NCBI GenBank assembly: GCA_037131775.1 | Contig: JBAXQK010000001.1 | Coordinates: forward strand, 12,708 to 76,707 | Source of the DNA: Candidatus Uhrbacteria bacterium | GTDB lineage: Bacteria > Patescibacteriota > Patescibacteriia > UBA9934 > GWF2-40-263 | Direction: 5' to 3' | DNA length: 64,000 nt | Shown: piece by piece, positions 1 through 64,000 of the stretch | How positions within the stretch are numbered: position 1 is the stretch's first letter | How the letters are laid out: each line of letters begins with the position of its first letter | Notes under the pieces: model-generated | What the model was told of the DNA's origin: nothing | Databases searched by the model: none | Seen by the model: only the letters and a program-made list of their open reading frames with translations | Translations under genes and position numbers: made by a program

Positions 1-63
1 CCCGGCGGCGACGATCACCGCGGCCGTTACGAGCCCGTAGGCGACCTTCGTCTTCGTGGACAT
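1..63 (-). CDS. Partial CDS at window edge. N-terminus MSTKTKVAYGLVTAAVIVAAG... of a membrane-anchored or secreted protein; the start may instead be at 87.
   Basis: Minus-strand ATG at 63 (or 87) followed by a hydrophobic stretch reading toward coordinate 1. Truncated by the window. Confidence 0.2.
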   Translation of the reverse strand, partial: MSTKTKVAYGLVTAAVIVAAG

Positions 64-70
64 GGCGACA

Positions 71-2032
71 TCAGTCTTGGTTTGCATACGAATCTGGTTC
101 CACAAGTAAATTATCGAATTCGTACATAATGATAGCACCGTCGCCCACCGCATACCAGGCGCCACTTATCCCCCGCGCCCGTTCGTCAAGCCATTCGAAC
201 CCGGGCCAGTAGCGGTAGGTGAGAAAGTAGCCACGGTTGGTTTCCGTGAGCGCCGCGGCGGCACGCATCGTCTCGATCGTTGGCTCGCCGTACGTCATCT
301 GTCCGTAGAGGTCGTAGAGCGCGGCTCCGGTTGGGAGGGGGTACCAGAGGGTCTGGCGTTCGCCGGCGGGAAGGTAGTGCGCGAAGCCGAACTCCCGTAG
401 CGCGGCAGCGGACGTCATTTGATTGGCGAGGACGAAGTAGGGCTGGCCGTCCGCGAGCTCGTCGATGGCATGGACGGCCTCGACATCCGCGGCGCTCACG
501 CTCGGTCCGGAAAGGTCGGACTTAGGATTCGTCTGCGGATAGCTAAAGTAGAGGGAGAGCGACGCCGCGATCGCGACGGGGACGAGGAGGGGCGGGGCGA
601 GCAAAGGACGGCGCGCCGCGACGAATTGCCAGACCGCTTCGCTTCCAACGCCGAGCGTTGGCAGTAGGACAAGCGGAAGGATCTCGACGAGGCGAAGGGC
701 GAACTCGGACTGCTCGTAGGAGATGATATCCTGGAAGACGAACGCGGTGCTCACGAGGAAGATTGAGCCTAGGAGACCGAGGAAAAGTATGGAGACCGTC
801 GACAGATCGGTTTTTCCCGCCGTCGGGCGTGATCCCGCCCGACGGCGAGACGTGCAAACAGCCACGACAATCGTCGCGACGAGAAGGATCGCCGGGAGCC
901 ACTGGTGATAAAGATAAAGGCCGGTCCAGAACGTCGGGACGATTCCTGGAGGGTGGGGGAACGGATCGGCGAAGAGGCCCCAGAAGAAATCGAGGCGTGA
1001 GAACGGGTTGTTGATGACGGTAGAAGCATGAACACGATAGTTGTTCAATGCGAGAAGCGCAGGAACGGATACGGCAAGCAAGACGGTCGCCACGATGTTC
1101 CTCACCGAGTGACGAACATGTCCGTTCGCGATCGAGTACGCCGCGAAGATCGCGGTCGGGACGCCGAGAAGCGGGTGGCAGAGAACGGACCATGCGGCGA
1201 CGATCGCGAGTCCGGCGGCAATGCGGCGGTCGCTGCAGAGCGGGGAGAGGCAGAGGACGAGGATAAATAGGACGACCGTCAGGTTGTACGGAACCGAGAA
1301 GGTGAGAGCTGCGAACGGGGTCACGAGGAACAGATAGATCCATCGTCGCGCCGCCTCGTCGGTCATCCCCCAGCCGTCGCGGAGTCCGGCGATTCCGAGG
1401 ATTGGGATCAGCATCGAGGCGAGCAGCGGGACGAGCCATTTGTCGAGCGCGTCGACGGAAATTCCGAGCAGGCGATGGACGATCGCGACGATTGCGTATT
1501 GTCCCGCGTACAGCGGCGTCTTCGGATCGATGTGACCGGCGGCGGCGAGCGCGGTTTCGGCGGCTCGGTGCACGAACGGATCGAAGCCGAAGCCGATCTT
1601 GAAGATGGTCGTCGCGATCGAGAACGCGGTGAAGAAGTGAAAGAAGGTCGCGACGCGCGAACGGGACAGCATTCCCGAGAAGGTCGTCGCGGCGAAGATG
1701 ACGAAGACCGCCGGGCTGACGACGAGCCATGGGCTCGAGAGCGCGAGGTCTGTACGGGCGTGGAGGCAGGCGATGAGGATGAGCAGGTCTCCCGCGATGG
1801 TCGCGAGAACAAAGAATAGGTCTGGTTTCCCAGGGACTTTAGTCCCGTTCGTCGTTCGACGCGACAAGCCCCACGTCACGACCGCCGCCGCGACAATCCC
1901 AGCGATCTCGACGAACGCGTTCAAATCGAACAGCAAATACCCGATCGTCCATACGATCCCGGCGGTTGAAAGCGCGCAGAGAAACCAAAGTGCCGATCGC
2001 TCGATTGGGTCTTGGAAGACTGGTTTCGGCAT
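71..2032 (-). CDS. Large polytopic membrane protein with a C-terminal soluble domain; putative GT-C-fold glycosyltransferase-like or DUF2079-like protein.
   Basis: 653-aa ORF with more than 10 predicted hydrophobic helices in the N-terminal 450 aa, followed by an approximately 200-aa hydrophilic tail. No recognisable catalytic motif. A shadow ORF lies on the opposite strand. Confidence 0.4.
   Translation of the reverse strand: MPKPVFQDPIERSALWFLCALSTAGIVWTIGYLLFDLNAFVEIAGIVAAAVVTWGLSRRTTNGTKVPGKPDLFFVLATIAGDLLILIACLHARTDLALSSPWLVVSPAVFVIFAATTFSGMLSRSRVATFFHFFTAFSIATTIFKIGFGFDPFVHRAAETALAAAGHIDPKTPLYAGQYAIVAIVHRLLGISVDALDKWLVPLLASMLIPILGIAGLRDGWGMTDEAARRWIYLFLVTPFAALTFSVPYNLTVVLFILVLCLSPLCSDRRIAAGLAIVAAWSVLCHPLLGVPTAIFAAYSIANGHVRHSVRNIVATVLLAVSVPALLALNNYRVHASTVINNPFSRLDFFWGLFADPFPHPPGIVPTFWTGLYLYHQWLPAILLVATIVVAVCTSRRRAGSRPTAGKTDLSTVSILFLGLLGSIFLVSTAFVFQDIISYEQSEFALRLVEILPLVLLPTLGVGSEAVWQFVAARRPLLAPPLLVPVAIAASLSLYFSYPQTNPKSDLSGPSVSAADVEAVHAIDELADGQPYFVLANQMTSAAALREFGFAHYLPAGERQTLWYPLPTGAALYDLYGQMTYGEPTIETMRAAAALTETNRGYFLTYRYWPGFEWLDERARGISGAWYAVGDGAIIMYEFDNLLVEPDSYANQD
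1826..1852. repeat. Copy of the short palindromic repeat CCCAGGGACTTTAGTCCCGTTCG (core GGGACTTTAGTCCC).
   Basis: The same 21-23-mer recurs at 36828-36850 and 49956-49976. Here it lies inside the 5' part of ORF 71..2032. Confidence 0.5.
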
Positions 2033-2061
2033 AGCGCGTAATTTGCTATGATCCTACCACT

Positions 2062-3069
2062 ATGAATCAGATGAAACCACTGCTCGGCCAGATGCTCCAG
2101 AAAATCGCCCCGCGGATCGGCGCGACGGTCGTGATGGAACCGGAATGGGACATTGCCGGGCAGATCATTTTCGCGAACGGGCGCAAGCGATACTTCCGGT
2201 ATTCGAGCCTAGACCTGAACGGGCTTGGTGCGTCCGACATTGCGAAGGACAAGGATTACGCAAACTTTTTCTTGGCGAGGATGGGATACCCGACCATCGA
2301 GGGCAAGGTATTTTTTTCGCCTGATTTCGGACGCGCGATCGGACGGCCGAAGCAGAACATTGACGCGGCATTTCGGTATGCGACGTCCCTCGGGATGCCG
2401 GTGGTGGTCAAGCCGAACAGCGGGAGCCAGGGGACCGGGGTCGCGTTCGTCCAGACGAAGAAGGAGTTCTACGTGGCTATGCGCCGCGTGTTCAAGACGG
2501 ACCGCGTTGCGCTCGTTCAGCGACCCGTCGCCGGCAAAGATTATCGCGTCGTCGTGCTTGACGACAAAATTATCTCAGCCTATGAGCGCATTGCCTTGAG
2601 CGTCGTCGGCGATGGTCGGGCAAAGGTCGACCGGCTGTTGGCGCGCAAGCAGAAGGCATTCCGGACGTCGGGACGGGACACGTCCATTCGGACGGACGAT
2701 CCGCGCATCACCATCAAGCTGCAACGACAGGGGCTTTCCCGCGATTCAGTTATTGAGACGGGCAGACGGGTGTTTCTGCTCGATAACGCCAACCTGTCCA
2801 CGGGAGGCGACGCGGTGGACGTCACGAAGACGATTCATCCTGAGTTCAAGAAAATCGCTGTACGGATCACGAAGGACATGGGCCTTCGGCTGTGCGGCGT
2901 GGATTTGATGGTAAACGGCGACATTACGCAAAAACCCGCCGATTACCGGGTCATTGAGATCAACTCCGCGCCGGGCCTGGACCACTATGCCAAGGCCGGG
3001 GCGGAACAGGAGAAGATCGTGGAGGAGTTATATTTGGAGGTGCTGAAGAGCATGGCGGTGGCACGTTAG
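2062..3069 (+). CDS. ATP-grasp enzyme resembling the N-terminal ATP-grasp domain of cyanophycin synthetase (CphA), stand-alone at 335 aa.
   Basis: Blocks VVVKPNSGSQGTGV, DYRVVVLDDKIISAYERIALSVVGDG, LLDNANLSTGGDAVDVT..IHPEF and GVDLM..D...YRVIEINSAPGL match CphA N-domain and ATP-grasp signatures from memory. There are no Mur-ligase-like M or C domains. Confidence 0.6.
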   Translation: MNQMKPLLGQMLQKIAPRIGATVVMEPEWDIAGQIIFANGRKRYFRYSSLDLNGLGASDIAKDKDYANFFLARMGYPTIEGKVFFSPDFGRAIGRPKQNIDAAFRYATSLGMPVVVKPNSGSQGTGVAFVQTKKEFYVAMRRVFKTDRVALVQRPVAGKDYRVVVLDDKIISAYERIALSVVGDGRAKVDRLLARKQKAFRTSGRDTSIRTDDPRITIKLQRQGLSRDSVIETGRRVFLLDNANLSTGGDAVDVTKTIHPEFKKIAVRITKDMGLRLCGVDLMVNGDITQKPADYRVIEINSAPGLDHYAKAGAEQEKIVEELYLEVLKSMAVAR

Positions 3070-4373
3070 AGCGAGTTTATGTCCTTTTGGTACTGCTTGG
3101 CGCGGGTAATCACCTGGTCGCCGTAGAAGCGGTAGGCGACGTTGGTGGATCCACTGAAGTAATACATGGCCGCGGTCCAGTTGCCGTTTTCCGTGCCGTT
3201 CGCCCCGTCGTGGGTGAGCTTCAGCGCGGCGGCGAGAAACGCGTCGGTGATGTTCCAGGGGTCGGATGCCTTGCCCGTGATCGCGCTGATCTTGCCCGAG
3301 TATCCGATCCACGTGGATGGGATGAACTGTGCCGGGCCCATGGCGCCGCCCCAGCCGATCTGATTGCCCTTCGCATCGTGCATGGGGCAGGAGATGGGCG
3401 TTCCTTCCGTGCTGCGGCCGAGAGCGTTCATAATGCTCTTGAACGGCTCCTGGTCGCGCGTCGGCTTCATGACGACCTTCCAGCCTTTCGCGGGAGGATC
3501 CTGGGGTCGGTTGCATGTGCCCACGTTCGCGCCCAGGTTCGATTCTTGCGTCAAAACGGACAGGAGAAACGCCGGGTCGATTCCGGTGACGCCCGAAACC
3601 CACTTTGCCTTGGTCACGGCCTCGCCAAAGGTGATGTGCACCGATCCGGTATCGAGCAGCTGGTAGATGCGGGTGCGAATCTTCGCGGCCTCGGTCTTCT
3701 GCGTCTTGATGTCAGCCGCGTACGCCCATTCCTTGCCCTTCGATTGGGCGAGCAAACCCTTTTGGTCCTGCTCGTTTTCCACGAGCGCGGTTTCCTGGAG
3801 CGCGTGGATGGAAAGCAGGTTTCGTGCCTCGTCGGCGACGTCCTCCAGCGCCTGGTTCTGCGTTGCGAGATCCTCGTTGACCGTCTTTACCGTCGCGACG
3901 ACCTCGTTGAGCTTGTCGGCGACCTCGACGTATTGCTGGACGACGTTCATCGCGTCGAACACGTTGTCGCTCTTCAGAAATGCGAACAAGGGCGACTGGC
4001 CGTCGGCCATGTTCATGGCGACGAGCAAGTTGGCAAGCTGTCCGCGGAGGCCGTCCCGATGCGCGCTATTCTCGTCGATCTTCTTCCTCGTCTCATTCCG
4101 TCGGTCTTCGGCGTCGCGAATCTGTAGGTCTGCCTCCTCCATCTGGAGCTGAATGATCGACCGGCTCTTCGCGATCTCCGCGATGGCGCTCGCGTACGTT
4201 CTCGTCTTGCCCTGCGCGGCAACGATCTGTTGCTGGTCGCTCGCAATCTCCGCCTCAATTTCCCTGAGCCGCGCCTGGAGGCTTGAAGCCGTGTCCTCCG
4301 CGCGCAGTTCTAACGGCAGACAAAAAGAAGCCAGCAGGCCCAGGGCAATGATCCGCGTGATTTTAGATGTCAT
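3066..4373 (-). CDS. Secreted lytic transglycosylase (SLT/lysozyme-like domain) with a long N-terminal coiled-coil region.
   Basis: Signal peptide MTSKITRIIALGLLASFCLP. Coiled-coil-rich first approximately 250 aa. C-terminal LTQESNLGANVGTC...GAMGPAQFIP is typical of the SLT catalytic E-S motif. Start taken at ATG 4373 because the ORF's upstream extension lacks a signal peptide. Confidence 0.6.
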   Translation of the reverse strand: MTSKITRIIALGLLASFCLPLELRAEDTASSLQARLREIEAEIASDQQQIVAAQGKTRTYASAIAEIAKSRSIIQLQMEEADLQIRDAEDRRNETRKKIDENSAHRDGLRGQLANLLVAMNMADGQSPLFAFLKSDNVFDAMNVVQQYVEVADKLNEVVATVKTVNEDLATQNQALEDVADEARNLLSIHALQETALVENEQDQKGLLAQSKGKEWAYAADIKTQKTEAAKIRTRIYQLLDTGSVHITFGEAVTKAKWVSGVTGIDPAFLLSVLTQESNLGANVGTCNRPQDPPAKGWKVVMKPTRDQEPFKSIMNALGRSTEGTPISCPMHDAKGNQIGWGGAMGPAQFIPSTWIGYSGKISAITGKASDPWNITDAFLAAALKLTHDGANGTENGNWTAAMYYFSGSTNVAYRFYGDQVITRAKQYQKDINSL

Positions 4374-4437
4374 GTGCGTCGATCGCATGACAGTATGGTA
4401 ACATGTGCGAACTTCCGCATCCAGCGACAATTCTTTT

Positions 4438-6621
4438 ATGAAACAACTCCTCAAAACGCATTTCGGCTACGATGCCTTCCGTCCGCTGCAGGAGGACATC
4501 ATGAACACGGTCCTCGGTAAAAAGGATGCGCTTGTCCTCATGCCAACGGGGGGAGGGAAGTCGTTGTGTTTCCAGCTCCCGGCGCTCATGTTTCCCGGAA
4601 TCACGCTCGTGATCTCCCCGCTCATCGCGCTCATGAAGGACCAGGTCGATTCGCTGACCGCCAACGGCATCTCCGCCGCGTTCATCAACAGCACGCTGAC
4701 GGACGACGAGATGCAGTCCGTCGAGTTCCGCGCGCTGTCCGGCGAGCTGAAGATCCTGTACGTGGCCCCGGAGCGTCTTCCGTCGCCCGCGTTTCGGCGC
4801 CTGCTCGAGCAGCTTACCGTGAGTCTCATCGCCATCGACGAGGCGCACTGTATCTCGGAATGGGGCCACGACTTCCGGCCGGACTACCGCAACCTAAAGG
4901 ATCTCCGGTCTGCATTTCCGTCCGTCCCGGTCATGGCGCTCACGGCGACCGCGACCCCGAGGGTCCGCGATGACATCGTGAGGCAGCTCTCGATGCAGGA
5001 GGCATCCGTGTTCCTCTCGAGTTTCAACCGCCCGAACCTCACGTATTCCGTTGTCCCGAAGTCCAACTCGTTCAGCCAGCTCGTCGACCGCCTTCGCCGT
5101 CTGAACGACCAGCCGGCGATCGTCTACTGCTTTTCGCGCAAGGACACCGAGTCACTCGCCGCCGATCTGACGCACGCCGGGCTCCGCGCCCTGCCGTATC
5201 ACGCGGGCCTTGAGCGCGATCTGCGGCGCGAGACCCAGGAGCGGTTCATCCGCGACGAAGTGCCGATCATCGTGGCGACGATCGCGTTCGGGATGGGAAT
5301 CGACAAGCCCGACGTCCGGCTCGTGGCGCACATGGACCTGCCAAAGACCATCGAGGGGTACTACCAGGAAACGGGCCGCGCCGGACGCGACGGGCTGCCG
5401 AGCGAATGCGTCCTGTTCTACACCTACGGCGACAAGCGCAAGCAGGAATTCTTCATCGCCCAGATCGCGGACGAGGACGAGCGCGAGCTTGCCCAGACCA
5501 AGCTGAACCAGGTGGTCTCGTATTGCGAGTCGGATACCTGTCGGCGACAGATGCTTCTGCGTTACTTCGGCGAACCCTGGGACGATTCCAAGTGCGACGC
5601 GTGCGACAACTGCATCCAGGCTCCCGTCGAATCCCGCGATGCCACCGAGATCTCCCAGAAGATCCTGTCCGCCGTATTGCGCACCGGCGAGGCGTTCGGC
5701 GCGGCGTACGTGATCGACGTACTCCGAGGGTCGCGGAAGGAGCGGATCGTCGAGAATCATCACGACGACCTCCCGGTCCACGGGATCGGACGCGACGTTT
5801 CGGTCGACTCGCTTCGGGAGTGTTTCCGACTGTTGCAAAAGAAAGGCTATTTGGAAAAGACCGAGGGCGACTATCCGACGCTGCGGGTTTCCCGCATGGG
5901 AAAGGCCGCGCTTTCCGCGAGGGAGTCGATCGAGCTCCCCGTCACGATTGCTACGACGACCGCCGCGCCGTCGAGATCCTCCCGTTCGTCGTCGGCTGCC
6001 GCCGGATCCGTTCCATACGACGCGGGTCTGTTCGAGATACTCCGCCGTGAGCGGAAGTCCATTGCCGACGAGCGTCACGTTCCGCCGTTCGTCATCTTCG
6101 GCGACAAGACGCTGCACGAGATGGCATATTATTTCCCACGCTCGACGGACAGCCTGTCGTCCGTGTTCGGCGTGGGCGCAAAGAAGCTAGAAGAGTTCGG
6201 AGACGCATTCCTCGCGTTGATTCGCGAGTATGCCGATGCGAATGATCGTGCGGAACGGAAGCATCCAAAGACCGGGGAGGAACGGACGACCGGATCGTCC
6301 TCGGACGGATCCGCGACGGTCGAGCGACGAGGAGGATCAACCGTTCTCAAGACGAAAGAACTCATCGAGAACAAGCTGACCCTGGCCCAGATCGCCGAAT
6401 CCCGCGGGCTCAGCGAGGGAACGGTCGTGACGCACATCGCCGCGCTGCTCCAGGAGAACGACTCGCTCGACATCGAGCACCTTCGCCCGTCCGACGAACG
6501 CATGTGCGCCATCTCGGACGCGTTCGAAAAAACCGGCGGAGCCTTTCTCTCGCCGGTCAAAACGCTGCTTGGGGACGACTATTCCTACGATGAGATCAAG
6601 CTCGCGCGGCTGTTCTTGTAG
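4438..6621 (+). CDS. recQ: ATP-dependent DNA helicase RecQ.
   Basis: FGYDAFRPLQ, LMPTGGGKSLCFQLPA Walker A, DEAHCISEWGHDFRPDY, RecQ-Ct zinc-binding Cys cluster (CRRQ..CDACDNC), HRDC-like region, and an extra C-terminal HTH-like tail. Confidence 0.85.
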   Translation: MKQLLKTHFGYDAFRPLQEDIMNTVLGKKDALVLMPTGGGKSLCFQLPALMFPGITLVISPLIALMKDQVDSLTANGISAAFINSTLTDDEMQSVEFRALSGELKILYVAPERLPSPAFRRLLEQLTVSLIAIDEAHCISEWGHDFRPDYRNLKDLRSAFPSVPVMALTATATPRVRDDIVRQLSMQEASVFLSSFNRPNLTYSVVPKSNSFSQLVDRLRRLNDQPAIVYCFSRKDTESLAADLTHAGLRALPYHAGLERDLRRETQERFIRDEVPIIVATIAFGMGIDKPDVRLVAHMDLPKTIEGYYQETGRAGRDGLPSECVLFYTYGDKRKQEFFIAQIADEDERELAQTKLNQVVSYCESDTCRRQMLLRYFGEPWDDSKCDACDNCIQAPVESRDATEISQKILSAVLRTGEAFGAAYVIDVLRGSRKERIVENHHDDLPVHGIGRDVSVDSLRECFRLLQKKGYLEKTEGDYPTLRVSRMGKAALSARESIELPVTIATTTAAPSRSSRSSSAAAGSVPYDAGLFEILRRERKSIADERHVPPFVIFGDKTLHEMAYYFPRSTDSLSSVFGVGAKKLEEFGDAFLALIREYADANDRAERKHPKTGEERTTGSSSDGSATVERRGGSTVLKTKELIENKLTLAQIAESRGLSEGTVVTHIAALLQENDSLDIEHLRPSDERMCAISDAFEKTGGAFLSPVKTLLGDDYSYDEIKLARLFL

Positions 6622-7411
6622 AGGCCGCGACGCTGGCGACAAGGAAGAACAGGATACTCCAGAGAACGATCGTTCCTCCGCTCGCGAGATCGAGATAGAA
6701 TGACGACACGAGGCCGAGGATCACGGACAGGACGGAGATCCCGATGGCGATCTCCCATGTCTTGCGGAACCCCGTGCGAAACTGCATCGCGCCGAGCACC
6801 GGGATGACCATGAGCGCGCCGATGAGGAGCACGCCGACCACGTTCATCGAGATCGCGATCGTGGCGGCGCCGAGGACGGCCAGGACGCGATTGAGCTTTT
6901 TGACCGAGATGCCGCTCGCCTCGGCCATGTCCTCGTCAAGGGAGACGACGAACAGGGCGCGCCACAGCATCATGGTAATGGCGAACGCAGCGGTTCCGAG
7001 GAGGACGATCGACAGCAGGTCGGCGCGCGTGACGGTGATGATATTTCCAAACAGGTAGTTGACCACGCTCACGTTCTTGCCGTGCGCGAGGCCGAGCAGG
7101 ACGACCGCGACGGCGAGGCCGCCGAACAGGAACAGGGAGACGATGGTGTCCGCGGGGAGCACCTTCTTTTCGCGCATCCGCTCGATGCCGAGGACGGACG
7201 CGACGGAGAACACGAGCGCCGTCGGAATCGCGGCGGTTCCGGCAACGAGGCTCGCGGCGACGCCGGCGAGGGAAATATGGGCCAGCGTGTCGGCCATCGA
7301 CGAGTAGCGGCGGACCACGAAGAACAGGCCGATCGTGGGCGCGACGATGGCGACGACGATGCCGACCATGAGGGCGCGGCGCATGAAGTCGAGAGAGAGA
7401 AGTTCGAGCAT
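6596..7411 (-). CDS. znuB: ABC-type zinc/manganese transporter permease (ZnuB/TroC family).
   Basis: Start set at MLELLSLDFM. Eight hydrophobic helices. Ends convergently overlapping recQ. Immediately downstream of the znuC-like ATPase, which stops at 7416. Confidence 0.75.
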   Translation of the reverse strand: MLELLSLDFMRRALMVGIVVAIVAPTIGLFFVVRRYSSMADTLAHISLAGVAASLVAGTAAIPTALVFSVASVLGIERMREKKVLPADTIVSLFLFGGLAVAVVLLGLAHGKNVSVVNYLFGNIITVTRADLLSIVLLGTAAFAITMMLWRALFVVSLDEDMAEASGISVKKLNRVLAVLGAATIAISMNVVGVLLIGALMVIPVLGAMQFRTGFRKTWEIAIGISVLSVILGLVSSFYLDLASGGTIVLWSILFFLVASVAASTRTAARA

Positions 7412-7415
7412 AGGC

Positions 7416-8195
7416 TTATGCGTGATCGTGATGCTGGTGGTGGGAAAGCAGGTCGGCGCGGTCTGGATGGAACAGGTCGCGCAGCTCCTCCTGGCCGATG
7501 TGGCACGCCTTGTCTCCGTGGCACACCAGCTGGTGCTTGAGGCAGATGGCCGAGCGCGCCTCCTTCGAGACCGCGTGGATGTCGTGCGACACGAAGATGA
7601 TCGTGACCCCGCTCTCGTTGATGCGCCGGAGCATGGCGTAGAACGCGTCACGCGACGCCGGGTCGAGCCCGTCCGTCGGCTCGTCGAGGCACAGGATCCT
7701 CGGCTCGCCGGCCATGGCGCGGGCGAGGAGGACCTTCTGGCGCTCTCCGCCGGAAAGCTTGCTGAGCGGGCGCTTCCAAAGGGTCGAGAGTCCCATGTCC
7801 GTCATTGCCTGGCGAATGGCGTCCTCGTCGTGCTCCTTGAACCGTCCGAACAGCCCGAGGTGCGGGATGCGCCCGGATCGAACGACCTCCTCGACGGTGG
7901 CGGGGAACTGCGGGTCGAGATTTCCTCCGCGCTGTGCCACGTACCCGATCTGACGCCGAACGCACGCGTCCGTCGCCGGCCCGCCAAGTACCTCGATGGT
8001 TCCGTGCGTCGGCTGCAGCAATCCAAGCAATAGGCGAAGCAGGGTCGTCTTCCCGCCGCCGTTCGGCCCGATCACGCCGACGTAGTCGCCGGTCTTGATC
8101 TCGAACGAGAAGTTATGGATGATCTCCTCGCCGTTTCGGACGTAAGAGAGCTTGGACGCGCTGACGATCGGTTGTTGCGTAGCTTCTACGGGCAT
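7416..8195 (-). CDS. znuC: ABC transporter ATP-binding protein for zinc/manganese uptake (ZnuC-like) with a His-rich C-terminus.
   Basis: GPNGGGKTT Walker A, LSGGERQKV signature, ILCLDEPT Walker B, C-terminal HHQHHDHA. Confidence 0.8.
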   Translation of the reverse strand: MPVEATQQPIVSASKLSYVRNGEEIIHNFSFEIKTGDYVGVIGPNGGGKTTLLRLLLGLLQPTHGTIEVLGGPATDACVRRQIGYVAQRGGNLDPQFPATVEEVVRSGRIPHLGLFGRFKEHDEDAIRQAMTDMGLSTLWKRPLSKLSGGERQKVLLARAMAGEPRILCLDEPTDGLDPASRDAFYAMLRRINESGVTIIFVSHDIHAVSKEARSAICLKHQLVCHGDKACHIGQEELRDLFHPDRADLLSHHQHHDHA

Positions 8196-9127
8196 ACCAT
8201 TCCAGTCTTAAGGTTCTCCAAGTTGGATCGCATGACGCTGAGATAGTCCTCGCCTGCACTTGCTTCTTCCGCGGACAACCCCTCGAGCGGGTTGAACACG
8301 AGCGTCCTCGCTCCAATCTCGCTCGCGATCGTCTCGGAAAGCTTCGGGCTGACCAGAGTCTCAAAGAAGATCGCGCGGACGCCCTTCGCCTTCGCGATCG
8401 CCGCGATCTCGGACAACCGTCCGGCCGACGGCTCCTGCTCGGGAGAGATTCCGGAGATGGAGATCACGTCGAACCCGTAGTGCTTGGCGAGGTAGGCGAA
8501 GGCCGCGTGCGATGTTACGACGGTGTGCTGGTGACACGAGGCGAGTCCGGCCACGAAGTCGGCGTCAAGCGACGAGAGCTGCGCGAGATACGCGTCGGCA
8601 TTCCTCGCGTACGTCGCCGCGTTCTTCGCGTTTATAGTAGACAGTGTATCACGGATGAACGCGACTTCTTTTTCCGCGAGAGCAGGATCGAGCCAGAAGT
8701 GCGGGTCCGTTGGGGCGTCTTCCCCAGGTGAGGATGCGAGAAGATCGACCGCGGATCCCATCTCGACGGCCGGGACGCCCTGTATCTTCAATTCGGGAGC
8801 AATCCGATCCGCCCATGCGTCCACGCCTCCGCCGTTGTAAAGCACCAGGTCCGCCCCATACATCTCTGCCACCTGCCGCGCCGTCGGCTCATAGTCGTGC
8901 GGCTCGGTTCCGGACGGCGTAATCGTCGAGACAGACACGAGGTCCCCGCCAACCTGCCGCGCGAACTCGGCGACGGGATAGAAGCTCGCGACGACCTTAA
9001 TACGGCCGGAGTCCGATGTTGAAGAGGAAATCGTCGTTGACGGATGCCACGACGTCGCCCAGGCCAGGACAATTCCAAGAACCACGGCCGCCGAGAGGGA
9101 AAGCACAAACTTGTTCAATGTCCGCAT
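8186..9127 (-). CDS. znuA: Metal (zinc) ABC transporter substrate-binding lipoprotein, ZnuA/TroA family.
   Basis: Signal peptide. Cluster-9 solute-binding protein layout with conserved H/D/E positions (HDYEP, DPHFWLDP). First gene of the znuACB operon. Confidence 0.8.
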   Translation of the reverse strand: MRTLNKFVLSLSAAVVLGIVLAWATSWHPSTTISSSTSDSGRIKVVASFYPVAEFARQVGGDLVSVSTITPSGTEPHDYEPTARQVAEMYGADLVLYNGGGVDAWADRIAPELKIQGVPAVEMGSAVDLLASSPGEDAPTDPHFWLDPALAEKEVAFIRDTLSTINAKNAATYARNADAYLAQLSSLDADFVAGLASCHQHTVVTSHAAFAYLAKHYGFDVISISGISPEQEPSAGRLSEIAAIAKAKGVRAIFFETLVSPKLSETIASEIGARTLVFNPLEGLSAEEASAGEDYLSVMRSNLENLKTGMVCP

Positions 9128-9153
9128 ACGGGAGAATATTCCATTTGCGACAT

Positions 9154-9169
9154 TGTATCACCTGTGATA
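9154..9169. promoter_or_regulatory. Perfect 7-3-7 palindrome GTATCAC-ctg-GTGATAC between znuA and zur; candidate Zur/Fur-family operator.
   Basis: Seen directly in the 55-nt divergent intergenic region. No similar operator was found elsewhere in the window. Confidence 0.45.
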
Positions 9170-9191
9170 CCGTCGCGTCAACGTGAACGTT

Positions 9192-9626
9192 ATGAAAAAG
9201 CTTGCGAACGTGGAACTCTACAGCGTCCTTTATCGCGCCGGGATGAAGATCACCGGTTCCCGCGTTGAGATTCTCCGAATCCTCTGCGAGCTCGATGCCC
9301 CGGTCGGGGTTCCGGAGCTGTTCGATATCGCCGTGAACCGAAACATCACCTACGCCACCGCCTATCGCACACTCGACGCTTTTGCCACAGCCGGCATCGT
9401 CAGAAAAGTAGATCTTCGCCACGGCCATGTCGATTACGAGCTCGTCAAAGACAAGCACGATCATCACCACATCGTTTGTACCGGCTGTGGAAAGATCGAA
9501 GACTTCGACGGCTGCGAGGTCGAGGCGGTCATCAAGAAGGCCCTAAGGGGAAGCAAAGAGTTCCAAGAGGTGAGTGATCACGCGCTTGAGCTGTTTGGGA
9601 GGTGCAAGGGGTGCGTTTCGTCGTAA
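9192..9626 (+). CDS. zur: Fur-family transcriptional regulator, most likely the zinc uptake regulator Zur.
   Basis: RVEILRIL winged-helix region, HHHIVC, CGKIEDF and C-terminal CxxC metal sites. Divergent from znuACB. An alternative GTG start lies at 9183. Confidence 0.75.
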   Translation: MKKLANVELYSVLYRAGMKITGSRVEILRILCELDAPVGVPELFDIAVNRNITYATAYRTLDAFATAGIVRKVDLRHGHVDYELVKDKHDHHHIVCTGCGKIEDFDGCEVEAVIKKALRGSKEFQEVSDHALELFGRCKGCVSS

Positions 9627-9718
9627 TTTATCCACCCTTGCAGACTCCCCAATCGCCTGATATACTCCTCACGCCGTACCAAATTCCGGGGTAGCTCAGC
9701 GGCAGAGCAGTGGACTGT

Positions 9719-10284
9719 GGCACGCGTTTTAGGCAATACTCAATTAGTATGGCCGACAAGCGAACCTACGCCCAGCGAGCCGAAACGATCAAGCGCGCAG
9801 TCAGCAAGCGTAGAAAGCGGGTCCGGATGCAGGCCATCGAGTTTCTCGGCGGCAAGTGTCAGATCTGCGGATACGACCGGTGCGTCGACGCTCTCGACAT
9901 CCATCACAAGGATCCAAAGAAAAAGTCTTTCGGCATCTCTGAGGACGGTGTCACTCGTTCCTGGGAACGGGTAAAGGCAGAGATCGAGCATTGCATACTG
10001 ATTTGCGCGAACTGCCATCGCGAGGTTCATGCGGGCATTACGCAGCTTCCAACGGAAACGTTGGAATGAACACAGGGTGAATTGCTGGAAGCCGTCGTCA
10101 GTAATGACATGGTAATCAGCAGCCAAGCCTTTGATCCCAGGACATAAGTCCGCAGGATCATCGGAAGGTTCAGAGACTATCCTTTCGAGGAGTACTTCTC
10201 CGACGTAAGTCGGAGCGGGAAGCGCCCTGCATCCGCAAGGATGATGATATAGTCCACGCTTTTGGGAAACCAAGAGAGTACGTG
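9719..10284 (+). mobile_element. Group I self-splicing intron of about 566 nt in tRNA-Asn, carrying an HNH homing endonuclease ORF.
   Basis: Conserved group I P7 elements GTTCAGAGACTA (10168-10179) and TAGTCC (10250-10255). Inserted after U35 of the anticodon. Contains an HNH ORF at 9749-10069. Boundaries could shift by 2 nt because of local sequence repetition (CTGTGG / GTGTAA). Confidence 0.6.
9749..10069 (+). CDS. HNH homing endonuclease encoded inside the tRNA intron.
   Basis: CQICGYDRC...DIHHKDPKKK...CANCHREVH is a classic HNH/His-Cys box with two CxxC pairs. Wholly contained in the intron. Confidence 0.7.
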   Translation: MADKRTYAQRAETIKRAVSKRRKRVRMQAIEFLGGKCQICGYDRCVDALDIHHKDPKKKSFGISEDGVTRSWERVKAEIEHCILICANCHREVHAGITQLPTETLE

Positions 10285-10413
10285 TAATCCATTTGTCGCG
10301 GGTTCGATCCCCGCCCCCGGAGCCAACACAATCTCCCTTTATTTGAGGGGGATTTTGTTATACAGTGGGTGGGAACTGGAACTACGGAAATAACATGAGA
10401 ATTACTAAACGAT

Positions 10414-11649
10414 ATGACTGATCAAACGAAAGATATTCGACACATGATGAGCAAGGTGCCAGAGGTTACGATTTTCTTCTGGGTCATCAAAGTTTTGTGC
10501 ACAACGGTCGGCGAGACGGCATCTGATTTTTTGAACGTGAATCTGAATTTTGGCTTGACGGGAACTTCTATTTTAACAGGGGTATTATTGCTGATCGCGC
10601 TCGTCTTTCAGTTCAGGGCAAAGAAGTACGTCCCAGCGCTTTATTGGATCAATGTCGTGTTGATCAGCATCTTCGGAACACTCGTGACGGACAACCTAAC
10701 TGACAGCATCGGTGTACCCCTCGAAGTGAGCACGATCGTTTTTAGCGTGCTTCTGGCAATCACTTTTGCCGTTTGGTACCGCAGGGAAAAAACGCTTTCC
10801 ATTCACTCGATCTTTACGAAACGCAGGGAGTGTTTTTACTGGTTGACCATCCTCTTTACCTTTGCCCTCGGCACGGCGACCGGAGATTTGATGGCGGAAA
10901 GCCTTGGCCTTGGATACGCGGTCACAGGCGCGATTGTCTGTGCGGTGATCGCTGCCGCCGCCATCGCTTGGCGACTTGGACTCAACTCCATCTTGGCGTT
11001 TTGGATCATCTACATTTTGACACGACCGCTCGGCGCTTCCTTGGGTGATTATCTCTCACAACCTGCGAAATATGGTGGATTGGGATTGGGAGCGACGGTG
11101 ACTAGCGTCATATTCCTGTTGGCAATTCTCGCCACCGTCATGTTCCTTTCATTCACCAAACGTGATTTGGTCGAGGACGCCTCGGTAAGGGAGGAAGAAG
11201 CGAAACAAGGCGGCGCATTGCGGCAGGTTGCGGCGGTGATAGGTTTGTTGGTCTTGGTGTCCGGGGCAGGGTATTACTGGCGTCACACGGCGCTTCAGAA
11301 TGAGGAAAGCGTCGTTTCTGTCCCAACGACAGGGACAAACGGTTCGACGAGTCCAACGCCGCACGTTTCGCCATTGGGCGATCTGTCCGGCTTCCGAACG
11401 ATTACGCAGGACACGCTCGATTTCGTGCTCGCAGGCAAATTCTCAGAGGCAAAGACTCGCGTTTCAGACCTGGAGCATGACTGGGATATTGCGCAGTCCA
11501 AACTGAAACCAATGAACAAGGCGAAGTGGACGGAAATGGATGATGCGATCGATCAAGTATTACGCCAAGTTCGCGCGGTGAATCCAAATGCCGATGCATG
11601 TAAATCGGCCCTGGAGAAACTGCTGGCTATTATTGATTCGAATCAATAA
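10414..11649 (+). CDS. Membrane protein with an internally duplicated polytopic domain (COG4705-like) and a C-terminal helical soluble domain.
   Basis: Two repeats of the FFWVIKVLCTTVGETASDFL / FYWLTILFTFALGTATGDLMAESLG type. About 8 hydrophobic helices. Local GC is clearly lower than the neighbouring genes. Confidence 0.45.
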   Translation: MTDQTKDIRHMMSKVPEVTIFFWVIKVLCTTVGETASDFLNVNLNFGLTGTSILTGVLLLIALVFQFRAKKYVPALYWINVVLISIFGTLVTDNLTDSIGVPLEVSTIVFSVLLAITFAVWYRREKTLSIHSIFTKRRECFYWLTILFTFALGTATGDLMAESLGLGYAVTGAIVCAVIAAAAIAWRLGLNSILAFWIIYILTRPLGASLGDYLSQPAKYGGLGLGATVTSVIFLLAILATVMFLSFTKRDLVEDASVREEEAKQGGALRQVAAVIGLLVLVSGAGYYWRHTALQNEESVVSVPTTGTNGSTSPTPHVSPLGDLSGFRTITQDTLDFVLAGKFSEAKTRVSDLEHDWDIAQSKLKPMNKAKWTEMDDAIDQVLRQVRAVNPNADACKSALEKLLAIIDSNQ

Positions 11650-11807
11650 ACCAAATGCGCCACCATGAGGACTGGCATCACCAAATGCCCTTCATACCCA
11701 GAAATCGCGGTTCTAACGTCGTCCACGACGCGGAGCCACAAGAATCGCTGGAATTTTCCAGTGATTTTTGTTATCGTTGAGCAAGAAATCTGGTTCGTAA
11801 ATACACT

Positions 11808-12335
11808 ATGAAACTCTACCTTGTTCGCCACGGCCAGACCACTGGCGATATCGAAGATCGCTACGGTGGCAGCTATGATGACCACATGACGGAAAAGGGA
11901 CGCGAGCAGCTTGGGGTTACTGCGCAGAGGCTGGTCGGGAAGGGGATCGAGGTTGTCTTTTCAAGCCCGCTCGTTCGCGCCCGTGAGAGCGCCGAGATCA
12001 TCAGTCAGGCCGTCGGCGCGCCCGTGCAAATTGTCGAAGGGTTGGAGGAGAGGGACTATGGGGTTCTCACCGGCCTTACGAAAAATGAAGCGCGGGAGAA
12101 ATATCCCGATGTCGTCGAATCGCACAAGGATTATCTGTCCACCGACCCGGAGGGCGAAAGCTATGATGATTTTAACCGCCGCGTCGTCGATACGCTCAAG
12201 GACATTCTGACGAGGAACGACGCGATCGTCGTCATCGTTTCTCATGGCGGTCCTATCAAGATAATTCTGAGGCACCTTGGCCAGCCCGCACCCGACAAAC
12301 TCGACGACGGGCACATTATTGAGCTGATCTCGTGA
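11808..12335 (+). CDS. Histidine phosphatase superfamily protein (phosphoglycerate mutase family).
   Basis: N-terminal LVRHGQT catalytic RHG motif, SSPLVRARESA, and a C-terminal SHGG motif. Confidence 0.7.
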   Translation: MKLYLVRHGQTTGDIEDRYGGSYDDHMTEKGREQLGVTAQRLVGKGIEVVFSSPLVRARESAEIISQAVGAPVQIVEGLEERDYGVLTGLTKNEAREKYPDVVESHKDYLSTDPEGESYDDFNRRVVDTLKDILTRNDAIVVIVSHGGPIKIILRHLGQPAPDKLDDGHIIELIS

Positions 12336-12355
12336 CGCTTTCCACCCTTTGAGAA

Positions 12356-12847
12356 ATGCCAAACAACGAATCCCGCCCTATGCTTACCGAGCTCTCAACC
12401 GATTGGATCGATGTCGCGGGATTATTCGCTCTCCTTGCCGGCTTTGTCATCGGACTGGGTGCGGTGACCGTGATCGATATACACGGCTTTTTGGGGCGGA
12501 CATCATCGTACTGGACCGAGGCGACTACCAGAACGCACAAGGTCACCAAGCCGATGATCTGGGTTGGCATTTTTCTTGTCGTCGTCGGTGGTTGCATTTT
12601 CTACCGCGCGCAGACCTTTTCCGGCATCCCGCGGATGCACGCGTTGATTGCGTTCGCCCTCATTGCCAACGGATATTTCCTGTCCTGCAAGGTCAGTCCA
12701 TTTTTGCTGGAACGTGAGAAGGCCGGTCGATCGGGAGAGCTGTTGCCGACCGTCTGGCAGAAGAAAATCACGATGAGCCTCATCGTCTCCGATCTCGGTT
12801 GGTGGGGCGGCCTGTTCCTGCTGGTCATCTACCTCCTGGGCCGATAA
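12356..12847 (+). CDS. Hypothetical 4-helix integral membrane protein.
   Basis: Hydrophobic helices only. No recognisable motif. Confidence 0.35.
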   Translation: MPNNESRPMLTELSTDWIDVAGLFALLAGFVIGLGAVTVIDIHGFLGRTSSYWTEATTRTHKVTKPMIWVGIFLVVVGGCIFYRAQTFSGIPRMHALIAFALIANGYFLSCKVSPFLLEREKAGRSGELLPTVWQKKITMSLIVSDLGWWGGLFLLVIYLLGR

Positions 12848-12851
12848 GCAT

Positions 12852-13364
12852 ATGAAGAAAAAGACGATCAGGGTGAACGATGCCTTCCAGAAGGGGTACG
12901 CGTACGAGCTCACCGAACCGCCCGGACGGAATTTTCATTCCGACTTCGAGCCGGAACTTACGCCGAAGGAAATGCTCGCGCTCGGTGTTTTTGGCGGCAA
13001 GTATATGACCGATTGCAAGCGCGAATTTCCAAAAAGTTGGTTTGCGCGCGCAAAACTTTCTCCCGAACGCCACGACGACACGCTGAATTTTTTCCGCAGG
13101 CATGCCAGCCAGCCTCTCAGCGTCTGGGTGGAAAAGGGATGGATCAACGCGGAGCACGATCCGCGCGGATGGTTTCAATGGTATTGCCGCTACTATAGGG
13201 GCAGGCGGCTGCCGGGCGAGGACGAACGGCAGATCAAGCGTTGGAAAGCGATCCGCCGTCACCTCGCTCAGGTCAGGAAATACTGCCAACCCGGAGATTT
13301 TTCGTGCCGATCCGCGCAGAGGCAGGCGCTTTTGCATTGGGCGTACGATAGCAGGAAGGTTTGA
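12852..13364 (+). CDS. Hypothetical Trp/Arg-rich soluble protein (GWFQWYCRYYRGRR motif); family not identified.
   Basis: Conserved-looking aromatic motif blocks. The opposite-strand ORF 12825..13499 is judged a shadow. Confidence 0.4.
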   Translation: MKKKTIRVNDAFQKGYAYELTEPPGRNFHSDFEPELTPKEMLALGVFGGKYMTDCKREFPKSWFARAKLSPERHDDTLNFFRRHASQPLSVWVEKGWINAEHDPRGWFQWYCRYYRGRRLPGEDERQIKRWKAIRRHLAQVRKYCQPGDFSCRSAQRQALLHWAYDSRKV

Positions 13365-13437
13365 CGCGTTCTTCTCGAGGCGAGCAATCCAAGAGTTCGC
13401 GAACGGGGTCGCATGAAGTGTGCTATCATTGGGATCT

Positions 13438-13746
13438 ATGGGAATAATCACGTACCTAAGGTCGTTCCGCTTCGGTGAATACGCCATTTTCGATTTCACC
13501 GTTTCGTTCGTTGCCGTCTATCTGCTCGCGCCGTATCTTTCAAGACTCGGCAGGAAATTCAACCTCGATATTTCGAGACGGTCTTGGCTCTATCTGACAT
13601 TGCCGATCAGCGTGGTCGTCCACCTGGTCTTCGTCACCTTCACGCCGATGACCCGAAACGTTCTCGATCTTCACGGACATTATCTCCTGAAGGTCATCAT
13701 GGTTGGGTTGATTGTGTTGGGCGTAAAGGATATTAAACAGACCTAA
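13438..13746 (+). CDS. Small hypothetical membrane protein.
   Basis: Three hydrophobic helices. Start uncertain; the track ORF begins at 13420. Confidence 0.3.
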   Translation: MGIITYLRSFRFGEYAIFDFTVSFVAVYLLAPYLSRLGRKFNLDISRRSWLYLTLPISVVVHLVFVTFTPMTRNVLDLHGHYLLKVIMVGLIVLGVKDIKQT

Positions 13747-13759
13747 GGAAACCCACCCT

Positions 13760-14158
13760 ATGTTCCTAAAAATCTACTCGATCGCGGTTTCCGTGTTTTT
13801 TGCGATGGACATGCTGTGGCTTGGCGTCGTCTCAAAGGACTTTTATCGTGCGCGAATTGGCGCGCTGATGAAGCCGGATGTCAATTGGGTCGCGGCGGTC
13901 ATCTTTTATCTCATCTTTGTCTTCGGCCTCGTCACGTTCGTGATCAAGCCCGCCTTGGAAAAGGGCGATTGGACGCGAGCCCTGCTTCTTGGCGCGCTGT
14001 TCGGCCTTGTGTCTTACGCGACCTACGACCTGACAAACCTGGCAGTCGCGAAGGACTGGCCGCTTTCGGTTACTCTCGTCGACCTGGCGTGGGGCGCCGT
14101 ACTGGCGTCGTCGGTCTCGACTGTCACGTACCTTGTCGCAAAGAAAATCGGGCTGTAA
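13760..14158 (+). CDS. DUF2177-like small integral membrane protein.
   Basis: Approximately 130 aa with 4 TM helices. The pattern resembles DUF2177 members from memory. Confidence 0.45.
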   Translation: MFLKIYSIAVSVFFAMDMLWLGVVSKDFYRARIGALMKPDVNWVAAVIFYLIFVFGLVTFVIKPALEKGDWTRALLLGALFGLVSYATYDLTNLAVAKDWPLSVTLVDLAWGAVLASSVSTVTYLVAKKIGL

Positions 14159-14173
14159 TACGCGCCAAGAACT

Positions 14174-14518
14174 ATGCGCATCTGGGACGTTCACCCGAAA
14201 TACCTTTGCCGGAAGCATCTGCTCGGAGAGCACCGTGAGCTTCACGGGCTTTGGAATATCCTGACCAAGCACGAGGGGAAGGGCGGATACTCTCGTCATC
14301 CCGAAACGCTGCGCTGGGTCGGAAAACAGAAGGCGCTCTATCTGCGACATGGGGCATTGGTGCGAGAATTTTCCCATCGCGGGTATCGGCATAAAACTCC
14401 TCTGGACGAAACATTGGCTAGCGGAGCGGACTCTCAGAGGGAATTCATTAACTCCGTGAAGGAACAGAGGGAAATCCTAAGGCAAAAACCATGCGAATGC
14501 TTTTTGAAAACTGGATAA
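14174..14518 (+). CDS. Pyrimidine dimer DNA glycosylase-like protein (T4 endonuclease V / Pyr_excise family).
   Basis: N-terminus MRIWDVHPKYLCRKHLLGEHRELHGLWNIL...GYSRHPETLRW matches the MRLWSLHPKYLD..L..WRE.L family consensus from memory. Confidence 0.55.
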   Translation: MRIWDVHPKYLCRKHLLGEHRELHGLWNILTKHEGKGGYSRHPETLRWVGKQKALYLRHGALVREFSHRGYRHKTPLDETLASGADSQREFINSVKEQREILRQKPCECFLKTG

Positions 14519-14533
14519 TCGCAAAATGATCCT

Positions 14534-14971
14534 ATGCCGACCCCCGCCTATAACTGGTACTCCCAGCTCATCAGACCGTCGTGGGCTCCTCCGTCCTGGC
14601 TCTTCGGGCCGGTCTGGACGGTGCTTTATGCCGTAATCGCCGTTTCTTTTGGCACGGTATTTTATAAGGCGTTTTCCAAGCAGATCCCGTGGGTCGTGGC
14701 GCTCCCGTTCGCGCTGAACATTGCGTTCAACCTTGCGTTCACGCCACTCCAGTTCGGCCTGAAGAACAATCTCCTGGCCGCGGCGGACATCCTTCTCGTG
14801 CTCGGGACGCTGGTCTGGGCCCTCTTTGCGATCTATACGTTCGGGCTCAAACTCCACATCGAGACCGGCGCGCCCACGTACGCCTGGATCGTCTACGCGA
14901 ACATTCCGTATCTCCTCTGGGTCTCGTTTGCGACGGCGTTGCAGCTGACGATCACGTATTTGAATCGGTAA
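14534..14971 (+). CDS. tspO: TspO/MBR family tryptophan-rich sensory protein.
   Basis: WY..L.RPSWAPPSWLFGPVWTVLY plus five TM helices, the canonical TspO signature. Confidence 0.8.
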   Translation: MPTPAYNWYSQLIRPSWAPPSWLFGPVWTVLYAVIAVSFGTVFYKAFSKQIPWVVALPFALNIAFNLAFTPLQFGLKNNLLAAADILLVLGTLVWALFAIYTFGLKLHIETGAPTYAWIVYANIPYLLWVSFATALQLTITYLNR

Positions 14972-15111
14972 CGAGCCACGTGCGGGTTCTCGTGCCATTC
15001 GTAGGACGTTACGGCTGGCATCGCTTTCCTGATGGACGAGATGCTGGCCAAATTCCTGCCGCGTGCATCTTCGGATATCGCGAAGGAGTAATCGTGGTAC
15101 ACTGTCCGCAT

Positions 15112-16266
15112 ATGGACAAGCGCACGACAGCCCAAGTTTCCGTCGCCGTCCTTGCCGTCGTGGCAATCGCCGCAGGGGTCGCCGTGTATTGCCTTGTGCC
15201 CAACCGGACGGTTACGGCGACGGCGACGACCGTTCCCGCGGTCGTCGTGGAGCCTTCCGTCGACCAGCCTCCCGCGCCTCCGCTCCCGCCTCCACCGCCT
15301 CCGCTCGATACCGTGGCGTACGACGCGAAGCTCAAGCAGCTCGCCCACTTCGTCGAACCGACCGTCGAGATCGTCGATGAGGTTGCTATCGACCGCCCCC
15401 AACCCCTCCCCCCTATGAGGGGGGGAGACGAGGCGAATGGACCGGCTTGGCCCGTCCACGCCGCGTATCCGAACCCGGGTGCGATCCTGCCGTTCAATCG
15501 AATCGTCGCGTACTACGGGAACTTCTATTCGCGGGGGATGGGCGTGCTTGGGAAGTATGATCCCGACGAGATGCTTCGTCGTCTCGACGTCGACGTGAAA
15601 TCGTGGGAGGCGGCGGATCCGACGACGCCGGTCGTTCCCGCGATCGATTACATCACCGTGACGGCGCAGCTGAGCCCGGGGGTCGATGGCAAGTATCGGT
15701 TCCGCATGCCGGATTCTCAGAAGGACAAGGCGGTCGAACTGGCCGTGAAGATTAACGGAATCGTCATACTGGAGGTTCAGGCTGGATTGTCGGACATGAT
15801 GGTCGAGGTGAAGAAGCTCGAGCCGTACCTTAAGCTCCCGAATGTCCATCTCGCCATCGACCCGGAGTTCGCGATGGTCGCGTCCGGCAAGCGCCCGGGA
15901 ACCGTGGTCGGAACGGTCGACGCGTCGACGGTCAACGCCGCCGCCGAGTATCTCGCGCAGCTCGTCCGGGACAACAACCTCACGCCGAAGGTCCTGATCG
16001 TCCACCGCTACACCCGCGCCATGGTCACGAACGCGACGAGCATCGTCCCGCTCCCGGAGGTCCAGATCGTCATGGACATGGACGGCTGGGGCCCGCAGGC
16101 GCAGAAGATCGACTCGTACCAGGCCTACATCCAGGCGGAGCCGGTCCAGTTCACCGGGTTCAAGCTGTTCTACGTGAACGACTTTCAGCGCGCCGGATCG
16201 CGGATGCTGACCCCGCAGGAGGTACTCGAGCTCACCCCGTCGCCTTCGTTCATTCAGTATCAATAG
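15112..16266 (+). CDS. Membrane-anchored protein with a Pro-rich linker and a large extracytoplasmic domain (putative hydrolase-like fold); function unknown.
   Basis: N-terminal TM anchor, PPAPPLPPPPPPL linker, and an approximately 300-aa conserved-looking domain. The start was trimmed from track ORF 14689 because the upstream part overlaps tspO. Contains an in-frame GC hairpin at about 15400-15425. Confidence 0.45.
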   Translation: MDKRTTAQVSVAVLAVVAIAAGVAVYCLVPNRTVTATATTVPAVVVEPSVDQPPAPPLPPPPPPLDTVAYDAKLKQLAHFVEPTVEIVDEVAIDRPQPLPPMRGGDEANGPAWPVHAAYPNPGAILPFNRIVAYYGNFYSRGMGVLGKYDPDEMLRRLDVDVKSWEAADPTTPVVPAIDYITVTAQLSPGVDGKYRFRMPDSQKDKAVELAVKINGIVILEVQAGLSDMMVEVKKLEPYLKLPNVHLAIDPEFAMVASGKRPGTVVGTVDASTVNAAAEYLAQLVRDNNLTPKVLIVHRYTRAMVTNATSIVPLPEVQIVMDMDGWGPQAQKIDSYQAYIQAEPVQFTGFKLFYVNDFQRAGSRMLTPQEVLELTPSPSFIQYQ

Positions 16267-16345
16267 GAAACGCACGGAAAGATCGCTGGCGAGTGCCGGT
16301 GATCTTTGTTATGCTGGCGAAGAATTATCTCATGAACGTACCGTT

Positions 16346-16810
16346 ATGAAACTCTCCTCGCGCATTGTCTCCTCTGTTTTCGTTCTCTCCACCGTCATTC
16401 TTCTTGGTGCGGGATGTTCGCGCTCGTTCGAATCGTCCGCGTCGGATTCACCCGATTACATGACGTCGCCCGATTATCCGGCCAAGACGATCTCCCGATC
16501 GGACGCGATCGACCAGTATTGGTACCAGATTGCGCGAAACGTGAACGGGAACGCGTCCGTTCAGGCATACTCGTCCGTGTCCGGAAGCACCTATACGCTC
16601 GACGCGGACATATCCGGTGCCTACGTCGACGCCCTGCACAACGGCGAGGGCGACACGCTGACGTTCACCGCGGAAATCCGCGAGGATGGCACCGCGTCCG
16701 GGACCGACCAGTACGGCAACACCTGGGAGTTCACCCTCGACATGAACGCGCCCATCGTCGAATCGGCCGTCCAGTCGTGGGCGGGCGAGAACGGGTACGT
16801 GATCGAGTAG
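16346..16810 (+). CDS. Small lipoprotein, hypothetical.
   Basis: Signal peptide with lipobox LLGAGC. No other motif. Confidence 0.5.
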   Translation: MKLSSRIVSSVFVLSTVILLGAGCSRSFESSASDSPDYMTSPDYPAKTISRSDAIDQYWYQIARNVNGNASVQAYSSVSGSTYTLDADISGAYVDALHNGEGDTLTFTAEIREDGTASGTDQYGNTWEFTLDMNAPIVESAVQSWAGENGYVIE

Positions 16811-16945
16811 AGGTGCGATTTTTCTAACGTTGCGCGGACAGCCGTTCGGATATGCGAACGGGGTACCCACGCACCCGGTTTCGGATGCCTTTGTCTCATC
16901 GGGCGCGAGCTCTCCTCTCGTCGCCTTATAGTCCGAAACAGAAAC

Positions 16946-16975
16946 GGGACCCGATTGCTCGGGTCCCGCTTTTTT
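16946..16975 (+). terminator. Rho-independent terminator GGGACCCG-attgct-CGGGTCCC followed by TTTTTT.
   Basis: Perfect 8-bp GC stem plus a T6 tract, downstream of the lipoprotein gene. Confidence 0.5.
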
Positions 16976-17549
16976 AGTTCATTGCCAGCAGGACCGGATC
17001 GGCCTGCGCGATCGCGAGCGGGGTTTCCCACAGGCGTTTTCCATTCCGGATGGCCTTTGCGGCATAGCCGTTTCCGGCGTTGCACGAGTTGTGGCACTGG
17101 ACGGCGTACTTCACGAAGTCCGGGTATCCATGGGCTTCCAAATAATTCACCGTCCAGGTCGCGGAACAGACGATGTCTTCCGCGCAGGTCGTGGTGATTT
17201 TGTGCATCTTGTAGTGGATTTGGAAGTATCCGCGGGCAAGTCCGTGGTCGCCGACGGCGGTCGAAATGTTGTTGGACTCGATCCAGAGCATTCCGAGCAG
17301 CGTCTTGGCACAATCCTCGCCGTAGCCCTTCGCCTCGCAGACGGACAGCAGGGCTTCCTGGACGGTCGGAACCGGGGGCGTCACGGGGACGTCCGGTCCG
17401 AGACTGGGGTCCTCTGACAGGGAAGAGACGGAGTCGGCGATCGTCTGGACGATGGCCGCCGGGGCCTGGATCGGGGTCGTTTCGGTAACAACCGCCTGGC
17501 CCGGCATCATCGTGATGAGCATAAGGGCCGCAATGGCGTTCATCATAGG
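16974..17549 (-). CDS. Secreted lysozyme-like / lytic transglycosylase (SLT) domain protein.
   Basis: Signal peptide MMNAIAALMLITMMPGQA. LGMLWIESNNISTAVGDHGLARGYFQI resembles the SLT catalytic Glu region. Confidence 0.5.
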   Translation of the reverse strand, partial: PMMNAIAALMLITMMPGQAVVTETTPIQAPAAIVQTIADSVSSLSEDPSLGPDVPVTPPVPTVQEALLSVCEAKGYGEDCAKTLLGMLWIESNNISTAVGDHGLARGYFQIHYKMHKITTTCAEDIVCSATWTVNYLEAHGYPDFVKYAVQCHNSCNAGNGYAAKAIRNGKRLWETPLAIAQADPVLLAMN

Positions 17550-17761
17550 TGAATGGTCAGGTGGAGTTAGTTCTGCGGCGAACAATGGCCGCCAATCAAA
17601 ACGACCGCATTACACGGTCGGAGAGGTAATCTACCAGATTTAAGGGATTCTGTCAAGAGGGAGAGATAGATATTTAGGCTAACTAAAGCAAAAAAGACGA
17701 TTTCACAAACGTCCTAAAATCCGCTATACTACGCCTGCTTTCATTCCTCGACCTTCCCGCT

Positions 17762-19480
17762 ATGAAGAAGACGCTTTTTTCGCTTGTCGGCGGGTATAAG
17801 CCCCAAATTTTCCTGCTCGTGGCCCTCACCGTCGTAGCAAACGGTCTCAGCCTTGTCGTCCCAAAGGTTATCGCGGATGGAATCGACGGGTACGTTGCCG
17901 GTCATTTTGAGATGGGGAGGGTTCTGTCTGAGTTTACGCACGTTGCCCTCGGGATCTTCGTTTTTACCTACCTCCAAAACGTCGTTCAGACGTATGCATC
18001 CGAGCGCGTCGCCCGCGACCTTCGCGTCAGTCTCGCCGCGAAGATCTCGGAACAGGACTACGTCAGCGTCCAGCAGGCCACTTCCGCCAAGCTTCTCACC
18101 AACCTCACTTCGGACGTGGATTCGGTGAAGACCTTCGTGGCCCAGGCCGTATCCTCGATCATCTCGAGCGCCTTCCTCATCGTTGGCGCAAGCGTGCTCC
18201 TGCTTCTGATCGACTGGCAGCTGGCGCTTGTCGTTCTTCTTGTCGTCCCGGTCGTCGGCGGCACGTACTTCGTCGTCTTCGGAAAGGTTCGCAAGCTGTT
18301 TAAGAAATCGCAGGAGTCGATCGACGGGCTGAACAAGGTGATCAACGAGAGCATTCTCGGCTCCTCGCTCATTCGGCTTCTCAACGCCCAGCAAGTGGAA
18401 ACGTCCAAGTTCATGGCGGCCAACGCGGTCTCGAGGGACATCGGGATGAGCATTCTGCGCCTGTTCGCAAGCCTGATTCCGATCATTACCTTCGCGACGA
18501 CCGGCGCGACGGTCGCCATCCTCGTGCTTGGCGGACACTTCGTCATCTCGGGCGGCATGACGCTTGGCGGCTTCATGGCCTTCAACAACTACCTGGCGAT
18601 CCTCATCTTTCCGATCATGATTCTCGGCTTCATGAGCAACGTGATCGGCCAGGCCTCGGCCTCATACGCCCGCGTAACGGAGATGCTTGACAGGCCGGCG
18701 AGGAAATCGTCGGGCACGATCGCGGCGGAACCGGGCGGGGACGTCTCCCTCGATGGCGTCTCCGTTCGGTACGGTGAAAAGCTCGCCCTTAAGGACGTCT
18801 CATTCGTCGCGACGGCGGGCACGAGGACGGCGATCATCGGGCCGACCGCGGCGGGAAAGACTCAGCTGCTCTATCTCCTCACCGGTCTCATCGCGCCGGC
18901 CGACGGGACCGTTTCCTACGCGGGTCGTCCGCTCTCCGAGTACGATCCGACGAGCCTGCACCGCCAGGTCGCATTCGTGTTCCAGGACAGCATCCTCTTC
19001 AACCTGACTCTTCGGGAGAATATCGCCTTTGGAAAGACCGTCGATCCGGTGGATATGAAGCGCGCGATCGATACGGCGGAGCTGGACGAGTTCGTCGGGA
19101 CGTTGCCGGAGGGGCTTGAAACGGTCGTCAGCGAGCGCGGAACGAGTCTTTCGGGCGGGCAGAAGCAGCGCGTGATGCTGGCGCGGGCGTTGGCGCTGAA
19201 CCCGAGCGTCCTGCTTCTCGACGACTTTACGGCGCGCGTCGACGTGGACACCGAGCGACATATTCTCGCGAATGTCGGGAAGAACTATCCCGGCCTCACC
19301 CTGATCTCCGTCACGCAGAAGATCGCTTCCGCCGAGCATTTCGACCAGATCGTCCTCCTGATGGAAGGCGAGCTGCTCGCGCGCGGAGCCCATGCCGAGC
19401 TGATGGCGTCGTGCCCGGAGTACGTCCAGATCTTTGAATCACAGCGAAGCACCTCGTCCTATGAGCTACGTGCTGAATAA
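17762..19480 (+). CDS. ABC exporter, fused permease plus ATP-binding protein (half-transporter), first of a pair.
   Basis: Six TM helices, then GPTAAGKTQ Walker A, LSGGQKQRVMLARAL signature, LLLDDFTA Walker B. Confidence 0.8.
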   Translation: MKKTLFSLVGGYKPQIFLLVALTVVANGLSLVVPKVIADGIDGYVAGHFEMGRVLSEFTHVALGIFVFTYLQNVVQTYASERVARDLRVSLAAKISEQDYVSVQQATSAKLLTNLTSDVDSVKTFVAQAVSSIISSAFLIVGASVLLLLIDWQLALVVLLVVPVVGGTYFVVFGKVRKLFKKSQESIDGLNKVINESILGSSLIRLLNAQQVETSKFMAANAVSRDIGMSILRLFASLIPIITFATTGATVAILVLGGHFVISGGMTLGGFMAFNNYLAILIFPIMILGFMSNVIGQASASYARVTEMLDRPARKSSGTIAAEPGGDVSLDGVSVRYGEKLALKDVSFVATAGTRTAIIGPTAAGKTQLLYLLTGLIAPADGTVSYAGRPLSEYDPTSLHRQVAFVFQDSILFNLTLRENIAFGKTVDPVDMKRAIDTAELDEFVGTLPEGLETVVSERGTSLSGGQKQRVMLARALALNPSVLLLDDFTARVDVDTERHILANVGKNYPGLTLISVTQKIASAEHFDQIVLLMEGELLARGAHAELMASCPEYVQIFESQRSTSSYELRAE

Positions 19481-21263
19481 TGCGTCGTCCGCGCAGAAGA
19501 GCGGCCTCGGCGCCCTCGGACGGCTTAGCCCGTTCCTGGCGCGCGAAAAGCGCGACCTCTCGATCGCGTTCGCAAGCATCCTGGTGAACTCCGTCGCGAC
19601 GCTTGTCGCGCCGCTTATCATCGGATACGCCATCGACCACTTTATGCGAACGGGCGATTTTCGCGGCGTGCTTCTTTCCGCGCTCGCGTTGTTTTGCATC
19701 TCGCTCGTTGCTCTTTCCGCGAGCTACACGCAAACGATTCGCACGGGATCGGTCGGCCGTCGCGTGCTCTACAGCCTGCGTAACGAGCTGTTCCAGAAGC
19801 TGCAGGAGCTCCCGGTGGCCTTCTTCAACCAGAACAAGGTCGGCGACTTGATCTCGCGCATCAACAGCGACACCGACCTGCTGAGCCAGTTCTTTGCGCG
19901 CGTCCTCATGCAGTTCACCGGAAACTTCTTCATGATCGTCGGCGCCGGCATCTTCCTGCTGACGCTCAACGTCCGCCTGGGCGTCGCGGCGCTCGTTCCG
20001 GCGCTGATCGTCCTCGTCATCACGCGGCTCCTGTCGCCGTTGGTCAAGCGCAAGAACCTGGAGAGCCTTCAGACAGTGGGAGGAATGAGCGCCGAGATTC
20101 AGGAAAGCCTGGCAAACTTCAAGGTGATCGTGGCGTTCAACCGCATGGATTATTTCCGCGACTCGTTCAATGCCGCGAACGAGCGGAACTATCGCGCGTC
20201 CATCGGCGCCGGGCTCGCCAACAACGCGTTCACGCCAATCTACGCCCTGGCATCCAGCCTCGGGCAGCTCGTGGTGCTCGTCTACGGCATCTCGCTCATC
20301 GCCGGCGGAAGCGTCACGGTTGGCCTTCTCATCGGCTTTCTCCTGTACGTGAGCGCCTTCTACACTCCGCTCCGCCAGCTCGCCACCGTCTGGTCCACCC
20401 TCCAGCAGTCCCTCGCCGCCCTTGATCGCATCTCGGAAGTTCTCGCTCTCGAAACGGACCTTCGACTTCTCCCCATCCAGCAAGTTCCCCCTCCTCATAG
20501 GGAGGAGGGGATAGGGGTGGTCGACGAGGACGCTACGACGAGCGTCCCTGTCCTCGCATTCCACGCCGTCTCTTTCCGCTACCCCGACGGCAAGGACGTC
20601 CTCCAAAATGTGAACATCGTCCTCGCCCAAGGAAAAACATACGCCCTCGTCGGACCGACCGGCGGCGGCAAGACCACGACGGCGTCGCTGATGGCGCGCC
20701 TGTATGACCCAAGCGCGGGGACCGTCGAGCTGAGCGGACGCGACATCCGGTCGTTCGAGTCCGCGGATCGCACGAGAAAAATCGGGTTTATCCTGCAGGA
20801 GCCCTTCCTGTTCTCGGGGACGCTTCTCGATAATTTGTTTTATGGTCATCCGGACTTTGTCGATTCGTCGAAGGACGAACGCCGCGCCGCGCTCGTCGCG
20901 TCCGGTCTCGGCGACCTTCTTGCAAACTTCGACCAGGGCCTCGACACGCCGATCGAGACGAGCGGCGAGACGATCAGCCTCGGCCAGCGCCAGCTCGTGG
21001 CGTTCGTTCGCGCCGTGCTGCGAAAGCCGGAGATCCTCATTCTCGACGAGGCAACGGCAAATATCGACACGGTTACCGAGCAACTTCTCGAAAAGGCATT
21101 GGAAAAGCTCCCGCCGACCACGACCAAGGTCATCATCGCCCACCGGCTCAACACGATCGAGAACGCGGACGAGATCTTCTTTGTAAACGGCGGTGCCGTT
21201 CAGCCCGCCGGCTCGTTCGACCACGCGGTGGAGATGCTCATGCACGGCCGACGGACGAGCTAG
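19434..21263 (+). CDS. ABC exporter, fused permease plus ATP-binding protein, second of a likely heterodimeric pair.
   Basis: Six TM helices, GPTGGGKTT, LSLGQRQLVAFVRAVL, LILDEATA. Overlaps the preceding gene by 47 nt. Contains an in-frame hairpin insert near 20487-20510. Confidence 0.8.
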   Translation: MNHSEAPRPMSYVLNNASSAQKSGLGALGRLSPFLAREKRDLSIAFASILVNSVATLVAPLIIGYAIDHFMRTGDFRGVLLSALALFCISLVALSASYTQTIRTGSVGRRVLYSLRNELFQKLQELPVAFFNQNKVGDLISRINSDTDLLSQFFARVLMQFTGNFFMIVGAGIFLLTLNVRLGVAALVPALIVLVITRLLSPLVKRKNLESLQTVGGMSAEIQESLANFKVIVAFNRMDYFRDSFNAANERNYRASIGAGLANNAFTPIYALASSLGQLVVLVYGISLIAGGSVTVGLLIGFLLYVSAFYTPLRQLATVWSTLQQSLAALDRISEVLALETDLRLLPIQQVPPPHREEGIGVVDEDATTSVPVLAFHAVSFRYPDGKDVLQNVNIVLAQGKTYALVGPTGGGKTTTASLMARLYDPSAGTVELSGRDIRSFESADRTRKIGFILQEPFLFSGTLLDNLFYGHPDFVDSSKDERRAALVASGLGDLLANFDQGLDTPIETSGETISLGQRQLVAFVRAVLRKPEILILDEATANIDTVTEQLLEKALEKLPPTTTKVIIAHRLNTIENADEIFFVNGGAVQPAGSFDHAVEMLMHGRRTS

Positions 21264-21328
21264 GAGTTTGGGTGTATACTTCCGGCATAACCTTTAGCCA
21301 CCGACGACGACTGCCGCCGGCAATCCGT

Positions 21329-21925
21329 ATGTCTCAAACGATCGATAATCCGCCGTTTCTCCGCGACGCGCTTTCCGGGACCGGAGCTTGGACCTGGGTC
21401 TGGGCCGTCATTCGCGTTTATGTCGGCTACGAGTGGCTCACGGCCGGATGGCACAAGGTGACCAGTCCGGCGTGGACCTCGACGGGCGAGGCGCTGCGCG
21501 GGTTTTGGGAAAAGGCCGTCGCCGTCCCGGCTGCCCCCGCGAAGGCCGCGATCACGTACGAGTGGTACCGCGCGTTTATTCAGGCGCTCCTCGACGCGAA
21601 CGCGCACGTCTGGTTCGCCAAGCTCGTCGCGTTCGGAGAGCTTGCGGTGGGCGTTGGCCTCATTGTCGGCGCCTTCGTCGGAATCGCCGCGTTCTTCGGG
21701 GCGCTTATGAATTTCAACTTCATGCTCGCCGGAAGCGCGTCGACGAATCCGGTCCTGTTCCTTGGCGCGATCCTGCTGATGCTTGCGTGGAAGAACGCCG
21801 GCCATTGGGGCGCGGACCGATGGCTGCTCCCGTGGATCGGGACGCCGTGGAATCGCAAAAACTCCTATTCGAACGGACCGTCGAGCGTCGTCAGCGTCCA
21901 GGCATGCACGGGCCGCCAGGCGTAA
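21329..21925 (+). CDS. DoxX-like family integral membrane protein.
   Basis: Four hydrophobic helices with a Trp-rich N-terminus (WTWVWAVIRVYVGYEWL). Family assignment is from memory only. Confidence 0.4.
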   Translation: MSQTIDNPPFLRDALSGTGAWTWVWAVIRVYVGYEWLTAGWHKVTSPAWTSTGEALRGFWEKAVAVPAAPAKAAITYEWYRAFIQALLDANAHVWFAKLVAFGELAVGVGLIVGAFVGIAAFFGALMNFNFMLAGSASTNPVLFLGAILLMLAWKNAGHWGADRWLLPWIGTPWNRKNSYSNGPSSVVSVQACTGRQA

Positions 21926-21931
21926 AGGAAA

Positions 21932-21962
21932 TAAAAAAGCCAGTCGCGCGACTGGCTTTTTT
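21932..21962. terminator. Bidirectional rho-independent terminator: A7 GCCAGTCGCGCGACTGGC T6.
   Basis: Perfect 8-bp stem flanked by A and T tracts, between convergent genes. Confidence 0.55.
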
Positions 21963-21972
21963 CGTCGGTCGG

Positions 21973-22476
21973 TTACGGCTGTACCGAGATGTTCGCCGCG
22001 CCGCCTCCGTCGCAGGTGACCTGGAGGTCGCCAGTCTCGCTGGCGATGGCAAGCGCGTAATCGAGCGCTTTCAGCTTGTACGTGGCCGCCCCCATGGCAA
22101 TCACGTGCGCCTTGTCGTCGCGGTTGTCGAGCATCATGACCGAGCCTTTTTTCGCGACCATGCTGCCCGGGGTCCCGTGGCATGCCACGAACTGGAATCG
22201 CACGTCGCCGTACTCGTTGACCGCGTCGCCGTAGTTCAGCGGGACGTCGACCGCGAGGGTCTTGGGCTTGGGCGTCGACGCTGCCTCCGTCGGCACGGGA
22301 GCGGCCGCCTTCGCGCGATCCTCAGGAGAAAGGACCTCGGACCGGATCGAAAACAGCGATCCGAATCCCTCATGCTTCTTGGAGGTGTTTACCCACGCGA
22401 ACGCGGCGATGAGGACGACCGATATGATTGCGCCGACGGCGACGATGCGCTTCTGCCATGGGGTGAGGTTTTGCAT
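21973..22476 (-). CDS. Membrane-anchored hypothetical protein.
   Basis: N-terminal TM anchor followed by a soluble domain. No motif. Confidence 0.4.
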   Translation of the reverse strand: MQNLTPWQKRIVAVGAIISVVLIAAFAWVNTSKKHEGFGSLFSIRSEVLSPEDRAKAAAPVPTEAASTPKPKTLAVDVPLNYGDAVNEYGDVRFQFVACHGTPGSMVAKKGSVMMLDNRDDKAHVIAMGAATYKLKALDYALAIASETGDLQVTCDGGGAANISVQP

Positions 22477-22493
22477 GAGAGGGGAGACGTTTG

Positions 22494-22841
22494 TTAAATT
22501 TTGGGAATAAGTTCCTTTGACCTCATCGCCTGGCTGACGGCGCGGATGAGCTCGCGGACGACCGGGTTCTTGCGGTCCAGGCGGGAAAAGATTTTCTTGC
22601 CCGTGCGATTCTTGGTGAGCAGCTGGGCCTGGGCCAGCGCCTTGATGTGCTGGGAGGTGAGAGGGAGCGAAAGGTCGAGGATGGCGGCGATGGTGCTGAC
22701 CGATTCCTCCGGCGAGTCCGTGAGGATGCGGAAGATGCGGAGTCGCGTGACGTCGCCGAGCGCCTTGAACGCGGCGGCGATGCGCGCGTCGGTCTCGCCG
22801 AGCATCCGCCGCTTCTCCTGGAGTTCCTTCGGGGTGAGCAT
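22494..22841 (-). CDS. ArsR/SmtB-family winged-helix transcriptional regulator, lacking the metal-sensing Cys/His sites.
   Basis: LGDVTRLRIFRIL...STIAAILDLSLPLTSQHIKAL is a typical ArsR HTH. There is no alpha3 or alpha5 metal ligand set. Confidence 0.6.
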   Translation of the reverse strand: MLTPKELQEKRRMLGETDARIAAAFKALGDVTRLRIFRILTDSPEESVSTIAAILDLSLPLTSQHIKALAQAQLLTKNRTGKKIFSRLDRKNPVVRELIRAVSQAMRSKELIPKI

Positions 22842-22948
22842 AGATATTAATTAAATGGTCATTTAATTGTTTATACTAGACAGTGTAGCACGAATGGGGT
22901 ATGCTGTAAAGCAGACACGCCCGCCGCTTATTCACGCATGGTACCAGT

Positions 22949-23269
22949 ATGGGAAACGTTTTTAAGAAGGGCATGATTCTCGGAGGCATTCTTGCCGCGG
23001 TGGCAACGGTCGGCTTTGCCATGAGCAAGCCCGGGCAGGAGCTGTCGGAAGACTTGCAGAAAGACATCAAGACGCTCGCGAAGGACATCAAGAAACGCCT
23101 GCACAAGCTGCAGGACGTCACCAAGGAGGCGTATGACGAGACCGTCGTGGCCGTCGTGAAGGAATACGCGGCGCAGAAGCAGATGGCCAGCGACGCCCAG
23201 CAGCATCTGACCGCCGCGCTCGAGGCCATGTGGAACGAGACCGAGGCGCAATACAAGGCCGGGGAATAA
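22949..23269 (+). CDS. YtxH-like / DUF948-type small stress protein with an N-terminal TM helix and coiled coil.
   Basis: Hydrophobic N-terminus, then an acidic and basic-rich helical region. Confidence 0.4.
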   Translation: MGNVFKKGMILGGILAAVATVGFAMSKPGQELSEDLQKDIKTLAKDIKKRLHKLQDVTKEAYDETVVAVVKEYAAQKQMASDAQQHLTAALEAMWNETEAQYKAGE

Positions 23270-23302
23270 CCGCTCACTACTCACTACTCACCACAAACCA
23301 AT

Positions 23303-23455
23303 ATGTTGTACACCATCGCCGTCGTCCTGCTCATCCTCTGGCTCCTCGGCCTCGTCTCAGCCTACACGATCGGCGGGTTCATCCACGTCCTCCTGGTCGT
23401 GGCGATCATCCTGATCCTGATTCGCGTCATCCGGGGCGATAAGATCGTCATCTAG
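23303..23455 (+). CDS. lmo0937-family small membrane protein, 50 aa; absent from the ORF track because it is under 60 aa.
   Basis: MLYTIAVVLLILWLLGLVSAYTIGGFIHVLLVVAIILILIRVIRG matches the lmo0937/DUF1328-type consensus from memory. Confidence 0.55.
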   Translation: MLYTIAVVLLILWLLGLVSAYTIGGFIHVLLVVAIILILIRVIRGDKIVI

Positions 23456-23573
23456 GCACGCGCAAGCCACAGTTCACGCATCAGTCTCTCAGGGCTGAAC
23501 GGCCATGATGGCCGGAGTCGTTCGTCGCGGAATCGTGCCTCTGGCAGGATCGTCGACGGGCAGAGAAACGCCT

Positions 23574-24815
23574 ATGAAGACTCGCGGCAATCTCCTCGGA
23601 CCGGCCGCCATTCTTTCGATCGTCCTTGGCCTTGCCGGCCCGCTCGCCGCGCTTGCCGCTGGCCCATCGGTCATCTCGCTCGGGTCCGCGTCTCATTTCG
23701 CCCTCCTAGCGAAGGCCGGCATCTCAACGACCGGCACGACGTCCATCGTGGGCGACATCGGCGTCAGCCCGGCCGCGGCGACGTATCTGACCGGATTTTC
23801 TCTCGACCTTCCCGTCGGAAGTTCTTATTCCACGTCTCCGATCGTCGTTGGGAACGTCTACGCTCCTGGGTATGCGGACCCAACCCCGGCGAACCTGACT
23901 TCCGCGGTCGGCGCCATCGAGACGGCCTATAACGACGGCGCGGGCCGATCGAACCCGACGGCGACCGAGCTTGGCGCCGGAAACATCGGCGGGCTGACGA
24001 TTGCCCCGGGACTGTATTCCTGGGGAACGGCCGTCCTGATTCCGTCGAACGTGACGCTGTCCGGAACCGCGAATGACGTGTGGATCTTCCAGGTCGCCCA
24101 GACGCTTACCATGAGCGAGGGGACGAAGGTCGTTCTTTCCGGCGGAGCGCTCTCGAGCCATGTGTTCTGGATCGTCGCGGGCCAGACGACCATTGGCACG
24201 GGCGCGGACATCCAGGGAACGGTGCTCGACAAGACCGGAATCGTCTTCGCGACGGGCGCGGGCGGACACGGAAGCTATTTCGCGCAGACGGCCATCACGC
24301 TTGACGCGAACACGATCATCCCGCCGTCCGCCGTCGCGATCGTCTCCGAGCCGGTCGTCACGGCGGCTCCGGTCGTCGTGACGCAGGCTCCGGCGTCCCA
24401 CGCAACCTCGTCCGGGTCGACGGGTAGCGGATCTTCGTCGTCCGGGTCGTCCACGACCTCGACGACACCCGCCGCGGCTGCTCCGATCACGGTCGTCGCG
24501 CCGTCCCCGGTCGTGACGCACGACGTTCCGACCGCCCATGTTTACTCCGCGGTGCCGTCCGCCTCTTCCTCCGCGATGGCGGCCCTCGCCCACCTGTACG
24601 TTGTCGATCTCCGCTATGGATCGGATGGAGCGGACGTGACGGCCCTTCAGAAGTTTCTCGTGGCAAAGGCGCTTCTCGTCATGCCGAACGGGATCGCCTA
24701 CGGAACGTTCGGCCCGCGCACGCGAGCCGCGCTCCGAAGTCTCCAGGCCGGCTGGAGGCTGCCGGTCACGGGAATTCTCGACGCGATGACTCGCGCGGCA
24801 ATCAACCCGCGATAA
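23574..24815 (+). CDS. Secreted ice-binding-like (DUF3494) beta-helix protein with a C-terminal peptidoglycan-binding (PG_binding_1) domain.
   Basis: Signal peptide. LGSASHFALLAKAGISTTGTTSIVGDIGVSPAAATYLTGF is the DUF3494 start motif. Ser/Thr/Pro linker. C-terminus LRYGSDGADVTALQKFL...GTFGPRTRAALRSLQ. Confidence 0.6.
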   Translation: MKTRGNLLGPAAILSIVLGLAGPLAALAAGPSVISLGSASHFALLAKAGISTTGTTSIVGDIGVSPAAATYLTGFSLDLPVGSSYSTSPIVVGNVYAPGYADPTPANLTSAVGAIETAYNDGAGRSNPTATELGAGNIGGLTIAPGLYSWGTAVLIPSNVTLSGTANDVWIFQVAQTLTMSEGTKVVLSGGALSSHVFWIVAGQTTIGTGADIQGTVLDKTGIVFATGAGGHGSYFAQTAITLDANTIIPPSAVAIVSEPVVTAAPVVVTQAPASHATSSGSTGSGSSSSGSSTTSTTPAAAAPITVVAPSPVVTHDVPTAHVYSAVPSASSSAMAALAHLYVVDLRYGSDGADVTALQKFLVAKALLVMPNGIAYGTFGPRTRAALRSLQAGWRLPVTGILDAMTRAAINPR

Positions 24816-24903
24816 GCACGAATGCCGATTTGCAAAAGGACCGCCACGTGCTTGGCGGTCCTTTTGCATAGGCATGGCGCGGTCGTGCTATACTTCGGGA
24901 CAT

Positions 24904-25497
24904 ATGCAAAACGTCGTTCTCACGTCGAGCTTCTACGCGGTTGCCGACGATCTTTGCGAAACAGGTCTCATTCCGCCGTCCGGCGCGAACGTCGCGTTCA
25001 TCCCGACCGCGGCGGACCCGTACCCCGAGCGCCCATGGATCGACGCCGACCGTGCCGCGCTGGTTCGGATGGGTTACTCCGTCGTGGACGTCGATCTGAA
25101 AGATCGAACGACGGACGGTTTGCGCGACCTCTTGTCGACGGCCGACGTCCTGTTCGTCGCCGGCGGTAACACGACGTACCTCGCCGAATGGTCGCGCCGG
25201 TCCGGGTTCGGCGACATTGTCTGCGACCTGCTCCGTGACGGCAAGCTTTACGTCGGCTCCAGTGCCGGATCGATCCTCGCGGGACCGACCGTCGAGCCGT
25301 TCGCCGAAGAGGATGCCGCCGAGATGCCGCCCGGGTTCGTCGCGGACCACCCCGTCTGTCTCGGCCTGGTCGACTACGTCGTGTTGCCGCATGACGCGAC
25401 GTTTGCGGCGACGCATGACAAGATGGTCGCGAAGGACGGGGACCGATGGACGTTCGTGAGAATCACGGATAACGAGTATCGAGTCGAAACCGTATGA
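24904..25497 (+). CDS. Peptidase E-like (family S51) dipeptidase.
   Basis: FVAGGNTTYL and GSSAGSI Ser-nucleophile motifs, with a downstream conserved His region. Confidence 0.6.
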   Translation: MQNVVLTSSFYAVADDLCETGLIPPSGANVAFIPTAADPYPERPWIDADRAALVRMGYSVVDVDLKDRTTDGLRDLLSTADVLFVAGGNTTYLAEWSRRSGFGDIVCDLLRDGKLYVGSSAGSILAGPTVEPFAEEDAAEMPPGFVADHPVCLGLVDYVVLPHDATFAATHDKMVAKDGDRWTFVRITDNEYRVETV

Positions 25498-26093
25498 GCA
25501 AAGAAAACGTCGTCCTCCTGCACGGCCGGTTTCCCGAGCGCATCGACGGGGCGCTCATTGCGGACATACCGACGTGCGATCCGAACCACCCTGGAAACTG
25601 GATGGGTTGGACCAAGCAGGAGCTGATCAAACGTGGATACGATGCCGACTGCCCGGTAATCCGCGACGTGTGGAAATCCGCGTGGGAGGAGTGGAAGCGC
25701 CAGCTTGACGCGGTTCGCGTCGACGAGGGGACGACGCTGGTCGGATGGAGCCAGGGAGGATATGCCGTGCTCCGCTATCTCGGAGAGACGGGAAAGAAGG
25801 TCAAGCGCGTCATCCTCGTTGCGCCCGGAGCTCCAAAGATGGATCGAGACGAGCCGGAGAAGCTGTTTCCGAACGAGGAAGAGAATTACGAGTACCCGAT
25901 CACGCCTGCCCTCACGGCGCAAATCCGCGACCGGGTAGAGATTATCGTGTCCAACGACTTCGACTTCATCCTGCGCGCCGTGGACTTTTACGAGAAGACG
26001 CTGAACGCGAATGTGATCCGTCTCGACGGTCTTGGCCACTTCTCATTCCTGATCCCGACGCTTCCCGAGCTCCTCGAACACGTTCTCGCCTAG
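25494..26093 (+). CDS. Alpha/beta hydrolase of the RBBP9/YdeN type.
   Basis: LVGWSQGG GxSxG nucleophile elbow. C-terminal DFI...GHF supplies the Asp/His triad candidates. Confidence 0.5.
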   Translation: MSKENVVLLHGRFPERIDGALIADIPTCDPNHPGNWMGWTKQELIKRGYDADCPVIRDVWKSAWEEWKRQLDAVRVDEGTTLVGWSQGGYAVLRYLGETGKKVKRVILVAPGAPKMDRDEPEKLFPNEEENYEYPITPALTAQIRDRVEIIVSNDFDFILRAVDFYEKTLNANVIRLDGLGHFSFLIPTLPELLEHVLA

Positions 26094-27370
26094 CTGGCAA
26101 GGACCGCCGCGGCCGCCGCGGTCCCGGTCGCGATCGCCGTCTCGATCGACGGTGCGCCGAGGAAATCGCCGGCGAAGTAGTGGCCGTTCGTGCCCTGCGC
26201 ATCACGGACGGATTTGACGAACGCCTCCTGGGATACGGGCATCGTCTTCGTCCAATGGACGGTGTCGACGATTTTCACGAGCGTTCGTCCGGGAAAGATC
26301 CGCGCGATTTCGGACCGTATGATCTCGTTCGTTTCGTCGTCGGAGAGGGCGCGATCCCTGCCCCGGATGATCACATTGACCATGACGCACTCCGCGAGCG
26401 ACGGGCCGTAGAGGGACGCCAGATTGATGGCGGACAGCGTTTCCTGCGATGCCGACTCGTTCGGCGCATAGAACGCCGCGCCCCATTCCCTGGTGTTCGC
26501 GATGATCGGCGTCGTGTCGAGCTCGACCGCGGCCGTGACGAAGTGCGTGTACCAGCAGTCGGGAATCACGTCCGGCAGGATCTCGCGATACAGATCGTCC
26601 GAGACGGTTTGGGCGAACACGATCGCGTCGGACGCAAACGTCCCGGCGTCCGTCCGGATCGTTTGCCCGTCGACCGCGACCACCGGCGAAGAGACGTGGA
26701 TCCGCCCCCCGAGCGCCACGATTTCCTTCGCGAGGGCATCGACGAGGACCGCGATCCCGTCGGGGAAGAACGACGTGGTCCGGATGTCGCCGTGGACCTT
26801 TACCTGGCGGACGATGGGGGCCATGAACGCCGCCTTGGTCTCCGTGACCGGCCCGTAGCAGTATCCCTGGTTCACCGTGTCAAAGAACGTCTCGTACGGC
26901 CCGGCGTGCCCGTCCGTCCCAAGGGTCGATCGCAAATAGGCGGACACCGTCATTCCGCCGAATCGGTCGAGGTCGGGCGCGGCAAGGTTCGGCTTGGGCA
27001 GCAGCTGGAAGAACGACTTGCCCCAAATCTTCAGGCCGTCGGCGACGGAGAACGGGACGTCCTCCTCCTTGGTGGCGATCCCGCTTCGGTCGAGAAAATA
27101 ATAGATGTCGCTCAGCGGCGTCTTTGCAAGCCGATCCTCCAGGCCCATGTCACCGAGCAGGCGGTGGGTTTCCTCGTACCACGGGTAAATGAGGAATCCG
27201 CCGAAATCGACGGGCTGCCCTCGGACCGGGCGGCATTGCACGCGCCCGCCAAGGAGGGGCTCGGACTCGAATAGGTCGACCTCGACATTTTTCCCTAGCA
27301 AAAGACGATAGGCCGCGCTTAGCCCCGCAAGTCCTCCGCCGACCACGATGACGCGTTTGAGATGTTCCAT
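26090..27370 (-). CDS. FAD-dependent oxidoreductase (amine oxidase / protoporphyrinogen or phytoene desaturase-like).
   Basis: N-terminal Rossmann motif VIVVGGGLAGLSAAYRL...LFES.PLLGGR. Start set at MEHLKRV (27370). The upstream part of the track ORF has no homology-like features. Confidence 0.65.
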   Translation of the reverse strand: MEHLKRVIVVGGGLAGLSAAYRLLLGKNVEVDLFESEPLLGGRVQCRPVRGQPVDFGGFLIYPWYEETHRLLGDMGLEDRLAKTPLSDIYYFLDRSGIATKEEDVPFSVADGLKIWGKSFFQLLPKPNLAAPDLDRFGGMTVSAYLRSTLGTDGHAGPYETFFDTVNQGYCYGPVTETKAAFMAPIVRQVKVHGDIRTTSFFPDGIAVLVDALAKEIVALGGRIHVSSPVVAVDGQTIRTDAGTFASDAIVFAQTVSDDLYREILPDVIPDCWYTHFVTAAVELDTTPIIANTREWGAAFYAPNESASQETLSAINLASLYGPSLAECVMVNVIIRGRDRALSDDETNEIIRSEIARIFPGRTLVKIVDTVHWTKTMPVSQEAFVKSVRDAQGTNGHYFAGDFLGAPSIETAIATGTAAAAAVLAS

Positions 27371-27432
27371 GGATGGAAGTATACACGCATTCAGGGCTTG
27401 TTTGGAAACGGTTTTTGAGGTAGAGTCCGGCC

Positions 27433-28652
27433 ATGACCATTCTTTCCAACGATTACGCGTCGAATCTTCCGATTCCCACGAAGATTGCGCATGGCGGACC
27501 GGCGAACTTTGCGAGCGCATTCTCGGAGTACGTTGAAAAAAAGGGCACGCCTGGGTGGGAATCATTCGCCAGGACAGCGGCGTTTCCCCCGTGACACGCA
27601 TGCGCGCGGTCGGCTCGCGTGGAAACCGCTCGTACCACAAGGCGCATCTGCCGGGTTCGCGAATCGGGACGTTGCTCACGAAGGAATCCCGGGTGCGACT
27701 CGAGGACTATTTTGCGGAGGAGCTAGATGTGATTTCGGGATTCGTCCGGCGGATGAGGCCGGACGTCGTTTTTTTGAACGGCTTTGACATCCACGCATGG
27801 ATGATTCTCCTTGCGGCTTCGCGCGAGGGAATTCCCGTGGTGGCTCAGCATGCCGGCATCGCGCGCATCGAGTTTATGCTGTACCGGCACCTGTATACTC
27901 GGGCCGGAATGGCCATGATGCTCGAGATGGAGCGCGATATCGTGAAGCACGCCACGACCGAGATATTTCTGAACGCGTACAGCCGGGATACGTTTGCCTC
28001 CGTCGTTGCCCCCGTTCCATCGCGCCAGGCCACGGTCATTCCGCTTCCGTTCCTCGGAGCGTTTGACGCGAAGCGTTCCGTTCGCGCGCGAACAACGCTG
28101 GCTCGGGAAGATCGACTGACCGTGGGCTGCGTCGCGCGGTGGGATCGAATCAAGAACCACAAGGCGTTGTACGCGGTGGCGAAGGAGGCGAAGCGTCTCG
28201 GCTTGCCGTGGACGTTTCGCGCGGTGACGCGCATTCCGGACACGGCGTTCGACCGGCGGTTCAAGGATTCTTACCGAAAGCTGATCGACGTGGTCGATCC
28301 CATGCGTCAGACGGAACTTCCGGCGTTCTATCGTTCGATAGACCTGATGGTCCTTCCGTCCGTCTTCGACGTTTCGCCCACCGTCGTCATGGAGGCGGCG
28401 CTGGAGGGGAAACTGACGCTGATCTCGCCGGGAGTCGGATGGAACTCCGAATACCGCGCCTGCGGCATGGAGGAATGGATCGTCGATTTTTCCGATCCAA
28501 GCTCCGTTGTTCGGCGGCTTCTCGAGCTGAGCAAGAAGCGACCTCCCGCGCGGTTCGCGAACATGGTTCGCACAAAGCATGCCCCGGCCGCCGTCTTCGA
28601 ACGATTTCTCAAGACGCTTTTCTCCGAGATCGCTAAAACCCATCTCCTATGA
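27433..28652 (+). pseudogene. GT4-family glycosyltransferase gene split by a frameshift at an A7 homopolymer (27536-27542). The N-terminal 36 codons are in one frame and the remaining 365 codons in another.
   Basis: ATG 27433 encodes MTILSNDYASNLPIPTKIAHGGPANFASAFSEYVEKKG, a GT4 N-terminal motif, then stops. The main ORF at 27555..28652 carries the GT4 C-terminal domain (EAALEGKLTLISPGVGW). One additional A would fuse them as ...VEKKGHAWVGII..., restoring the GH motif. Confidence 0.5.
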
Positions 28653-29667
28653 GAATCGCACAACTCTGTTCGACGATACATCAGGTCAGTCCAAATTCCG
28701 CGCGCGGTATCTACGGCCTCGTGGGGAATTTGTGTGACGCGTTCACGGGCCGGGGCCACGACGTGACGCTGTTCGCGTCGGGAGACGCGCAGGTGAGGGG
28801 ACGAGTCTGTTCGCGCGTCGCGACGAACGGCGGATCGCGCGGTCTCTTCGAGGCCGAAGTGCTGCGCGAGAACATGGAGACCGCCTCCCTCTGCTTCAGT
28901 CAGGCGGAACAGTTCGACGTGATCCAATCCCACTTCTCGCTCCTCGGATGTCATTTCTCCCCCATTGTAAAAACGCCGTCCTTCCATTCGATCCACAGCC
29001 CGATCACCGCCGAGCTTGCCCCGCATCTGCTGCGATACCGGAAGGAGAAATTCATCAGTTTCAGTCTCGCCCAGCGCACCCAGCTTCCGGAGCTCAACTG
29101 GGTCGCGAACATCTACCACGGAATCGACACGAACCTTTACGCGTTCCAGGAGCAGCCGGAAGATTACGTCCTGTACCTCGGAAGGATCACGCAGGACAAG
29201 GGGGTCCACCACGCCATCGCGGCGGCGAAGGAAGCGAAGGTTCCGCTCGTGATCGCCGGCGTGAGCTACCAGAACGAGGGGTACTGGGCCAAGTTCATCG
29301 AGCCGCAGATCGACGGAGTCCAGGTGCGGTTCATCGGGCATGCGAACGTCGAGCAAAAGATCAAGCTGATGCAGAACGCGCGCGCCCTGCTGTTTCCGTC
29401 GCTCGCGCAGGAGACGTTGGGCCTCGTGATGATCGTGCGATGTCGTGCGGCACGCCGGTGATCGGCTTCGACGCCGGGGCCGTCCAGGAGGTGATCCAGG
29501 ACCAGGAGACGGGGTTCGTCGTGCGCACGGAGAAGCAGATGGCGGCCGCGATCAAGAAGATCAAGAACATCGATCGCCGCGCCGTCCGCCGCCGCGCCGA
29601 GACCTTTTTCAGCCTTGAACGCATGGCGGCCGGATACGAGCGGGTGTACCAGCGGTACGTAAAATAG
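28649..29667 (+). pseudogene. Second GT4-family glycosyltransferase gene, split by a frameshift near 29432-29445.
   Basis: Track ORF 28649..29461 encodes the GT4 N-terminal half (MRIAQL...GRGHDVTLFASG) and ends ...ETLGLVMIVRCRAARR*. Overlapping frame 28948..29667 contains the canonical continuation AMSCGTPVIGFDAGAVQEV. The expected E-A-M junction is disrupted by an apparent 1-nt loss, with no homopolymer at the site. Confidence 0.5.
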
Positions 29668-29744
29668 CCGGGAGGACTGCCGGCCCTTGCTATTTCCTGT
29701 CTTTTCCGGTAGACTCCACCAATTCTAAGCATCGAACAAAATCT

Positions 29745-30134
29745 ATGCCATACGTTTCAAAAATGGGAGGAAAGAAGAAATTCGGCGGCAACCCGGCCTG
29801 GAAGCGCCAGGGCAACGGCGGGGCGTCGAAGGGAGGATTTGCCGGCAAGCCGACGCATGGCGCCTTTGGAAGCGGCTTCGACAAGCCGGAGCTGTTCGAG
29901 GCCACCTGCGCCACGTGCGGCAAGCCCTGCAAGGTTCCGTTCAAGCCGAACGGCCGCAAGCCGGTCCTGTGCAGCGCCTGCTTCGAGAACGACGGCCCGT
30001 CCGAGTCGCGACGCCCGGAGGGTAAGTCCTTTGGCGGATCCAGCGAACGCGCGCCGTCCTCGGGTGACGCCCAGATGCTCAAGACCATCAACGCCAAGTT
30101 GGACGCGATCCTCGCGATGTTGAACGACTTGTAA
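29745..30134 (+). CDS. Gly/Lys-rich protein with a CxxC-x17-CxxC zinc-ribbon and a C-terminal helix.
   Basis: CATCGKPCKVPFKPNGRKPVLCSAC four-Cys ribbon. Low-complexity N-terminus. Confidence 0.45.
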   Translation: MPYVSKMGGKKKFGGNPAWKRQGNGGASKGGFAGKPTHGAFGSGFDKPELFEATCATCGKPCKVPFKPNGRKPVLCSACFENDGPSESRRPEGKSFGGSSERAPSSGDAQMLKTINAKLDAILAMLNDL

Positions 30135-30145
30135 AGCGAATCAAA

Positions 30146-30177
30146 CGCCCAGCCTCTCACGAGAGGCTGGGCGTTTT
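30146..30177. terminator. Bidirectional rho-independent terminator CGCCCAGCCTCTC...GAGAGGCTGGGCG flanked by AAA and TTTT, between convergent genes.
   Basis: Near-perfect 12-13-bp stem read directly from the sequence. Confidence 0.55.
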
Positions 30178-30212
30178 GCGATAAGAAAAATCCCTGCCGA
30201 GCGGGCAGGGGG

Positions 30213-31286
30213 TCAGCGGAGTTCGCGGATGGAGAGGTCCCAGTGGTGATGGTAGAGGCTCACGCCGAGTTCCGCGGACCAGCCGATGGTGACGAGCCTC
30301 CCCGAGTCCGTCAGGGACCGGAGCTCGTTTCGCGTCTCGACCGGGATCGTGTCCGTGACGTACAGGCGGTCGACCGCGCATCCGTCGGCGAGGAATCGCT
30401 TGGCGGCGCCGTCGCACAGAACGGCATGCGTGACCACGGCGTGGACGCATTGCGCGCCGCACTCCTCCTTGATGACGCGCGTGGCCTTGATGTTCGTTCC
30501 CCCGGTGGCGATCTCGTCGTCCACGCAGAGAACCGTTGCTCCGCGCAGGGCGCTCGTCGCGCCGAACAGCTGTTTCAGCTCCGTCTCGGTGCTGGACGCC
30601 CGGCGCTTGATTCCGCAGACGACGGGAAGGTGGATGGAGAATTCCCTCTCGATCGCGTCGATTGCCTTGCCGGTGCGCTTGGCGGATCCGTCATCCGGAA
30701 AGGCCAGGCAGACGCGTTCTCCCGCCGCGATCGCCGCTCGGATCGCCGCCTTGAGGACGAGTCGGATCAGCGTGAGTTCCGTGATGAGTCCGGTCGGGCC
30801 GGCCATGACCATCTGCGGCGCGTGCATGTCGACCGCGATGATGCGGTCAAGGTGAGCCGTCGTCGTGTGGGCGGCGCCCATCATCTGGGAGATGACGTAC
30901 TGCGGGAGCGAGAACTCATCCTCGCCCTCGTCCTTGTCCGACCGGCACAGGGGGAAATATCCCGTCGCGAGCGCGATTCGCTTCGCGCGCCGCCCCGCCG
31001 TGTATCGGAGCAGCAGGTTGAGCTGCCCGAGCATTTCCCAGTTTCCCGGGCCGCTCGCGATGATGACGCAGTCGTGGCCGCCCACGTGCTGCTTGCTGAA
31101 CTTCAGGAACGGCTCGCCGCTCGCCCTGCTTCCGAAAACGGGCACCTTGATGTCTACCGGGGTATAGCGCCTTCCTCGTTTCCGGCTGTACTCCTCGACG
31201 GCCGCCGCCGCCTGGATGGCCTGGGCCTCGAAGCCGGGCATGGGGATGAACGTAAGGCCGCCGTTGTCGTTGTGGGGAATCCGCAT
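30213..31286 (-). CDS. prs: Ribose-phosphate pyrophosphokinase (PRPP synthetase).
   Basis: GEPFLKF..HVGGHDCVIIAS, ALATGYFPLCRSDK and VDDEIATGGT PRPP-binding motifs align with E. coli Prs from memory. Confidence 0.75.
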   Translation of the reverse strand: MRIPHNDNGGLTFIPMPGFEAQAIQAAAAVEEYSRKRGRRYTPVDIKVPVFGSRASGEPFLKFSKQHVGGHDCVIIASGPGNWEMLGQLNLLLRYTAGRRAKRIALATGYFPLCRSDKDEGEDEFSLPQYVISQMMGAAHTTTAHLDRIIAVDMHAPQMVMAGPTGLITELTLIRLVLKAAIRAAIAAGERVCLAFPDDGSAKRTGKAIDAIEREFSIHLPVVCGIKRRASSTETELKQLFGATSALRGATVLCVDDEIATGGTNIKATRVIKEECGAQCVHAVVTHAVLCDGAAKRFLADGCAVDRLYVTDTIPVETRNELRSLTDSGRLVTIGWSAELGVSLYHHHWDLSIRELR

Positions 31287-31378
31287 GGTCTACTAACCTC
31301 CGCCGGAAGTTAAACAGGAAACGGCCTCCTCGTCAATGCATTCCGGCCACGAACCTGGTACACTGTCCCGCAGAACAA

Positions 31379-31954
31379 TTGTCATATCCTATGATCGATC
31401 AAATTGTCGCCCTCGACCTGCGGGTTCTCCATGCCATCATTGCGACGCGTACGGAGAATTTGCTTCTATTTTTCAAGTTCGTGACGCTTCTCGCCTCGCC
31501 CGTCGTGGTCGTCCTTGGCATCGGCGCCGTCTGCTGCGGCCTTGCGATTCGCAAACAGCTGAAGGTGGCCGTCGTTCTGTGTTCCGGCCTGGTCGTGACG
31601 GAAGCCGCCATGTTCACGCTGAAGCACCTGATCCGCCGCGATCGTCCGGACGCTGCTCTCCACGCCGTCGTTGAGGACGGGTTCTCCATGCCGAGCGGAC
31701 ACGCGACCTCGGCGGCGTTTTTCTTCGGAGTGCTCGCGTACCTGCTCGTGCGGGGGCCGGTCCTTCGAAAATGGCAGAAGGTCGTCGCCGTTCTCGTCGC
31801 GTTGGCCGCGGTCATCGCCGTCGATTTCAGCCGCATGTATCTCGGCGTGCACTATCTGAGCGACGTGATCGCCGGAAACGTCGTCGGTTTCCTCGGTCTG
31901 TTCGCGACCATTGCGGTTATCGAGCGTCTTCGGAACGAAAAGAGGGTAACGTAA
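31379..31954 (+). CDS. PAP2-family membrane phosphatase (undecaprenyl-diphosphatase / phosphatidate phosphatase-like).
   Basis: KHLIRRDRP, PSGH and SRMYLGVHYLSDV are the three PAP2 signature motifs. Confidence 0.7.
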   Translation: MSYPMIDQIVALDLRVLHAIIATRTENLLLFFKFVTLLASPVVVVLGIGAVCCGLAIRKQLKVAVVLCSGLVVTEAAMFTLKHLIRRDRPDAALHAVVEDGFSMPSGHATSAAFFFGVLAYLLVRGPVLRKWQKVVAVLVALAAVIAVDFSRMYLGVHYLSDVIAGNVVGFLGLFATIAVIERLRNEKRVT

Positions 31955-31958
31955 GCAT

Positions 31959-32588
31959 ATGCCGAAGATCAGCGCGATCGGGTTCGATTGGGGCGGGGTG
32001 GTCTCGCAGTATCCGGGAAAAAGCTTCAACGACGCCGCGGCGGAGTTTCTTGGCGTGGACAATGAGGCGTTCCGGCGGGCGTATTTTTTGCACAACCACA
32101 TGGTCAACAAGGGACCGGACGCGAAGACGTATGAGACGGCCGTCGAGATGTGGCTGGAGATCCTGACGGAACTTGGCATCCCGGGGCGGACGGACGCGTT
32201 TGTCGAGTTCGTACGGGCCCGTCCGCAGGCGCAGATCAACGAGGAGGTCGTCGGACTGATCAAGCGCCTTCGCAGGCTCGGCTGGAAGGTCGGCCTGTTT
32301 AGCAACAACTCCGCGGAGAACGCGACGGATTTTCGATATCGCGGGTACGACACCTGGTTCGACGTCTCGCTTTTTTCGGGCGACGTGAACCGTATGAAGC
32401 CCGAGCCCGAGGCGTTTGAGATGCTTGCCGAGGCGCTCGGCGTGCCCGTCACGGAGCTTGTCTTCATAGACGATTCGGAGCGAAGCCTGTCGACGGCGGC
32501 TGAGGTTGGCTATGAGCCTATTCTGTTCACGACGGTAGAGTCCTTGACCGAACGGCTCGAGGAACTGGGGCTTTTGCGAAAACTCTGA
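31959..32588 (+). CDS. HAD-superfamily hydrolase (subfamily IA-like).
   Basis: Motif I IGFDWGGV, motif II LFSNNS, and LVFIDD as the motif IV Asp. Confidence 0.7.
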   Translation: MPKISAIGFDWGGVVSQYPGKSFNDAAAEFLGVDNEAFRRAYFLHNHMVNKGPDAKTYETAVEMWLEILTELGIPGRTDAFVEFVRARPQAQINEEVVGLIKRLRRLGWKVGLFSNNSAENATDFRYRGYDTWFDVSLFSGDVNRMKPEPEAFEMLAEALGVPVTELVFIDDSERSLSTAAEVGYEPILFTTVESLTERLEELGLLRKL

Positions 32589-32600
32589 TAGACTGGGCAC

Positions 32601-32942
32601 ATGATACGTTTGGTTTCCATGCTGATTGCCTCCCTTGTCCTTGCCTTCGCCACGATCGGCGGATTGGCGGTGCTTGGAATGGAAGGGGACGGAATGCAGA
32701 TGGACGCGGGGCATGGCAGCATGGACTGCCTGTCGCACTGCCTCGGCGTCGCGTCGTCGGCCTCGACGGGAATCGCGTCCGCGATCGTTTCGACGGTTGG
32801 GTTCGCCACCCTGTTCGTTTTGCTGCTCATCGTCTGGCAGTCGTCGGAGGCTGAGACGATTCCGTCGATCGTCCGCTGGCGCGAGGGAATCGGCAAACGA
32901 TACAGGCAACGGGAACTCGCCGTCGTGAGAATCCAGGATTGA
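32601..32942 (+). CDS. Small membrane protein with a Met/His/Cys-rich segment (MEGDGMQMDAGHGSMDCLSHC); possible copper-handling accessory protein.
   Basis: Two TM helices flank a segment rich in metal-ligand residues. Lies immediately upstream of copA. Confidence 0.35.
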   Translation: MIRLVSMLIASLVLAFATIGGLAVLGMEGDGMQMDAGHGSMDCLSHCLGVASSASTGIASAIVSTVGFATLFVLLLIVWQSSEAETIPSIVRWREGIGKRYRQRELAVVRIQD

Positions 32943-33056
32943 GAGGCGGCCGGGAGCGATCTTGCTTTTGGCTGCTTTTATTTATCCTCAATATTGCGAG
33001 CTCGCTCAGTGCGAAGCAATCCCAACGAGGGGATGCATCGGCCTCCGGGCCTCGCA

Positions 33057-35306
33057 ATGACATATGATATGACCGAGAAAAAAACCTATAAGATCGCCGG
33101 AATGCACTGCGCATCCTGCGCGGGGATCATTCAGAAGACGTTTCAGAAGATGAACGGAGTCGCGTCCGCCGAGGTGAACTATGCGACCGAGACGGCGAAG
33201 GTCGCGTTCGACGCGGGGAAGACGAGCGCGGAGACGCTCTCCGCGGCGATCCTGCCGCTTGGGTATTCGCTCGTGCTCGACAAGGAGACGAGCGGGACGA
33301 AAGCCCCTGAGAACAAGGAGGCGAACCCACTGCCAGTTTTGCTTCCGATCGTCGCGGTCAGCCTGTACGTCATGGGCTGGGACGCGCTGATCGCGTTCGG
33401 GTATCTGCCGAAGATGACAGTGTTCTGGAGCGAGTTTTTCCATCATCTCCTCCCGCTGATTGCGACCTACGCGCTGTTTGTCGTCGGAAAGCCGTTCCTG
33501 CAGGGCGTGTACCGATTCCTTCGCTATGGAAAGGCCAACATGGATACGCTCATTGGCATCGGTACGCTGGCGGCATATCTTTACAGCGCCACGATCGGCG
33601 CGTTCGAGGAATCGCTTGCGCCGTATCTGAACGTGGAACAGTCGTACTTCGACGTGACGATCGTCGTCATCTCGTTCGTGACCATCGGCAAGTGGCTGGA
33701 GGCGCGGGCGAAGCGTAAGACGGGCGATGCCATTCAGGGACTGATGAAGCTGCAGGCCAAGATGGCGACGGTCGTGCGCGACGGCAAGGAAGTCGAGGTT
33801 CCGATCGGGGACGTGGCCGTGGGCGACATCGTCGTCATCAAGCCGGCCGGGAGGATTCCGGTCGACGGGACGGTCGTGGAGGGAGCGTCGTATCTCGACG
33901 AGTCGCTCGTGACCGGGGAGCCGATGCCGGTGAAGAAGGTCGCGGGCGATTCCGTCGTGTCGGGGACGATGAACGGCGACGGGGCGTTCACGTTCCGCGC
34001 GACGAAGGTTGGCGCGGACACGATGCTCGCGCGGATCGTCGCGATGGTCGAGGAAGCGCAGGGAAGCCGCGCGCCGATCCAGGCGATGGCCGACAGGATT
34101 TCAGAAGTATTCGTGCCGACCGTGCTCGTGATCGCCTTCGGATCGCTTGCGGCCTGGCTGACCGTCGGGACGTATTACTTGGGATTCGCGCAGGCCTTGT
34201 CGTTCGGCCTTTCGTCGTTCGTGGGCGTTCTCGTGATCGCGTGCCCGTGCGCGCTCGGGCTTGCGACGCCGACGGCGATTATCGTCGGGGTAGGCAAGGG
34301 CGCCAAGGAGGGGATTCTGGTGAAGGACGCCGCGGCGCTCGAGATGCTCGGGAAGGCAAACGTCGTCGCGATGGACAAGACCGGGACGCTGACGAAGGGA
34401 AAGCCGGAAGTCGTGTCCGTGAAGGCCGTGGCGCCGATGACGGATGACCGGGCGGTGGCGATTCTTGCCTCGCTTGAGGGTCGCTCGGAGCATCCGATCG
34501 CGCATGCCATCCTTTCTTACGTGACGGGCCGGAAGATCTCCGCGCCTTCCGTCGACGGTTTCGAGGCGATCAAGGGGATGGGGGTGAAGGGGAGGGTCGA
34601 TGGGACGACCTATTGGGCCGGGAACGTTCGGCTGATCCGGTCGCTTGCCATCGCGTTCGATGTTTCGACGCTTGAACACGAAACATCGTCAGGGAACACT
34701 CCAGTGATTCTCGCGACGGCCAAGGGGGTCGTCGCGGTCGTCATGGTCGCGGATCCGGTAAAGCCGGAGGCCGTCCAGGCCGTTCGCCATCTCCACGATC
34801 TCGGCCTGAAGGTCGTGATGCTCACGGGCGACGCGAAAGGGACGGCGGAGTTCATCGGCGCGCAGGTTGGCGTCGACGAGGTGGTGGCGGAGGCACTGCC
34901 GGAAGGAAAGCTTGAAAAGATCAGGTCGCTCCAGGCGGAAGGAAGAATCGTCGCGATGGCGGGCGACGGGGTCAACGACGCACCGGCGCTCGCGCAGGCG
35001 AACGTCGGGATCGCGATGGCGACCGGAACCGACGTGGCGATCGATTCCGCGGGAATCACGCTGCTGCACGGCGACATCGGAAAGATCGCGAAGTCCGTCG
35101 CGTTGTCGAAGCTGACGATGCGCGGGATTCGACAAAACCTGTTCTGGGCGTTCTGCTACAACGTGGTTGGCATTCCGCTCGCGGCCGGCCTGCTCTATCC
35201 GGTCTTCGGCTGGACGCTCAGCCCGGTGTTTGCCGGCGCGGCCATGGCGTTCTCCAGCGTGTCCGTGGTGATGAACTCGCTCCGTCTGAAGACGGTGAAG
35301 CTCTAG
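33057..35306 (+). CDS. copA: Copper-translocating P1B-type ATPase.
   Basis: N-terminal HMA domain GMHCASCAGII, CPC motif IACPCALGLATP, DKTGTLT phosphorylation site, and GDGVNDAPAL hinge. Confidence 0.85.
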   Translation: MTYDMTEKKTYKIAGMHCASCAGIIQKTFQKMNGVASAEVNYATETAKVAFDAGKTSAETLSAAILPLGYSLVLDKETSGTKAPENKEANPLPVLLPIVAVSLYVMGWDALIAFGYLPKMTVFWSEFFHHLLPLIATYALFVVGKPFLQGVYRFLRYGKANMDTLIGIGTLAAYLYSATIGAFEESLAPYLNVEQSYFDVTIVVISFVTIGKWLEARAKRKTGDAIQGLMKLQAKMATVVRDGKEVEVPIGDVAVGDIVVIKPAGRIPVDGTVVEGASYLDESLVTGEPMPVKKVAGDSVVSGTMNGDGAFTFRATKVGADTMLARIVAMVEEAQGSRAPIQAMADRISEVFVPTVLVIAFGSLAAWLTVGTYYLGFAQALSFGLSSFVGVLVIACPCALGLATPTAIIVGVGKGAKEGILVKDAAALEMLGKANVVAMDKTGTLTKGKPEVVSVKAVAPMTDDRAVAILASLEGRSEHPIAHAILSYVTGRKISAPSVDGFEAIKGMGVKGRVDGTTYWAGNVRLIRSLAIAFDVSTLEHETSSGNTPVILATAKGVVAVVMVADPVKPEAVQAVRHLHDLGLKVVMLTGDAKGTAEFIGAQVGVDEVVAEALPEGKLEKIRSLQAEGRIVAMAGDGVNDAPALAQANVGIAMATGTDVAIDSAGITLLHGDIGKIAKSVALSKLTMRGIRQNLFWAFCYNVVGIPLAAGLLYPVFGWTLSPVFAGAAMAFSSVSVVMNSLRLKTVKL

Positions 35307-35307
35307 T

Positions 35308-36330
35308 ATGGAATCGCACAAATTCTACGTCTCGGGGATGCACTGCCAGGCGTGCGTGCTCATGACCGAAAGCGAGCTGAAGGACTGTCCGTGCGTGACG
35401 AGCGCGACCACAAGTTTGAAGGAGGAGACGGTGGTCGTCGTTGGCGAGTTCGAGGGAAGGGACGCGACTGCCATTGCGGAGGAACTGACGAAAGTTCTTA
35501 CAAAACATGGGTATGCGCTTAGCGTCGAGCGCCCGGTGCCCGCTGCTAAGCGATGGGGTGAGTTCGCCTACGCCATCCCGCTCGCGTTTGCCCTCATTCT
35601 CGCGTTTGCCGGACTCCAACAGTTCGGACTCGTGAACCTAATCCCGGGAGGAACCGTGAGCTACGCGACTCCGCTCTTCGTCGGAATCGTCGCCTCGCTT
35701 TCGAGTTGCCTCGCGGTGGTGGGCGGGCTCGTGCTCACTCTGTCCGCGACGTTCGCGAAATCGGGAAGCACCGTGCGTCCGATCGCGACGTTTCATATCG
35801 CGAGGATCGTCTCGTTCTTCGTCTTGGGAGGAGCGATCGGCGCACTCGGTTCCGCGTTCCGGCTGGGGACGACCGCGACGCTCGTGGTCCAAATTGTCCT
35901 CGCGGCGGTCATGCTCGTCCTCGGCGTCAATCTCCTCGATCTGCTTGCAAGCGCAAAGAGGTTCCAGCCGTCGATGCCGAAGTTCGTCTCCGCCCGCGTC
36001 GTCCGTGCGTCCAAACTGACGAACGGTTTCGTCCCGGCCCTCGTTGGCGCGCTGACCTTCTTCCTTCCGTGTGGATTCACGCAGTCGATGCAGCTATACG
36101 CGCTTTCGACCGGATCGTTCCTGGCGGGCGCGCTCACCATGCTCGCGTTCTCGATCGGAACCTTTCCGGTCCTGGCGCTTGTAAGTTTCGGCTCGTTCAA
36201 GCTGGAAAAGAGCGCACGGAAGGGAATCTTCCTGCGAGCCGCGGGAATCCTCGTCATCGCGTTCGCCATCTTTAACCTGACGAACGCGCTTGTGGCAGCC
36301 GGATACATTCAGCCGATATTCAATATCTAG
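35308..36330 (+). CDS. HMA (heavy-metal-associated) domain fused to a polytopic DsbD_2/TauE-like membrane domain; putative metal chaperone-permease.
   Basis: N-terminal GMHCQACV...CPC. A membrane domain with conserved Cys (SSCLAVVGG, FFLPCGFTQ). Translationally coupled to copA (stop and start 1 nt apart). Confidence 0.5.
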   Translation: MESHKFYVSGMHCQACVLMTESELKDCPCVTSATTSLKEETVVVVGEFEGRDATAIAEELTKVLTKHGYALSVERPVPAAKRWGEFAYAIPLAFALILAFAGLQQFGLVNLIPGGTVSYATPLFVGIVASLSSCLAVVGGLVLTLSATFAKSGSTVRPIATFHIARIVSFFVLGGAIGALGSAFRLGTTATLVVQIVLAAVMLVLGVNLLDLLASAKRFQPSMPKFVSARVVRASKLTNGFVPALVGALTFFLPCGFTQSMQLYALSTGSFLAGALTMLAFSIGTFPVLALVSFGSFKLEKSARKGIFLRAAGILVIAFAIFNLTNALVAAGYIQPIFNI

Positions 36331-36343
36331 AATCGAATACAAT

Positions 36344-36751
36344 ATGTCGTCAAACCCATTTCTCTACATCGTCATCGGGATCGTATTGATCGGAGGGTTC
36401 GTTCTGCTCAGCGGAGGAGGGAAGTCAACGACGGTTGCCTCGACGTCCGGCGCGTCGGCCGGTTCGAACGTCGAGATCGTCGACGGAACGCAAATCGTGA
36501 CGATCGAGGCGAAGGGTGGGTATACGCCGGGATCGAGCGTCGCAAAGGCCGGAATCCCTACGATCCTTCGGTTCGTGACGAGCGGCGCCTACGATTGCTC
36601 ATCGAGCGTCGTCATCCCAAGCCGCAAGATCGCGCAGGACCTTCCCGCGACCGGAACGACTGACATCGACGTCGGCACGCTCGCGCCGGGAACGCTGAGC
36701 GGCACGTGCTCGATGGGGATGTACCGGTTCAGCGTGGAGGCGAAGTCGTGA
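36344..36751 (+). CDS. Membrane-anchored cupredoxin-like copper-binding protein.
   Basis: N-terminal TM anchor and a beta-rich domain with Cys/Met candidate ligands (DCSSS...GTCSMGMYRF). Lies within the cop cluster. Confidence 0.4.
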   Translation: MSSNPFLYIVIGIVLIGGFVLLSGGGKSTTVASTSGASAGSNVEIVDGTQIVTIEAKGGYTPGSSVAKAGIPTILRFVTSGAYDCSSSVVIPSRKIAQDLPATGTTDIDVGTLAPGTLSGTCSMGMYRFSVEAKS

Positions 36752-36754
36752 TCC

Positions 36755-36852
36755 CGACGGGACGAAAGTCCCTGGGAAGCGCACGGGACTAAAGTCCCTA
36801 TGAAATCAAAGTCCTGGGAATTGATATTCCCAGGGACTTTAGTCCCGCTCGA
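36755..36852. repeat. Cluster of nested palindromes of the GGGAC(G/T)AAAGTCCC family (copies at 36759-36772, 36785-36798 and 36833-36846), plus AAAGTCCTGGGAAT-tgat-ATTCCCAGGGACTTT.
   Basis: Fills the convergent intergenic region between the cupredoxin-like gene and msrA. The same family is seen at 1826-1852 and 49900-49975. Confidence 0.55.
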
Positions 36853-36857
36853 TCGTT

Positions 36858-37328
36858 TTATACGTGACACGTCGACATTCCGCGCTTCGCAAGATACTGC
36901 TGGTGGTAATCCTCAGCCGGATAGAACGTGACGGCAGGGACGATCTCGGTGACAATCGGCTTGTTCCATTTCCCACTAGCTTCCAGGGCCGCGCGCGACC
37001 GTTCCGCCGCGGCTTTTTGGTCCTCGTCGTGATAAAAGATCACGCTTCGATACTGCGTCCCGACGTCCGGGCCCTGGCGGTTCAGCGTCGTTGGATTGTG
37101 GTTGCTCCAAAAGACGTCGAGCAACGAATCGTAGCCGACGGCCGCAGGATCGTACTCGACCTGGACGACCTCCGCGTGGCCGGACTCGTTCGAGCAAACG
37201 TCCTCGTACGTCGGGCTCAGCGTGTCGCCGCCGGTATAGCCGACCATGGTCTTTGTCACTCCCGGGAGCTTGCGGAACGTCTCCTCCACGCCCCAGAAGC
37301 ATCCCGCGCCGAACGTTGCCGTGCTCAT
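36858..37328 (-). CDS. msrA: Peptide methionine sulfoxide reductase MsrA.
   Basis: [12 protein letters not shown] active-site motif. Start set at MSTATF. The track ORF extends 9 further codons to 37355. Confidence 0.85.
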
Positions 37329-37337
37329 ATGGTATAA
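37329..37337 (+). promoter_or_regulatory. Extended -10 element TGGTATAAT, 7 nt upstream of ATG 37345; possible leaderless transcript.
   Basis: A TGnTATAAT consensus match seen directly in the sequence, with no room for an SD sequence. Confidence 0.3.
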
Positions 37338-37344
37338 TAGGTTC

Positions 37345-37794
37345 ATGAAGAGCATATCAAAATCATCGAAGGTTGAAAATCGGTCGCTCCCGGAATTCCG
37401 GCACGCCTTTGCCGGACTTGCCGCTGTCCTTTCCGCGGATGTGATCAGCCTTGGCTTTCATGTCTACGAGCGGTTCCCGGACATCGACGTCCCGATGCAC
37501 GTGGCCGGGGGATTCTTCGTCGGTCTCTTCGCGATCTGCGTCCGCAACGAGCTGCTTCGCCGCAGACTCATTGCGCGGGCTCCCTGGTGGTACGACCTGA
37601 TCTTCGCGGTCGGCTTCGTCGCGGTCGTCGCGATCTTTTGGGAGCTGTACGAGTTTGTCCTCGACGCGACGTACGTGGCCAGCCATCATCTGATGAAGAG
37701 CCAGATCTCCGTCGCGGACACGGTCGACGACCTGATGAACGGAATAATCGGCGCCGCATTCGCGTTCTGGGTGCACGGAAGCGCAAAGAAATAG
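37345..37794 (+). CDS. Hypothetical integral membrane protein (4 TM helices).
   Basis: Hydrophobic helices. No motif. Confidence 0.4.
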
Positions 37795-37813
37795 GCACCC
37801 CTTGACAGCTACA

Positions 37814-38129
<316 letters not shown>

Positions 38130-38198
38130 TAGGCGTACTCACTCGAAACGCTCTCGCCTCGGCGAGGGCGTTTTGCTTTTGTGCTATACTGTCGGCGT

Positions 38199-38582
38199 AT
38201 GAATGACGATGCCTGGAAGGAAACGCTGACTCCCGAGCAGTACGCCGTCTTGCGGCAATGCGGCACGGAACCCCCGTTTGAGAACGCGTATTGGAACCAT
38301 CACGAGGACGGGACATACCGATGCGCGGCGTGCGACGCGACCCTTTTTTCCTCCGAGACCAAATTTGACTCCGGCACCGGCTGGCCAAGCTTTTCGGACG
38401 TGTCGACAAGCGAGGCGATAGACCTCATCGAGGACCGATCGCATGGGATGTCTCGGACGGAGGTGAAGTGTCGGAAGTGCGGAGGACACCTTGGGCATTT
38501 GTTTAACGATGGGCCGACGCTGACCGGGAAACGATTCTGCATCAACTCGGCGGCGCTCAATTTTGCAAAGAAATCCGTATGA
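38199..38582 (+). CDS. msrB: Peptide methionine sulfoxide reductase MsrB.
   Basis: CAACDATLF and CRKCGGHLGHLF zinc-binding CxxC pairs. RCGGHLGHLFNDGP is the catalytic motif. Confidence 0.85.
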   Translation: MNDDAWKETLTPEQYAVLRQCGTEPPFENAYWNHHEDGTYRCAACDATLFSSETKFDSGTGWPSFSDVSTSEAIDLIEDRSHGMSRTEVKCRKCGGHLGHLFNDGPTLTGKRFCINSAALNFAKKSV

Positions 38583-39823
38583 CAAAGCTTCGTCGCGATT
38601 CTCTCGCCGTCCTCAAGGCCGGCCTGGCCGCCATCAAGACCCGCGAGGCCGTTCGTCGCCAGTGCGTCCTGAAGGGATCCGTGCTGACGGTCGCCGGCAA
38701 CGCCTTTGATCTGAAGACGTTCAACCGCCTGTACGTCATCGGCTTCGGGAAGGCCTCCCTGCAGACGGCTGAGGAACTTGAGAAGATTCTTGGGGATCGA
38801 ATCACGGACGGGATCGTCCTTGACGTTAAGAAGGCGAATCTGAGGCGCGTCAAGAGCATAAAGGGGACGCATCCGTTTCCAAGCGAGGGGAACCGAATTG
38901 CGACTGGAAAGATCATGGAAATCGTACGTCAGGCCGACAGCCGGGACCTGATCATCACGATCGTCTCCGGAGGCGGCTCGGCGCTCCTGTGCATGCCTCA
39001 CAAATTTTCCTGCGACGACCTGACCATTCTGACGCGCGCGCTGATGAGCCAGGGGGCGACGATCGAGGAAACGAACACGGTCCGAAAGCACCTTTCCGAG
39101 ATTCAAGGAGGGCAGTTCGCTCGTCTCGCCTATCCGGCGACGCTGCTCGGGCTGATCTTCTCCGACGTTCCCGGCAACGACATCCATGTGATTTCCTCCG
39201 GGCCGACCGTCATGGACACGACGACCGTGGCCGACGCGCGTCGGATCATGAAGCGCTACGATCTGCTGAAGGTGTGCAAGCTTCCAACCTGCGAGCTGCG
39301 CGAGACGCCGAAGGACCCCGTTTTCTTCCAGAAGGTTACGAACGTCTTCCTGATGAACAACACGTTCGCCATCGCCGCGATGGAGGTCGAGGCAAGGCGT
39401 CGCGGATACGGGACCCGGGTCTACTCGACGGGTCTGACCGGTGAGGCAAGGGAAGTCGGCCGTCTCCTCGCGGGTCTTCCGCGTTCCGGTGAGATGGTAT
39501 TCGCGGCGGGCGAGACGACCGTGACGATCCTCGGCAACGGCAAGGGCGGACGCAACCAGGAGGTCGCGCTCGGCGCCCTCGGGACGGTCGACGACGACGC
39601 GCTCGTCATCTCCTGTGCCTCGGACGGAATCGACAATACGCCAGCCGCCGGCGCGATCGCGGACAAGGAGACGAAGTCGCATGTAAAATCCCTTCGCATG
39701 AACGTCGACGTCGCGCTCGCCAAGAATGCTTCCTACGCTTTCTTCAAAAAATCCGGCGACCACATCGTGACCGGGGTGACCGGCGCGAACGTCTCCGACC
39801 TATTCATTGCCGCGCGCAAATAA
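38579..39823 (+). CDS. Glycerate kinase (glycerate 2-kinase, MOFRL/GckA family).
   Basis: DUF4147-like N-terminal domain (VIGFGKAS) and MOFRL C-terminal domain (GGETTVT..GNGKGGRNQE). ATGA overlap with msrB. Confidence 0.7.
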   Translation: MTKLRRDSLAVLKAGLAAIKTREAVRRQCVLKGSVLTVAGNAFDLKTFNRLYVIGFGKASLQTAEELEKILGDRITDGIVLDVKKANLRRVKSIKGTHPFPSEGNRIATGKIMEIVRQADSRDLIITIVSGGGSALLCMPHKFSCDDLTILTRALMSQGATIEETNTVRKHLSEIQGGQFARLAYPATLLGLIFSDVPGNDIHVISSGPTVMDTTTVADARRIMKRYDLLKVCKLPTCELRETPKDPVFFQKVTNVFLMNNTFAIAAMEVEARRRGYGTRVYSTGLTGEAREVGRLLAGLPRSGEMVFAAGETTVTILGNGKGGRNQEVALGALGTVDDDALVISCASDGIDNTPAAGAIADKETKSHVKSLRMNVDVALAKNASYAFFKKSGDHIVTGVTGANVSDLFIAARK

Positions 39824-39824
39824 T

Positions 39825-40754
39825 ATGAGCTATCTTTCCATGCTGCTCGTCATCGCCGGTCTTGCCGTCTTCGAGACCGTCTCAAGCATCGACAATGCCA
39901 TCATCAACGCGGAAGTGCTCCATGGGATGGGCAAGAAAGCCCGCCAATGGTTTCTTGTATGGGGTCTCTTCTTCGCCGTCTTCGTAGTACGCGGACTGCT
40001 CCCGTGGCTGATCGTCTATTTCGTGAACCCGTCGCTTGGACTCATGGGGTCCCTGACCGCCACGTTCTCGAACGACCCGCGCGTCCTTGAGGCCGTCGAG
40101 GCATCCGCTCCGATCCTTCTCGCGGGCGGCGGAGTCTTCCTTGTTTTCCTGTTCTTTCACTGGTTGTTCCTAGAGACAAAGAACTTCGGGATTGTCGGCG
40201 AGAAATTCTTCTACAATCAAGGGGTCTGGTTCTATGCCGTCGTGTCCGTCATTCTCGCGACCGTCGTTTGGTTCGCGCTAAAGATCAATCCGGTGATGGC
40301 ATTCGGCGCGGTGATCGGATCGACGGCGTTCTTCATCACCCACGGCTTCAAGCAGAACGCGGAGCTCGCGGAAAAGCAGATGATGGGCGGAAACTCGGGA
40401 ATGAGCGACATCGCGAAGATTATGTACCTTGAGATCATCGACATGACCTTTTCCATCGACGGAGTTCTGGGGGCGTTCGCGTTTACGCTTTCCGTTCCGC
40501 TCATCCTCATCGGGAACGGGTTTGGCGCCGTCATCGTGCGACAGCTGACAATCGGCAATATCGACCGCATCAAGAAGCTTGTCTACCTGAAGAATGGCGC
40601 GATGTACTCGATCCTTTTCCTTGGCGCGATCATGCTCGCCGATGCCTTCGGAATTCACGTGCCGCAGTGGCTCTCGCCGCTCATGACGTTCTCGGTCGTC
40701 GGATTCTTTTGGTGGAAGTCGGTGAATCATGCTAAAATGAACGCGACCCGTTAA
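39825..40754 (+). CDS. DUF475 / TerC-like integral membrane protein.
   Basis: Polytopic protein with SIDNAIINAEVL and a second SIDGVLGAFAF repeat typical of DUF475/TerC-type proteins. Confidence 0.45.
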   Translation: MSYLSMLLVIAGLAVFETVSSIDNAIINAEVLHGMGKKARQWFLVWGLFFAVFVVRGLLPWLIVYFVNPSLGLMGSLTATFSNDPRVLEAVEASAPILLAGGGVFLVFLFFHWLFLETKNFGIVGEKFFYNQGVWFYAVVSVILATVVWFALKINPVMAFGAVIGSTAFFITHGFKQNAELAEKQMMGGNSGMSDIAKIMYLEIIDMTFSIDGVLGAFAFTLSVPLILIGNGFGAVIVRQLTIGNIDRIKKLVYLKNGAMYSILFLGAIMLADAFGIHVPQWLSPLMTFSVVGFFWWKSVNHAKMNATR

Positions 40755-40773
40755 AAAATGAGACTCGATCCTT

Positions 40774-41562
40774 ATGGCCACGCAACAACCGTCCCTTTTT
40801 CCAACCTGGCAGGAGAATAAGCCGCTTGCGCTCGCACTGTTGCTTACGTTCGCCTTTCTCATCGCCTTTCTCATGGCAAAGACGACCCAGACGCTCGCGC
40901 AGACGCGTCGCATCTCAAAGCCTCTCCCCGTCGAGCACCAGATTACGATCGAGGGAGCCGGCAAGGTTACCGGCGTTCCCGACATCGCGTCGATCAGCAT
41001 GGGAATCGAGTCAAAGGGCGACGCCGTCGCCGTCGCGCAGCAGGCCAATACCGACGGGGTGAACGCGCTGATCAATCGGATCGTCGCGCTTGGCATTGCG
41101 AAGGACGACCTGCAGACGGCGAATTACAGCGTCTACCAGAACACCACGTACGATCCGGACACGGGTATTTCCACGCCGGCCGGATGGACGGTCAGCCAGC
41201 AGCTCACCGTGAAGGTGCGCGACACGGCCAAAATTTCCACGGTGCTCGACACGGCGGGGAAGAACGGCGCTACGAACATTAGCGGCCCGAACTTCACGAT
41301 CGATGACCCGAGCGCGCTCAAGGCCCAGGCGCGCGAAAAGGCGCTCGCCGATGCAACCGAGAAGGCCGCGGCGCTCTCGAAGACGCTCGGGCTGCGGCTC
41401 GAGGAGGTGATTGGTTACAGCGAATACGTCGACAACGGCCCGGTCCCGTACTTCGGCGGCGTAATGATGGACAAGTCGATGACAAACGCCGCGCCGGAGA
41501 TCCTTGCGGGGACGAACGACGTGACGCTGAACGTGTCCGTGACGTACAGGCTCGCGGAGTAA
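40774..41562 (+). CDS. SIMPL-domain (DUF541) periplasmic protein.
   Basis: Signal/TM anchor. ITIEGAGKV...ANYSVYQNT...LTVKVRD...ISGPNFTID... is the SIMPL pattern. Confidence 0.6.
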   Translation: MATQQPSLFPTWQENKPLALALLLTFAFLIAFLMAKTTQTLAQTRRISKPLPVEHQITIEGAGKVTGVPDIASISMGIESKGDAVAVAQQANTDGVNALINRIVALGIAKDDLQTANYSVYQNTTYDPDTGISTPAGWTVSQQLTVKVRDTAKISTVLDTAGKNGATNISGPNFTIDDPSALKAQAREKALADATEKAAALSKTLGLRLEEVIGYSEYVDNGPVPYFGGVMMDKSMTNAAPEILAGTNDVTLNVSVTYRLAE

Positions 41563-41644
41563 CGAAAGGGCTCATGGGGCGCATTTGGCGCAGAAGGTTC
41601 ATCGGGTAAAAAAAACCCGTCCTGGGTGGACGGGAAGAGACTCA

Positions 41645-43450
41645 CTACAGCGTCGCTTCGACGCTGTTTTGAATGGAGACGAGCTCGTTGTACAGGCCGT
41701 TCTTGCGACGAAGCTGCTCGTCGGTTCCAACCTCCTTTACGCGGCCTTCCTCCAGCACGACGATGATGTCCGCGGACTGGATCGTCGAAAGCCTGTGGGC
41801 GATGACAATGAACGTGCGGCCGGCCTTGTGCTTGGCCATGAACCCCTGGATCTTGGCCTCGGCGATGGAATCGACGCTCGAGGTCGCCTCGTCGAGGATG
41901 ACGATGGGCGGGTCGAGAAGCCATGCCCGCGCAATCCCCAGCCGTTGGCGCTGTCCGCCCGAGAGTCGAAACCCGCGGTCGCCAACCTTCGTGTCGTATC
42001 CGTTCTCGAGCTCGCCGATGAACCCGTGCGCGTCGGCGATGTGCGCGGCAAGCTCGATCTCCTCGCGCGTGGCGTCCGGGCGTCCGTACGCGATGTTCTC
42101 GGCCACGGTCATGTCGTAGATCTGCACGTCCTGGAGCACATACCCGATCTGCCGGCGGAACTGGCGCTTGCCATATGCCCGCAGGTCGACTCCGTCCAGC
42201 AGGATCTGTCCTGCCGTCGGGTCGTCGCACCGCATGATCAGCTTTGCGAGCGTGCTTTTGCCGCTGCCGGACTTTCCGACGATCGCGACCATCCTGCCTG
42301 CGGGAAACGTGAGGGTAATTCCCGTGAGCGCAAGCTTCGACGCATGGTATTCCTTGCCTTCACGGCGGCTGCGGTAGGCATAGTCGACGCCGCGGAACTC
42401 GATTCCTCCGACGAGGCGGTTCGGAACCGCGACGGGTTCGGTCGGATCGGGAACCGTGTCAACCTCGGCAAGGATCACGTTGATCTCGCGCACCGCGTCG
42501 ATTGCCTCCATGGCGGTCTCGAAGATGGCGCCGATCCGGTAGCAGCCGATGAACACCTTCTCCGCGAGCGTAATGACGAACACGAGCATTCCCACGGAAA
42601 GGGAGCCGTCGAGGACGGACGTCGCGCACACGTAGATGACGCCGACACGCCCGGCACTCACGAGCGTATTGCGCGTGAAGTCTGAAATGTCGTACGCGTG
42701 AAACTCGGGCTTCATGAGCCGGACAATCTCGTCGCGGATCATCTTCACGCGGGCCATCTCCCAGATCTCCTGCGCGAACGCTTGGGTTGTCATCACGTTC
42801 GTGATCGCCTGGCCGAGCACCTCGTCGGCGTCGGCGAACTTGCGGTGGCGCGCCATGCGGTAGGCGGCCCATTTCGTCTTGACGGCCGAGGTGATCGCGA
42901 CGAACGTCACGAATACCGCCGCGAAGATGAGTGCCGACTCGGGGCTGTAGTAGGCGAGAAGCGCGCCGGTCGCGAGCGTCTGGATGAGCAGCGGAAAGAT
43001 GTCAAACAGGAAGGTGCCCATGATCTGGCCGCACTTGTATACGCCGCGCACGATCTTGCCGATGAGCAGACCCGTATTTTCCGTCTGGTGGAACACGTAC
43101 GGGAGCTCCAGCAGCTTTGTTCCCGCGATGAGCGGTAGGTCGTGCTCGATGGTGGTCCACGCGTCGCGGATCGTCACGGTCTTTCGCATGTTCACGATTC
43201 CGATGACCGTGAGGATACCGAGCATGAACAGGCAGAGCGGCCCGATTTCCGTGACGGCCTTCTGTCCGGATCCCATGATCAGGTTCACGACCCGCATCAC
43301 CATGTACGGCTCGAAGAGCGCGAGGACCTGCACGACGCTTACCCAGACCGCCGCGCGCTTGATTTTCGACGCGAACGGACGTACCAGCTTCGCGTAATCC
43401 TTGACGAATGAAAGGAACAAGACTGCCTCCAGGAAACGGTGGAAACCCAA
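41645..43450 (-). CDS. ABC exporter, fused permease plus ATP-binding protein.
   Basis: Six TM helices, GKSGSGKST Walker A, LSGGQRQRLGIARAW signature, ILDEATS Walker B. Confidence 0.8.
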   Translation of the reverse strand: MGFHRFLEAVLFLSFVKDYAKLVRPFASKIKRAAVWVSVVQVLALFEPYMVMRVVNLIMGSGQKAVTEIGPLCLFMLGILTVIGIVNMRKTVTIRDAWTTIEHDLPLIAGTKLLELPYVFHQTENTGLLIGKIVRGVYKCGQIMGTFLFDIFPLLIQTLATGALLAYYSPESALIFAAVFVTFVAITSAVKTKWAAYRMARHRKFADADEVLGQAITNVMTTQAFAQEIWEMARVKMIRDEIVRLMKPEFHAYDISDFTRNTLVSAGRVGVIYVCATSVLDGSLSVGMLVFVITLAEKVFIGCYRIGAIFETAMEAIDAVREINVILAEVDTVPDPTEPVAVPNRLVGGIEFRGVDYAYRSRREGKEYHASKLALTGITLTFPAGRMVAIVGKSGSGKSTLAKLIMRCDDPTAGQILLDGVDLRAYGKRQFRRQIGYVLQDVQIYDMTVAENIAYGRPDATREEIELAAHIADAHGFIGELENGYDTKVGDRGFRLSGGQRQRLGIARAWLLDPPIVILDEATSSVDSIAEAKIQGFMAKHKAGRTFIVIAHRLSTIQSADIIVVLEEGRVKEVGTDEQLRRKNGLYNELVSIQNSVEATL

Positions 43451-43729
43451 CCGGGATGGTCGGGCCTGCGCTGACCTCGACCGCCGTTATCGGGCGGTCG
43501 AACGCAGAGAAAACCCGGCCATGAAATCACAACCATCGCAAACGCCAGCCATTGCGGCGGGAGTCCGCGGAATCTCGTAATTGTATGCGAGGTTGGACAT
43601 AGGGGTTTTGTTAAGAGTTTTACCATACGGGAAAAAAGAGCCCGCGTCAAGGGATGAGGGGGATTGACAAGAGAAAATTGGCTATGTGTATTGGAAAATG
43701 AGACGCCGCCATTCCAGCGTTTGTAAGTG

Positions 43730-43758
43730 TTGACAATACACAAACTAAGGATTACGAT
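43730..43758 (+). promoter_or_regulatory. Sigma70-type promoter TTGACA-17-TACGAT upstream of pnuC.
   Basis: Consensus -35 with a 4/6 -10, located 33 nt before the pnuC ATG. Confidence 0.4.
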
Positions 43759-43790
43759 GGGGATAAGTTAACGTCATTAATACAATAACT

Positions 43791-44423
43791 ATGAAACGCC
43801 CTCTCGCAGTCCTGTCCGTCGCCTCCGCCGTCCTTCTGCTCGGATCCGCCACCGGCGCGCTCCCGATCGACCTCGTGGAGGCGCTCGGATTCGTCACCGG
43901 AGGTCTCACCGTTTGGCTGACCGTGAAGGAAAACGTCTGGTGCTGGCCGATCGGCATCGCTAACAATGTCTTTTTCGTCGTCTTGTTCTGGAACGCGCAT
44001 CTGTTCGCGGACATGGGACTGCAGGTGGTGTACATTGTCCTGTCCGTTCTCGGCTGGTACTGGTGGGTTCGGGGCGGGACGCATCACGACGCGTTGCGGG
44101 TTTCGCGAACGCCGGCTCGCGAATGGCTGGCGTTGGTCCCGCTTGCGATCGTCGCGACGGCCCTCATGCAGCGGTATCTCGCGTCCGTCGGGGACGCGGC
44201 CCCGTTTCTCGACGCGTCTACGACCGTTGCCAGCCTTGTCGCTCAGTATCTCCTGACGCGAAAGTATCTGGAGAACTGGTACGTCTGGATGGCCGCGGAC
44301 GTCGTGTACGTGGGCCTCTATGCTCTGAAGGGCCTTCCGCTCACGGCCGTCCTGTACGCCGTCTTCTTCTGCCTGTGCATTTCCGGCCTTCGCGCCTGGA
44401 AGCGCACGGCCATCTCACCCTAG
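43791..44423 (+). CDS. pnuC: Nicotinamide riboside transporter PnuC.
   Basis: Seven TM helices. WCWPIGIANN...GWYWW signature Trp motifs. Confidence 0.75.
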   Translation: MKRPLAVLSVASAVLLLGSATGALPIDLVEALGFVTGGLTVWLTVKENVWCWPIGIANNVFFVVLFWNAHLFADMGLQVVYIVLSVLGWYWWVRGGTHHDALRVSRTPAREWLALVPLAIVATALMQRYLASVGDAAPFLDASTTVASLVAQYLLTRKYLENWYVWMAADVVYVGLYALKGLPLTAVLYAVFFCLCISGLRAWKRTAISP

Positions 44424-44441
44424 CGTCCATGGGAGGACATC

Positions 44442-45410
44442 ATGTTTGCAAACGGCCTCGTGATTGGAAAGTTCTATCCGCCGCACCGCGGCCATAAGTA
44501 TCTCATCGACACCGCTATGAAAAACGCGTCCCAGGTCATCGTGCTCGTCTGCGACAACCCGGCCCAGGCCATTCCCGCGGCCCTGCGCGCGGAGTGGATT
44601 CGCAAGATTCATCCGGGCGCGGACGTTCGTGTCATTCCGGACACCGTCGCGGATGACGATTCCGAGGGGTGGGCGAACTACGTCCGCGCGACGATCGGGT
44701 TCGCGCCGGACGCGGTGTTCACCTCCGAGGATTACGGCGACCCGTTCGCGCATTTCCTTGGGTGCGCGCATGTCTGCGTGGACAAGAAGCGCACGGCCGT
44801 TCCGATCTCCGGAACCGCCGTGCGCCAGGACCCGCTGGCGAACCTGGACTACCTCGAGCCCTGCGTGCGCGACTACTTCCTTCCGCGCGTCTGCGTCCTC
44901 GGCGCCGAGTCGACGGGAACGACGACGTTGTCCCGCGCCCTCGCGGAGCACTATCGCACCGCGTGGGTACCGGAATACGGGCGGACGTACTGCGAGGGCA
45001 AGTTCTCGTCCTCGAAGTCCTCGGACTGGAACACGGGCGAGTTCGTTCACATCGCGCGCACTCAATGCGCGATGGAGGACGCCCTGGCCGCCACCGCGGA
45101 CCGCCTGCTCGTGTGCGATACGAACGCGTTCGCGACCGGGCTCTGGCACGAGCGCTACCTGGAAACGCGTTCCTCCGAGGTGGAGGCCGTCCACTCGGGA
45201 CGCCGCTATGCGCTGTATATTCTCACGGGCGACGAGATTCCGTTCGTCCAGGACGGGCTCCGCGACGGCGAGCACATTCGCCACGCGATGCAACGGCGCT
45301 TCGTCGAGCGGCTCGACGAGGAGGGATTTCCATACGTCGTCGTGACGGGGTCTCCGGAGGAGCGCCTCGCGACGGCGATCGCGGAGATCGAACGGAGAAT
45401 CCTGTCCTGA
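44442..45410 (+). CDS. nadR: NadR-type bifunctional NMN adenylyltransferase / ribosylnicotinamide kinase, lacking the N-terminal HTH.
   Basis: GKFYPPHRGH (HxGH nucleotidyltransferase motif) and a central Walker A GAESTGTTTL of the RNK domain. Adjacent to pnuC. Confidence 0.7.
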   Translation: MFANGLVIGKFYPPHRGHKYLIDTAMKNASQVIVLVCDNPAQAIPAALRAEWIRKIHPGADVRVIPDTVADDDSEGWANYVRATIGFAPDAVFTSEDYGDPFAHFLGCAHVCVDKKRTAVPISGTAVRQDPLANLDYLEPCVRDYFLPRVCVLGAESTGTTTLSRALAEHYRTAWVPEYGRTYCEGKFSSSKSSDWNTGEFVHIARTQCAMEDALAATADRLLVCDTNAFATGLWHERYLETRSSEVEAVHSGRRYALYILTGDEIPFVQDGLRDGEHIRHAMQRRFVERLDEEGFPYVVVTGSPEERLATAIAEIERRILS

Positions 45411-45414
45411 TACT

Positions 45415-45446
45415 GCGGGGCCGAACGTCGGCCCCGCGATTTTTAT
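45415..45446 (+). terminator. Rho-independent terminator GCGGGGCCG-aacgt-CGGCCCCGC + TTTTTAT for nadR.
   Basis: Perfect 9-bp GC stem plus a T tract, 5 nt after the stop codon. Confidence 0.6.
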
Positions 45447-45453
45447 AAAAAAA

Positions 45454-45475
45454 TCAGATCGAAGGCTCGATCTGA
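45454..45475 (-). terminator. Minus-strand rho-independent terminator TCAGATCGA-nnnn-TCGATCTGA followed by T7, for gene 45454..45969; overlaps its stop codon.
   Basis: Perfect 9-bp stem. The A7 run on the plus strand is a T7 run on the minus strand. Confidence 0.5.
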
Positions 45476-45969
45476 CGAAAGGGTCCATGCCTCGCGATGT
45501 ACGCGGCAACCTGCGGCTGGAGCTGGCGTTCGGCCTCCTCGACGTTGCCGTCGGCGTATGCCTCCCGTACCGAGGTGGAGGAGGCGTCGAGCGGACAGAC
45601 GAGCACGGGGCCGTCATGACGGGGAGGAAGGTCTTCCGGACGGCACTCGTCCTGTCGGGTGACGACGCGAAACCGTGCCACGTTCCAAAGCCGCTTTCCG
45701 TCCTTCCACTTGCCTTGGATGTCCGAGCTCCCGCAGTCACCGTTCAGGACATAGCCGGATCCGACCACGATTATCGGGGAGATTCCGGAGGCGAGCAGCT
45801 GTTCGTGCAGTTCGGCCGGCGGCGTGAACGAGCGGTTCAGATCGGAGAAGTCAAACGCGATGCGAGCGTCATCGATCCCCTCGAAGGCCAGGCGCACGAT
45901 CTCCTCGCGCTGCCAAGCGTGCATCGATCCAAACTCATCCGGCGCATACCATCCGCGTGGACGGATCAA
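45454..45969 (-). CDS. Hypothetical protein, 171 aa.
   Basis: An ORF with good coding-like composition. No motif recognised. Confidence 0.35.
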   Translation of the reverse strand: MIRPRGWYAPDEFGSMHAWQREEIVRLAFEGIDDARIAFDFSDLNRSFTPPAELHEQLLASGISPIIVVGSGYVLNGDCGSSDIQGKWKDGKRLWNVARFRVVTRQDECRPEDLPPRHDGPVLVCPLDASSTSVREAYADGNVEEAERQLQPQVAAYIARHGPFRQIEPSI

Positions 45970-46094
45970 TACGTTGGCGTATTTGCGCCGCGAGCTCCCT
46001 CGCGATCCATGCGTGCGCGAGCGTTGGCGGGAAGAAGCTGCGGGAAAGTACGGCGAGTTCCATGGTGTCTCCGAGGTCTTTGGAAAGTTTTCTC

Positions 46095-47156
46095 CTAAAC
46101 GGCACTCTTGTCAATGGCCGCGGTCAGCACGATGAGCTGTCCGCACGCGGCGGCGATGTCATCGCCCATCGTCTTGCGCTTCATTGCCGTGATCCCTGCC
46201 TGGCCAAGGATGGCGAGGAAGCGGGAGATCTGGTTCTCCTCGCTGCATTCGAACTCGCAGTCGGTAAGGTTGTAGGGGATCAGGTTGCAGCGGACGTTCC
46301 CGATCGAGCGGACGAACGAGGCCAGGGCGTGCGCCTGCTCGTTCGTGTCGTTCACGCCCTTGAGCATCACGTACTCGAAGGTGAGGTGATGGCGTCGGTT
46401 GCCGAGGACGTCAAGATATCGGCGCGCCCAGTCCGCAAGCTTCGGGAGGAAATCGTCGTACGAGGTCGGCACGATCTGCTTGCGCGTGGCTGCCACGGCG
46501 CTGTGCAGCGAGACGGCGAGGCGCACGTGCGGCCAGTCCTTGTCGGTAAGAATTTGCTCGAGACGCGGAAGGACTCCGACGGTCGAGACGGTGATGCGCG
46601 TCTTGCCGAGGTCGGTGTGGGCAAGGAGAACGTTCAGCGTCTCCTTCACGTTCTCGTAGTTTGCCAGCGGCTCGCCCATGCCCATGAAGACGACGTTGGA
46701 GATACGGGAAGGGTTGGAGGGAAGCGATGGCCGCTGGTTCGTCAGGTATGTCTGCCAGAAGCGATACTGGTCGACGATCTCGTCGGAAGTGAGCGAGCGT
46801 TTCAGGCCCATTTTTCCGGTCGCGCAAAAACCGCAGCGCATGGCGCATCCGACCTGCGAGGAGACGCAGATGGTCCAGTCGCCGCGCACGTTCTCCATCA
46901 GCACGGACTCGATCACCTGGCCGTCTGCAAGATTGAGCAGCGCCTTGTGCGTGTCCCGTTTCTTTCCGACCATGACGGTATTCGTCGAGACGGACATCCA
47001 CGGGAGGTCGACGAGCTTGGCGCGCATCTCCTTGGACAGGGAGGTCACGCCGTCCCAGCCGGCGATCGAGGAAACGAAAAACGCCTGCTCAATCTGTTTC
47101 CAGCGAAAGGCAGGCGTATTCGGGAACAGGAGGTTGAACTGTTCCTTTCGGTTCAT
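46095..47156 (-). CDS. rlmN: 23S rRNA (A2503-C2)/tRNA methyltransferase RlmN (radical SAM).
   Basis: CAMRCGFCATG CxxxCxxC radical SAM motif, GMGEPLAN, and a C-terminal Cys (AAACGQL). Confidence 0.8.
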   Translation of the reverse strand: MNRKEQFNLLFPNTPAFRWKQIEQAFFVSSIAGWDGVTSLSKEMRAKLVDLPWMSVSTNTVMVGKKRDTHKALLNLADGQVIESVLMENVRGDWTICVSSQVGCAMRCGFCATGKMGLKRSLTSDEIVDQYRFWQTYLTNQRPSLPSNPSRISNVVFMGMGEPLANYENVKETLNVLLAHTDLGKTRITVSTVGVLPRLEQILTDKDWPHVRLAVSLHSAVAATRKQIVPTSYDDFLPKLADWARRYLDVLGNRRHHLTFEYVMLKGVNDTNEQAHALASFVRSIGNVRCNLIPYNLTDCEFECSEENQISRFLAILGQAGITAMKRKTMGDDIAAACGQLIVLTAAIDKSAV

Positions 47157-47157
47157 G

Positions 47158-47277
47158 CTAGACGGCCGCGGCAGCCTTGGCGGCGGCCTTGACGAAGCGG
47201 ATCGCCTTGGCGCGGCGCTGGTCGGCGAGATTGACCTTGCGCTCGGCTTTCCACATGTTTCGAATTTTTTTGCGCAT
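47158..47277 (-). CDS. Small basic protein, 39 aa (MRKKIRNMWKAERKVNLADQRRAKAIRFVKAAAKAAAAV), hypothetical.
   Basis: Immediately upstream of rlmN on the same strand, 1 nt apart. Lys/Arg-rich like a ribosome-associated peptide, but no family recognised. Confidence 0.25.
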   Translation of the reverse strand: MRKKIRNMWKAERKVNLADQRRAKAIRFVKAAAKAAAAV

Positions 47278-47392
47278 TCCCATATATAGGTAGAAAACTC
47301 GAAGCTCGCAGGACGAAGTTCGAAGAGTTACGGATTTGCCAGAATAATAGCGGAATGGTTGGGATTGGTCAAGTATGATAGAATAATACCGT

Positions 47393-47809
47393 ATGATTCC
47401 GCTCGATCCTGCAACAATCCTCCTTGGAATCGCCATGATTCTGCTCACGGCGTCCGCCACGGTCGCCCTGCTTGTCCACAAGCACCCGCCCGCCGTTCGC
47501 GTGCTGATCGGGACGTTGGCCGTGTCGTTTCTGTCACTCGCCGGGGTCGTCCTGGTCGATCTGTTCGGGGCGGGGGCAACGCCCGTCGTCACGGATCAGA
47601 CCCAACTCCTGTCGCTCGTGGCCGCGTCCCACCGGCGTCTGCTCGCGATCCTCCCGCTTATTCTGACGGGATCGTCCCTCGTCATCCTGAACGTTTACCA
47701 AGAGCGCATCGCCGAGAAGCACGCGAGCGACTATCGCAACGCCGTCGCGCTCTCGACCGCAGCCTCCCTGATCGCGACGATCGTCATCGCGATCGAATCA
47801 ATGATCTAA
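47393..47809 (+). CDS. Hypothetical membrane protein (4 TM helices).
   Basis: Hydrophobic helices only. Confidence 0.35.
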   Translation: MIPLDPATILLGIAMILLTASATVALLVHKHPPAVRVLIGTLAVSFLSLAGVVLVDLFGAGATPVVTDQTQLLSLVAASHRRLLAILPLILTGSSLVILNVYQERIAEKHASDYRNAVALSTAASLIATIVIAIESMI

Positions 47810-47813
47810 TCCT

Positions 47814-48122
47814 ATGCTCTCCTGGTTCAAATCCCGCGTCCACGAGTCCTTGGCCGCCGCCGCCCTCTTTGCCGCCGGAGTCGCGCTCCAGGCCGCATGG
47901 ATTACGAACCTTGTCTGGTTCAGAACGTCGCGAACGGACGCGCTCGGCTCGCTCTACCTGTTCGTCGCCACCGTCTACGCGATCATCTTCGTCCTAACCG
48001 CGGCCTGGTGTCGCGGCAAGGACTGCTCCGATTTTCGTGACCGCGCCTACCATTTCTTTTTCATCTCCATCCTGATCTTCGCGGCGATGACGCTGCCGAT
48101 CGTCTATGGATTTACCGTCTAA
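47814..48122 (+). CDS. Hypothetical membrane protein (3 TM helices).
   Basis: Hydrophobic helices only. Confidence 0.35.
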   Translation: MLSWFKSRVHESLAAAALFAAGVALQAAWITNLVWFRTSRTDALGSLYLFVATVYAIIFVLTAAWCRGKDCSDFRDRAYHFFFISILIFAAMTLPIVYGFTV

Positions 48123-48129
48123 CCGCATT

Positions 48130-49629
48130 ATGACCATTACCGTCCGAAAAGGAAACCTCATCGACGAAAAGGCAGATCTGCTTGTACTCAATTTGTTTGC
48201 CGGAGAAAAGCTCGGCGGCGCGGTGGAGGCGGTCAATGCGAAGCTCGACGGACTTGTCGACACGATCGCGAAGGAAGACCAGTTCAAGGCCGCGCTCGGG
48301 ACGACGCTTTCGATTCGGACCGGCGGCGCGATCCCGGCGAAGCGCTTGTTGATCGTCGGACTCGGCGACAAGAAGAAGTTCTCGGAAGAGACCGTGCGCG
48401 TCGCGGCGGCCGCATCGCTGAACGTCGCGAAGTCGATCGGCGCGAAGACGGTCGTATCCGTCCTGCACGGCGCGGGAGGCGGGGAATACGCGGCACGGCT
48501 TTGCGGCAAGGCGATCGCAGAGGGCGTGTTGCTCGCGGACTATGAGTATGGCCGGTACAAGAAGGAATCCCCCAAGAAGTCGCCGACGAGCTTCTCGATC
48601 GTAACGACGGACGGGAAGAAGGCACGATTTGCGGCGGAGGGCGCGAAGCTTGGCGAGACGTATGCGCAGGCGACGATTTTGGCCCGCGATCTCGTAAACA
48701 CGCCGCCGTCGCACATGGTTCCCGCCGATCTTGTCGAGGCCGCGAAGGCCATCGCGAAGGCGAGTCCGGGAATGAAGATCAGGGTGTTCAACCGCGCGCA
48801 GCTCGCAAAGATGGGCGCGGGCGGATTGCTCGGCATCGCGAAGGGAAGCGAGCACGAGCCATTCCTGGTCCACATGACCTATCGTCCGGCGAACGCGACG
48901 ACCAAGACGAAGTCCATCGCCCTCGTTGGCAAAGCCGTCACGTTTGACTCGGGCGGCCTTTCGCTGAAGCCCGCCAACTCGATGGAGACGATGAAGTGCG
49001 ACATGGCCGGGGCGGCCGCGGTGATCGGGGCGTTCTCCGTGATCGCGGAGCTGGCGCCGAACGCGGAGGTGCACGGAATCTTCGGCGCGGTCGAGAACAT
49101 GCCGTCGGGAACGGCCGTCCGACCGGGAGACGTGCTCACGATCATGAACGGCAAGACGATGGAAATCAAGAATACCGACGCCGAGGGCCGCGTGACGCTC
49201 GCCGACACGCTGACGTACGCCGCTCGCCTCAAGCCGAACGCGATCATCGACCTTGCGACCCTTACCGGCGCCTGCGTCGTCGCGCTCGGCGAGGAGATTA
49301 CCGGTCTCATGTCAAACGACGACGCGCTCGCGCTGAAGGTCGAGACCGCCGCAAAGTCTGCCGGCGAGCTGATGTGGCGCATGCCGCTGCCGGAGGAATA
49401 CAAGGAGCTGATCAAGACCGACATCGCGGACTACAAGAACGATGCTCCGCGCTGGGGAGGAAGCCTGACCGCGGGCCTGCTGCTCCAGGAGTTCGTCAAC
49501 GGGATCCCGTGGGTCCACCTCGACATCGCCGGACCGGCGTTCGCCGAGCATCCCGTCAACCCGTACACGAGGAAGGGCGCCACGGGCCACGCGGTCCGCA
49601 CGCTGCTCGAATATCTTCGCGCGCTATGA
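48130..49629 (+). CDS. pepA: Leucyl aminopeptidase (M17 family).
   Basis: VGKAVTFDSGG, NTDAEGRVTLAD signature, and a conserved C-terminal catalytic domain. Confidence 0.8.
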   Translation: MTITVRKGNLIDEKADLLVLNLFAGEKLGGAVEAVNAKLDGLVDTIAKEDQFKAALGTTLSIRTGGAIPAKRLLIVGLGDKKKFSEETVRVAAAASLNVAKSIGAKTVVSVLHGAGGGEYAARLCGKAIAEGVLLADYEYGRYKKESPKKSPTSFSIVTTDGKKARFAAEGAKLGETYAQATILARDLVNTPPSHMVPADLVEAAKAIAKASPGMKIRVFNRAQLAKMGAGGLLGIAKGSEHEPFLVHMTYRPANATTKTKSIALVGKAVTFDSGGLSLKPANSMETMKCDMAGAAAVIGAFSVIAELAPNAEVHGIFGAVENMPSGTAVRPGDVLTIMNGKTMEIKNTDAEGRVTLADTLTYAARLKPNAIIDLATLTGACVVALGEEITGLMSNDDALALKVETAAKSAGELMWRMPLPEEYKELIKTDIADYKNDAPRWGGSLTAGLLLQEFVNGIPWVHLDIAGPAFAEHPVNPYTRKGATGHAVRTLLEYLRAL

Positions 49630-49907
49630 TCCCGGTCGAGACGAAGTATGGCAGGCTCGTCCTCGTCTGCACGAACGGGCGCGACGACGGACGCGAATGC
49701 TGCATGGCGAAGGGATCCGTCGAGTTGCACACCAAGCTTAAGGAGGCGATCAAAGCGGTCTCGGCGGACGTACGCGTGGTCAAGACGGGCTGTCTCAACG
49801 CTTGCTCGACGGGCGCGACGGTCGTGGTTATGCCGGAGAACGTCTGGTTCGGACAGGTGACGGAGGAGGATATTCCGGAGATTGTCGCGCACGCCACACG
49901 GGACTAA
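49626..49907 (+). CDS. Thioredoxin-like [2Fe-2S] ferredoxin.
   Basis: LVCTNGRDDGRECC...KTGCLNACSTG is the four-Cys pattern of thioredoxin-fold 2Fe-2S ferredoxins. ATGA overlap with the pepA stop. Confidence 0.55.
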   Translation: MIPVETKYGRLVLVCTNGRDDGRECCMAKGSVELHTKLKEAIKAVSADVRVVKTGCLNACSTGATVVVMPENVWFGQVTEEDIPEIVAHATRD

Positions 49908-49975
49908 AGTCCCTTGGAAATCGAAGCCGGACTAAAGTCCGTTTGAACAAGTTCACAGGGACTTTAGTCCCGTTC
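49900..49975. repeat. GGGACTAAAGTCCC-family palindromic repeat element (copies at 49900-49913, 49929-49940 and 49958-49971), overlapping the ferredoxin stop codon and ending 5 nt before the glutaredoxin start.
   Basis: Same family as 36755-36852 and 1826-1852. Shares the 3' module CAGGGACTTTAGTCCCGTTCG. Confidence 0.55.
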
Positions 49976-49979
49976 GCGT

Positions 49980-50210
49980 ATGACCGTCATCGTCTACTCA
50001 ACCCCGACCTGCCCGTATTGCAAGCTCGTCAAGAAATTCCTGACGAAGCACGACGTCGCGTTCACGGACATCGACGTGTCCGCCGACGCGAAAGCCGCGC
50101 ACGACATGATCAAGAAGACCGGTCAGCTCGGCGTTCCGGTCGTCGACATCGACGGGAAGACGATCGTCGGGTTCGACGAGGAGAAACTAAAAAAGGCGCT
50201 GGGCATCTAG
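49980..50210 (+). CDS. Glutaredoxin (NrdH/Grx-like).
   Basis: CPYC active site at residues 11-14 and a thioredoxin-fold GVPVV motif. Confidence 0.7.
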   Translation: MTVIVYSTPTCPYCKLVKKFLTKHDVAFTDIDVSADAKAAHDMIKKTGQLGVPVVDIDGKTIVGFDEEKLKKALGI

Positions 50211-50235
50211 TCCCGGCGCCTTTTTCGAATCGTCG

Positions 50236-51063
50236 TTACTCGAGTGTCGTCGAGACGTTGACGGTTCCGTTCGCGTTCCATCCCTTTGCGTAGATCAATC
50301 CGTCCGCGCGCTCCTGGACCTTTGCGAACTTGCCCGACGAGAGATCGAGCGTGTAAACCGCGCCATGCTCATTGTCCGGACCCTCTCCGACCGCGAAGGC
50401 GAGCTTTGAGCTGTCGGCGTTCAGAGTAAACTGTCCAATCATGCCCCATTCGTCCGGCAGTGTGAAATCATGCGCCGGGGCCACCTTCGCATCGGCGAGC
50501 GCCGATTTCGTATCCCAGACGTAGATGTGCGTCACCGTTCCGACGGTCCCGTCGAACTGGGCGAGCGAGATCAGCTTGGATCCGTCCGTGGACAGCAGCT
50601 GAAGGCCCAGACCCCCTCGCGGTTCGACGAAGGTCGAGACCGTTCCCGTGCAGTGATCGACGGCGACAAGCTTCTCGTGTCCGCCGCCGAGCGGGATGTA
50701 TCCGCCAAGACCGGTCGGATCGAACGCGAGGTACGTGATTCCCGGAGTCTCAAGCCACGGGTATACCGCGGCCTCGCCTCCGTGGTCGAGCGTCGCCACG
50801 ACCTTGCCGTTGAGGCTGATCGTCCATTTCGCGTTCGTGTCGTCCGTGTTGACGTAGGTCACGGTTCCGGCTTTGGTACATGCCGGGATGACGGCGGCGA
50901 CGGGCGTCGGAGCGATGACGACCGGGGCCGGGGCGGCCTGCTGGACCGCAGGAGCGGGCTGTACGACGGTCTTTGCCGTCGGAGTAGAGCCGGTGCAACC
51001 AGCACCGGCAAGGGCGAGGGTTGCGCCGAGAACGAGGGTCGGGAGAATGATGCGATAATCCAT
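50236..51063 (-). CDS. Lipoprotein, hypothetical (beta-rich).
   Basis: Signal peptide with lipobox LAGAGC. Confidence 0.45.
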   Translation of the reverse strand: MDYRIILPTLVLGATLALAGAGCTGSTPTAKTVVQPAPAVQQAAPAPVVIAPTPVAAVIPACTKAGTVTYVNTDDTNAKWTISLNGKVVATLDHGGEAAVYPWLETPGITYLAFDPTGLGGYIPLGGGHEKLVAVDHCTGTVSTFVEPRGGLGLQLLSTDGSKLISLAQFDGTVGTVTHIYVWDTKSALADAKVAPAHDFTLPDEWGMIGQFTLNADSSKLAFAVGEGPDNEHGAVYTLDLSSGKFAKVQERADGLIYAKGWNANGTVNVSTTLE

Positions 51064-51170
51064 AGGAAAAGGTTAATGATTGATTCGGGTGTTACAACGA
51101 GGCATCTCCCCAATGGTTACAAAATCAAAAAACCGGTTTTTACACCGGTCTTTGTATAAATCAGCCAATT

Positions 51171-51701
51171 TTACGCCTTTCCCAACGTCTTTTCGCCTAC
51201 CGACCACTCAATCGGGCACAGCTCGCCGCTTTGCAGCGCCTTGAGCACGCGGAGCGTCTCCGTGACCGAGCGTCCAACCGAGCCGGACGAGACGAGGACG
51301 TATCGAATGATACCTTCCGGGTCGATGATGAACGTTCCTCGCTCGGCGAGGCCGTCGTCGGGGTTGTAGACGTCGTAGGCCGTCGCGATCTCGTGGGTGT
51401 TGTCGGCGAGGATCGGGTAGTCGACCTCCGGGAGGTCGCGCTCGAACCAGTTCTTGTGGCTCCACTCCGAGTCCGTCGAGCAGGCGAGGACCTGGGCATT
51501 CAGCGCCGAGAACTCCTCCTTGTGCGAGGCAAACCCGCGAAGTTCCGTCGGGCAGATGAAGGTGAAGTCCCGTGGATAAAAGAAGAATACGAGCCACTTG
51601 CCGGAAAAGTCCTTGAGACTGATCGACGGAAAGAACTCCGCGCCCTTGCAATAGGACGGAACGTCGGAAAAATTCGGGGCCGGTTGAGAGATGCGAATCA
51701 T
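51171..51701 (-). CDS. Peroxiredoxin (AhpC/TSA family).
   Basis: FTFICPTE peroxidatic Cys motif and a C-terminal LCP candidate resolving Cys. Confidence 0.8.
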   Translation of the reverse strand: MIRISQPAPNFSDVPSYCKGAEFFPSISLKDFSGKWLVFFFYPRDFTFICPTELRGFASHKEEFSALNAQVLACSTDSEWSHKNWFERDLPEVDYPILADNTHEIATAYDVYNPDDGLAERGTFIIDPEGIIRYVLVSSGSVGRSVTETLRVLKALQSGELCPIEWSVGEKTLGKA

Positions 51702-51706
51702 AGTTG

Positions 51707-52321
51707 TTAGGAAAGGTTAATCAGCTTTGCCTTGTCGTAGACGGCCGTCGCGGCGGCCCAGTTGAGGTTTTTCCAGAAGTCGGAGATGTATGCCTTGCGG
51801 TCGGCGCCGTAGTCGATGAAGTAGGCGTGCTCGTAGACGTCAAGGACGATGAGCGGAATGGCGCCCCAGACGCCGCCCTGGTTGTGGGCGTCGGCGCCAT
51901 AGATCTTGAGACGAGCGAGATGCGTGTCCCAGGCGAGGACGACCCACCCGCGCATGGCCATGCCCGTTGCAGAGACCAGCGCGATGAGCGCGTCGACGGA
52001 CCCATACTGTTCCGAGATCGCGTCCGCGAGCGAACCGCTTGGGGCGCCATCGCCGCCGAGGACGTTGAAGTAGTGCTCGTGGAGGTACACGCCGTTCGTG
52101 GCGAACGTCTCGCCGTCGCGAAGCGCGCGCAGCTCGGAGTACGACTGGTTCGCGGCGGCGAGCGCCTCCGGGCTCTTCGAGAGCTCGACGAGCTTGTCCG
52201 CGATTTCCTTCATCTTGTTCACGTACCCAACGTACAGCTTGTCGTGATGGATCGCGATGGTCTTGTCCGAGATGCCGATGAGCGGCGTCGCGAACGGAAT
52301 GAGCTTGGGCTCGTATTGCAT
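51707..52321 (-). CDS. sod: Fe/Mn superoxide dismutase.
   Basis: HHDKLY, and the DVYEHAYFIDYG metal-binding signature (DxWEHAYY variant). Confidence 0.85.
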   Translation of the reverse strand: MQYEPKLIPFATPLIGISDKTIAIHHDKLYVGYVNKMKEIADKLVELSKSPEALAAANQSYSELRALRDGETFATNGVYLHEHYFNVLGGDGAPSGSLADAISEQYGSVDALIALVSATGMAMRGWVVLAWDTHLARLKIYGADAHNQGGVWGAIPLIVLDVYEHAYFIDYGADRKAYISDFWKNLNWAAATAVYDKAKLINLS

Positions 52322-52360
52322 ATTGGTTGTTAGTGTATGCTACTATACTACGCGACATCT

Positions 52361-53239
52361 ATGCGACGATCAACTATCGGAATCGCGATTCTCCTAGGGC
52401 TGGTGGCATCCGTCATTTTGTACGGGTTCCATTGGTTTTATCGCGTGCCGCCGGAAGATACGACGGACGCGAATCGCGGGTTCGACGCGTCGGACCTTGT
52501 CTCGGGAGGAACTCCGGACGGCGGAATCCCATCAATAGATACCCCGATCTTCGAATCCGTTGCGGAGGCGGACCAATATCTGAAGGACGACGGAATGGGA
52601 TTGGACGTCGAATTGGACGGAAGGCACCGGTTCTATCCCTTTCAGATCGTTGTCTGGCACGAGATCGTCAACGACACGTTCGGCGATAAGAACCTTGCGG
52701 TGACATTCTCGCCGCTGACGATGACCGGGATGGTCTTTGAGCGGCCGGACGTGACGACGGTCTTCCACGTCGCCGGCTCGCTTTGGAGCGACAACCTCAT
52801 TCTCGTCGACGCGGCGACGAAGTCGCTCTGGAGCCAGATCCTTGGCCGGGCCGTCGTCGGAGAACGGTCAGGGACGGTCCTCGTGCCGTACCAGACGACC
52901 GTCGTATCGTGGACCGACTGGAAGGTTGAAAACCCGCGCGGGGAGGTTCTGTCGCGCGACACCGCCGCCAGTCGCGACTATACGCGCGATCCGTACGGCA
53001 ATTACGCTGCATCGCCGTCGATCCTGTTCCCACTAACGACGGTCGACGCGCGGCTCCCCGCGAAGACAATGGTGTACGTCGTGACGGACGGGGATGCGCG
53101 AACGGCCTATCCCGCGGACGCCGTCGCCAAGGTCAAAGACGTCCAGGCGCTGATCGCGTCGTCCGACAGCGTCGTCCAGGGATTCTGGTTCGTCTTCGCC
53201 GCCGCGTATCCCGGAATCACGCTCTATCAACTCCCATAG
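52361..53239 (+). CDS. DUF3179-family secreted protein.
   Basis: IPSIDTPIF...WHEIVNDT...LWSQILGRAVVG matches the DUF3179 consensus from memory. N-terminal TM/signal. Confidence 0.55.
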   Translation: MRRSTIGIAILLGLVASVILYGFHWFYRVPPEDTTDANRGFDASDLVSGGTPDGGIPSIDTPIFESVAEADQYLKDDGMGLDVELDGRHRFYPFQIVVWHEIVNDTFGDKNLAVTFSPLTMTGMVFERPDVTTVFHVAGSLWSDNLILVDAATKSLWSQILGRAVVGERSGTVLVPYQTTVVSWTDWKVENPRGEVLSRDTAASRDYTRDPYGNYAASPSILFPLTTVDARLPAKTMVYVVTDGDARTAYPADAVAKVKDVQALIASSDSVVQGFWFVFAAAYPGITLYQLP

Positions 53240-53242
53240 CCT

Positions 53243-53917
53243 ATGCCAACCCTCTACATCGTCGCCACGCCCATCGGGAACCTGTCAGACACGACGGAGC
53301 GCGCCAAGCAGACGCTTGCGTCCGTCGACGCGATCCTTTGCGAGGACACGCGCGTCACGTCGAAGCTTCTGTCCGTCTTTGGGATTCAACGAACGCTCGT
53401 GGCCTACCACCAGCATTCCGACGACCATGACGTGAAGAAGATTCTGGAGATGCTCAAGGAAGGGAAGTCGCTCGCGCTTGTGACTGACGCTGGGACGCCG
53501 GGCATCTCCGATCCGGGAGGTCGACTCGTCGAAGCCGTCGTCCGCGAGCTGGGCGAAACCGTGACGATCGTCCCGATCCCGGGAGCCTGCGCCGCCATCG
53601 CCGCGCTGTCCGTGTCGGGGTTTCCGACGGATTCGTTTACGTTCCTCGGATTCCCCCCGCACAAAAAAGGTCGTCAGACATTCTTTAGAGATTTGGTCGG
53701 AATGTCGACGACCGTCGTCTTCTACGAAAGCACGCACCGCATCGAAAAGTGCCTCGACGAGCTCAACGCCAACATGCCAACCCGCCGCATCGTCGTCTGT
53801 CGCGAGCTCACCAAGATGCACGAGACCATTTACCGCGGTACGGCCGCCGACGTGACAGAGCGTCTGAAAAAGACTAGTATTCGAGGCGAATTCGTCGTCG
53901 TCATCGCTCCTCGCTAA
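53243..53917 (+). CDS. rsmI: 16S rRNA (C1402 2'-O)-methyltransferase RsmI.
   Basis: LYIVATPIGNLSD, LCEDTR and DAGTPGISDPG tetrapyrrole-methylase-fold motifs. Confidence 0.8.
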   Translation: MPTLYIVATPIGNLSDTTERAKQTLASVDAILCEDTRVTSKLLSVFGIQRTLVAYHQHSDDHDVKKILEMLKEGKSLALVTDAGTPGISDPGGRLVEAVVRELGETVTIVPIPGACAAIAALSVSGFPTDSFTFLGFPPHKKGRQTFFRDLVGMSTTVVFYESTHRIEKCLDELNANMPTRRIVVCRELTKMHETIYRGTAADVTERLKKTSIRGEFVVVIAPR

Positions 53918-53927
53918 CCTTCCGAGT

Positions 53928-55424
53928 ATGTCAAACTATTACATCACCACCACGCTCCCATACGTAAATTCCGACCCGCACATCGGGTTCGCGCTTGAGA
54001 TCGTCCAGGCGGACATGCTTGCGCGCTACCGGTGTCTTCTCGGCGATACCGTCGTCTTCAACACCGGGACGGACGAGCACGGGATGAAGATTTGGAACAA
54101 CGCGAAGGAGCTGGGGATGGATCCGAAGGCCTACTGCGACGGATACGCGGCCAAGTTCGACGGGCTCAAGCAGGCCCTGAACCTGACGTATACGCATTTC
54201 ATCCGCACGACCGACGCGCATCACATCGAGGCGGCGCAGGCGTTTTGGAAAAAGTGCGCGGACGCCGGAGACATCTACAAGAAGGCATACAGCGTGAAGT
54301 ACTGCGTCGGATGCGAGCTGGAGAAGACAGACTCGGAACTCGTCGAAGGGAAATGCCCGGTCCATCCGAACATGGCGCTTGAGCTGATCGAGGAGGAGAA
54401 CTACTTTTTCCGATGGTCCAACTACCAGCAGGCGCTTCTCGACCACTACGCGACGCACCCGGACTTTGTCGTTCCCGACCATCGTCTCACCGAGATTCGG
54501 AACTTCGTCGAGGGCGGTCTCCAGGACTTCAGCATCTCGCGCCTCGCGTCCAAGATGCCGTGGGGCGTCCCAGTTCCCGACGACGCGGATCAGGTGATGT
54601 ATGTTTGGTTCGACGCGCTGGTGAATTATATCTCGACGCTCGGCTGGCCGAAGACCGACGGATTGTTCGCGGACTTCTGGCCCGGTGTCCAGGTGGCCGG
54701 AAAGGACAACCTGCGCCAGCAGTCGGCTATGTGGCAGGGAATGCTGCTGTCCGCGGGAATCCCTTTGTCGAAGCAGATCTTCATCCACGGTTTCATTACC
54801 GCGGAAGGACAGAAGATGTCCAAGTCGCTCGGCAACGTCGTGAACCCGTACGACCTTGTCGCGTCGCATGGCACGGACGCCACGCGCTACTATCTGCTCG
54901 GCGCGATCCCGTCGTACCAGGACGGCGACTACTCGGCGAAGGTATTCGGCGAAACGTACGCGTCGAAGCTTGCGAACGGAGTCGGCAACCTTGCGGCGCG
55001 CGTCACGATGATGGCGACGAAGTTCTGCGACGGGAAGGTTCCCGCGGTCGTCGAGGACAGATTCGAAACGGCAGCGTTCTGGACGGCGTATCACGACGCG
55101 ATCGCGCGCTATCGGTTCGACGAGGCCGTCCGCGCGGTCGAGGACCTTGCCACCGCGTGCAACCAGGCCATCGACGTGGAGGCGCCGTGGAAGAAGGTCA
55201 AGGAGGGAATCGACGTGTCGCCGTTCCTCTATCAGCTGCTCGAGGCCGTTCGGATCATCGCGACGGCTCTTCTCCCGGTTACTCCGGGCGCGGCCACGAA
55301 GATCCTCGCCGACCTTTCCGTCGACGCGGCGACCGTCCGCCTTCCCGACGACGGCGCATGGGGCAAACTCGTTCCGGGTGCTACCATTGTGAAAGGCGAA
55401 CCATTATTCCCGCGAAAAGAATAA
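53928..55424 (+). CDS. metG: Methionyl-tRNA synthetase (short form without the C-terminal dimerisation domain).
   Basis: PYVNSDPHIGF HIGH motif, KMSKSLGN, and Cys knuckles in the CP domain (CVGC...C..H). Confidence 0.85.
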   Translation: MSNYYITTTLPYVNSDPHIGFALEIVQADMLARYRCLLGDTVVFNTGTDEHGMKIWNNAKELGMDPKAYCDGYAAKFDGLKQALNLTYTHFIRTTDAHHIEAAQAFWKKCADAGDIYKKAYSVKYCVGCELEKTDSELVEGKCPVHPNMALELIEEENYFFRWSNYQQALLDHYATHPDFVVPDHRLTEIRNFVEGGLQDFSISRLASKMPWGVPVPDDADQVMYVWFDALVNYISTLGWPKTDGLFADFWPGVQVAGKDNLRQQSAMWQGMLLSAGIPLSKQIFIHGFITAEGQKMSKSLGNVVNPYDLVASHGTDATRYYLLGAIPSYQDGDYSAKVFGETYASKLANGVGNLAARVTMMATKFCDGKVPAVVEDRFETAAFWTAYHDAIARYRFDEAVRAVEDLATACNQAIDVEAPWKKVKEGIDVSPFLYQLLEAVRIIATALLPVTPGAATKILADLSVDAATVRLPDDGAWGKLVPGATIVKGEPLFPRKE

Positions 55425-55425
55425 T

Positions 55426-55929
55426 ATGTTTCTCGTCGATCTCATCCTTGTCGTCATTATCGGCCTGTTCGTCCTCTTCGGATTCCTGTTCGGGCTGGTC
55501 CATACGCTCGGGAGCCTGATCGGAACCATCCTCGGAACGGTCATCACGAGCCGGCTCATCGACCCGGCGTTCGCGAAGTTCGGATCGTTTCTCGGCGGTG
55601 GGGCGATTGCGAAGATCGTCCTGTTCATCTTTATTTTTCTCGTCATCTCCCGCCTGATCGGCCTGCTGTTCTGGGTCGTCGAAAAGGTCCTCGGCATCTT
55701 CGCCATGGTCCCGTTCGCCAAGACCTTCAATCGCCTCCTCGGCGCCGCGTTCGGCTTCGTCGAAGGGGTGATCGTCGTCGGCGTCGTCCTCTTCTTCGCC
55801 CTTCAATATCTTCCGAACGACGCCGTGCGTGCCGCCCTCGAGCAATCGAACGTGGCGACGTATCTTCTCGCCGTCACCGCGGCGATCCAGGTGATGTATC
55901 CCGAGGGGACGAAATTGCTCACAAAGTAG
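55426..55929 (+). CDS. cvpA: CvpA-family membrane protein.
   Basis: MFLVDLILVVIIGLFVLFGFLFGLV is the typical CvpA N-terminus. Four TM helices. Confidence 0.6.
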   Translation: MFLVDLILVVIIGLFVLFGFLFGLVHTLGSLIGTILGTVITSRLIDPAFAKFGSFLGGGAIAKIVLFIFIFLVISRLIGLLFWVVEKVLGIFAMVPFAKTFNRLLGAAFGFVEGVIVVGVVLFFALQYLPNDAVRAALEQSNVATYLLAVTAAIQVMYPEGTKLLTK

Positions 55930-55930
55930 G

Positions 55931-56012
55931 CTAAAGGCTGAAAGGCGTTTGGCTTAAGGATTGTCCTTAACGAAAAGTCCTTAAGCCTTAGGCCTAACTG
56001 CCTAAAGCCTAT
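55931..56012. repeat. Intergenic repeat, family 2: TAGGCTAAAGGCTGAAAGGCGTTTGGCTTAAGG...CCTTAAGCCTTAGGCC...
   Basis: Near-identical module AAGGCTGAAAGGCGT and CTTAAG-centred palindromic arms are also found at 63528-63609. Confidence 0.5.
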
Positions 56013-56014
56013 CT

Positions 56015-56902
56015 ATGATCGACACGCACTGTCACGTTCACTTCAACGCGTTCAAGGAGGACATGGACGAGGTTATCCGCCGCACGCTCGAAAAGGGCGT
56101 GCGTATGGTTTCGGTGGGAACGCAGGCGACGACGAGCGCAAACGGGCTGAAGGTCGCGGAGAAGTACGACGGGCTCTGGGCGACGGTCGGCTTGCATCCG
56201 AATCATCTGTGCGAGCAGGAGTTCTTCGACGAGCAGGAACTTGGCGGAGGCTCTCCGCCAGCGCCCGGCGTTGACGGTCCGGTCAAGATCAAGACGCGGT
56301 GCGAGACGTTCGACCACGCGACGTATCTCGAGCTTGCGCGACATCCGAAGTGCGTCGCCATTGGCGAGTGCGGGCTCGACTATTACCGCCTGCCTGAGAA
56401 CGTCGACCGCGACGAGACGATCGCGAAGCAGAAGGTCACCGTCCGCCAGCAGTTCGACCTTGCGCACGAAGTCGGCCTTCCCGTGGTCATCCACTGCCGC
56501 GACGCGCATGCCGACCAGCAGGCGATCATCCGCGAGTACCTCGAGGCGGGGAAGTTGCAGAGGCGGGGAGTGATCCACTGCTTTACTGGGACGATCGAGG
56601 AAGCGACGGCGTACGTCGAGCTCGGTTTTTTAATCTCGTTTACGGGCGTTATTACGTTCCCGCCGCGCAAGACGGAAGGACCGATCTCGCCGCTCCAAAC
56701 AGTCGTCCGTGACCTTCCGCTCGAGAACATGATGGTTGAGACCGACTCGCCGTACCTGACGCCGGTCCCGCACCGGGGAGAACGGAACGAGCCCTGGATG
56801 GTTCGGTTCGTCGCGGCAAAGATTTCCGAGCTGAAAAAAGTAAGCCTTGAGGAAGTCGATCGCGTGACGACGGAGAACGCGAAGAGACTGTTTGGAATTT
56901 AG
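56015..56902 (+). CDS. tatD: TatD-family metal-dependent hydrolase (DNase).
   Basis: MIDTHCHVHF, a metal-binding His/Glu/Asp series (GLHP, ECGLDY, HCRDA, DSPY). Confidence 0.8.
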   Translation: MIDTHCHVHFNAFKEDMDEVIRRTLEKGVRMVSVGTQATTSANGLKVAEKYDGLWATVGLHPNHLCEQEFFDEQELGGGSPPAPGVDGPVKIKTRCETFDHATYLELARHPKCVAIGECGLDYYRLPENVDRDETIAKQKVTVRQQFDLAHEVGLPVVIHCRDAHADQQAIIREYLEAGKLQRRGVIHCFTGTIEEATAYVELGFLISFTGVITFPPRKTEGPISPLQTVVRDLPLENMMVETDSPYLTPVPHRGERNEPWMVRFVAAKISELKKVSLEEVDRVTTENAKRLFGI

Positions 56903-56941
56903 GAAAAGAAAAAGACGACACGCGGGGTGTCGTCAGTGTGC

Positions 56942-58390
56942 CTAGACGGCCGCCTCGGGCGGAGCGGCGTCGGCTTCAGGGGCCGCCGCGGGCGCTTCGT
57001 CTGCGGGCGGTTCCGCTGCCTTCGCCGCTTCCGCCGCGGCCTTCAGGAGCCTGCGGATCGCCCCGAGGCAGTGGTTGCGGAGGCCGCGGTGGTTCGGGTT
57101 CTTCCAGGAGAAGCCCTGGCTCAGAGCCTTCCCGATCATGGTGGTGAGCACGTCCTCGCCGTCATCGGCCTTCGAAGCCTCCGACAGCTCGTCCGCGTCC
57201 ATCGTGATCGCCTCCAGCCCGAGGTTGACCGCCTTGAGCTGTTCGTCCCGGACCGCGAGGGCCTTCTTGAACGCCGTGTCCAGCAGGTTGAACTGCAGGC
57301 CGGCCTGCTTCACCGCCCGCGCGATGAAGTTCGCCGAGACGCCGGGGACCTTCGTCATGCGTCCCTGCACCTTGTCCGGGTGCAGCGCGAACGCGATCGT
57401 CCGTGAGGCATCGCGCAGCTGGCCGTACGACGAGTCGACCGTGATCGCGTCGAAGGTGACGCCGTCCGTTTCGTGCGCGGACTCGAGCACCGTCCAGATG
57501 CTGCGCACCTCGCCCTTGGCGACCTTCATCTCCTCGGGGCCAACCTCGACGCCGTCGCCGATGTCGATCTCGCCGCTCGCCACGGCCTCCTCCACGGCCT
57601 CCTGGGCAAGCGCCGTTCCCACCGCGGGGAGCGGAACCGCGATGATCATGTCGCCGCGCTGGGTCAGCATGAACTCGCACGGGTGGGTCCACGCCACGAT
57701 GGGCGGAAGCGGGGACAGGATCTTCAGGCCCGACAGGTGGATGGCCTGCGGTTCGATCCCGCGGACCTTGCCGTCCCGGTCCTTTCGAATCCCGGGGTAG
57801 ATCTGGACCGTCGTCTTCACGCCCTTGTGCGCGGCCGCGCGCATGAACCAGCCTTCCTTGTCGGCCTTCTCGAGGTCGAGCGGGAGGAAGAGGCCCACGG
57901 TCTTGCGGCCGTTGCTGTAGCTCCACGCCACGAGGCCGCTGACCGGCGTCTCGGGGATGGTGCAGGCCCCGTCGCGGTAGAACGCGAGGGGCGTGGCGCC
58001 GTAGACCAAGCAGCGGTTCTCCTCGTCGATGAAGACCAGGTCGCTGCCGACCTGCTTCATGTACGCGCCGTGGATGGCGATGGGGAAGTCCAGCATCGGG
58101 TCGCCGAAGCGGCCCGTCCGGAGTGCGTCCCCGAAGATCGCCGTGTGCTTCTTGGCGATCTCGAGCGGCCGAGCCGTCCGGTCCATCAGCCTGCAGAAGC
58201 GCATGCCGTGGACGATCTCGACCGGGGGACGCTCGGTATCGCCGATGCGCTCGATCTCGACGTGGACCCCGTTGACCCGCAGGATGTCGAGATGCTCCCC
58301 GATCTTCAGCTCGCGGATGGTCTGCCGGACCTCGCTGCTTCGCTCGTTCTTGCCGTTCTTGTTCTTGTCGTTCTGCTTGCTGTCGGCCAT
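56942..58390 (-). CDS. Conserved-looking hypothetical protein, 482 aa, with an acidic Ala/Pro/Glu-rich C-terminal tail; family not recognised.
   Basis: Long ORF with protein-like composition and no TM or signal peptide. Start set at MADSKQ. A high-GC shadow ORF lies on the opposite strand. Confidence 0.4.
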   Translation of the reverse strand: MADSKQNDKNKNGKNERSSEVRQTIRELKIGEHLDILRVNGVHVEIERIGDTERPPVEIVHGMRFCRLMDRTARPLEIAKKHTAIFGDALRTGRFGDPMLDFPIAIHGAYMKQVGSDLVFIDEENRCLVYGATPLAFYRDGACTIPETPVSGLVAWSYSNGRKTVGLFLPLDLEKADKEGWFMRAAAHKGVKTTVQIYPGIRKDRDGKVRGIEPQAIHLSGLKILSPLPPIVAWTHPCEFMLTQRGDMIIAVPLPAVGTALAQEAVEEAVASGEIDIGDGVEVGPEEMKVAKGEVRSIWTVLESAHETDGVTFDAITVDSSYGQLRDASRTIAFALHPDKVQGRMTKVPGVSANFIARAVKQAGLQFNLLDTAFKKALAVRDEQLKAVNLGLEAITMDADELSEASKADDGEDVLTTMIGKALSQGFSWKNPNHRGLRNHCLGAIRRLLKAAAEAAKAAEPPADEAPAAAPEADAAPPEAAV

Positions 58391-58566
58391 GATGGCTCCC
58401 TGGTGAAGTTGTTTTCCCACGCATCGGCGGCGCCAATGCTGAGGACGCAGGCTATCAGAAATTTTCATTTTTGTCAAGGAACAGGGCATTCCTGGGTTGA
58501 CAAACATGGCAAATTAAGCTATGCTCCCTCCCTGGTTTCTCCTTCGAGATCCCAGCAGGAGCACAA

Positions 58567-59526
58567 TTGGAACTCACTCAAATTCTGGCCGAGCTCGCCT
58601 CGGCCGCCATCGCGCAACGCGGGTTCGACCCGTCGGCGATGGCGAAGCTGTCCGGAAACGCGTTCTACGGCGACACGGGAAACGGGGCGCAACGCCTCGC
58701 CGGTTTCGCGAGCGCGCTGAGCGCGGCCGGGGCCGACGAGGCCAAGATCGATCGGATCTCGACGATCCTCGAGGCCGTCGACACGGCGGCGAACGAGTCC
58801 CTGGACCACATCGTCGGCAGGACGAGGCGCGACCAGGACGATCTCACGGACGGGGAGCTCGCGTTCCTCGTCTCCTACCTCAAGGCCACCCGCAACCTCG
58901 ACGCGGACCCCAACGAGACGGACACGATGTCCTTCGAGGCGCCCGACGTCGGCTCGTCGAGTTCGCAACCGATTGGAAGCGGAGACTCTGGCGGAGGAGG
59001 TGGCGGTGGAGGGGGTTCTGGGCCGATCATCACGGCCAAGAACGTCGCGCCGACGAAGGTCCCTGGTTGGAGGCCGATCCTCGACGACCTTCACGCCCTG
59101 CTCGTCCAGTACGAATCGGGCAAGCGCCGCGTCGCTCATCTCGCGATCCGCGCGCTGGTTGACGGCTTGATCGACCCGCAACTCAAGGTCATCGCCGAGG
59201 AGTACGTCTTCGATCGCATGGCCTCCCCGAGGTTCGCCAAGGACGAGAAGTTCATTCGCCGCTTCGGCATGCCTCTCGAGCCCGAGCCGGAGACCGTCCC
59301 GGGGCCAGTTCCGCCCAATCCGCCGCAGCTCCCTCCGGTGAAGACCGCGGACGAGCTCGCCTGGGAGTCCGTCCGGGCGACCATCGACGCGATGTTCGCG
59401 GAGCTCGCTTCCGGCAACACGGACGCGGCAAGCAAGCTCTTCGCCCTGCGCGACGCGATCCCGGAAGGCGATCCAAAGCGCCTGGTCGCCGAACGCTACA
59501 TCGACCGCCGCTTCGCAGAAGCGTAG
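58567..59526 (+). CDS. Hypothetical protein, 319 aa, with a central Gly9 linker (SGDSGGGGGGGGGSGP) and Pro-rich segment; family not recognised.
   Basis: Divergent from the preceding hypothetical gene. Followed by a strong terminator. Confidence 0.4.
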   Translation: MELTQILAELASAAIAQRGFDPSAMAKLSGNAFYGDTGNGAQRLAGFASALSAAGADEAKIDRISTILEAVDTAANESLDHIVGRTRRDQDDLTDGELAFLVSYLKATRNLDADPNETDTMSFEAPDVGSSSSQPIGSGDSGGGGGGGGGSGPIITAKNVAPTKVPGWRPILDDLHALLVQYESGKRRVAHLAIRALVDGLIDPQLKVIAEEYVFDRMASPRFAKDEKFIRRFGMPLEPEPETVPGPVPPNPPQLPPVKTADELAWESVRATIDAMFAELASGNTDAASKLFALRDAIPEGDPKRLVAERYIDRRFAEA

Positions 59527-59533
59527 GCGCTAC

Positions 59534-59559
59534 CCGTGGTCCTCGACCACGGGTTTTTT
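59534..59559 (+). terminator. Rho-independent terminator CCCGTGGTC-ctc-GACCACGGG + TTTTTT.
   Basis: Perfect 9-bp stem plus a T6 tract. Confidence 0.6.
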
Positions 59560-59567
59560 CTTTTCTA

Positions 59568-59596
59568 TTGACCCATTCCGTCCAAACGCGTATACT
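59568..59596 (+). promoter_or_regulatory. Sigma70-type promoter TTGACC-17-TATACT for the ATP synthase operon.
   Basis: 5/6 -35 and 5/6 -10 with 17-nt spacing, 27 nt before the atpZ start. Confidence 0.45.
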
Positions 59597-59622
59597 CTCC
59601 GCGTCTGTGGATATCCATTTTT

Positions 59623-59862
59623 ATGGGAAAAGACGCGCAATATCAGCGGTTGGCCATGAAAATATTCGCTGATTTCAGCGGATCGATTGCCATTCCTGCC
59701 GTTCTGGCGGCTTTCCTTGGCAAATGGCTCGATACGAGCTACGGCACGTCACCGAAGCTCATCATCCTTTGTCTCCTGGTCGCGTTCGTCCTTACGGGCA
59801 TCATCATCGTTCGAAAGGCCCGGAAATACTCTGAACTTTACGCCTCGATCGAAAAACTATGA
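59623..59862 (+). CDS. ATP synthase operon small membrane protein (AtpZ/AtpI-like).
   Basis: 79 aa with two TM helices. First gene of the atp operon. Confidence 0.5.
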   Translation: MGKDAQYQRLAMKIFADFSGSIAIPAVLAAFLGKWLDTSYGTSPKLIILCLLVAFVLTGIIIVRKARKYSELYASIEKL

Positions 59863-60677
59863 AAATTCCTCCGGCTGCCGCCGAAGTCATCTTCCACATT
59901 GGGACGTTCCCGGTCACGAACGCGTTGTTAAACGGCTGGGTCGCCGTCGTCTTTTTCGTGATCATCGCATCCTTTGTCAGCGAGCGTTCGGCTCTCGTTC
60001 CAAAGGGGATCCAGAACATCGCCGAGGCCATCGTCGAGTTCATGCTCGGAGAAATCCGGAAGGTGACCGGCGACGCGGCGCGCGCTCGCAAGTTCCTGCC
60101 GATCGTCGGAACGATCTTTCTCTTCATCCTCTTCTCCAACTGGCTCGGCCTGGTTCCCGGAACCGGATCCATCGGCATCTGGGAGACGAAAGAGGGTGTC
60201 CGCGAGCTCGTCCCGTTGTTCCGCCCGGCCGGCAGCGACCTGAACCTAACGCTCGCGATCGCGCTGTTCGCCGTCGTCGCCAGCCACGTCTTTGGCATCG
60301 TCGCACTCGGGCCGGTGGGACACGTCTCAAAGTTCGTGAACGTGCGCGGCGTTCTGAAGTCGTTGAGGCACGGACCGATTGCCGTGGTCGTCGCGCTCAT
60401 CGAATTCGGCGTCGGCCTGCTCGAGATCGTCTCGGAAGTTGCCAAGGTCCTGTCTCTCTCCCTCCGTCTGTTCGGAAACGTGTTCGCCGGCGAGGTGCTG
60501 ATCACGGTAATCCTCGGCCTGTTTGCCTACTTCCTCCCGATCCCGTTCATCTTCCTCGAGGTGCTCGTCGGTGCCATCCAGGCAACGGTATTCTCCATGC
60601 TGACGCTCGCCTACCTCACGGTGGCAACGGAAGCGCACGGTGAGGGTGACCACGAGACGGAAGCGGCCCACCACTAA
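59859..60677 (+). CDS. atpB: F0 ATP synthase subunit a.
   Basis: LSLSLRLFGNVFAGEVL contains the essential Arg. Five TM helices. Confidence 0.85.
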   Translation: MKIPPAAAEVIFHIGTFPVTNALLNGWVAVVFFVIIASFVSERSALVPKGIQNIAEAIVEFMLGEIRKVTGDAARARKFLPIVGTIFLFILFSNWLGLVPGTGSIGIWETKEGVRELVPLFRPAGSDLNLTLAIALFAVVASHVFGIVALGPVGHVSKFVNVRGVLKSLRHGPIAVVVALIEFGVGLLEIVSEVAKVLSLSLRLFGNVFAGEVLITVILGLFAYFLPIPFIFLEVLVGAIQATVFSMLTLAYLTVATEAHGEGDHETEAAHH

Positions 60678-60799
60678 CCATCGTATTCCCGCCGTCGGAT
60701 CATTCTGAGAGCCCGTCCCGTCGAACCAATGCCTCCCAAGGCAAAATTGATTCGACCGGAGGGTCTCGCATCGCGGTCCGATGAGCGGACTTACACTAA

Positions 60800-61039
<240 letters not shown>

Positions 61040-61041
61040 AG

Positions 61042-61140
61042 AGGCAAGAATCAAGAATGCAAGAATGCAAGGAAATTTCAAGAATCAGGTTTCAAAGTTT
61101 AAATTTGAATCTTAAATCCTGAATATTCCTTGTTTCTTGC
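61042..61140. repeat. Approximately 100-bp AT-rich imperfect palindrome (GAGGCAAGAATCAAGAATGCAAG...CTTGTTTCTTGCCTCTTG) between atpE and atpF.
   Basis: Arms read directly. The local base composition is strikingly AT-rich compared with the operon. Confidence 0.45.
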
Positions 61141-61170
61141 CTCTTGTATCTTGCTTCTTTCCTCCCTCAT

Positions 61171-61677
61171 ATGAATGAACCTACCGGCGGACTCGCCACG
61201 CTTGGCATCAACCTGAATATCTTTATCGCGCAGCTCGTGAACTTCACGATCGTGCTTCTCGTTCTCTGGAAATTCGCGTACAAGCCGCTCGTGAAGATGC
61301 TCGATGATCGCACCGCGCGCATCGACAAGAGCATGAAGGACGCCGACCACGTGGAAAAGCGCGTGGCCGCCCTTGAGGACGAGCGCAGGGCGATTGTCGC
61401 CGAGGCGCGCGCCGAGGCCGGCAAGATGATGGAGATGACGCGCAATGACGCGGAGGCGATGAAGGCCGATCTGACCGAGAAGGCCAAGCGCGAGGTGGAG
61501 AAGGTGGTCGCGAACGGCAAGGCCCAGCTGAAGGCCGAGCAGGAGGCGATGATGCGCGAGGCTCGCAAGGAGATCGTCGAGATCGCCATCCAGGCCGCGA
61601 AGAAGATTCTCGGGAACGAGGTGGACGACAAGAAGTCGCACTCGCTCGCCGAGGAGGTCGTCCGCAAAATGACCTAA
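61171..61677 (+). CDS. atpF: F0 ATP synthase subunit b.
   Basis: N-terminal TM helix then a long charged coiled coil. The track ORF starts at 61144. Confidence 0.75.
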   Translation: MNEPTGGLATLGINLNIFIAQLVNFTIVLLVLWKFAYKPLVKMLDDRTARIDKSMKDADHVEKRVAALEDERRAIVAEARAEAGKMMEMTRNDAEAMKADLTEKAKREVEKVVANGKAQLKAEQEAMMREARKEIVEIAIQAAKKILGNEVDDKKSHSLAEEVVRKMT

Positions 61678-61679
61678 CT

Positions 61680-62033
61680 ATGAAGGTCACCACCAAACAA
61701 CTGACAAACGCCCTGTTGTCCGTCACGGACGAAAAGACGGGGAAGAAGCTCGACGAGTCGGTCCGCTCGTTCGTCGACGTTCTCGCGAAGCGCGGGGAGC
61801 TCGGACGGGTGCGCGACGTGATCCGACGGCTGACGACGACCGTGGTCGCGGAGACCGCGTTTCCGCTCAAGCCGGCGCAGCGCAAGTCGATCCAGGAGGT
61901 GACCGGCACGATGATCGAGGAGATCGTCGATCCGACGCTCATCGGCGGACTCAGGCTTCGCATCAACGATCGCATCATCGACGGAACCATCGCCGGGCAG
62001 CTCGAACAGCTTAAGCGAACCCTTTCTGAATAA
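61680..62033 (+). CDS. atpH: F1 ATP synthase subunit delta, short form (117 aa).
   Basis: C-terminal [28 protein letters not shown] is the OSCP/delta C-terminal signature. The N-terminal domain is much shorter than usual. Confidence 0.6.
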
Positions 62034-62034
62034 T

Positions 62035-63528
62035 ATGGCATCGAACAACGACATCATCGAGGCGCTCAAGGCGCAGGTTGCCGCGTTCAAGGCGGACACG
62101 AAGGAGGAGAAGGTGGGAACCGTGATCTCCGTCGGCGACGGCATCGCGCGCATCTCCGGCCTTTCCGAGGTCCAGGCTTCGGAAATGCTTTTGTTTCCGA
62201 ACGACGTGTACGGCATGGCGCTCAACCTCGAGGAGGAGACCGTGGGAGCCGTCGTGCTCGGCGAGGCGAACAAGATCAAGGAGGGCGACATCGTGAAGAC
62301 GACCGGCCGCATCCTTTCGATCCCGGTGTCCGACGCCGTGGTCGGCCGCGTGGTCGATCCGCTCGGCAACCCGATCGACGGCAAGGGCAAGATCGTCGCG
62401 AAGGAATACTTCCCGATCGAGAAGCTCGCCCCGGGCGTCATGGCACGCAAGTCCGTCGGTGTTCCGCTCCAGACCGGAATCAAGGCGATCGACGCGCTCA
62501 TCCCGATCGGCCGCGGCCAGCGCGAGCTCATCATCGGCGACCGCCAGACGGGAAAGACCGCCATCGCCATCGACACCATCATCAACCAGAAGGGCCTCGG
62601 CGTGAAGTGCATCTACGTCGCCATCGGCCAGAAGGAATCCAAGATCGCAAAGATCGTGGCTAAGCTTGAGGAGGCCGGCGCCATGGAATACACCACGATC
62701 GTTCTCGCGGGAGCGTCCGACCCGGCCTCGATGCAGTTCATCGCGCCGTACGCCGGCTGCACCATCGGCGAGTACTTCATGGGCAAGGGCGAGGACGCGC
62801 TGGTCATCTACGACGACCTTTCCAAGCACGCCTGGGCCTACCGCGAAATCTCGCTGCTCCTCCGCCGCCCGCCGGGTCGCGAGGCGTACCCGGGTGACAT
62901 TTTCTACGCGCACTCCCGCCTCTTGGAGCGCGCGGCTCGCGTCGACGAGAAGAACGGCGGCGGATCGCTGACGGCTTTGCCGATCATCGAGACGCAGGCC
63001 GGCGACGTGTCCGCCTACATTCCGACCAACGTGATCTCGATCACGGACGGTCAGATTTACCTTGAGACCGACCTGTTCTACCGCGGTATCCGCCCGGCGC
63101 TCAACGTGGGACTTTCCGTCTCGCGCGTCGGATCCTCCGCCCAGACCAAGGCCATGAAGAAGGTCGCCGGAAAGCTGCGCCTTGACCTCGCGCAGTTCCG
63201 CGAGCTTGAGGCCTTCGCCCAGTTTGCCAACGACATGGACGAGCGCACCCGTTCCCAGATCGAGCGCGGCCGCCGCCTCACCGAGATTCTCAAGCAGCCG
63301 CAGTACTCGCCGCTCCCGTTCGAGGAGCAGGTCGTTTCGCTGTACGCGGTCACGAACGGCTACCTCGACAAGGTCGACGTGAAGAACGTCCAGGCCTGGG
63401 AGGAGAAGTTCCTCGACTACATGCGCTCGTCCGGATCGAAGGTCCTCGACGCGATGCGCGAGAAGAAGGAACTGAGCGACGAGATCGTCGCCGACCTGAA
63501 GAAAGCGATTGAAAACTTCACGAATTAG
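62035..63528 (+). CDS. atpA: F1 ATP synthase subunit alpha.
   Basis: GDRQTGKTA Walker A and the full alpha signature; 497 aa. Confidence 0.9.
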
Positions 63529-63609
63529 GCAGAAGGCTGAAAGGCGTAAGGCCTAAGGAATGCCGGTAAAACCCTTAAGCCTTTAGCCTTATCCCCTTAA
63601 GCCTCCCCT
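63528..63609. repeat. Intergenic repeat, family 2 (second copy): TAGGCAGAAGGCTGAAAGGCGTAAGGCCTAAGG...CCTTAAGCCTTTAGCCTT...
   Basis: Shares AAGGCTGAAAGGCGT and the CTTAAGCC arms with 55931-56012. Lies between atpA and atpG. Confidence 0.5.
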
Positions 63610-64000
63610 ATGGCTTTGCAAACCCGCGCAATAAAACGACGCATCAAGTCCGTGAAGAACACCCGCAAGATCACCAAGGCGATGGAGCTGGTGGCGGGAA
63701 GCAAGATGCGCAAGGCCGTCGCGTCGGTCCTGGGAACCAGGCCGTACGCGCGTCTGGCTTTGGATACCGTGCGCAACATCGGCGCGGTGACGGACACCTC
63801 GCACCACCCGCTGCTGATGAAGCATGAGACGGTCGAAAAGGTCCTCCTTGTTCTCATCACCTCCGATCGCGGGCTTGCCGGCGGGTTCAACTCGAACATG
63901 CTGCGCAAGACGTTCGCAACGGTGAAGGCGCTTGGGACGGACGTGTCAGTCGAGACGGTGTGCATCGGACGCCGCGGAGCCGACGCGATGCGACGGGCTG
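63610..64000 (+). CDS. atpG: F1 ATP synthase subunit gamma (partial, truncated by the window end).
   Basis: MALQTRAIKRRIKSVKNTRKITKAMELVAGSKMRKA is the canonical gamma N-terminus. Confidence 0.85.
   Translation, partial: MALQTRAIKRRIKSVKNTRKITKAMELVAGSKMRKAVASVLGTRPYARLALDTVRNIGAVTDTSHHPLLMKHETVEKVLLVLITSDRGLAGGFNSNMLRKTFATVKALGTDVSVETVCIGRRGADAMRRA

Follow-up and report, generated by a model that had tools for sequence, protein, structure and literature searches.

Two halves of a tRNA gene lie about 566 nt apart on the forward strand of the window (the whole 64-kb stretch of DNA analysed), and the interval between them holds a group I intron with an open reading frame (ORF) for a small HNH protein. 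The locus is very probably a tRNA-Asn(GUU) gene split between U35 and U36 by a 566-nt subgroup IA group I intron that carries an HNH gene. By its AtpA, which was 88% identical to that of Ca. Uhrbacteria RIFOXYB12_FULL_58_10 and whose named top matches all came from Uhrbacteria or Patescibacteria, the host is a member of Candidatus Uhrbacteria (Patescibacteria). The main features are given below by position, strand and description.

9638..9666, +, candidate tRNA promoter read by eye: TTGCAG 9638-9643, 17-nt spacer, TATACT 9661-9666
9685..9718, +, tRNA-Asn(GUU) 5' exon: acceptor, D arm, anticodon-stem 5' strand, C32 U33 G34 U35; sequence TCCGGGGTAGCTCAGCGGCAGAGCAGTGGACTGT
9719..10284, +, group I intron of subgroup IA architecture: 566 nt, anticodon position 35/36, terminal guanosine (omega-G) 10284
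9735..9740, +, -10-like hexamer AATACT, 8 nt 5' of the HNH ATG: possible intron-internal promoter
9749..10069, +, gene for a putative HNH homing endonuclease: 106 aa, in the P1 loop (L1), ATG 9749, stop 10067-10069
10285..10325, +, tRNA-Asn 3' exon (TAATCC...GGAGCCA): U36 A37 A38, anticodon-stem 3' strand, variable loop, T arm, acceptor, G73, CCA
10330..10361, +, intrinsic-terminator-like hairpin and T tract directly 3' of the tRNA

The split tRNA gene and its flanks

The two tRNA halves are present where the first-pass annotation had placed them, and joining them (9685-9718 + 10285-10325) gave a 75-nt cloverleaf that ARAGORN called as tRNA-Asn(gtt), with the U1-A72 pair and discriminator G that had also been described, an encoded CCA and every stem intact. 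U1-A72 together with G73 is typical of bacterial tRNA-Asn, and tRNA-Thr has G1-C72. Among related loci the 5' half always ended in CTGT, the 3' exon began with TAA in 74/74 and the discriminator was G73 in 68/69. The corresponding junction in an intron-less tRNA-Asn is ...GCAGTGGACTGT/TAATCCATTTGTC... (GGACTGT/TAATCC). Elsewhere in the 64-kb window, ARAGORN found a single tRNA-Met and no second tRNA-Asn.

A consensus promoter scan called nothing and found no strong sigma-70 site at the tRNA-Asn locus. The TTGCAG/TATACT pair escaped the scan because its -35 matches at only 3/6 positions, and the tRNA promoter is therefore a weak candidate at best. On the 3' side, a terminator scan made three calls where 0.9 were expected; they overlap one another at 10330-10354, and TTTTGTT comes next. 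Hairpin-plus-T runs of a similar kind lay 3' of the tRNA in many related loci. The first-pass annotation had further presented the gene as the landmark of a lower-GC accessory segment, which the flanking sequence does not bear out. A tRNA-gene-associated genomic island, with an integrase and a repeat of the tRNA 3' end around a segment of distinct composition, was not found: GC content showed only a mild dip (0.50-0.56 over ~9-15 kb), the tRNA 3' end did not recur in the window at up to three mismatches, no att-like direct repeat was seen, and the scanned ORFs had no integrase domain, their matches being DUF347, His_Phos_1, DUF2177 and unknowns instead.

Intron fold and splice junction

The intron was assigned to group I in the first-pass annotation from P7 hallmarks, which lie at 10168-10179 (GTTCAGAGACTA) and 10250-10255 (TAGTCC), and a covariance-model search and a fold of the interval had been proposed as checks. 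[quoted passage not shown] The elements of this fold are as follows.

10037..10045, +, internal guide sequence: AUUA, the P10 partner of 3'-exon UAAU 10285-10288, then CGCAG
10047..10066, +, P2 hairpin: UUCCAACG-GAAA-CGUUGGAA
10073..10283, +, catalytic core: all pairs canonical in the window
10073-79/10223-29, +, P3
10083-88/10116-21, +, P4
10092-93/10111-12, +, P5
10122-23/10168-69, +, P6, with extensions P6a-c
10175-79/10250-54, +, P7
10180-83/10188-91, +, P7.1, UUCG loop
10198-204/10209-15, +, P7.2, GUAA loop
10230-34/10239-43, +, P8
10256-58/10281-83, +, P9.0
10259-65/10270-76, +, P9

The core has the group I helices P3-P9, including the P3/P7 pseudoknot, and carries the extra helices P7.1 and P7.2 between P7 and the 3' strand of P3, an architecture that places the intron in subgroup IA. 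Nearly all Patescibacteria tRNA introns have been assigned to the same subgroup by means of subgroup covariance models (PMC13011429). At the 5' splice site, CUGU/G (9715-9719) pairs with CGCAG (10041-10045) to form P1, with a U9718-G10042 wobble at the splice site. CGCAG is invariant, lies directly 5' of P2 as it does in ORF-less introns, and covaries with the first intron base. Two other candidate guides were rejected because they sit in freely varying codons: GCAGUC at 9797-9802, which lies within the ORF and would form 6 bp with the exon, and GGUUCAU at 10024-10030. The 9-bp 'P2' that Rfam aligned at 10022-10048, which has three mismatches, was replaced by the perfect, covarying hairpin at 10047-10066.

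Conservation of the fold was assessed in a MAFFT alignment of 74 related loci. The four exon pairs of P1 were invariant in 74/74 loci, and its fifth pair (9719-10041) was G-C in 57 and A-U in 12. P2 showed compensatory changes at all 8 pairs, with the inner six canonical in 70-72 of 73 loci, and P7.2 showed them at 7/7 pairs; many compensatory changes were also found in the core helices, where canonical pairing reached 90% for P3, 100% for P4, 99% for P6, 100% for P7 (invariant), 90% for P8 and 83% for P9. At P9.0 pair 10257-10282, 50 loci had C-G and 23 had U-A. Covariation thus backs P1 (at its fifth pair), P2, P3, P4, P6, P7.2, P8, P9.0 and P9. P10 was weakly conserved (59% canonical), and P5a (34%) and P6c (39%) reflect either window-specific pairing or misalignment. 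Chance is excluded as the origin of this arrangement because the layout of split tRNA, intron and ORF recurred in every one of the ~85 independent loci inspected.

The boundaries carry a 2-nt ambiguity (GT/GG...CG/TG/TAA, with repeated GT/TG) that the first-pass annotation had missed. ARAGORN called no tRNA at 9685-10325 in default mode, and in intron mode (-i) it called tRNA-Thr(tgt) with a 566-nt intron. This corresponds to a tRNA-Thr(UGU) gene with an intron of the same length two bases upstream (9717-10282), at position 33/34, in which the window's 5' exon would still end in U (GGACU) and the intron in G (..UACG), and for which GGUUCAU (10024-10030), read from the sequence, could pair with GUGGACU over 7 bp. 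We consider the threonine gene very improbable. Its intron would end in G in just 50/74 loci, with A in 23 others and T in one, whereas the asparagine gene gives a terminal G in all 74, and 10282 covaries with 10257 in P9.0 and is therefore a paired intron base, not the terminal G. P1 and P9.0 covary with the asparagine model only, the GGUUCAU guide does not track changes in the anticodon stem, and the tRNA body, with U1-A72 and an almost constant G73, is not of the threonine type, such that neither the conserved terminal G nor the Thr-type body of a tRNA-Thr(UGU) gene split at 33/34 was observed. The same mis-call has been documented for a homologue, in which sequencing of the spliced product disproved it (PMC13011429). 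Terminal G, P1, P9.0 and P10 together uphold the tRNA-Asn(GUU) gene with its intron between U35 and U36 that had originally been proposed, and the terminal bases stated earlier, U for the 5' exon and G for the intron, hold.

The fold suggests how the window copy would splice. The tRNA-Asn gene would be transcribed as a single precursor, in which guide CGCAG (10041-10045) and CUGU/G would pair at the 5' splice site as P1, including the canonical U-G wobble, and an external guanosine occupying the P7 site would cut after U9718. P9.0 and P10 (AUUA with 3'-exon UAAU) would then deliver G10284, the terminal base, together with the 3' exon to that site, and exon ligation would restore the anticodon loop CUGUUAA. 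Precise self-splicing at 35/36 has been demonstrated in vitro for the Patescibacteria tRNA-Asn intron of GCA_016700035.1, and a terminal G-to-C mutation abolished exon ligation in a Patescibacteria tRNA-Asn intron (PMC13011429).

The HNH gene within the intron

The ORF lies wholly inside the intron (9749-10069 within 9719-10284) and has the HNH motif that the first-pass annotation had recognised, although its product is 106 aa long, not the 107 aa given there. It contains CQIC, HHKDPKKK and CANCHREVH and matched Pfam PF01844 (23.6 bits; cutoff, 21.4) and PHROG HNH families (best E 2.4e-29); an NCBIfam search returned no model for the protein. The family profile matched the HNH domain in a group II intron maturase structure (PDB 6me0; E 1.4e-5). 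An AF2 model (pLDDT 83.6) had one long N-terminal helix followed by the HNH/zinc module, and a Foldseek search of the PDB with this model gave no match at E <= 0.001; the top fold matches were all HNH nucleases, with weak scores. HNH endonucleases are also encoded in phage introns, among them I-HmuI and I-TevIII. With these and the 6me0 En domain the window protein shares a beta-beta-alpha-metal module inside a self-splicing intron, but it is much smaller (106 aa), has no recognisable extra DNA-binding domains and has a tRNA gene as its putative target.

The window copy kept 27/27 family-invariant residues, among which are HH, CANCH and the two CxxC pairs. A dead remnant, in the form of an unused tRNA pseudogene with a decayed, unspliced intron, would fit the lack of a strong sigma-70 site in the promoter scan, yet we give it only a very slim chance: all ribozyme helices and tRNA stems are intact in the window, the ORF is open with all its conserved residues, a terminator follows the gene, the window has no other tRNA-Asn, and in Patescibacteria genomes a gene of this kind is the only tRNA-Asn copy (PMC13011429).

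Sitting in the P1 loop, the ORF runs across P10, the guide and P2 to a UGA stop in J2/3 (10067-10069), such that its last ~10 codons are the P10, guide and P2 segments of the ribozyme. Third codon positions in the guide region were fixed at 1.00/1.00/0.96, compared to 0.51-0.67 in the catalytic motif. As the same RNA serves both purposes, translation and the folding of P1/P2 would compete for it. The leaders hint at how the protein may be made: in homologous loci, TATACT/TATAAT boxes, mostly 6-9 nt 5' of the ATG, occurred in 43/73 leaders (15.8 +/- 3.0 in shuffled leaders), while Shine-Dalgarno-like motifs occurred in only 7/73, a pattern that suggests leaderless expression from a -10-like box within the intron. 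In the window this box is degenerate (4/6 match) and no Shine-Dalgarno sequence is evident 5' of the ORF; expression of the HNH protein is therefore uncertain. By analogy with other HNH enzymes encoded in introns, the protein would cut or nick an intron-less tRNA-Asn gene near the insertion site, and repair would copy the intron in (homing). The gene overlaps the guide and P2, and several phyla carry the element; that this overlap puts translation in competition with folding, that the gene has its own leaderless promoter and that the element has spread across phyla to at least 586 species we put forward, as a combined proposal, only tentatively.

Distribution, mobility and published relatives

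The HNH family was encoded in at least 586 species genomes, and all loci inspected had a tRNA-Asn context. The HNH-carrying element was found in Patescibacteria, in Acidobacteriota (on large contigs), in Omnitrophota and in others, and no full-length database protein exceeded 86% identity to the window protein. In the Acidobacteriota clade the intron starts with AA and the guide reads UUGCAG. Forms with and without the ORF coexist in nature, which, together with the occurrence in more than one phylum, indirectly favours a homing role for the protein; the ORF-less relatives keep the layout of guide, P2 and J2/3, with a short L1 loop. The first-pass description of such introns as uncommon is correct for bacteria at large, as an endonuclease gene was present in 12/333 tRNA introns of complete genomes (PMC13011429), but fails within the phylum, given the at least 586 species genomes.

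These distributions also bear on whether the HNH protein still moves the intron. The intron could splice while its HNH protein no longer drives mobility, with vertical inheritance and an ORF that has another role (such as splicing helper or general nuclease) or is being lost. [quoted passage not shown] We nevertheless regard it as unlikely, since the window copy retains its full set of family-invariant residues, and since identity within the family stays at 58-86% over at least 586 species, which points to an active protein under purifying selection. The element also occurs in unrelated phyla, including on a 5.5-Mb Pyrinomonadaceae chromosome, which is hard to explain without horizontal movement.

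An intron with an HNH gene at position 35/36 of tRNA-Asn is of an already published kind, and the window copy is nothing different in kind. A survey of complete genomes described four HNH-encoding tRNA-Asn introns of subgroup IA, all in Patescibacteria (Nakagawa et al., mSystems 2026, PMC13011429; preprint 10.1101/2025.07.03.662931). Williams 2020 (10.1101/2020.01.27.920355), as cited in PMC13011429, lists an intron type Asn.4Ug, and the window has its tRNA-Asn(GUU) host gene, 35/36 insertion and Patescibacteria host. The published introns and the window copy share phylum, tRNA, insertion site, U(-1)/terminal-G boundaries, the 2-nt ambiguity that leads ARAGORN/tFind to call tRNA-Thr(UGU), IA-type P7.1/P7.2, an HNH protein of PF01844 and a length of >500 nt; the window differs in its high-GC Uhrbacteria genome and in the distance of its HNH protein from full-length database proteins. 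As another copy of a documented element, it leaves understanding unchanged, and the locus matters chiefly for annotation: ARAGORN misses the gene by default or miscalls it as Thr, such that tRNA-Asn would seem to be absent from the genome and a surplus tRNA-Thr present, and completeness estimates for Patescibacteria genomes are distorted (also noted in PMC13011429). If the tRNA-Asn here is the sole copy, as for the genes assayed previously (PMC13011429), every asparagine codon would rely on ribozyme self-splicing. The at least 586 species with the HNH form are far above the four cases of the published complete-genome survey (PMC13011429). The published picture is of endonuclease-carrying tRNA introns that are rare and confined to Patescibacteria; if confirmed, our refinements to it would be that the HNH form is very widespread, that it also occurs in Acidobacteriota and that its gene overlaps the guide and P2.

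Other bacterial tRNA introns are more distant. The cyanobacterial tRNA-fMet group I intron encodes I-Ssp6803I and, like the window intron, interrupts a bacterial tRNA anticodon loop and carries its own homing endonuclease (putative in the window) targeting the tRNA gene, but it lies at site 33/34 of tRNA-fMet and encodes a PD-(D/E)XK enzyme, whereas the window intron lies at 35/36 of tRNA-Asn and encodes an HNH protein. The classical ORF-less introns are those of tRNA-Leu(UAA) in cyanobacteria and plastids, tRNA-Ile in Azoarcus and tRNA-Arg(CCU) in Agrobacterium. These belong to IC3, are ~200-250 nt long without an ORF and occupy other positions, in all of which the window intron differs. A published survey places the endonucleases of tRNA-fMet introns in the PD-(D/E)XK family PF11645 and the classical bacterial insertion sites at 34/35 and 36/37 (PMC13011429). 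Most bacterial tRNA introns belong to subgroup IC (PMC13011429), whereas that of the window is IA.

Boundaries of the interrupted tRNA gene

The first-pass annotation described a tRNA-Asn(GUU) gene at 9685-10325, split in its anticodon loop by a group I intron with an HNH reading frame, and reading of the sequence bears out this layout. Joining the exons (9685-9718 and 10285-10325) yields a 75-nt RNA that ARAGORN folds as tRNA-Asn(GTT), in agreement with the annotated identity, with U1-A72, a discriminator G and an encoded CCA; in default mode the program called no tRNA at 9685-10325. The 3' CCA is encoded in 34 of 69 related tRNA-Asn genes, this one included. Two elements flank the gene:

9638-9666: weak candidate tRNA promoter (TTGCAG, 17 nt, TATACT), from reading of the sequence; not called by the promoter scan upstream of the tRNA
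10330-10354: terminator-like hairpin 3' of the tRNA, from the terminator scan

The junctions contain an ambiguity that the annotation did not note. The two bases before the 5' junction are GT and those before the 3' junction TG, such that the same 566 nt could be excised two bases upstream, leaving an anticodon loop of CUUGUAA and hence a tRNA-Thr(UGU) with its intron at 33/34. In the window, U would again precede the intron and G would end it, as in the tRNA-Asn model with the intron at 35/36, and ARAGORN in intron mode calls exactly this tRNA-Thr(UGU). Among 74 fully parsed related loci, however, the intron ends in G in only 50 under the 33/34 model but in all 74 under the 35/36 model. The base that would be the terminal G of the tRNA-Thr intron, 10282, is paired with 10257 in P9.0 (C-G in 50 loci, U-A in 23). 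We therefore rejected the 33/34 junction. These counts, together with a discriminator G in 68 of 69 related loci and TAA at the start of the 3' exon in 74 of 74, indicate that the originally annotated 35/36 boundaries are correct.

Group I fold and published relatives

The Rfam group I intron model matched at full length over 10018-10276 (80.4 bits, E = 7.8e-19; gathering score 50), upholding the group I claim, and a complete P1-P10 set including the guide sequence could be mapped, with all pairs canonical in the window.

Predicted pairings of the intron (5' strand with 3' strand)
P1: 9715-9719 with 10041-10045, including the wobble U9718-G10042
P2: 10047-10054 with 10059-10066, loop GAAA
P3: 10073-10079 with 10223-10229
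P4: 10083-10088 with 10116-10121
P5: 10092-10093 with 10111-10112
P6: 10122-10123 with 10168-10169, extended by P6a-c
P7: 10175-10179 with 10250-10254
P7.1: 10180-10183 with 10188-10191, loop UUCG
P7.2: 10198-10204 with 10209-10215, loop GUAA
P8: 10230-10234 with 10239-10243, loop GCAA
P9.0: 10256-10258 with 10281-10283
P9: 10259-10265 with 10270-10276, loop GAAA
P10: 10037-10040 with 10285-10288, the latter in the 3' exon

Covariation was assessed with 74 loci aligned in MAFFT, after the ORF-only part of the P1 loop had been taken out. Canonical pairs made up 100% in P4, 99% in P6, 90% in P3 and P8, 83% in P9 and 80% in P2, whose inner six pairs were canonical in 70-72 of 73 loci, and most helix pairs showed compensatory double changes. 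Neither P7 nor the four P1 pairs that involve the exon varied, and the fifth P1 pair, between intron base 1 and the base 5' of GCAG, was G-C at 57 loci and A-U at 12. P10 was canonical in only 59%, and pairing in P5a and P6c did not hold up across the alignment.

By this predicted fold the intron is of subgroup IA, of which P7.1 and P7.2 are the mark, and this agrees with the class given to Patescibacteria tRNA introns by Nakagawa et al. (mSystems 2026, PMC13011429). With the work of Williams (bioRxiv 2020, 10.1101/2020.01.27.920355), the tally of tRNA types interrupted by introns grew from 4 to 21. PMC13011429 counts Asn.4Ug among them and notes that tFind at times mis-scores it as Thr.2Ug. 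The paper reports a survey of 95 complete Patescibacteria genomes with 15 tRNA-Asn(GUU) genes carrying group I introns at 35/36, documents the tRNA-Thr(UGU) mis-call, and describes four tRNA-Asn introns encoding HNH (PF01844) endonucleases. It also proves in vitro that one of these introns splices itself precisely at 35/36, with a terminal G-to-C control. The element studied here shares every testable defining feature of these introns as given there and is of an already known kind; its predicted splicing mechanism has a sound basis in homology to the experimentally spliced relative.

An HNH gene overlapping the ribozyme

The annotated HNH reading frame does lie within the intron, but it encodes 106 rather than 107 residues (ATG at 9749, stop at 10067-10069). 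The product matches Pfam HNH and also HNH families of phages, where the best E is 2.4e-29. All 27 residues that are invariant in the family are retained, among them two CxxC pairs, HH and CANCH. The profile of the protein matched the HNH domain of 6me0, a group II intron maturase, with E = 1.4e-5; McrA was a weak match. An AlphaFold model (pLDDT 83.6) comprises a single long N-terminal helix and a beta-beta-alpha module, and its Foldseek matches were weak, the top ones all being HNH nucleases.

[quoted passage not shown] A metagenome pattern scan found at least 120 ORF-less relatives of 180-300 nt after a tRNA 5' half ending in CTGT, in which a P1 loop of 4-28 nt leads into GCAG, then a P2 of GNRA type and ...UGAAAA...GUGAAU. 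Because these introns keep the guide/P2/J2-3 layout, the segments are part of the ribozyme, and the reading frame simply extends across them. A script found no TAA-type 3' exon in 8 of 80 fetched ORF-less loci, which may have tRNA-Asp or tRNA-Tyr hosts or lie on incomplete contigs. In ACG CAG CTT, third codon positions were fixed at 100%, 100% and 96% across the loci, compared to only 51-67% in the equally conserved CANCH motif, consistent with double duty in protein and ribozyme. Translation and P1/P2 folding would exclude each other on one RNA molecule.

In 43 of 73 related loci (15.8 ± 3.0 expected from shuffled leaders) a TATACT/TATAAT box, often with TGG before it, precedes the HNH ATG, in most cases by 6-9 nt, while Shine-Dalgarno-like motifs preceded the ATG in only 7 of 73. 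These counts suggest an intron-internal promoter and a leaderless HNH mRNA. The window's copy of the box is degenerate (AATACT, 9735-9740).

Distribution and chromosomal setting

Database relatives of the HNH protein number at least 801, and when one genome per species was scanned, at least 586 genomes encoded the family. Every locus inspected (L001-L085) shows a tRNA 5' half ending in CTGT, the intron with HNH ORF and group I core, a final G, and TAA with the 3' half. The survey in PMC13011429, restricted to complete genomes, found endonuclease-carrying introns of the tRNA-Asn 35/36 type in Patescibacteria alone. We also found them on contigs far too large for Patescibacteria, namely a 5.54-Mb Pyrinomonadaceae chromosome (L048, OY970389.1) and contigs labelled Acidobacteriota/Blastocatellia (L024, L029, L034, L037, L039, L040, L042), Omnitrophota (L021, L041, L061) and Methylomirabilota (L053); L071 is a further case. 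At the Acidobacteriota loci AA begins the intron and the guide is UUGCAG, a compensatory pair in P1. Relative to the available text of PMC13011429, the additions are modest: the at least 586 species genomes, the non-Patescibacteria hosts, and the ORF/guide overlap and -10-like box, of which we found no description there.

AtpA (62035-63528) shares 88% identity with Candidatus Uhrbacteria proteins, and the host is therefore a high-GC member of Patescibacteria. Ordinary chromosomal genes in the window include RecQ, CopA, leucyl aminopeptidase, ATP synthase alpha and the znuABC/Fur-family cluster just upstream of the tRNA. GC content falls to 0.50-0.56 at ~9-15 kb (9000-15000), compared to about 0.60-0.65 elsewhere in the window. 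The suggestion that the intron marks a lower-GC accessory segment is unsupported, because no integrase was among the window genes scanned for domains and neither a repeat of the 3' end of the tRNA nor an att-like repeat was found in the window. Genes near the tRNA, including those of the low-GC stretch, are as follows:

6596-7651, minus strand: znuB-like ABC transporter gene
7416-8195, minus strand: znuC-like ABC transporter gene
8186-9127, minus strand: znuA-like ABC transporter gene
9183-9626: Fur-family regulator, divergent from the znuABC genes, ending 59 nt before the tRNA
10414-11649: DUF347 membrane protein
11808-12335: histidine phosphatase
13760-14158: DUF2177 protein

The znuABC and Fur-family genes probably form a zinc-uptake (Zur-type) unit, and the low-GC stretch holds several further ORFs without a family match. 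A long ORF at 14689-16266, with no Pfam match, contains two tandem 21-nt copies at 15264-15305, CCAGCCTCCCGCGCCTCCGCT and a variant. The sole further ARAGORN match in the 64 kb is a tRNA-Met(CAT) at 59000-59086, unusually long for tRNA-Met at 87 nt, with its anticodon at position 29.

Follow-up and report, generated by a model that had tools for sequence, protein, structure and literature searches.

The window, i.e. the whole 64-kb stretch of DNA analysed in this study, contains several copies of a short hairpin-forming repeat, most of which are gathered in two clusters at gene borders (36751-36852 and 49894-49976). The first cluster occupies the 106-nt gap between two convergent genes, encoding a cupredoxin-like protein (36290-36751) and msrA (36858-37355, minus strand). 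It begins with a unit starting at the TGA stop codon of the cupredoxin-like gene (36749-36751) and closes with a plus-strand unit which ends 6 nt from the msrA stop and pairs with the minus-strand units to give a long hairpin. A truncated unit in between forms a small hairpin (CCTGGGAAT/ATTCCCAGG) together with the flank of the next unit. In a single case, a small hairpin with a T-rich tail was seen after msrA. The second cluster starts within a ferredoxin-like gene (49626-49907, plus strand), where the loop of the first hairpin is the TAA stop codon (49905-49907), in agreement with the original prediction that the cluster overlaps this stop. Its last unit ends 3 nt before the ATG of a glutaredoxin gene (49980-50210, plus strand). 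In both clusters, units of minus orientation precede those of plus orientation, and long-hairpin folds result.

A further locus had been counted together with these clusters as intergenic. This description applies to the clusters, but the single copy near the left end of the window is located inside the gene of a 653-aa membrane protein (71-2032, minus strand), recorded at NCBI as a hypothetical protein (WCO25_00065) from a Candidatus Uhrbacteria MAG. It is translated in frame as NGTKVPGKP within a loop between transmembrane segments, and the N-terminal 60 residues of the protein, upstream of the repeat, are conserved in orthologues. Since one of the three loci in the window and about a third of the units in relatives lie inside genes, the label “intergenic” fails for the family as such.

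The three loci were placed correctly. The sequence GGGACNNNNGTCCC occurs six times in the window against 0.08 expected, a number reached by none of 100 shuffles, and the 21-nt module CAGGGACTTTAGTCCCGYTCG is found exactly at every one of the three loci (1831, 36831 and 49956; 0 expected). A search with a profile built from copies in other genomes revealed eight units of one oriented repeat of ~25 nt, where ~0.1 would arise by chance, and nothing above noise beyond them (Table 1). All copies noted before are real, but their number rises from seven to eight through a unit in copA (32994-35306, plus strand), which is read as SGTKAPE in the linker following the HMA domain (residues 31-91). Two of the eight units are accordingly found inside genes, and only 2 of the ~60 intergenic regions carry units. 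The density in this unbiased window amounts to ~1 unit per 8 kb.

Table 1. Repeat units located in the window and the evidence for each
Feature	Position	Strand	Evidence
Single REP unit TTTCCCAGGGACTTTAGTCCCGTTCGT	1826..1852	+	Profile search, 27.9 bits; exact module
Decayed REP unit GTTCTCAGGGGCTTTCGTCCCGCTCG in copA	33289..33314	-	Profile E 0.021; 2 mismatches
REP unit, loop variant GGGACGAAAGTCCC	36751..36778	-	Profile search, inverted repeats
REP unit CGCACGGGACTAAAGTCCCTATGAAAT	36780..36806	-	Profile search, inverted repeats
Truncated REP unit (..CAAAGTCCTGGGAA)	36807..36821	-	Inverted repeat
REP unit ATTCCCAGGGACTTTAGTCCCGCTCG	36825..36852	+	Profile search, inverted repeats, folding
REP unit, loop holds TAA stop	49894..49921	-	Profile search
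Degenerate REP unit CCGGACTAAAGTCCGTTTGAAC	49925..49948 (profile core 49929-49940)	-	Profile search; wider span by reading
REP unit AGTTCACAGGGACTTTAGTCCCGTTCG	49950..49976	+	Profile search, 29.4 bits; folding

Alignment of all copies in one orientation yields the consensus TTCNNA-GGGACT-TT-AGTCCC-GTCNG or, with a fuller 5′ end, (AA)TTC-NN-A-GGGACT-TT-AGTCCC-G-T-C-N-G. The unit comprises a G+C-rich stem of 5-6 bp and a 4-nt loop, TT(TA); written as a single-stranded oligonucleotide, it reads TTCNNAGGGACTTTAGTCCCGTCNG. The original prediction took GGGACTAAAGTCCC for a perfect palindrome and GGGACTTTAGTCCC for a relative of it. These two sequences are reverse complements and represent one oriented unit on opposite strands: as GGGACT-AA-AGTCCC and GGGACT-TT-AGTCCC are the reverse complements of each other, the central dinucleotide orients each copy. 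The flanks are asymmetric as well, with TTCNNA preceding the stem and GTCNG following it. TTC is conserved three bases 5′ of the stem. GTC at the 3′ end combines with the last C of the stem to CGTC, and within the CCCGTC of the alignment the G is conserved to 97%, the T to 87% and the final C to 68%. Since the first C of CGTC is the last base of the stem, this tag is not unpaired here. The canonical GTAG tetranucleotide is absent from the flanks of the aligned copies. Conservation reaches past the pattern that was searched but ends within ~27 nt, so that the unit is without a long element body.

In related genomes, single units are found, but inverted dimers are more frequent. Of 92 pairs of neighbours, 78 are inverted and 14 direct, with a modal start-to-start offset of 27 nt. 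Most pairs are heterodimers of a GGGACT and a GCCACT unit, the typical dimer being TTCNNA-GGGACTTTAGTCCC-GTC-N7-GAC-GCCACTAAAGTGGC-TNNGAA; the segment of the source genome represented by the window has GGGACT units only, as homodimers. This alternation of two stem types in inverted dimers resembles BIMEs and upholds the initial reading of the hairpins as REP/BIME-like repeats. When only flanks and loop were prescribed and any stem was allowed, 269 matches were obtained, 201 of which have perfect 6-bp stems of seven types (GGGACT, 132; GCCACT, 48; GCCGCT, 6; GGGGCT, 5; GCCCCT, 4; GCGACT, 4; GCGATT, 1). Stem positions 2-4 change on both sides together, with flanks and loop remaining constant. 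One genome harbors 13 loci at which a GCCACT unit bears an identical 31-nt nested hairpin in its loop, a finding that is hard to explain other than by copying and that would not be expected from independent point mutation. A CRISPR-like nature was also considered on account of the hairpin and its CTNNGAA tail, which resemble a type I-F repeat; it was rejected because the tandem arrays have periods of 33-43 nt and identical “spacers”.

The distribution of the family was surveyed by scanning species-representative genomes (596 Gb) for TTCNNAGGGACTTTAGTCCCG, a 21-mer pattern with 19 fixed bases. At least 104 stretches match; among the matches listed, 96 derive from ten MAGs and eight are single ones in unrelated phyla, where ~4 are expected by chance. 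The exact 21-mer is present in at least ten Uhrbacteria/Patescibacteria MAGs, and the GC content of the loci fetched from them ranges from 41 to 65%. Some of the ten MAGs are labelled “uncultured Gammaproteobacteria” and yet are syntenic with the window at 64-78% identity. Further copies of the repeat thus exist well outside the window, almost all of them, among the matches listed, in Uhrbacteria/Patescibacteria MAGs. Because the loci of relatives were chosen for containing the motif, unit densities there are biased upwards, as for one relative with 75 GGGACT cores in 293 kb. Viral contigs that were scanned contained no units, nor were any found in 292 kb around msrA relatives (at most 73% identity) from the metagenome scan.

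Comparison of orthologous sites gave the polymorphism that mobile repeats had been suspected to show, in that some sites keep the unit and others are without it. In ~40 comparisons, a unit is either present, with 21-26 of its 26 positions identical between flanks of 60-95% identity, or missing by 9-23 nt. In relatives that are 80-87% identical, a site with the unit and its counterpart without it differ in length by 9 nt, and at another site the difference is 63 nt, corresponding to a whole extra unit; the shorter form at the latter site looks as if the sequence between the AGTCCC arms of an earlier homodimer had been deleted. The orthologue of the rlmN-like gene of the window (locus L045) has ~48 extra nucleotides including a unit. 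In the gene of the membrane protein, three species agree in 21 nt of the unit, with ~80% identity in the flanking codons, and a fourth orthologue has unrelated sequence at this position. In comparison with distant homologues, whose loops are similar in length, the unit in this gene does not stand out as a clean extra insertion.

Related contigs also provided a candidate for the associated RAYT gene for which the original prediction proposed to look. Genes of an IS200/RAYT-type Y1 tyrosine transposase are flanked on both sides by units in three of them (L025, L110 and L109). L025 was found by tblastn with IS200/RAYT sequences as approximate queries; its 169-aa ORF matches the Pfam family Y1_Tnp (PF01797) with 25.9 bits against a gathering score of 23. 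One unit ends 9 nt before the ATG of this transposase gene, and within 150 nt of the gene there are five more, counting both sides. In L110, four GGGACT units and one GCCACT unit precede the gene. In L109, with a transposase of 67% identity, the units keep the flanks but have GCCCCT, GGGGCT and GGGTCT stems. L109 and L110 are alike in the neighbours of the transposase gene, with a seryl-tRNA synthetase gene upstream and, downstream, genes for two large proteins that have no match in Pfam, after which come PrgI, TraC-like and TraG-like genes. These shared neighbours fit a vertically inherited, single-copy transposase gene.

Homologues of the transposase are encoded in several Uhrbacteria MAGs, one of them under the JGI name “REP element-mobilizing transposase RayT”. 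The HUH motif (HYH) and the motif GYxxGNxxKH are invariant in 14 transposase sequences. The sole NCBIfam match is NF047646, “REP-associated tyrosine transposase”, which is matched over positions 4-146 of its 146 with 52-63 bits, below the cut-off of 80. A profile search of the PDB led to E. coli TnpA(REP) (4ER8; E 0.0065, full length) and to ISDra2 TnpA, and the search with a single transposase sequence gave no match there. Two more distant homologues (L111 and L112) have no units nearby. No RAYT gene was found in the window or in the ~6.5 kb past its left edge, and the RAYT link for the source genome therefore runs via repeat homology only; from this homology, we infer that the source genome itself probably encodes such an enzyme.

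The type of transposase bears on the view that the repeats are MITEs moved by a DDE transposase, with the unit as terminal inverted repeat, dimers as whole elements and singles as solo ends. Many dimers indeed resemble elements of ~55-100 bp bounded by inverted GAATTC..GGGACT units. Such elements should not, however, lack a conserved internal body or usually differ in the stems of their two ends, as the dimers do; target-site duplication is not evident at the filled sites compared, and the sole transposase found adjoining units is of the Y1/RAYT type. We consider a MITE origin very unlikely.

The occurrence of units inside genes was determined in relatives of at most 51% GC, where 51 of 154 units (about a third) are located well inside ORFs of 200 codons or more. 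This count, which was accompanied by Pfam checks, was limited to these genomes because the codon-usage gene caller picked the wrong strand in a relative of 65% GC. A separate count over all related genomes, using gene calls scoring at least 30, gave 40 units deep inside genes, with the encoded peptides GTLVP (15), GTKVP (13), RDFSPV (8) and TGLKSLG (4). All four stop-free reading frames are occupied, which points to a DNA-level element filtered by selection and not to a selected peptide. Units are carried in frame by intact LigA (for example as ..DGTKVPGN..), UvrA, ValS, DnaG, DnaX and CysS, with Pfam domains before and after the encoded stretch. As to gene starts, long ORFs most often begin 6-11 nt downstream of a hairpin, and the listed starts of this kind, among them those of the RAYT genes, all have a T directly before the ATG (TATG). 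The glutaredoxin gene in the window likewise starts with TATG.

Conservation of the units at the DNA level across species, inside coding regions and above the level of their flanks, would also be shown by DNA uptake signal sequences such as the DUS of Neisseria or the USS of Haemophilus, which accumulate by biased uptake and recombination. The occurrence as singles in genes and inverted pairs at gene ends and the absence of the motif from viral contigs are in line with this explanation. However, DUS and USS comprise one motif per genome at a density of about 1 per kb; here, a single genome contains several stem types, which combine into heterodimers, and the density in the window of ~1 per 8 kb is roughly tenfold below that of DUS and USS. 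Several of the differences between orthologues are length changes of 9-63 nt instead of substitutions, and uptake would account neither for tandem arrays and the 13-copy composite derivative nor for a transposase gene flanked by units. An uptake signal is thus extremely improbable.

At the level of RNA, both clusters are predicted to fold very stably in comparison with shuffled sequences. The values for the cluster next to msrA (36745-36865) are -54.8 kcal/mol (z -5.5) on the plus strand and -55.8 kcal/mol (z -6.4) on the minus strand, and the plus strand of the cluster at the ferredoxin/glutaredoxin junction (49885-49985) reaches -47.8 kcal/mol (z -8.1). A hairpin at this junction is present in three genomes and shows compensatory changes. 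In another genome, hairpins at matching positions have different stems; the coding 5′ arm carries synonymous changes only (CGG GAC TAA to CGC GAT TAA), and the non-coding 3′ arm matches. At the gathering thresholds of Rfam, no known RNA family was detected at the repeats. A scan for sigma-70 promoters found nothing, and no promoter could be constructed by hand from the unit. The terminator scan remained at chance level (2 found versus 1.7 expected), and no T-tract follows the units.

Stable folding of clusters that abut stop codons, the compensatory changes in three genomes and the small hairpin with its T-rich tail after msrA might suggest that the repeats are immobile hairpins which evolved locally as terminators or for RNA stability and resemble each other through convergent selection. 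Convergence would not fix the unpaired flanks and the loop, though, and the identity of the units covers both. In addition, a third of the units are placed inside genes, where a terminator would do damage; of about 60 intergenic regions in the window, just 2 contain them; and neither the missing T-tract with the chance-level terminator scan nor the association with a RAYT is foreseen by this scheme. We regard it as highly unlikely.

A regulatory role at the DNA level was considered in view of the DosR box of M. tuberculosis, TTSGGGACTWWAGTCCCSAA (PMC5999986), which shares the identical 14-bp core GGGACT(TT/AA)AGTCCC with the units; the DosR consensus probe TTAGGGACTTTAGTCCCCAA likewise includes this 14-mer. 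The units would then be operator sites of a dimeric helix-turn-helix regulator controlling a stress regulon. A site bound by a homodimer would also give symmetric changes in its two halves, and several neighbours in the window are related to redox or metal metabolism (msrA, glutaredoxin, ferredoxin-like and copA). The positions of the units, by contrast, are not promoter-like: they are found at the 3′ side of convergent genes, across a stop codon and well within housekeeping genes. The flanks and the central TT give the unit an asymmetry and an orientation, the spacing of the flanks differs from that of the DosR box, other stems, tandem arrays, heterodimers and a nested-insertion derivative exist, and units flank a transposase gene. 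No DosR-like protein was found in the window or in ~0.8 Mb of related loci, a weak test with an approximate query sequence, and the 292 kb around msrA relatives in other organisms are without a unit. DosR-type operator identity was rejected on the basis of position and anatomy, operator function of any such kind is hardly credible, and the identity of the core is most likely a coincidence.

Taken together, the oriented repeats are a real family of short palindromic REP-type elements, which are probably mobile. We assign a probability of about 0.78 to the REP/REPIN-RAYT explanation as a whole, RNA hairpins at gene ends being a likely side effect. The family would be maintained, and was probably spread, by a RAYT-type HUH tyrosine transposase encoded in single copy. 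By analogy with E. coli TnpA(REP) and IS200/IS605 enzymes, this transposase would recognise the hairpin and the flanking tag on single-stranded DNA, and the units would presumably be moved in this form. Units would survive where little harm is done, i.e. right after stop codons and between tightly packed genes, and also inside genes, in any of the four stop-free frames, where the protein has a variable loop or linker. The two intergenic clusters of the window would be transcribed together with their neighbours to form very stable RNA hairpins. Effects on mRNA stability, termination or translation are conceivable: the hairpins probably shield mRNA 3′ ends or set their position, and the one at the ferredoxin/glutaredoxin junction probably dampens translation.

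Beyond their persistence as tolerated passengers, the REP units could have been co-opted as gene-boundary punctuation, which we think rather unlikely. If so, they would supply stop codons and 3′ hairpins, and the hairpin would have a part in translation of the downstream gene or in processing of operon transcripts; a hairpin 6-11 nt upstream of a start codon leaves no room for a Shine-Dalgarno site. In-frame copies would at the same time add conserved linkers of the GTKVP/GTLVP type to essential proteins.

Genomes in the candidate phyla radiation measure about a megabase or less and are usually called streamlined. The lineage studied here nonetheless bears persistent, selfish-looking hairpin repeats and a matching RAYT-type transposase, and about a third of the units examined in its lower-GC members form in-frame parts of essential genes for replication, repair and translation. 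The literature that was searched contained no paper linking REP or RAYT to the phylum of the Uhrbacteria and no description of the motif except as DosR box, and the present analysis would extend REP-RAYT biology to this phylum. It offers an independent case in which the long-term coexistence of REPINs and their hosts can be tested. On the practical side, the units are usable as markers for strain typing and for spotting mislabelled bins, and the peptides GTKVP, GTLVP, RDFSPV and ATKVA in Uhrbacteria proteins should be annotated with caution, as they are encoded by repeats.

Among known systems, the palindromic elements of Rickettsia, reportedly described by Ogata et al. in 2000 with RPE-1 as an element of 100-150 bp, are alike in that palindromes reside in frame in protein genes of a small-genome, host-dependent bacterium and are tolerated in surface loops and linkers. 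They differ from the Uhrbacteria units in size (~25 nt, with dimers of ~55 nt) and in that a candidate transposase has been identified for the latter.

Di Nocera et al. (2013) distinguish GTAG- and CGTC-tagged REPs, the latter including RPE-4/RPE-6 of Rickettsia and dRS3 of Neisseria (PMC3733652). Tagged REPs form head-to-head dimers, frequently heterodimers, near the 3′ ends of genes; their ends can supply stop codons, and copies are found inside uvrA, ligase, polymerase and tRNA-synthetase genes (PMC3733652). The CGTC-tagged type has an unpaired terminal CGTC (or TGTC/CCTC) tag, a stem of 8-9 bp starting with A-T pairs, a loop of 4-5 nt and a CCA tail, and was reported without a dedicated transposase (PMC3733652). 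The units described here, to which this type looks closest, share with it the CGTC-like end, a 4-nt loop, head-to-head dimers that are often heterodimers, copies in genes for replication, repair and tRNA synthetases, and ends that touch or supply stop codons. In contrast, their stem is G+C-rich and only 5-6 bp long, TTCNNA stands at the opposite end, the C of CGTC belongs to the stem as its last base, and units of the family flank a RAYT-like gene.

The REP/REPIN-RAYT systems of Proteobacteria, i.e. REP/BIME with TnpA(REP) in E. coli and the REPINs of Pseudomonas, differ from the Uhrbacteria family in several respects. The Uhrbacteria units are without a GTAG tag and have TTC and (C)GTC flanks instead, and their stem is shorter (5-6 bp). 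About a third of them lie in genes, whereas the REPs of E. coli are extragenic, and an identical unit is kept across genomes of 41-65% GC in a lineage of the candidate phyla radiation. Their transposase is distantly related and remains below the NCBIfam cut-off. The likeness extends to the imperfect palindromes of 20-40 nt in many dispersed copies, to inverted dimers in which two unit types alternate in orientation as in BIMEs, and to the Y1 HUH transposase gene flanked by repeats. In the frame reportedly given by the REPIN papers of Bertels and Rainey, REPs form inverted dimers and RAYTs are single-copy genes inherited vertically. The transposase gene described here is found in conserved synteny on two Uhrbacteria contigs, which suggests vertical inheritance in single copy.

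Among open reading frames of at least 100 codons in the related loci, starts were concentrated 6-11 nt downstream of a repeat hairpin, and T precedes the ATG (TATG) in every hairpin-adjacent start listed. The same arrangement occurs at window 49958-49982 and at 2193-2216 of the related locus L025, and the genes of the RAYT-type transposase likewise begin with TATG after a hairpin. This spacing leaves no space for a Shine-Dalgarno sequence. The window site lies at the ferredoxin/glutaredoxin junction, where each of the three genomes compared has a hairpin, but not of one kind. In the metagenome-assembled genome (MAG) CAYRYG01, the orthologous junction (L098 4440-4520) harbors a longer, different inverted repeat of the GGATACTGGATATTAG type, which occurs only once in the DNA examined.

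Units are also found within coding sequences. In CAYYFM01, a derivative of the GCCACT unit is present in 13 copies (see table), the loop of which holds a nested 31-nt hairpin, CCCACCGACGCTAAAGCTTTGGTGGGTAAAA. Its in-frame product, PTDAKALVGKKVA, was found within UvrA, DnaX and CysS. Another recurring peptide, GGSAFGGSGV, was observed besides and hints at one more repeat. Furthermore, a unit in CAYRYG01 (L074 6913, matched by coordinate offset to window position ~35504) is located in the linker following the HMA domain of the orthologue of the window's HMA-DsbD fusion gene, and the decayed unit of the window's copA is likewise placed after that gene's own HMA domain. Post-HMA linkers may be recurrent tolerated sites for units.

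CAYYFM01, CAYRYG01 and CAZDDW01 (loci L002-L104) show synteny with the window, with nucleotide identities of 64-78%, and contain the same repeat family. All three MAGs are titled 'uncultured Gammaproteobacteria', and these taxonomic labels look wrong. The window's msrA gene (36858-37355, minus strand) scored poorly under a codon model trained on the window genes, and its closest metagenome relatives show at most 73% identity and lie on contigs without any repeat units; this gene may have been acquired horizontally.

Coordinates of composite repeats, the tRNA gene and RAYT surroundings
Feature	Location	Strand	Genome, method or remark
Nested-hairpin GCCACT derivative	L008 4789, L024, L037, L043, L045, L057, L064, L069, L071		CAYYFM01
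Candidate intron-split tRNA gene	window 9685-10325	+	ARAGORN + Rfam
RAYT neighbourhood	L109 3151-9687; L110 6001-12690		conserved synteny

With introns allowed, ARAGORN called a tRNA-Thr(TGT) gene in the window, which appears to be split by a group I intron of 566 nt. An Intron_gpI match (Rfam, 80.4 bits) covers 10018-10276, and a clean tRNA 3′ half with CCA follows at ~10290-10325. An ORF within the intron contains an HNH-type motif (..ICANCH..).

The RAYT product called in L110 comprises 229 aa, ~50 aa beyond the length of its relatives, and its ORF continues across the downstream repeat units (6517-6690; ..NGTKVPMK..DGTEVPMK..), so that the C-terminal end in the annotation probably results from read-through and is encoded by repeats. 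Downstream of RAYT, both L109 and L110 harbor two large proteins without Pfam matches as well as PrgI, TraC-like and TraG-like genes, the latter three being type IV secretion-like.
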